This document shows, piece after piece, positions 1 to 64,000 of a stretch of DNA of 64,000 nucleotides. Both the position numbers and the translations under genes were made by a program. The stretch is taken from positions 16,058,001 through 16,122,000 of the forward strand of contig OZ024757.1 of the NCBI GenBank assembly GCA_964016885.1. The letters are read 5' to 3'. Numbering within the stretch: the first letter of the stretch is position 1; each line of letters starts with the position of its first letter. A model generated the notes under the pieces. The model saw only the letters and a list, made by a program, of their open reading frames with translations, searched no databases and was not told the DNA's origin. This DNA is from Eledone cirrhosa. Its lineage: Eukaryota.

Positions 1-15267: not shown

Positions 15268-15277
15268 ATTTATACAT

Positions 15278-15477
15278 NNNNNNNNNNNNNNNNNNNNNNN
15301 NNNNNNNNNNNNNNNNNNNNNNNNNNNNNNNNNNNNNNNNNNNNNNNNNNNNNNNNNNNNNNNNNNNNNNNNNNNNNNNNNNNNNNNNNNNNNNNNNNNN
15401 NNNNNNNNNNNNNNNNNNNNNNNNNNNNNNNNNNNNNNNNNNNNNNNNNNNNNNNNNNNNNNNNNNNNNNNNNNNNN
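15278..15477. other. Assembly gap (200 N)
   Basis: Run of N between a (TATAC)n tract and (TAG)n. Confidence 1.
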
Positions 15478-15485
15478 AGAAAATG

Positions 15486-15535
<50 letters not shown>

Positions 15536-15896
15536 CCTGCTGCCTTATCGATAACTCACTTATCCTAATTTGTTTCGATAAATAAAATATTACTATGTCG
15601 ACGAAATGTTCGAAACTTGGTGAACCACATTATTAAAAAAAAAAAATTCATTCATAAATATATGTGAGAACCTTTGTTAAGTTATGTTCCAAACATCACC
15701 TTTATTATGAGAAATTTACCTATTCTACTAATTTTTTTCATTATTTTCGAAAATAAGTAATATTAGTGACCATAAGCAGTGTTTGTTTATTCGGGGTGGG
15801 GTTGCAATAGAAATAAAGTAATGAAAAGGTCAACATTCGACCGTCTCTAAAATGGCCTCTGTGACCCGGAAATGGCAACTGTTGGGCTCTCATACC

Positions 15897-16730
15897 CATC
15901 ATCATCATCATCATGCGGCCTCAACCGAAACAGGTTCAATGGTAGATTTCCATATAGGTCTGACGCTCATTGCATTACCTAGATCCTGAATATCAATACC
16001 AGGGTGTCTGGCTAGGACATCTGGACAGGAGAGCTGGTAACATCTGGACAGGAGAGCTTGTACCATCTGGACAGGAGAGCTTGTAACATCTGGACAGGAG
16101 AGCTTGTAACATCTGGACAGGAGAGCTCGCAATGTCTGGACAGGAGATCTTATAACATCTGTACAGGAGTGCTCGTAACATTTGGACAGGAGAGCTTGTA
16201 CCATCTGGACAGGAGTGCTCGTAACATCTGGACAGGGGAGCTTATAACATCTGGACAGGAGTGCTCGTAACATATGGACAGGAGAGCTTGTGACATCTTT
16301 GACTTTTGACAGATGTTGGTTTCCTATTCACATCAGTTTATCACACATTACATTGCCTAATTCTTGTACATCAATACCAGAGTGCTTAGCCATGGCATCT
16401 GGACAGAAGAGCTTGTGAAATCTGGATAAGAGAGCTTGTGACATCTTGATAAGAGAGCTTGTGACATCTGCATAGGAGAGCTTGTGACATATTTGGCTTC
16501 AGACAGATGTTGCTTTCCAAAGCACTAAAGGAGACAGCTTCATTTGAGGTACGATGGTAATATCTTGCAAATCTTACCTTCCTTTTTCACATAATATCAG
16601 AAATACGAGGAGGAATATCCTATATTTCTCTAAGAGTCTTATATTACCTCCAACTTAGATTTTTCAGTTCAATGAAGCAAGACTGTATATACTCTATCAC
16701 AGCACTTTTGTTGTAAAATATCCAAGTTTC
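15897..16730 (-). mobile_element. Two tandem RTE-clade LINE 3' ends with a (TGA)n tail
   Basis: LSCPDVLARHPGIDIQDLGNAMSVRPIWKS...* then (ATG)n. A second degenerate copy at ~16300-16730 encodes HSGIDVQELGNVMCD. Confidence 0.65.
16015..16297. repeat. 23-bp minisatellite (CATCTGGACAGGAGAGCTTGTAA), ~12 copies, plus ~4 degenerate copies at 16396-16490
   Basis: Unit starts at 16018 and 16041. Confidence 0.95.
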
Positions 16731-16844
16731 ACTACCATGTAGAGATATGTCTTATTTTAGAGGAATTTTGGTAGACTGGAACGCTAGATTCTCTCAAGCT
16801 ACACCCAGAATTACTTTGACTCTCTATCTCTTCTTTTCGAAGCA

Positions 16845-16884
<40 letters not shown>

Positions 16885-17768
16885 CTCTCTCTGTCTCTCT
16901 ACCTCTATCTCACGCCTCATTGGTTTCTTCTATACGTGGACCCGTAACTCCCGAGAGTTTTACAACCTGGCGGAGTCCATTTCCATGTCTTCTCCAGGTC
17001 TGAACACAGCAGATTTCTTACAGAGAGAGATAGTGACTGAAAGAATGGAAGTGCGAAAGAGGAAGAATCGACGCCTGTATTTGACTGGTACTTTTTTTTA
17101 TTGACTTCCAATGGATGAGAGACATAGTTGACCTTCAGCCGACACTCGTATGTATGGATCCGTAATTTTTGAGGGAATCGTAAAGGCATGTTATTGACCA
17201 ACGGCGTTTCTAAGGCATGTTTAAAGTCTGGCGGAGTCCGCCCCCTCTCTACGTCTGAAAGCAGCCGATTTCTTCCAGAGCAGGGTAGAGACTGAGAGAA
17301 CGGAAGTGAGAAAGTGAGAAAATGATATAGAGGAATAATCAACTCAAAACTAGACCAGTACTTTTATATTGACATCAAATGGATGTAAGGTAAAGTTGAC
17401 CTCGGCTGGATTTGAACTCAAAGAGCCGAGAGCCGAAATGAATACCGCAAGGCATTCTATCTGAAGTTCTAACGACTCTGCAATTCGCCGTCTGTTCCTT
17501 CTATAGTTTCCTAAATTATGTTCACGCTCCAGATACCATATTAACTCCTACTCACGGAACGTCACACACATGGAATACCCTATTTTCCCCTTTACTCTAT
17601 TATTCTATTACATGTTCCAGCAGACCGGCTAAGGCCATGCTGGGGCACCACCTTGTAGAGATTTTTTTTAATTTTTTTTTTATACACCTAGAATACCCAC
17701 CTGTCCCATGCAGAGTTGTTTTTCTCTTCTATTTTTTCATCTTCAGTTATACAACTGCTCAAATGAAA

Positions 17769-17825
<57 letters not shown>

Positions 17826-17829
17826 GAAC

Positions 17830-18032
17830 GATCGACTTTCGTCAAATCGGACCGAGGGAACAATGTTTCCGTTGGTCTTTCCAATTGCTAATACTATCTA
17901 TTGGTCGCAACTCCAGGTAGAAGGAGCAACGTGAAATAAAGTGTCTTGCTCAAGGACATAACGCATCACCTGGTCCAGGAATCGAACTCACAACCTTACG
18001 ATTGCGAATCCAATTCTCTAACCACTCAGCCA
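17830..18032 (-). mobile_element. tRNA-derived CORE-type SINE; close copy at 51647-51860
   Basis: Minus strand has A box TGGCTGAGTGG, B box GAGTTCGATTCC and core TGTCCTTGAGCAAGACACTT. Confidence 0.85.
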
Positions 18033-18374
18033 TATATATATTACCACAACGCATTACTTCATTGGTCTCGAGTGACCTGCGAAGGTCACGGGCAGAGCCC
18101 TTCCCTCAGAACAAGCCATTAAATATAAATAAGACAATCGATACAACCAATGACACAGACTGAGCTATTTAGAAGCCTGAAGTAAGTTGGAAGACAGCCA
18201 GAAAATATCCGGAAGCTTGGCTTTCATTCAAGCATGTTCTCCTTAAAGAAGAACGAAGCCATTAAACAGTTAAGATTACATAACTAAGGAAACAAGTCTG
18301 AGAGAAGGAAGGACAACTCTATGTAAAATGTTTTTTTCTTTTCTAGCCCGGGATTATTACACACGTACAACTGC

Positions 18375-18790
18375 TGTTGTTTGTGGTGGGTGGTGGGTGG
18401 TGGGTGGTGGTGGTGGTGGTGGGTGGTGGTGGTGGTGGGTGGTGATGGTGGTGGTGTTGGTGGGGTGCTGGTAGTGGTGTTTGTGGTGGTGGCGTTGGTG
18501 ATGGTGGTGGGATGGTGTTGTGGGGTGCTGGTAGTGGTATTGGGTGGAGTAGTGGTGTTGGTGATGGAGTGGTGTTGGTGAGGGGAGGTTCTGGTAGTAG
18601 TGGTGGTGTTGTTGGTGGGGTGTGGGTATGGTTAGCGGTGGGCGGGTGGTGGGTTCGTGTTGGTGATGGTGTTCGTGACCTTGGTGTTGGTAGTGGTGGT
18701 GGTCGTGGTGGTGTTGTTGTTGGTGGTGTTGGTGTTGATCGTGATGTCGGTGGTGGTATTATAGTTGTTTTGGTGTGGAGGTGTTGGTGG
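18375..18790. repeat. Degenerate (GGT)n low-complexity tract
   Basis: Directly visible. Confidence 0.9.
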
Positions 18791-19207
18791 TCGATCTGCG
18801 TCCTATCTGACGGTAAGTGTGCCAGTTGTTTGATCAACGGAACATCCTGCTCTTGAAATGATGAACAAAGATGCGGAGTTAATCCCGAACGCAATGTTCT
18901 TAACGCAATTTGACGTGGCCGGCTCTGTGAATTACTGGTACAACTTTTTTTTTTTTTTTTTTCCAGCTGAGCGGACTGGACAACGGGAAATACATAAATA
19001 TTTATATACATTAAATATTTAACATCTGTGATTCACCGATTAAAGGTGAAGTATATTTCTTCAATGGAATATATACAAAGGAGATTAATCATTATTGCAA
19101 GGTATTTATATACAAGGTTCTTGTTAATTTTTAATATGCTACCTACGTAACTATGTGTGGTTACACACTTTACACATTTTCTGCTGTGATTGTTTGATGT
19201 GTTTATT

Positions 19208-19240
<33 letters not shown>

Positions 19241-19346
19241 TGTCAATCGACAATAAATGATTTATTCCTTGGAATCTTTGAGCTTATTCTACAGGTGATA
19301 TGGCGCATGTTTCTGATATTCTCAGACATTACATTACATTAATGTA

Positions 19347-19389
<43 letters not shown>

Positions 19390-19392
<3 letters not shown>

Positions 19393-19593
19393 CGAAGGAA
19401 ATGTGGTAAGGAACCAGGTGGACCATAACGCACCAAAGTACTCAATACTTAGGGTAGTAGAGTGGGTAATAGGAACGAGTAGGACCGCGACGGCTGAGCT
19501 CAAGCCGTTTCGACGGCTAATTCTGGACGCTGAGTCCAGAATTAGCTGTCGAAACGGCTTGAGCTCAGCCGTCGGGGTCCTCCTCGTTCCTAT
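19390..19593 (-). mobile_element. Palindromic half-hammerhead element; other copies at 36946-37139, ~45700-45829 (partial), 51004-51207, 59679-59737 (partial), 60087-60293, 63044-63240 (diverged)
   Basis: An ~80-bp unique tail plus a ~120-bp palindrome (19469-19593) containing GAAACGGCT-TGAGCTC-AGCCGTC; flanked by (TA)n. Confidence 0.9.
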
Positions 19594-19624
19594 ATATATA
19601 TATATATACATATGTCTTCTATTT

Positions 19625-19920
19625 TGTTCCACTTATTCCTGGGAGGGTCGTGGGGACAGAGTCCCCAAACACTCCTTCCAGTAGGTCCTGTGAGAAGCAA
19701 CCGTCTACAATTGATCCAACTGGATTTTTCAAGCGAGACCAGCCGAAGTCACAGATGTTATCCAACCAACTTCCTCGGGGGAGTCTACCCCTGGGTCTCT
19801 TGCCCGTTGGTTTTGCCCGTAAAACCTGTCCAGCGATACTTTCCTGAGAAATTCTAACACCATGCCTGTAATAACAGAGCTGTGATCTCTCAATTTGGAG
19901 AAGTAGCGGCTCTACCTGAA
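19625..19920 (-). mobile_element. RTE (Expander/Rex3-like) LINE 3' fragment
   Basis: Minus frame VEPLLLQIERSQLCYYRHGVRISQESIAGQVLRAKPTGKRPRGR...WLDNI. Confidence 0.8.
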
Positions 19921-19952
19921 GAGAGGGAGATGTAGAGTGTGTGTGTGTGTGT

Positions 19953-19990
<38 letters not shown>

Positions 19991-20397
19991 CTGGCAGACT
20001 GTATTTTCTATTAAATTCCTTGCCCAGGCAGGCGAATTGGAAAATCAATTCCTAGGGGTAGATCCTTCGTCTCCCAAGACTTAAACAGACCTTGTATAAA
20101 CGAAGGAAAAGGGCTCTTGACACGTTTCGTGAAGATTAAATACAGGTCTTAATAGCTTCATTTAGAATAGGATTACTCACAAGGAACACACGTCTAGCTA
20201 TAAACACACACAGACCTCACCCCCCATAAATATATATCTATTTATGTGTTATGTATGTGTGTATGTATGTGTGTGTATGTATGTATGTATGTGTGTATGT
20301 ATGTATGTATGTGTGTATGTGTGTGTATGTATGTGTATATGTAAGTGTGTGTGCGTCTGCATGCATATGTGTATGTACGTATGTATGTATGTATGTA

Positions 20398-20891
20398 TGA
20401 GTTTTCATTCTCCTAGAACTCTGCCTTGACAAAGGCTAAAGGGTCATCTCTCCCGGTGATTTTGGATGGCCATTGACTCTTAAGATCTCTTTTGCCCTTT
20501 GACAGGTTTTTAGGAGAAGGAAAACTCTGATATAACACCTGCAACCCTGATGGTATCCAATGATGTTGACTTGTTCTTCTTTTTGGTAAATATCATCTTG
20601 GTTAAGAGAGTGGGACTGGCTTTGTGCAGTGCCTTTGCTCACTATAAAAGCTTCACGGCACAGGCATTGCTTTATATCTGGAGATCTCTCTGCACTTGTC
20701 GTCACATGGTACCATGGGCGCAGCACTATGTGTCAATAATTGTCACAAGTGTAGTGTTTGTACCAGAGTTTTCAAGTCGCTGGCTGGACTGAAAAGTCAC
20801 ACCCGTTCAGCGCATCGGTAGGGGTTCTCCTACATGGATATAAAGTAGTGGCCGTACTCGAAAACGAGTTGGCAGCCACCATGTATGTATG
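20398..20891 (+). mobile_element. Internally deleted RTE element with C-terminal C2H2 finger and (TATG)n tail; reverse copy at 63760-64000, fragment at ~37990-38035
   Basis: [25 protein letters not shown] followed by GCAGCCACCATGTATGTATG; embedded in (TATG)n. Confidence 0.75.
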
Positions 20892-20894
20892 AGC

Positions 20895-21138
20895 AAATCA
20901 TACATACAGGAGCCACAGTCGCAGACATGTTCAGAGAGAACCAGTGAACTATGATCTCCACGGTATTGTGAAGGTTCACAGGCAACCTGTGCAAGACCTG
21001 AGGCCAGGGAGATCCATAGTTGTCAACAATGTGCGAAAGAGTGCAAGTCTCTCGCAGGCTTGAAAAGCCATATCTGAGCGTCACACATCTGAATCTGACA
21101 AGTGATTGCAATACTCCTAGCACAGTTTGCAGCCATCA
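20895..21138 (+). mobile_element. Second RTE 3' fragment (zinc-finger C-terminus)
   Basis: SCQQCAK...CKSLAGLKSHI motif with frameshift. Confidence 0.55.
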
Positions 21139-21376
21139 TATATACATGTATGTGTGTGTATATATGTATATGTATATATATATGTGAGTGTATATATATA
21201 TGTGTGTGTGTGTGTATACGTGTGTGTTTCGGTATGTGTTCTAATACTAGTTTGGGTGCGATAGCATCCTCTGCCTTACTATCGAACTATATTTGAAAAC
21301 ATCCCCCCACCCCACACCCCCACCCGCCACAAAACAAAGAAACAAAACAATTCCAATAAATAAATAAAGTAATGAA

Positions 21377-21426
<50 letters not shown>

Positions 21427-21838
21427 ATAATAAAATAATAATAAAGAAAGCTACGTGTTAGGGAGTTCACTTTGGGTCATTGGAAACGTGCTTCGCTTTA
21501 ATGTAAGTGACAGACATCCGGTGAAATGATGGTTCTTGTGAATATGTTGTTGGACTGTGTCACATTTTATCTCCAGCAAATATCCATCAATTCTGATTAG
21601 AGGGAACGTTTCTATAATGTATAAATGTATTCTTTTAGTTTCTTATTGATTCTTAGACTTAGACTGTGGACCAACGAGGGTCGGTTGAGAAGTTCACAGG
21701 CTGACTAGAAAGGATTGATACTAGAGTGTGCATTAATTTCAACTCTTATTAATAACTTCATTGTTTCTTTAGAAGGACTATAATATGTTTCCACACACGT
21801 TTTCAGATAAGAAATCTCGGAAAACAAATTCAAAAACG

Positions 21839-21869
<31 letters not shown>

Positions 21870-22058
21870 GTAGGAGGTGAGTTTTATTGTAGTACAATAA
21901 AGCAATGCAGATATCGGATAAGAAGCACTCTACAGTTTGTAGGACTGGAGTATACATAATATATAAGAACAAAAGATGGTTAAAGGAGTTCCATAGATAT
22001 GTTGATTTAAAACTGCACTATCCACAAGTGTTTTTAGCCTTCATATCATGTCCTCCTG

Positions 22059-22125
22059 TTTTATCTGATGAAAACACAAATATTATTGCATGATGATGTT
22101 TGTTTTTGAAATGCGCATAATAAAA
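22059..22125 (+). ncRNA. Type I hammerhead ribozyme (family D)
   Basis: UUUUAU-CUGAUGA-long stem II-GAAAUGCGCAUA^AUAAAA, with palindromic stem III AUGCGCAU. Module 21964-22158 has inverted ends. Confidence 0.85.
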
Positions 22126-22157
22126 TACATGGAACTCCTTTAACAATCTTTTGTTCT

Positions 22158-22191
<34 letters not shown>

Positions 22192-22796
22192 TACGTTGCA
22201 GATGTGCAACGAAAGAATTATGATAAACTATATATATGTGTTTGTGTCTATATTGTATCTGTATTATTTTTGAACGTCGGTCAGTCAATGGCAACATTGA
22301 GGACCGAGTAAGTTAGATTACCGATATAAAAGACACAGAAGCGAGAAGCGAAAACCAACCAAACAGTGAGTGTGTTCTGTTATTAATTCTGGCAATATTA
22401 CACAAATATGACCCTCCCCAAGTATAACAATATTTGTTTGGACACACGATTTCATATAAAAAACCTCGCAAAACTAATTCATCGCCGCTATATATATATA
22501 TATTTATATATATAAACCATTGAACCACAAATATTATAAACAACTTGCATATTTCTACAAGTACATAGTACCTGTTGAAGTATTCATCCACTTTTGTAAT
22601 ATTTCTCCATGTACAGAACAAAACGTTGAATAATGCTGCTAATTTTAGTGGCAATATCAACATGTTTATAATAAACAGTTATTATCAGCGACCTGATTTT
22701 GCGTGTGTGTCATTTTAACGGCTTGACCGCATGCGGTGGGCAGGAAGCGAAATATTTACTTACTATAGGGCTTGCAACCTTATGGTGTGGAAATAG

Positions 22797-22877
22797 GCTG
22801 TCTGAAGATTCATTTCCTTCCATTGGAAATTCTCTGGATTTCCAATCTTTTGGAATGATGAAACCGTCGGTAACAGC
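22797..22877 (+). ncRNA. Type I hammerhead ribozyme (family E)
   Basis: GCUGU-CUGAAGA-uUCAUUuCC..AUUGGAAAU/AUUUCCAAU..GGAAUGAu-GAAACC guc GGUA^ACAGC. Confidence 0.85.
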
Positions 22878-22949
22878 AACAGAACAGGTGATTATTTAAA
22901 TCGTTTTTTAATTTATTTAGAGAATTGTTTGATAACCGCTTGCTCCGCA

Positions 22950-23023
<74 letters not shown>

Positions 23024-23332
23024 TTGACGAGACTAGCATCGGTGGCACTGCTAGTACCGGTTGCATCTCAGCGTAGTCAATGGGTTATGTTAAGTAAACT
23101 CCCAGAGTAGACACAGTTATTCGCTATAACACAACCCACGTAAATGGGTACCTTCAATCTATACCCATACTCGAGTTTCGGCTACATATAATGCAGCACA
23201 TTTCTACTGCCTGCATTTCTTTTGCAACAATACACAATCGGTGCATGTGGTTTCAATATATATATATATATATATATAGATAGATAGATATAGATGTATA
23301 TATATATATATATATATATATAGATATAGATG

Positions 23333-23380
<48 letters not shown>

Positions 23381-23382
23381 TG

Positions 23383-23420
<38 letters not shown>

Positions 23421-23422
23421 TG

Positions 23423-23460
<38 letters not shown>

Positions 23461-23462
23461 TG

Positions 23463-23506
<44 letters not shown>

Positions 23507-23508
23507 TG

Positions 23509-23548
<40 letters not shown>

Positions 23549-23554
23549 TGTATG

Positions 23555-23628
<74 letters not shown>

Positions 23629-23891
23629 TAAAAGGAAAAGAAAATGCTGACAAATTTTTCACAGTGAAAAATAGTTTAATTAGGAATAAGTAAAAATTAG
23701 TAATAAGTATTGGTTAGTATTCAGTTTTAGTTTTAAGTTTTTACCGGTTGCGCATTTCTAATGCTTTTCAAAAATAATTTTGAGATAGAGCGCCGCTGAT
23801 GTTTGCTCTAATCTATATATATGTATCAGGTGATGCTATTAAGTTAGACATGGCATGGTCCAATACTGGCCAAAGTTATCAAAGTTATATG

Positions 23892-24447
<556 letters not shown>

Positions 24448-24450
24448 GCA

Positions 24451-24810
24451 AGGCCGAATAGCTAAGAGGCTCGCTCTACAAATTTTAAGATGCGGGTTTA
24501 ATCCTCATTTCGTGGCCTCCTGGGTTAGTGGTAGCCTATCGTAGCCTCGGTTCGGCTCATGCCGTGTGAATGATAATGGCAAGACCGAAACTGTTTCGAA
24601 ACCCAGTTTCGTCGGCCCGTTGGATGGAGTGAGTGGGTAATTCTAAGGGGCGTGGGGCGTGTGCCCAACGATGAGTCACATTGAATCTCCCTGAACATTC
24701 AACTTTTCGTAATATGCTCAGCCACATGGAGCTTAATTCCATGAGAAGACTGCTCCATTGACGGGGAAAAATATCAGGAACATTTATCATCAATATCGAC
24801 GGAGGACCAT
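24451..24810 (+). mobile_element. Degenerate tRNA-derived SINE
   Basis: Head AGGCCGAATAGCTAAG...GGGTTTAATCC. The body TCACATTGAATCTCCCTGA...CTCAGCCAC is shared with 50300-50590 and 52680-53035. Confidence 0.55.
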
Positions 24811-26168
24811 TCAATTTGTTAAAAACGACATCAATCATCAATACAGACGGAGGACCATTCAATATGTTAAAAACGACATCAATCATCAATACAGACGGAG
24901 GACCATTCAATATGTTAAAAACGACATCAATCATCAATACCGACGGAGGACCATTCAATTTGTTAAAAACGACATCAATCATCAATACCGACGGAGGACC
25001 ATTCAATTTGTTAAAAACTACATCAATCATCAATACCGACGGAGGACCATTTAATTTGTTAAAAACGACATCAATCATCAATACCGACGGAGGACCATTC
25101 AATTTGTTAAAAACGACATCAATCATCAATACCGACGGAGGACCATTCAATTTGTTAAAAACGACATCAATCATCAATACCGACGGAGGACCATTCAATT
25201 TGTTAAAAACTACATCAGTCATCAATACCGACGGAGGACCATTCAATTTGTTAAAAACGACATCAATCATCAATACCGACGGAGGACCATTCAATGTTAA
25301 AAACGACATCAGTCATCAATACCGACGGAGGACCATTCAATTTGTTAAAAACGACATCAATCATCAATACCGACGGAGGACCATTCAATTTGTTAAAAAC
25401 GACATCAATCATCAATACCGACGGAGGACCATTTAATTTGTTAAAAAACTACATCAGTCATCAATACCGACGGAGGACCATTCAATTTGTTAAAAACGAC
25501 ATCAATCATCAATACCGACGGAGGACCATTCAATGTTAAAAACGACATCAGTCATCAATACCGACGGAGGACCATTCAATTTATTAAAAACGACATCAGT
25601 CATCAATACCGACGGAGGACCATTCAATTTGTTAAACACGACATCAATCATCAATACCGACGGAGGACCATTCAATTTGTTAAAAACGACATCAATCATC
25701 AATACCGACGGAGGACCATTCAATTTGTTAAAAACGACATCAATCATCAATACCGACGGAGGACCATTCAATTTGTTAAACACGACATCAGTCATCAATA
25801 CCGACGGAGGACCATTCAATTTGTGTTAAACGACATCAATCATCAATACCGACGGAGGACCATTCAATTTGTTAAACACGACATCAATCATCAATACCGA
25901 CGGAGGACCATTCAATTTGTGAAAAACGACATCAGTCATCAATACCGACGGAGGACCATTCAATTTGTGTTAAACGACATCAATCATCAATACCGACGGA
26001 GGACCATTCAATTTGTGTTAAACGACATCAATCATCAATACCGACGGAGGACCATTCAATTTGTGAAAAACGACATCAATACCGACGGAGGACCATTCAA
26101 TTTGTGTTAAACGACATCAATCATCAATATCGACGGAGGACCATTCAATTTGTGAAAAACGACATCAA
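24789..26168. repeat. 48-bp minisatellite (ATCAATACCGACGGAGGACCATTCAATTTGTTAAAAACGACATCAATC), ~29 copies
   Basis: Unit starts at 24789 and 24837; occasional 46/49-bp variants shift frame. Confidence 0.97.
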
Positions 26169-26589
26169 TTTCAACAACTTCCTCTGTACCTAATCTCACG
26201 GCTTATGATGTGTCGCTATGACCTGTCACAACAAGACATGACATGACCTGCCATATGTTTCTCTACATCACAGGTCATACATTTTTAGGAGGTAGGTACG
26301 ACCCTAACCACGACCACCACAATTGTCACCCTCATCACATCCACCACCACAACTAACACAAACCATTACAATTATTAGCAGACACTACCACCTTCACAAC
26401 CACTGAAACACGCCACCACACCATCGGTATCACTAACACACCCCCACCAACATCCCAAACATTAAGACGCACACAACAGCAACCACTACACCACACCGCA
26501 ACCACTACAACGCAACGCACCACCAAAAACAACACCCCACCGTCACCACCACCAAAACACGCCATCACAACGACTAACAAACGCTACCA

Positions 26590-28240
26590 CATACACAACC
26601 ACTAACACACACCACTACTAACACATACACCGTTCACCACCTCTAACACACACCACCACTAACACACACACCGTTCACCACCTCTAACACACACCACCAC
26701 TAACACACACCACCACTAACACACACCACCACTAACACACACACCGTTCACCACCACTAACACACACCACCACTAACACACACACCGTTCAGCACCTCTA
26801 ACACACACCACCACTAACACACACCACTACTAACACATACACCGTTCACCACCTCTAATACACACCACCACTAATACACACCACCTCTAACACACACCAC
26901 CACTAACACACACCACCACTAACACACGCCACTACTAACACATACACCGTTCACCACCTCTAATACACACCACCACTAATACACACCACCTCTAACACAC
27001 ACTACCACTAACACACACCACCACTAACACACACCACTGCTAACACATACACCGTTCACCACCTCTAACACACACCACTACTAACACACACCACCACTAA
27101 CACACACCACTACTAACACATACACCGTTCACCACCTCTAATACACACCACCACTAATACACACCATTACTAACACACACCACTACTAACACACACCACC
27201 TCTAATACACACCACCACTAATACACACCACTACTAACACACACACCGTTCACCACCACTAACACACACCACCACTAACACAGACCACCTCTAACACACA
27301 CCACCACTAACACACACCACCACTAACACATACACCGTTCACCACCTCTAATACACACCACCTCTAATACACACCACCACTAACACACACCACTAACATA
27401 CACCGTTCACTACCTCTAATACACACCACCACTAACACACACCACTAACATACACCGTTCACTACCTCTAATACACACACCACCACTAACATACACCGTT
27501 CACTACCTCTAATACACACCACCACTAACACACACCACTAACATACACCGTTCACCACCTCTAATACACACACCACCACTAACACACACCACTAACATAC
27601 ACCGTTCACCACCTCTAATACACACCACCACTAACACACACCACCACTAATACACATCACCACTAACACACAGCACCACTAACACACACAACTACTAACA
27701 CATACACCGTTCACCACCTCTAATACACACACCACTAACACACACCACCACTAACACACACCACTAACACACACCACCACTAACACACACCACTAACATA
27801 CACCGTTCACCACCTCTAATACACACCACCACTAACACACAACACTAACATACACCGTTCACCACCTCTAATACACACCACCACTAACACACACCACCAC
27901 TAATACACATCACCACTAACACACAGCACCACTAACACACACAACTACTAACACATACACCGTTCACCACCTCTAATACACACACCACTAACACACACCA
28001 CCACTAACACACACCACTAACACACACCACCACTAACACACACCACTAACATACACCGTTCACCACCTCTAATACACACCACCACTAACACACACCACCA
28101 CTAACAGACACCGTTCACAACAACAACATATACACCGTTCACCACCTCTAATACACACCACCACTAACACACACCACTACTAACACATACACCGTTCACC
28201 ACCACTAACACACAGCACCACTAACACACACTGTTCATCG
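26590..28240. repeat. Compound CA-rich minisatellite built from CTAACACACACCACCA and ACCGTTCACCACCT subunits
   Basis: Directly visible, with higher-order duplications near 27600-28090. Confidence 0.95.
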
Positions 28241-43270: not shown

Positions 43271-43357
43271 TATATATATATAGAAATATATATATATATA
43301 GAAATATATATATAGAAATATATATATAGAAATATATATATAGAAATATATATATAG

Positions 43358-43440
<83 letters not shown>

Positions 43441-43640
43441 AATATATATATATATAAATATATATATATATAAATATATATATATAGTAATGGCTTCTAC
43501 AGGACTAGAACTGTTTGATGCGAAGGAAATCATTAGGAAAGCCCATTCACACACACAGATATATATATATTTAATTAGAAAGTGAACAACACAATATATG
43601 ACTACTCCATTACCAATGGTTTCTGGATCCTATGAACGAT

Positions 43641-43696
43641 CTGATGAACGATCCAGACATATTAATATTGTCTGGGATCCAGAAACCTTTTGTAAT
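43641..43696 (+). ncRNA. Degenerate hammerhead inside inverted repeat 43568-43736 (family H)
   Basis: CUGAUGA-..GAUCCAGACA/UGUCUGGGAUC..-GAAACC uuu uGUA. The inverted arm preserves GAAACC auu GGUA; the 5' strand of stem I is missing. Confidence 0.5.
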
Positions 43697-43868
43697 GGGG
43701 TAATTATATTTTGTGTTGTTCACTTTCTAATTAAATAGTCCTGTTCTATACATTCAGTTCAGCACTCTTTTTTTCTTTGCTTTTTCTTCGGAATTACCTA
43801 ACACCCCCAAAAAAACACACACACACACATACACACAGATACACAGATACACACACACACTCACACAG

Positions 43869-43917
<49 letters not shown>

Positions 43918-43975
43918 TGTTCCTGTGATATAGGTCGGTAGAGTTTATAGTATTGATCTAATTCCTCTTTATAAC

Positions 43976-44020
43976 GCACTGATGAGTCCTGCAATTATGC
44001 AAGGACGAAACACTGTCAGC
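43976..44020 (+). ncRNA. Type I hammerhead ribozyme (family A relative)
   Basis: GCa-CUGAUGA-GUCCUGCA auua UGCaAGGAC-GAAAC acu GUC^AGC, with one stem I mismatch. It is followed by the TAAGCGCTCTTTGTT tail shared with family A. Confidence 0.75.
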
Positions 44021-44065
44021 AGATAAAGATTAATTGATGATGTAAGCGCTCTTTGTTTTTGTTCC

Positions 44066-44094
<29 letters not shown>

Positions 44095-44098
<4 letters not shown>

Positions 44099-44340
44099 GG
44101 TTTTGCCTCCTTGATGATCTCGATTATGTGTTCCACGCCAGTCTGCAGTCTAACCCTCGTTTTGCTCTTCCTGACATGTAAGCTGATGCCGAGCATGATT
44201 CGCTCCATATTAGGCTGAACCACTAGAAGTGTCTCTACAATGGTGATGTTGAATGCCTACGTCTGTTTGCTGTGAGACAACAACTATTCATTGGACATAG
44301 ACGATGAAGACTCCATAGAACAAACATGCCCATATCTTGA
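44095..44340 (-). mobile_element. RTE LINE fragment
   Basis: VQPNMERIMLGISLHVRKSKTRVRLQTGVEHIIEIIKEAK. Confidence 0.7.
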
Positions 44341-44985
44341 TAACAGAGACACCTCGGGCCTTAGTATGACTTAACCGAACGACGGTTGGAAATTATCAGA
44401 TTAAATCAGCAAATAAGTCAGTGCGAGAGCAACCAACGAATTGGCGAATGAAAAACGACAACACAATAATTGTTTCTACTATTGGCACAAGACCAGCAAT
44501 TACCCAGACAACACAATAATGATAAACTAAATACAACAGACTATCACTGTCAAATAACCTTTAGAGACAGGTCAACGAAAGTGATATTTGCAGAGGAAAC
44601 AGTGACGCCAGACCAATGAAAGTACAACATTGAAACATGGCATCGAAGTAAAACAACACTAGAGTTACAAGGAAATTAATTCATCTTAAATGTATAAGAA
44701 AAATCGGTATACATCAATATTCCGACAAACGTAATCGTATTCACGTATATCTGTATATATGTGTGTCTGTGTGTATGTGTGTACCTGTATTGTATGTATA
44801 TTTATAGATATATATGTATATATATTTATATACTGTATATGTATATATATTTATATTATGTATATATATTTATATTATGTATATATATTTATATTATGTA
44901 CTTGGTTATATACGTGTGAGAGAGAGAGAAATAGGGGGAGAGAGAGAGAGAGAGAGAGAAAAAAATAGGGAGAGAGAGAGAAATG

Positions 44986-45020
<35 letters not shown>

Positions 45021-45380
45021 GACATGCAAACATTCAATACAGAGACATATACACCTGAAGCTCCTCTCTCACGAACACACACAAATATACATATATAAAT
45101 ATCTAATAACATGAAATGTTCTCCAAGAAAGCCAAACTGGAAATCTTTACGACACAATAATTATGAAGAATATAAAATTCTTGAAAACGTCAGGCAATTC
45201 TGGTTTAGATTTCTGTCCATCGGTGTAATTGGTATTCAATGTCTTACAATGGAAGAACTTGGGAGATTTCATTGGTAATTAACATAACTGGTGTAGTTAC
45301 TGGTGGTGATATTGGTGAAACAAGACAAACCAAAAATAGGGCCATTTTCTTTCTCCCTCCCTCCTTTCTCTCCAGGTATA

Positions 45381-45431
<51 letters not shown>

Positions 45432-45434
45432 TAT

Positions 45435-45665
45435 ATTGTTATACTTTGGGTGGGTCATGTTGCCAATAAGAAACACACGCACCAGTTGCTTTCACTTCAA
45501 TTTATTATAATAAATTGAAGTGAAAGCAACTGGTGCATTTATAAATTTAGGAATTTATAAATTTCCGGTTGGTTGGTTGGTTCCACAACCAGATGGTTGT
45601 TTATATATTGTCAAAGTTCTTTCGTCACACATTCTGTGAACTTTTCAGTGACTGGGGTTCTTTTC
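45435..45665 (-). mobile_element. Solo Penelope pLTR fragment (family B) with mutated HHR (45610-45652) and internal palindrome (45479-45536)
   Basis: Reverse complement of ~7455-7660; core reads CUGAAAA (G8 lost). Confidence 0.85.
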
Positions 45666-45825
45666 TATGTATATATATACATATATGTGTGTGTATAGGA
45701 AAATGTTTGACCCCGACTCTAGAGCTCAAGCCGTTTCGAGGCTATTTCTGGTGGACTCTACTACCCTAAGTATTGAGTACTCTGGTGCGTTATGGTCCAT
45801 CTGGTTGCTTACCACACCTCCTTCG

Positions 45826-45859
<34 letters not shown>

Positions 45860-46255
45860 CATATATATATATTCATATGTACATATAGATATGTGCATAT
45901 ACATACATATATATATATCTATATATAAATATTGCATATATATATATATAGTCATATATACATAGAGAGATAAGCATATACAGTATATGTGTATCTGTAT
46001 ATTCATAATCACGTACATAGATATATACATATCTATATACATACGTGTGTAATGATAGCGTTTCAGTCCGACAAGCAATAAAGTGTGGGTTCAAGACCCA
46101 GAGTGGCTTATGCCCACTTTGTACATTGGGAAGGGGGTGGCTTTTATATTCCTATCATTAGATTATTTTTCTATAGGAAACATAATTCGATGTAGTTTCT
46201 GAACGTTGTGTGTGTGTGCGTGTGCGTGTGCGTGTGCGTGTGCGTGTGCGTGTGC

Positions 46256-46289
<34 letters not shown>

Positions 46290-46850
46290 CCATCGATAAT
46301 GTCGTTTGCTCACTCTGTGCTGTGATTGAAATGAACTATATGTGAGATATGTGTGTAACTACAGTTACAGGCGGTGCGCCGTTGAAGCACTCGATGCAGT
46401 TACGATGTCCGTCTCTTGTTGGTTGGGTTCCAGAGTTAATGTCGCTGTAGTGTGCAGAGTGTAAATATAAGTAAGTAGCATCAAAATCTATGTTGCAGCA
46501 GATATCTATATACTACTAAAACTCCGTATGGGCTAGTCTGTATTTTAATACAGCCAAAACGGCGGATAATGGAAAAACAAATTTCACGTAAATCGGAGCA
46601 CAGGCTCCCGAAATACGGGGTTTTTCCGGGTACCTTCATAAATAGAGAGAGAAAAGGAGAAGAAGAAAGAGATAGTGGTTGTGAGGGAGTAGATTGAAAG
46701 AGAGACATATAGAGAGAATATGTATACACACACACACAGACTAGCAACTGCTAATTTTTGGCCGCCTTCTCGTCTTGGGCATTTCTCTCTGCTTTTCAGC
46801 CCCTTGGCTTGTGTCTATTATTATATTCCTTTGTTGGATAAATTTCGGAA

Positions 46851-46905
46851 TACCTGATGATGTCACTGGATTCATACTCAAGCGGTCATTGAAATGTTCA
46901 TAGTA
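46851..46905 (+). ncRNA. Degenerate type I hammerhead (family I)
   Basis: UAC-CUGAUGA-imperfect stem II-GAAAUG uu CAUA^GUA. Confidence 0.55.
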
Positions 46906-47165
46906 TAATAAATCTTTAAGGAAGTAAACCAGTCCATCTTCCTGTTATTTTATTATTATATATATATATATATATGTGTGGGCCTTCCAAATTCATTTTA
47001 GCTTATATACATGTCTGTGTATATTTTAATTATTTAAAAAATATATAACATTGAAAGAGATAGAAGGCTAAACAATGCAAAATGGACACTAATATGAGAT
47101 AACGAAATGTAAAAGTAAGTTACCTGGTAATCTTTGTTTTGTTTCGAATTGTTGTTCTTTTATCT

Positions 47166-47203
47166 GTCCAATATTTCGGGAGCTAAAAGTCCTTCATCAG
47201 GGC
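47166..47203 (-). ncRNA. Possible minimal hammerhead (family J)
   Basis: Minus: gCC-CUGAUGA-aGGA...UCCc-GAAAUAUU^GGac; stems weak. Confidence 0.4.
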
Positions 47204-47329
47204 TTTAAGTTAACATGATTTTTTTTTGTATATTTTTATGTGAACGTGACGCAACGCGACACGGGTGATTTAGTAATATATAAACTTTATTGTCATATTA
47301 CAATGGTTTCATTATTAACCAGCTCAGGG

Positions 47330-47675
47330 TACAATCAAAATGACAGGGGCCGACTCTTCGTCGATATTTCCTCAAATATGTCAGTTTATATGTGCAAAGA
47401 CACATCCAAACTTTTCACAGAGCTCCCGAGATCCTTTAAGGTGGATATGAACGCACGCATTTATGATATCTCAATATACATCTGTACTGTGAACGACTTT
47501 ATGTTAGTCTACAACTAATTAATCACAGCCATGTAAATCACACACAATAAGTAGAGGCAATTCTTCAGCAAATGTTTGATACGCAAAAGCTATATAAACT
47601 ATAGTTTATTTTAAATCATGATGATGCAACGATGATGGATAAACACCCTGAAACACGAGATGGTTGTAACAAGAT
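47330..47675 (+). pseudogene. Highly degenerate Penelope GIY-YIG remnant
   Basis: Fragments VYMCKDTSKLFTE..KVDMNARIYD / LNIHLYC / VEAI resemble a PLE endonuclease, followed by an eroded HHR-like stretch. Confidence 0.35.
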
Positions 47676-48116
47676 AACAGCTTAAAACCCTCATAGCGAA
47701 ACATGTTTATACCATTATAACCACATCGGCTATAAATAACGCTATGTTAGTGCTACCGATAATACAAACTCACACGCATACACACACGCACGCATTATAT
47801 ATATATAATGCGTGCGTGTGTGTATAGAGTTACGGTCCTTGCCATTCTGAGTTCAAATCCCGCCGAGGTTAACTTTGCCTTTCATCCTTACGGGGTCGAT
47901 AAAATAATGTACCAGTAATGCACTGCGTAATTGCTGGCCTTGTGCCAAAAGTAGAAACAATTATATATATATATATATATATACATATACACACATATAT
48001 ATATATATATATATACACATATATATATATATATACACACACACATATATATATATACACACACATATATATATACACACATATATATATATATACACAC
48101 ATATATATATACACAC

Positions 48117-48147
<31 letters not shown>

Positions 48148-48363
48148 TATATATATATATACATACACACACACATATATATATATATACACACACATAT
48201 ATATATATATATTTATATATATATATATACACACACACATATACATGCATTTATATGAATATACACGTGTCCATGATATATAAATATATATACATATCAA
48301 AGTATACATGTATATATATACATACATATACATACAAATGCATACATATACACACATATATGT

Positions 48364-48402
<39 letters not shown>

Positions 48403-48410
48403 TATATGTA

Positions 48411-48444
<34 letters not shown>

Positions 48445-48511
48445 CACACATATATGTATATATATATACATATATACACACATATATGTATATATATATA
48501 CATATATATAC

Positions 48512-48544
<33 letters not shown>

Positions 48545-49029
48545 ATTCTAAATTTAATTAGTTACTCCAGGTATAATCCATGTCAATATAATTAACAGTG
48601 CATATCATGATGAACAATGAAGGCTGCTAACCAATATCTGTTGACTTCTTCACTTCGCCCACGACTTCCGCCATTTTTTCGCCGCCATTACAAACATAAT
48701 CTACTAAATTTAATATTCTAAAAACACCACACTATTCTGTTCAATAACGGAACGAACTGATATATCTTGTAATCCCGAAAACAAGGTTGATTATTAAATT
48801 TATGTAATTAACTTTAAAACCATAAAAAAATGGAAGATAGTACATACATATATGAACGCATACATATTTATATATATGTATCCACTCATATTTACAAATA
48901 CATATTCACACACATACATACATACATACACATGCGTACGTACATACAATATATATATATATATATATATATATTCACATACATATACATATTCACACAC
49001 ATACATACATACATATGCGTACGTACATT

Positions 49030-49067
<38 letters not shown>

Positions 49068-49369
49068 ACACATACATATACACATGTATACGCACATACA
49101 CATATATATATTTGTATATTCACACATACATATACACATGTATACGCACATACACATGTATACGCACATACACATGTATACGCACATACACATATATAAA
49201 TATGTATACAAATATGAGTATACAGATTATATATATATATATATATATATATATACAAATATGTACACACTCAGGTATATATATATATATTGCCAATTCA
49301 ACTTTTCAAATACAAGTCGATGTTGTACGGTATGTCAAATCTATTTATCTATAAAACTGTTTATATTGT

Positions 49370-49433
49370 ATTTTGTCTGAGGAAGGCATAGCATATTGTT
49401 AATATGATATCCCTGAAATATATATAATGAAAT
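49370..49433 (+). ncRNA. Type I hammerhead ribozyme (family K)
   Basis: AUUUUGU-CUGAGGA-AGGcAUAgCAUAUU guu AAUAUGaUAUcCCU-GAAAUAUAUAUA^AUGAAAU. Confidence 0.8.
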
Positions 49434-49566
49434 AAATATGGTTTTATAAATATAGTTTCCATTTATTTAATATCGTAAATATACTCCAAATACTTGTCGA
49501 GTGCTTTTATATCAGTTATTAATATTTACTAGTTGTAACCCAACAATTTAAATATAACTTTCCATG

Positions 49567-49601
<35 letters not shown>

Positions 49602-49809
49602 TAAAATTAAAATTTTATTTCTCGCCCTAACACAGCTGATACATAAATCTAAGTATGCACACGTACACAGATACACATATACACACATATATACACACAC
49701 ATATATATATATATATACATACACACACATACATATATACACACGCACACATATATACATACACACGCACATATATACATACACACACACATATATATAT
49801 ACATACACA

Positions 49810-49849
<40 letters not shown>

Positions 49850-49982
49850 CATACACACACACACATACATATATACATACACATACACATATATACATAC
49901 ACACACACATATATATACATACACACATATATATACATACACACACACACACACAAACATATATACATACACATATATATAT

Positions 49983-50057
<75 letters not shown>

Positions 50058-50066
50058 CACACAAAG

Positions 50067-50106
<40 letters not shown>

Positions 50107-50299
50107 AAAAATAAACCTCATTTGGTCATTCCACGAGAGTATCTTAGTCATGCCATGAATTTGTCAGTCGGCCCTCATGAACTAAGGATCCAACACTAGG
50201 GAAGGGATAGATTCTTCCTCTATCCCTCTGCAATACTGTCTCTCGCTCACTCACTTCCCCCTCAAAGAAATCGGAGACACACACACATACATATACACA

Positions 50300-50590
50300 T
50301 GTGACTTAGTGGTGAAGGTGTTCAGCTGACGGTTGTAAGGGGACGCGAGTTCGATATCTTGACTCCGGGCGGGGTGTGGTTTCCTGGAGCAAGATACTTT
50401 ACATTATCTTGCTCCAGTCGACTTAGCAGGCAAACATGAATAGCAGCTGCTATTCATATGGCCAGCGGTGTCACACATTCTGTCACGCTGAATCTCCCTG
50501 AGAACAACGCGTCTCTGAAAGAGCCAGCCACTTACACATTAATTTCACTAGCAGGCTGTTCCGTTGATTGAATCAACCGGAGTCTCATCT
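50300..50590 (+). mobile_element. tRNA-derived CORE-type SINE; relatives at 52680-53035 and 61076-61335
   Basis: A box TGACTTAGTGG, B box GAGTTCGATATC, core TTCCTGGAGCAAGATACTT. Confidence 0.75.
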
Positions 50591-50634
50591 TAGGAAATGA
50601 CTGTGTATGTATATATATATATATGTATACACAG

Positions 50635-50669
<35 letters not shown>

Positions 50670-50919
50670 TATATACAAGCATAGAAAGACATATATATAT
50701 ATTTATATATAAAAATATACACATACAAGCATAGAAAGACATACATTATATATATATATATATACGTACATACATACAAGCATAGAAAGGCACACACATA
50801 TATATATACATACACACACATACATATAAATATAAACACACGCACGCACAATACACACACACACATATATATATATATATACATACACACACATACATGC
50901 ATACATAGACATTTGCATG

Positions 50920-50951
<32 letters not shown>

Positions 50952-50974
50952 TACATGCATAGACATTTGCATGC

Positions 50975-51005
<31 letters not shown>

Positions 51006-51580
51006 ACGAAGGAAATGTGGTAAGGAACCAGGTGGACCATAACGCACCAAAGTACTCAATACTTAGGGTAGTAGAGTGGGTAATAGGAACGAGTAGGGGC
51101 CGACGGCTGAGCTCAAGCCGTTTCGACGGCTAGTTCTGGACTCAGCCGTCCAGAATTAGCCGTCGAAACGGCTTGAGCTCAGCCGTCGGGGTCCTACTCG
51201 TTCCTATATATATAGATATATATATATATATACACACACACTTACTGTCTATCTATCCCTCTAACATTCAAATTACCACTCATCCTATCGCTATATTTGC
51301 TCCCATCTCATCTACAATCCATACAAACAGATTCATTACTATCCGACCCACTAACATGTGTTATTGAGATTAACTAAGAAAAAATATAATAATGTGATAT
51401 AACAGCTGAGAAAAAATACAATTATTTGATGTTCTTTAATTAAATTAGAAATGTTTCAATTGTAACTAGCTTCTACTGACTTCTATATTTTCCTGTTTTG
51501 CATTTTTAAATCGTATTTTCTTTCTTCTTCTACTTATTTGTCAATACTTGGAGATACATCTCCCTCCGGGCTGTTTTCTG

Positions 51581-51632
<52 letters not shown>

Positions 51633-52281
51633 ATATATTTTTTTAATCGATCGACTTTCGTCAAATCGGACCGAGGAAACAATGTTCCGTTGGTCTTTCC
51701 AGTTGCTAATACTATCTATCGGTCGCAACTCCAGGTAGAAGGAGCAACGTGAAATGAAGTGCCTTGCTCAAGGACATAACGCATCGCCCGGTCCGGGAAT
51801 CGAACTCACAACCTCAAGATTGTGAATCCAATTCTCTAACCACTCAGCCACACGCCTTCACAGTTATATATATATATATATATATATAACTAGGCGTCCC
51901 CTCTCCCTACTGGCTTCTCCCACCACCATTGCCATCTCCCCCTCCTCCAGCAGATCTCAACCTTATTACTTCTGCATTCATACATGGTCCCGCATCTCCT
52001 GGTGGAGTCTTGGCGCCGCCGTGGTGCCATACGGCGTTTCTTGGGCATTTTAGAGCCTGGCGAAATATCATCACTCTCCAGGTCTGAATATATCAGATTT
52101 CTTCCAGAGAATGATAGAAAGTCAAGTATGAGAGAAGTGAAGTGTGATAGAGATATAGAGGAAGAATTGACCTTAGTACTTGACTGCAACATTGTTATCG
52201 ACCTCGAAGGGATGAAAAGCAAAGTTGGCCTCGGTGGGATTTGAACTCAGAGAGCAGAAAGCCGGAACAAATACCGTAAAT

Positions 52282-52484
52282 CAGGCATGTGAAACATGCA
52301 GCCCTTTAAAAAACACACCTGCTGTCCGCACAATGGCTTTTACATACAACGCGAGCATGTTTTATCTTGGTAAAATTAGTTGTACTGTGCGCATTTAGTT
52401 GTCGTGTGTGGCCCTCAGACAACACAGATGTGATCCATGTGGGCCTCAGGGGACCCTCAGCGGACCCTCAGTTTGACATGCCTG
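52282..52484. mobile_element. hAT MITE inserted in a SINE
   Basis: TIRs CAGGCATGT / ACATGCCTG; 8-bp flanks CCGTAAAT / CCGCAAAG (6/8 match). Confidence 0.8.
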
Positions 52485-53469
52485 CCGCAAAGCATTCTAT
52501 CTTATGTTCTAACGACTCTGCCAATTCATCACCTTCTTATTCCCTCTGACATTTGCTATAAACTATAAACATGACATACGTTACTTCTTTCTCCCCTCAA
52601 ATTAAAAATGTTTCACTCCTATATAATATATGGGTGCCGGACAGACTGACGTTGAAATAGGCCCTCTTTTATAGTATAGATATGAGGATGAATGGGTAAG
52701 AAGTCCGCTTCACAATCATTGGGTCCCGTGTTCGATTCCATTGTAGGGTATCGGATCCAAGTGACGTTTATCATGGTACCGGGTCGACACAAGCCTTGTC
52801 AGTTAACCCGGGTAGACGAAACCTTAGATAAACTGTACCTGTAATTGAAAAGGCCAAACTTTTCTTCACATTGTGATATATTGAATCTCCCTGAGAATTA
52901 CATTTAAGGATATACATTTCTATGGAAACTCAGCCACTTACACTATATTACAAGATTGTACTTGTAATTGGAAGGGCCAGCCTGAGCACTCTGTTAAGGT
53001 ACACGTGTCTGTGGCAACCTCAGCCACTCGTTAATTTGAGGAGTAGGATGTTTCATTGCTCAAACAATTAAAATATTCAGTCGAAAGCAACTGAGGTACA
53101 TTCAATTCATTATGTACATGGTTGTATATGTGTGTGAGTGTTTGTATGTGCAGGAGTGCACATGTGTAGGCATGTGTGTGTGTATATATATATACATGTG
53201 TGTGTGTATATGTATGCGTGTGTGTATGTATATGTGTGGGCATGTGTGTATGCATATACGCGTGTATGTGCATGTATATATGTGTGGTTTTGTGTGTATG
53301 TGCGTGTATGAGTGAATATGTGTGCGTCTGTACGTATGTATTCGTTCGTAATGAATAAATCGGTCTTTGCAGATGAGAAAAAAGCGAAAACTCCATATTT
53401 GTCGGGCGAATCTAATGACCTCGTATCGACCTGTTTGATTCCATTGCTTCAATTAATCAATCATATTGC

Positions 53470-53830
53470 CGCAACTTGAGCGACCAGTCCCTGGGGTGCC
53501 ACTCTAGACGGTATCATAGTCAGCTGACCTTATTGGTCTCTACTCTCCGTCATGCGTAGAAGGCTCTCGGTATTATGACCAGTCCAGTTTCTGATATTGT
53601 TGGACCAGGATTTTCTTTGTCTGCCTCTTCTTCGCCGTAGCTTGACTGTTCCCCGAAGGACTGTTTCAGACAAGGAATTGTGGCATGATATATGACCACA
53701 CCAGGGAAGCTTCAGTCTTTTCACCAACGCAAGGAGTGGTTATGCCTGCATATTTGTTAACTTGTTGCCTGACAAAGATGTTTGTTTTGTGTTCCATATA
53801 CAAGATGTGTATTCAATTTAATACACGAAC
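53470..53830 (-). mobile_element. RTE-1/BovB-type LINE 3' fragment
   Basis: VKRLKLPWCGHISCHNSLSETVLRGTVKLRRRRGRQRKSWSNNIRNWTG. Confidence 0.85.
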
Positions 53831-54148
53831 GTTAAACCCAGGGCTGTTCCCTTGCGTGATTCAGAAGACGCCAGATACGAAGTAACTCTCGTGAGAAGGA
53901 GAGACATAACCGAAACAGCCCTCTACAATACCTCCAATGAGACTGAACATAGTAAACAAGGTTAAAGTCATTTCTTTTATATCTACACTAGATTGAGACA
54001 GGGCGATGTGTAACAAGTAACTTTTGTTAATTAATTAAAAATATTCGTTCGTGGCGTGAGAAGGGTGCGAACTCAAACCCAGATATTTGGTTTTACTGAC
54101 ATTATATAGAGGTAAGTATATATATATATATATATATAAATATATATA

Positions 54149-54285
54149 CAGGTAAAATTCTGTTATAACGAATACCATTATTACAACGAATTTTTCAATA
54201 CCTGGCCACACGCTCGATGTGTTTCGGTCGATCAAGCAGCAACGAATTTATTTTATACCCTGTGAATTTCGTTCTAACGTAATTC

Positions 54286-54290
<5 letters not shown>
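54149..54290. mobile_element. pogo/Tigger-type MITE
   Basis: Imperfect TIRs CAGGTAAAATTCTGTTATAACGAA / TTCGTTCTAACGTAATTCCACTA, in TA. Confidence 0.6.
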
Positions 54291-54349
<59 letters not shown>

Positions 54350-54480
54350 ATTTGAAGACTAAAATCAAAAGAGGGCTCGACAAGGATAAATATATATCAA
54401 ATATATAAGAACTGTAGAAGATCCCGTTAAGGATGAAAGCAGCGATTCTTTGCTTAAACTTTAATCTGTTATTTTAATAA

Positions 54481-54520
<40 letters not shown>

Positions 54521-54689
54521 CTCCACATAATGTTAACCCGAATATTTCAATGGAACTCTATTAAACTGACCCAGGAAGGGCGACAGGCAAAATTGGCCTT
54601 GGAAGATATAAACGGATGTTACTAAATACGGTACAGACGATACAGTATAAAAGAATGGTTTATATAGCAATGACTATAAAAAAAAACAT

Positions 54690-55265
54690 ATAATAAATTT
54701 CGCAAAAGTGGGGATACCTCCGAGGGTCACTGGTGGAGAAAGCACACAAAAAACCCCGGTATCCTTGACCGCTAAGGCAAATGCTCTCTCAGTTTTTCCT
54801 CTAGTTTGCAGGCACATACTCAGAGCAAGCCCACTCACTCGGACCATGTTCGCCTCTCTCATCCACCTTTCAACAAGCTGATTGGAACGCCGCACTTCCC
54901 TTTCCACCCTGATTTTTCTCTGCGGGCGAAACCTGAAACAGTTAATTAGGGCTTTCCCGAAGAGGAAAGTGATTGTCTTCATCCCTTCAAACAAGATCGC
55001 TCGCTTTCGCTATGGCCACCAGGCAGATAAAAACTGCTTGTCTTGACCCTCTAAAGAAAGAACTTCGTTGATAGTTGGATCCGTCAAACGCGTGACAACA
55101 AGTGTTCGACGTAAACCCACAAGGGAGCAAAGCTTAGACACTGAACGAGTGCGTGCAGGACGTTTTCGTCGCCCTGCGTGCGTCTAGGACAGGCCCTGCT
55201 GACGGCACTCCCATGTCTGAGTTTATCTCGAAATGGCAAAGCTCCTCGGTATCTCCTGACAAGCG
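54690..55265 (-). mobile_element. Tx1/L1-clade LINE 3' fragment (zf-RVT region)
   Basis: YRGALPFRDKLRHG...CPRRTQGDENVLHALVQC...LWVYVEHLL and downstream RKIRVERE...VERW. Confidence 0.75.
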
Positions 55266-55449
55266 AGGGATTTGACAATAATAGGCAAAACAATAATTAT
55301 TGCAACTTTAGGCGAGAGAGAGAGGGACATCAAGTATACTTCTCTCTCTCTCTGTGTAGGCATATTTAAAACAAAATATCTGTTTGAGTGTGTATATATA
55401 TATATATTAAACCTATATACATATATATACATACACCTATATATACATG

Positions 55450-55661
55450 CTCACCTACATCCAGAGTTGACATTGCACTCAGTGCTCCTGTGGAAGACCA
55501 TACATGGACACACTGGAAGAGGAAGACCAAGGTTAACGTATGTTGATGCCCTAAGGACAGACACTGGTCTGTTGGAGACGCAGGACATGGCAGCGATAAT
55601 GAGGGACAGAGACCTCTGGAGAGAACTCGTCCATGGATCTCGGGAATTTTACACGCCCTAG
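55450..55661 (+). mobile_element. RTE-clade LINE 3' end; shorter copies at 38078-38153 (-) and 60330-60454 (+)
   Basis: [58 protein letters not shown]. Confidence 0.85.
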
Positions 55662-55717
55662 ATACATATATATTTATTTATGTGTTCATGTATATATGTC
55701 TGTATATACGTATTTAT

Positions 55718-55752
<35 letters not shown>

Positions 55753-55783
55753 AGATCAAAAGATGGTTAAAAGAGTTCTAAGT

Positions 55784-55852
55784 ATTTTATTATGCGCATT
55801 TCAAAAACAAATATCATCATGGGATGATATCTGCGTTCTCATCAGATAAAAT
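55784..55852 (-). ncRNA. Type I hammerhead ribozyme (family D)
   Basis: Minus: AUUUUAU-CUGAUGA-GAACGCAGAUAUCAUC..GAUGAUAUUUGUUUUU-GAAAUGCGCAUA^AUAAAAU. Confidence 0.85.
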
Positions 55853-56134
55853 AGGGAGACATGATATGAAGCTTCAAAAACACTTGTGAATAGTGAAGTT
55901 TTAAATCAACTCTGCTCCTACATATATATATATATATATAGCAATTATCCAGTGCATTACTGGTACTCTATTTTATCGACCCCGTAAGGATTAAAGACAA
56001 AGTCAACCTCGGCGGGATTTGAACTATACATTATGAAGAGACAAGAAACATTACATATAATTAGTAATAAGATATATCATACCTAAACTGCTTCTATAGT
56101 CCCCGACTATATATATATATATAGTCGGGGACTA

Positions 56135-58800
<2,666 letters not shown>

Positions 58801-58841
58801 TACATATATAAGATCAAAAGCTGGTTAAAAGAGTTCCAAGT

Positions 58842-58910
58842 ATTTTATTATGCGCATTTCAAAAACAAATATCATCATGGGATGATATCTGCGTTCTCAT
58901 CAGATAAAAT
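58842..58910 (-). ncRNA. Type I hammerhead ribozyme (family D)
   Basis: Same sequence as 55784-55852. Confidence 0.85.
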
Positions 58911-59124
58911 AGGGAGACATGAAGCTTAAAAATCACTTGTGATTCGTGAAGTTTTAAATCAACTCTCCTCCTACATATATATATATATATATATAAATAT
59001 ATATATTACATATATATATAATACAATATGAAGAGAGAAGAAACATTACATATAATTAGTAATAAGATATATCATACCTAAACTATATATACCCCGACTA
59101 TATATATATATATATGTTGGAATT

Positions 59125-59177
<53 letters not shown>

Positions 59178-60287
59178 GAATTTCTATTTATATATATATA
59201 TAGATATATATGTTTAAATTCCTCTATATATATATATATATATATATAGTTGGAATTCCTCTTATTAATATAATCTTCTATACAGAATCATACACACCCG
59301 TGTATATTTACCTATATATATATATATATATACACATCAATATTTATGTACACAGGCATACACACACACATAATAACATGAACGCGTGAGTGTGTATACG
59401 CGTGAGTGTGTATTTATAAATATATATATATATATAGAGAGAGAGACATATGTGTGTATGTATGTATATGCCTGTGTGCTGTGACAACGTGTAGATACAA
59501 GCTACACTGCAGCGTTCCTGGTGCAAGGGAAATAATTCCGTTTTTAAATCATGTTATGATAAAAAAGTGTAAATCTAAATGTACGATGATATCGTGTTGT
59601 TAGCAGTAGCTGCAGGCGACAAGGCTTTAACGTACATTTCATATAGATATTAATAACGAATATATATATATATATATATAGGAGTAAGTAAGACCCCGAC
59701 GGCTGAGCTCAAGCCATTTCGACGGCTAATTCTGTACTGAATGAAAAATCAGTTCTGGTATTTAAATAGCCGAACTTGTCAAGGGGCAATTCCATATATG
59801 GTCAAAGAGTTAATCACCAGGATTGGTCATCCCGCAAGGTAGTAGTAATTCTGCGATGGCAAGTTGGTGGGGGAGGTAGCCAAACCTGCCAGTAGGAGAA
59901 AAGGGGAGAGGGGGCGGAGTAGACCCATTCATGCGCTGGTGGTGCCAGCTACAGCTGGGTGTGAGGTCAAAGAGGACGCCGGAGAGGGGGAGGGGGAGGA
60001 GGTCAAAACGGTAAGTAGAACGATGAAAATGTAAAACTGTAAAAGGTACTGAGAGAGAAAAGAATATATATATATATATATATATATAACGAAGGAAATG
60101 TGTCAAGGAACCAGGTGGACCATAACGCACCAAAGTACTCAATACTTAGGGTAGTAGAGTAGGTAATAGGAACAAGTAAGACCCCGACGGCTGAGCTCAA
60201 GCCGTTTCGACGGCTAATTCTGTACTCAATTAGTACAGAATTAGCCGTCGAAACGGCTTGAGCTCAGCCGTCGGGGTCTTACTTGTT

Positions 60288-60328
<41 letters not shown>

Positions 60329-61339
60329 GCATATGTTGATGCCCTAAGGACAGACACTTGGTATGTTGGAGACGCAGTACATGGCAGCGATAATTAGGGA
60401 CAGAGACCGCTGGAGAGAACTCGTCCATGGATCTCGGGAATTTTATCCGCCCTAGATATATATATATATACTCTCGACTCTCAAATAATCGGAGAGGGGA
60501 TAGGCGGGGGGGGGGAGATGGTGTAATAAGTAGAAGGGTTTGGATTAAGTGGGGTTGGAGTGTAATAAGGAGGGGGTTTGGAATAAGCGGGGAGTTGGAA
60601 TAAGTGAGGGGATGTTGGAATAAGCGAGGCGGTGGGAATAAATGGAGATGGGTGGAATAAGCGGAGAGGGGTGGCATAAGCGGGAGGCGGTGGACAATAG
60701 GTAATTTTTCTAGATTGTCTCCGTTGATTCTTTTTTTAAAACCAGAATTAGTCGTTTAGTTTACATATTGAAACCCCCAGCCATCATATTTATTTTATAA
60801 CATATGGAATTTTTAAGTAATGTACTTTTTTGTCATGTATGTTTTGTAATGTCTTGTCCGCGAGGCGCAGCCCTGATACTTCCGTGCCCTGGGCCCAGGG
60901 GCCACACCCCTCCTCCTAGCCCCTCTCCTTCCCCTCTATAGCCCCTCTGGAGTAGCTTACTGTTGAAAATAACGTGAAAGTGGCTGAGCATTCCACAGAC
61001 ATGTGTGTTCCTTAAAATAGTTATCAGGGAGATTCAGCATGACACAGTGTGGCTCTTTGAATTATAGCTGACTGTGTAGTCGCATGGCCTAGTGGTAAGG
61101 GTGTTGGTCTTACAATCATAACGTCGTGGGTTCGATTCCTATTGTGGGTTGTGTTCTTAAACAAAACACCTCATTTCACATTGGTCCAGTATACTCAGTT
61201 GAAAATGTGTACCAGTTATAGCTGCGGGTCTAACCCTACGACGGACTGGTGTCCTGTCCAGGGGGGAAGTTTTGTACTCTCAGTCGCTTCACGCCACGAA
61301 ACCGGGATAATTATAGGTCTGATGAGCCTCCGGGCTCCC

Positions 61340-61710
61340 CACACCACACAACACAATACCTCCCAACACCACCCCACACAACTCCATACCATTCCACACA
61401 ACACAGCACCTCCCAACACAACACCACACAACACCATACCATACCACACAACTCCATCCAACACCACACCACACAACTCCACATCATTCTACACAACGCA
61501 ACACCTCCCAACACAACACAACTCCATACCATTCCACACAACAACATCCCACCCCATCCCATTCCACACAACACCATCCCACCCCATTCCACACAAGTCA
61601 ACACCACCCTCCCCACACCACACCACCCCACCCCACCTCATTCCACATACCACCAACACCGCTCCATACCATACCACACTATTACATACTCACGACACCT
61701 CCCCACCCAC
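61340..61710. repeat. Degenerate pentamer repeat (CACAA/CCATA/CACCC)
   Basis: Directly visible. Confidence 0.85.
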
Positions 61711-61837
61711 ACCGCCGATAACCATCACAAAACAAACGGCAATTCTATGTTGCTGGTGTGATTCCGTGTGTTATTATTCTCATTAACTGAATCTTTAATT
61801 AAAATTCTATTTTATTATTAATTAAAATTAATTAAAA

Positions 61838-62990
61838 GGGCGGTGGATTGGCAGTATCGGTAGAGGGTCGGACGCCATGCTTTCCAGCATTGTTACGTCC
61901 CTTTACGATCCGAGTTCAAATCCCGCCGAGGTTGACTTTGCCTTTCATCCTTACGGGGTCGATAAAATAAAGTACCAGTAATGCACTGGGTAATTGCTGG
62001 CCTTGTGCCTAAAGTAGAAACAATTATTAATTAAAATGTGAGGTGGATTGGCAGTGTCGGTCGGTAGAGCGTCGGGCAACATGTTTTGTGGCATCTAGTT
62101 ACGTTACTTTGCGTTCTGGGGTCAAATCTTGCCGTGTTCAATAAAATAAAGTACCAGTAACGTAATGGGGTCGTAATAATCGATTTTATCCACCCCGCCA
62201 AAAAATTGTTGGCCCTGGCCTAAATCAGAAACTATTATTATTAGGCCCTTGCCATTCTGAGTTCAAATCCCGCCGAGGTTAACTTTGCCTTTCATCCTTA
62301 CGGGGTCGATAAAATAAAGTACCAGTAATACACTGGGTATTTGCTGACCTTGTGACTAACGTAGAAACAATTATTTTTATTGTTATTGGACGGTGGGTTG
62401 GCAGTATCGGTAGAGGGTCGGACGCCATGCTTTGACGCATAGAGTTACGGCCCTTGCCATTCTGAGTTCAAATCCCGCCGAGGCTAACTTTGCCTTTCAT
62501 CCTTACGGAGTCGATAAAATAAAGTACCAGTAATGCACTGGGGTAATTGCTGGCCTTGTGCCAAAAGTATAAATAATAATTATTATTATTATCAAGGGCG
62601 GTGGATTGGCAGTATCGGTAGAGGGTCGGACGCCATGCTTTCTAGCATGGTTACGTCCCTTTACGGTCTGAGTTCAAATCCCGTCGAGGTTAACTTTGCC
62701 TTTCATCCTTACGTGGTCAATAAAATAAAGTACCAGTAATACACTGGAGTCGATTTTATTGACTTTCTCCTCCCCGCAAAATTGATGGCCTCGTGCCTAA
62801 ATCAGAAACCAAGGACCGTGGACTGTCAGTATCGGTAGAGTGTCGAAAAATGTTTTGTGACATATAGTACGTCCCTTTACGTTCTCGGTTCAAATTGCAC
62901 CGAGGTTTAGCTTTGCCTTCCATCCTTAGAGAGGCGATAAAATAAAGTACCAGTAATGCACTGGGGTCGATTTAATTGACTTTCCCTACC
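61838..62990 (+). mobile_element. Head-to-tail cluster of six tRNA-derived SINEs
   Basis: Units start at ~61838, 62040, 62244 (5' truncated), 62388, 62596 and 62814. Each has some of TGGCAGTATCGG (A box), GAGTTCAAATCC (B box) and CTTTGCCTTTCATCCTTACGGGGTCGATAAAATAAAGTACCAG, with (TTA)n tails. Confidence 0.9.
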
Positions 62991-63300
62991 TTCAATCTTT
63001 GAAGTCATTGAAGCACTTGATGCATCGTGTTAATTCTTGGATCATTCAGGACCCCGATGGCGGAGCTCCGGCTGTTTCGACAGCTAGATCCGAATTCAGT
63101 TCGGATCTAGCTGTCGAACCGGCTGGAGCTCAGCCATCGGGGTCCTGAATCTTTTCATATTACCCACTCTACTACCCCAAGTATCGAGTACTTTGGTGGG
63201 TTATGGTCCACCTGGTATTTTACGACACCCTTTCTGATTATATATATATATATACACACGATATTAAACAAATGGAAACTATATTTATAAAACCATATCT

Positions 63301-63364
63301 ATTTCATTATACATATTTGAGGGATACCATATTAAAAATATGGCATGCCTTCTTCAGATAAAAT
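63301..63364 (-). ncRNA. Mutated hammerhead (family K)
   Basis: Minus: AUUUUAU-CUGAAGA-AGGcAUGCCAUAUU/AAUAUGGUAUcCCU-CAAA (G12 lost)-UAUGUAUA^AUGAAAU; tail matches 49434-49468. Confidence 0.7.
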
Positions 63365-63618
63365 ACAATATATAAGCAGTTTTATAAATAAATTTATAAA
63401 TATATTATATATATATATATTGACAGGATATTGTTATCCTTTCAATATATTACACTCTGTATAGCTCTACACCTCGACACAGAAGTGAACCTAAACTTCG
63501 AGTGCTTACCCGGGTGAACCTGCAGTAACTCCAAGTTACACTCCCTATATATATATACATACATACATACATACATGACAATTTATATACACTCCCTATA
63601 TATATATACATACATACA

Positions 63619-63652
<34 letters not shown>

Positions 63653-64000
63653 CATACATACATACATACATACATGACAATTTCTTTTCTTTTACAACCT
63701 TGCCACCAGGAAGGTGGCCGGTCAAAAAAATATACTCGAAATTAAGAGAAAGAGAAAACATACATACATACATGGTGGCTGCCAACTCGTTTTCGAGTAC
63801 GGCCACTACTTTATATCCATGTAGGAGAACTCCTACCAATGCGCTGAATGAGTGACATTTTAGTCCAGCCAGCGACTTGAAAACTCTGGTACAAACACTA
63901 CACTTGTGACAATTATTGACACATAGTGCTGGGCCCATGGTACCATGTGACGACAAGTGCAGAGAGATCTCCAGATATAAAGCAATGCCTGTGCCGTGAA

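Follow-up and report, generated by a model that had tools for sequence, protein, structure and literature searches.

A short head-to-head half-hammerhead repeat family in Eledone cirrhosa DNA and its probable origin from truncated PLE insertions

Copies and layout of the half-hammerhead repeat

The window, i.e., the whole stretch of 64,000 nucleotides analyzed here, is AT-rich animal DNA (31% GC) with many (TA)n runs. When the copy at 19391–19592 was compared by blastn with the 64-kb window, seven places matched, and these are the seven places listed in the earlier note. Their description as seven copies of one palindrome element applies to five of them; the copy at 59679 is unfolded rather than a broken palindrome, and the copy at 45700 consists of an inverted arm joined to a tail and lacks the forward arm. 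The copies other than 59679 are as follows.

19391..19591, minus strand: head-to-head copy 1, with inverted arm (19591–19534), 5-nt loop (19533–19529), forward half-hammerhead arm, 80-nt tail (19471–19392) and (TA)n on both sides
36948..37139, plus strand: loop-less head-to-head copy, with arms meeting on GTAC (37002–37005) and an 80-nt tail
45697..45826, plus strand: diverged copy, with inverted arm (45697–45751) joined directly to the tail (from 45755) and no forward half-hammerhead arm
51005..51205, minus strand: head-to-head copy, with 6-nt loop (51147–51142) in the orientation opposite to that of copy 19390
60088..60290, minus strand: head-to-head copy, with 5-nt loop (60231–60227), both arms carrying the subfamily variants of the adjacent parent-type copy, and an 80-nt tail
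63044..63238, plus strand: head-to-head copy of a diverged subfamily, with loop at about 63095–63099, short arm ending ~10 nt before the internal site, and an 81-nt tail
Spans of the five palindromes: 19469–19593, 36946–37061, 51083–51207, 60166–60292 and 63044–63150

The palindromes are 107–127 bp long and their arms are 88.9–97.6% complementary. Read in the hammerhead sense, an arm contains the 3' strand of stem II, GAAA, stem III with a self-complementary loop, GUC and GGGG. Each stub of ~200 bases carries this half hammerhead motif twice, head to head, in the order (TA)n, short inverted arm, loop of 0–6 nt, forward arm, tail of 80–81 nt and (TA)n, and the long hairpin has a predicted folding energy of −114 to −138 kcal/mol. 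The 5' core strand between stems I and II is replaced by the inverted arm in six of the seven copies. The short arm ends at GTTCC followed by TA, where it runs into (TA)n, in four of the five palindromes; the exception is 63044, in which the short arm ends ~10 nt earlier and against non-repeat unique DNA. The long arm extends 80 nt beyond this internal TA site, and the extension corresponds to a PLE 'tail'. A tail of 80–81 nt is present on five forward arms, and most of it on the copy at 45700, while it is absent from the five short arms and from the parent-type copy at 59679. TA or TA/TG repeats flank both ends in six of the seven copies and only one end in 63044.

The loops vary among the palindromes; the loop of 19390 is nearly the reverse complement of that of 51004, so that the two have opposite orientations, and on the tail side these two copies are identical over 85/85 nt. 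The arms of 36946 meet on GTAC without a loop, those of 60087 on AATT with one base lost, and those of 63044 on GAA/TTC. The junction evidence for this family consists of five junctions, which are of at least four different kinds. Both arms of 60087 and both arms of 63044 carry the variants of their own subfamily, indicating that the palindrome arose more than once or was remade at copying. The copy at 60290–60088 and the unfolded copy at 60062–59681 lie head to tail, with variants in common and a (TA)n run between them. The content of the palindrome arms, the differing loops with one near reverse-complementary pair, and the end of the short arm in four copies had all been described in the earlier note, and our measurements bear them out.

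A DNA-level element (a MITE, a Helitron-type element, or a hairpin-ended rolling-hairpin element with flip/flop ends), with only a chance likeness to a hammerhead, would accommodate the long palindrome, the TA target and the flip/flop loop; a hairpin-ended non-autonomous element had been one proposal of the earlier note. However, no inverted-repeat relationship exists between the two termini, and the terminal 15-mers of four copies were unrelated to each other's complement. Helitrons have 5' TC and 3' CTRR termini, and both were absent from the termini of four copies in either orientation. Moreover, the hairpin is internal on one side, and the window contains a full predicted hammerhead frame as well as sister families of the PLE type, as described below. 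We regard a DNA-level element as very improbable. Exact-pattern scans for the arm/tail family yielded no matches in viral contigs and none in metagenome contigs. An open frame running through arm and tail was considered as a gene and rejected; it had no protein relatives at E ≤ 0.01 (43 candidates) and is shifted or stopped in three of five copies.

The unfolded copy and its predicted hammerhead

The seventh copy differs from the others in retaining unique DNA upstream of the half motif.

59681..60062, minus strand: unfolded parent-type copy, with 325 nt of unique upstream DNA and a putative whole type I hammerhead frame, ending tail-less at the internal site, with (TA)n on both sides
59693..59787, minus strand: predicted type I hammerhead, with stem I (59787–59783 / 59697–59693), core UUGACAA (59782–59776), GAAA (59720–59717) and a cut predicted between 59698 and 59697

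On the minus strand, CCCC is followed by the core TTGACAA (59782–59776) and by the 5' strand of stem II (59772–59767, with a 6-bp partner), and CCCC is the partner of the GGGG that follows the cut site. Compared with CUGANGA, TTGACAA has substitutions at both bases of the 3–8 pair (U3, A8). The statement that no copy has CUGANGA is therefore literally true, yet misleading, because 59679 has the whole frame with this variant core. Likewise, of the parent that the earlier note had proposed to look for, with CCCC before the core and a PLE ORF upstream, the former is found at 59679, whereas no RT ORF occurs in the 325 nt upstream. A search for the full pattern gave a single match in the window; among 20,000 dinucleotide shuffles of the upstream DNA, none contained it and 158 contained stem I and core alone. 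The figure of 0 overstates the case, as the pattern was chosen after being seen. No Rfam hammerhead match was obtained at 59670–59830; Rfam at gathering score also missed the canonical motifs of the window, so that this blank says little. In free, unconstrained MFE folds of the parent, the core region is base-paired. Based on motif and pairing, and not on Rfam, copy 59679 is predicted to hold a whole type I hammerhead frame of the U3–A8 type.

The same change is described in the available excerpts of PMC4209133 (Cervera and de la Pena), which report U3–A8 covariation in the Cercyon PLE hammerheads of Schistosoma, with a long helix II, a short helix I and a palindromic loop 3, and paired motifs on opposite strands 100–700 bp apart. 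The predicted hammerhead shares with these the U3–A8 in place of C3–G8, the short helix I, the long helix II and the palindromic loop 3. It differs from them as described there in that stem III of 59679 is 6 bp and not minimal, and in that the long stem II bears an insert of about 40 nt. The stubs themselves are predicted to lack ribozyme activity. The earlier note had also raised a trans-cleavable hammerhead half, an idea that we rejected on predicted folding; it is unlikely because, in the predicted structure, the half is tied up with its own complement in a duplex of 50–60 bp.

We aligned reads to 59630–60072 at 80% likeness in four of the 23 listed runs, of which X1 and X5 are contigs from organism A and organism B, respectively, and X21 and X22 are RAD reads of two other samples of organism A from one study. 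Diverged copies cover the core and most of the 325 nt upstream in all four runs, and one X5 contig spans 59717–59973, demonstrating that the parent form exists in the second organism. The parent form is multi-copy in organisms A and B. At 59787, C>T was found in 191/210 and 144/153 reads of X21, in 199/206 and 129/134 reads of X22 and in 79 contigs of X1; this variant changes the G-U of stem I to A-U and gives five Watson–Crick pairs. At 59716, A>G (7162/8375 reads of X21) restores a C-G pair of stem III. The only core change among the variants listed was 59778 G>C (147/209 reads), which affects the free position N7. Variants at positions 3 and 8 are absent from those listed, which suggests that U3–A8 is the majority form among the copies. 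The A>G variants in these reads represent DNA differences among copies.

The summed depth of the arm, which is not a copy number, exceeded that of the core 17-fold in X1 and 5-fold in X5. A loose end at 59742 is shared by 21 X1 contigs (agreement 0.64), which from there run on into the inverted arm, just as 36946 does. In X21 and X22, large peaks of molecule ends (59731, 59788 and 59791) were considered as element ends and rejected; they sit on AATT sites and are read as RAD restriction cuts, which bias RAD depth. The alignments yielded no joints, and reads appear to be cut at 59630–59692.

These depths bear on whether the stub is a self-copying non-autonomous family, in which a few palindromic masters would give rise to read-through transcripts that the PLE protein copies again, flipping the loop. 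The opposite orientation of one loop in 19390 and 51004, with their identical tail sides, would be expected from such flipping, the excess of arm over core points the same way, and the shared loose end fits the loop-less junction of 36946. On the other hand, a stalling hot spot would yield the same depth excess, the five palindromes do not share one junction, and their arms follow the parent subfamilies. Self-copying, which is compatible with the explanation that we favor below, seems unlikely but possible.

Related structures and a PLE relic in the window

Besides this family, the window contains short inverted structures of other families and the relic of a PLE.

1279–1442, 29339–29572, 33393–33571, 39326–39855 and 43568–43737: other short inverted structures
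5616..7659, plus strand: broken PLE relic of another family, with the RT part inverted (6432–5616), the thumb and GIY-YIG forward (6407–7264, one in-frame stop), a complete hammerhead motif at 7470 and a tail-less end in (TA)n

All five of the other short structures combine an arm that stops in (TA)n at an internal TA site with an arm that continues into a tail of ~45–85 nt. Together with four of the five palindromes of the half-hammerhead family, this fixed-end layout is found in nine of the ten short inverted structures of the window; the relic, an eleventh inverted structure, has another layout and was left out of this count, since its inverted arm starts inside the ORF and its forward arm is tail-less. 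Arms without a tailed partner (59681, 7659 and 45436) end at the internal site as well, suggesting that this site behaves as a true start site. One of the two readings in the earlier note attributed the end of the short arm to resolution on TA microhomology; since this base is also where unfolded copies end, it is better read as a second start site of reverse transcription than as chance microhomology.

The fixed ends also bear on whether the palindromes are fold-back artefacts of assembly or library preparation. Inverted duplications are a known type of chimera, and X1 may be the source of the window itself. However, the arms differ within a copy by 2–11%, the fixed ends recur across loci and families, and unfolded copies stop at that site too; we consider an artefact extremely improbable.

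Complete CUGANGA...GAAA motifs were found in three of the five other structures (29488, 39766 and 43641). No whole hammerhead was found in the 33393 structure, which is grouped by layout alone; the surrounding segment at 33350–33571 comprises a palindrome and a short tail in (TA)n and contains a CUGACGA motif, for which no GAAA partner was found. The structure at 1279–1442 is of the same family as the relic, and its tail-less arm matches that family 111 nt deep, well beyond the clean part of the tailed arm.

In the relic, the inverted upstream part and the forward downstream part overlap by 132 nt, and their junction holds a 7-bp hairpin. The Pfam matches (E-values of 0.017 and 0.0033) score below the cut-offs; tblastn with homologues gave E-values of 1e-93 to 1e-29. 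The best protein match (62% identity) is an RT-domain protein of Octopus vulgaris, in keeping with an octopus as the likely host. The cysteine linker that precedes the nuclease in homologues suggests that the relic may belong to the Neptune clade. A further PLE 3' end lies at 45436–45665, and a 23-nt fold-back insert occurs within 45439–45665 (at 45514–45536); this snap-back copy sits at a natural AT-rich palindrome.

Two further hammerhead-bearing families were observed. One of them, at 29270–29572, 31120–31313, 37515–37780 and 43568–43800, has a 10-bp stem II and a short palindromic stem III, and its folded copies carry the whole motif in both arms. The other has canonical hammerheads (3395, 39415, 39766 and 43979) and lies at 3310–3600, 4712–4830, 39326–39940 and 43960–44060; its members at 3310 and 4740 possibly represent opposite ends of a single 1.5-kb inverted insertion with a tailed arm of only 32 nt.

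The link of the half-hammerhead family to PLEs, as proposed in the earlier note, rests on the whole hammerhead frame predicted at 59679, on its multi-copy occurrence in reads, and on sister families with complete hammerheads and a relic with RT and GIY-YIG. On this basis, the family very probably belongs to the PLEs.

Proposed formation of the stubs, and other repeats of the window

The explanation that we favor, and hold to be moderately probable, is that the stubs are extremely 5'-truncated, head-to-head PLE insertions into (TA)n made by two-ended priming. Both target strands would be nicked and each would prime its own cDNA, one starting at the tail end and the other at the internal TA site, which lies 80 nt further upstream. 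The two cDNAs would pass through the 3' half of the hammerhead and presumably stall in the long stem II. Joining of their 3' ends would make use of short self-complementary stretches (GTAC, AATT or GAA/TTC), and the loop, in either orientation, would come from the cDNA that reaches further.

The occurrence of loops in both orientations and of a tail-less arm that sometimes reaches deeper upstream favors two cDNAs over one that folds back. This is supported by the opposite loops of 19390 and 51004, by the loop-less copy 36946, by copy 45700, which has an inverted arm without its forward template, and by the relic with its overlapping inverted upstream and forward downstream parts. Against two-ended priming, the flipped loops could come from recombination between the arms after insertion and the structure of 45700 from a deletion; furthermore, the tail of 80 nt exceeds the usual 30–40 nt, copy 63044 breaks the fixed-end rule, and snap-back does occur in the window (the 23-nt insert at 45514–45536 and the 7-bp hairpin at the relic junction). 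That two-ended priming is the main route has, in our judgment, slightly better than an even chance.

A single tail-primed cDNA could instead snap back in stem II, copy itself and, at the internal TA site, be linked to the other end of the target. The part of the earlier note's snap-back proposal that places the join in stem II is upheld, and junctions at natural hairpins or short palindromes, here and in 29339–29572 and 1279–1442, are in line with it, as are the clear 23-nt insert and the sense of the loop in 63044 and, if the upstream sequence derived from reads is right, in 51004. However, snap-back alone does not give loops in both orientations; it predicts loops in the sense of the tailed arm only, and one of 19390 and 51004 must be opposite. 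In addition, 45700 and the deeper tail-less arm at 1279–1442 need a second event, and the copying must stop at the very base where unfolded copies begin. Snap-back as the general route is rather doubtful.

The stubs resemble several known systems in part. According to the available portions of PMC3846280, head-to-head inverted repeats in Adineta have a palindrome at the junction and are read as self-priming on an antisense template; those of PMC8557442 present an inverted 5'-truncated copy, an optional tail and (TA)n targeting as standard PLE features and name the origin of tandem and inverted PLE structures as an open question. Compared with the EN+ PLE structures in these portions, i.e., inverted pLTR plus 'tail', the stubs likewise have a head-to-head inverted 5'-truncated copy with a junction palindrome, an optional tail at one end, a type I hammerhead near the 3' end, a (TA)n target and no visible TSD. 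They differ in that the insertion is only about 200 bp, with neither an ORF nor a direct repeat between the arms, in that the truncation lies inside the hammerhead, in the tail of 80 nt (30–40 nt in the published structures), and in the presence of loops in both orientations. In vitro, the Anolis PLE protein Poseidon PAc, a predicted dimer, nicks and extends both strands and uses two RNA start sites that bound the tail (PMC11167929). Two internal RT starts bounding the tail and an AT-rich target are shared with the stubs; here, unlike with Poseidon PAc, the two starts seem to be used at the two ends of one insertion, and the main text of PMC11167929 contains no inverted-repeat model. Animal non-LTR retrozymes, as characterized in the accessible part of bioRxiv 10.64898/2026.07.22.740005, are also short and non-coding, bear a type I hammerhead and are thought to be PLE-derived; they form head-to-tail tandems with a whole hammerhead per unit, whereas the stubs are dispersed, head to head, and carry a half motif.

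The stubs also resemble products of twin priming in that both target ends would prime and an inverted part adjoins a forward part, but they have a fixed second start, arms that overlap almost fully into a palindrome, no poly(A) and no TSD. In LINE-1 twin priming, both target ends prime cDNA, and an inverted and a forward part are joined on microhomology. We found no printed account of PLE twin priming, of an octopus hammerhead or of a non-autonomous Penelope hairpin or MITE in the available text of a mostly open-access literature, outside Repbase and Dfam. The accessible part of PMC13282606 assigns 6.83% of the O. vulgaris genome to PLEs, with 190 families, and the repeat library of that work may already list the half-hammerhead family. 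Strings specific to the family were absent from the supplement of PMC8557442, in which long runs are cut and lines wrapped, and from that of PMC13282606, which excludes the repeat library; this is weak evidence.

The half-hammerhead stubs are best filed as a real repeat family that represents a known PLE structure at its smallest. The novelty is modest and comprises the truncation inside a U3–A8 hammerhead, the 80-nt tail, and junction evidence on the formation of PLE inverted repeats. Being the shortest PLE inverted products, the stubs have both start sites and the junction within one sequencing read, and a genome-wide count of loop orientations would therefore test two-ended priming against self-priming directly. 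For annotators, such palindromes resemble MITEs or microRNA hairpins, and searches for CUGANGA miss the U3–A8 parent. Octopuses are known for heavy RNA editing, and the stubs, if common in introns, might be a source of long dsRNA. Tentatively, and with less than an even chance, PLE inverted repeats in general could be made by two-ended priming, in which a dimeric RT–endonuclease would use two fixed RNA start sites at both nicked strands and the cDNAs would be joined; in the octopus, this would have led to a very abundant family of 200-bp stubs, possibly self-propagating with loops flipping in each round, that would seed introns with perfect dsRNA hairpins.

Other repeats were observed in the window. 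The segment at 33864–35169 holds an inverted repeat of 318 bp, whose two copies are 97.8% alike and separated by about 670 bp; part of it is an abundant SINE-like repeat that is also clustered at 61838–62994. Tandem arrays occupy 11335–13020 (55-bp unit, about 30 copies, about 99% alike) and 24557–26193 (unit of about 39 bp, with several open frames). The best 150 of 430 weak Rfam matches are microRNA models on microsatellites and hairpins; the only match in the window at Rfam gathering score is tRNA-like (61078–61150) and is probably the head of a SINE. Short repeats at 55548–55661, 60341–60455 and 38078–38149, beside TA runs, resemble the 3' end of a LINE reverse transcriptase.
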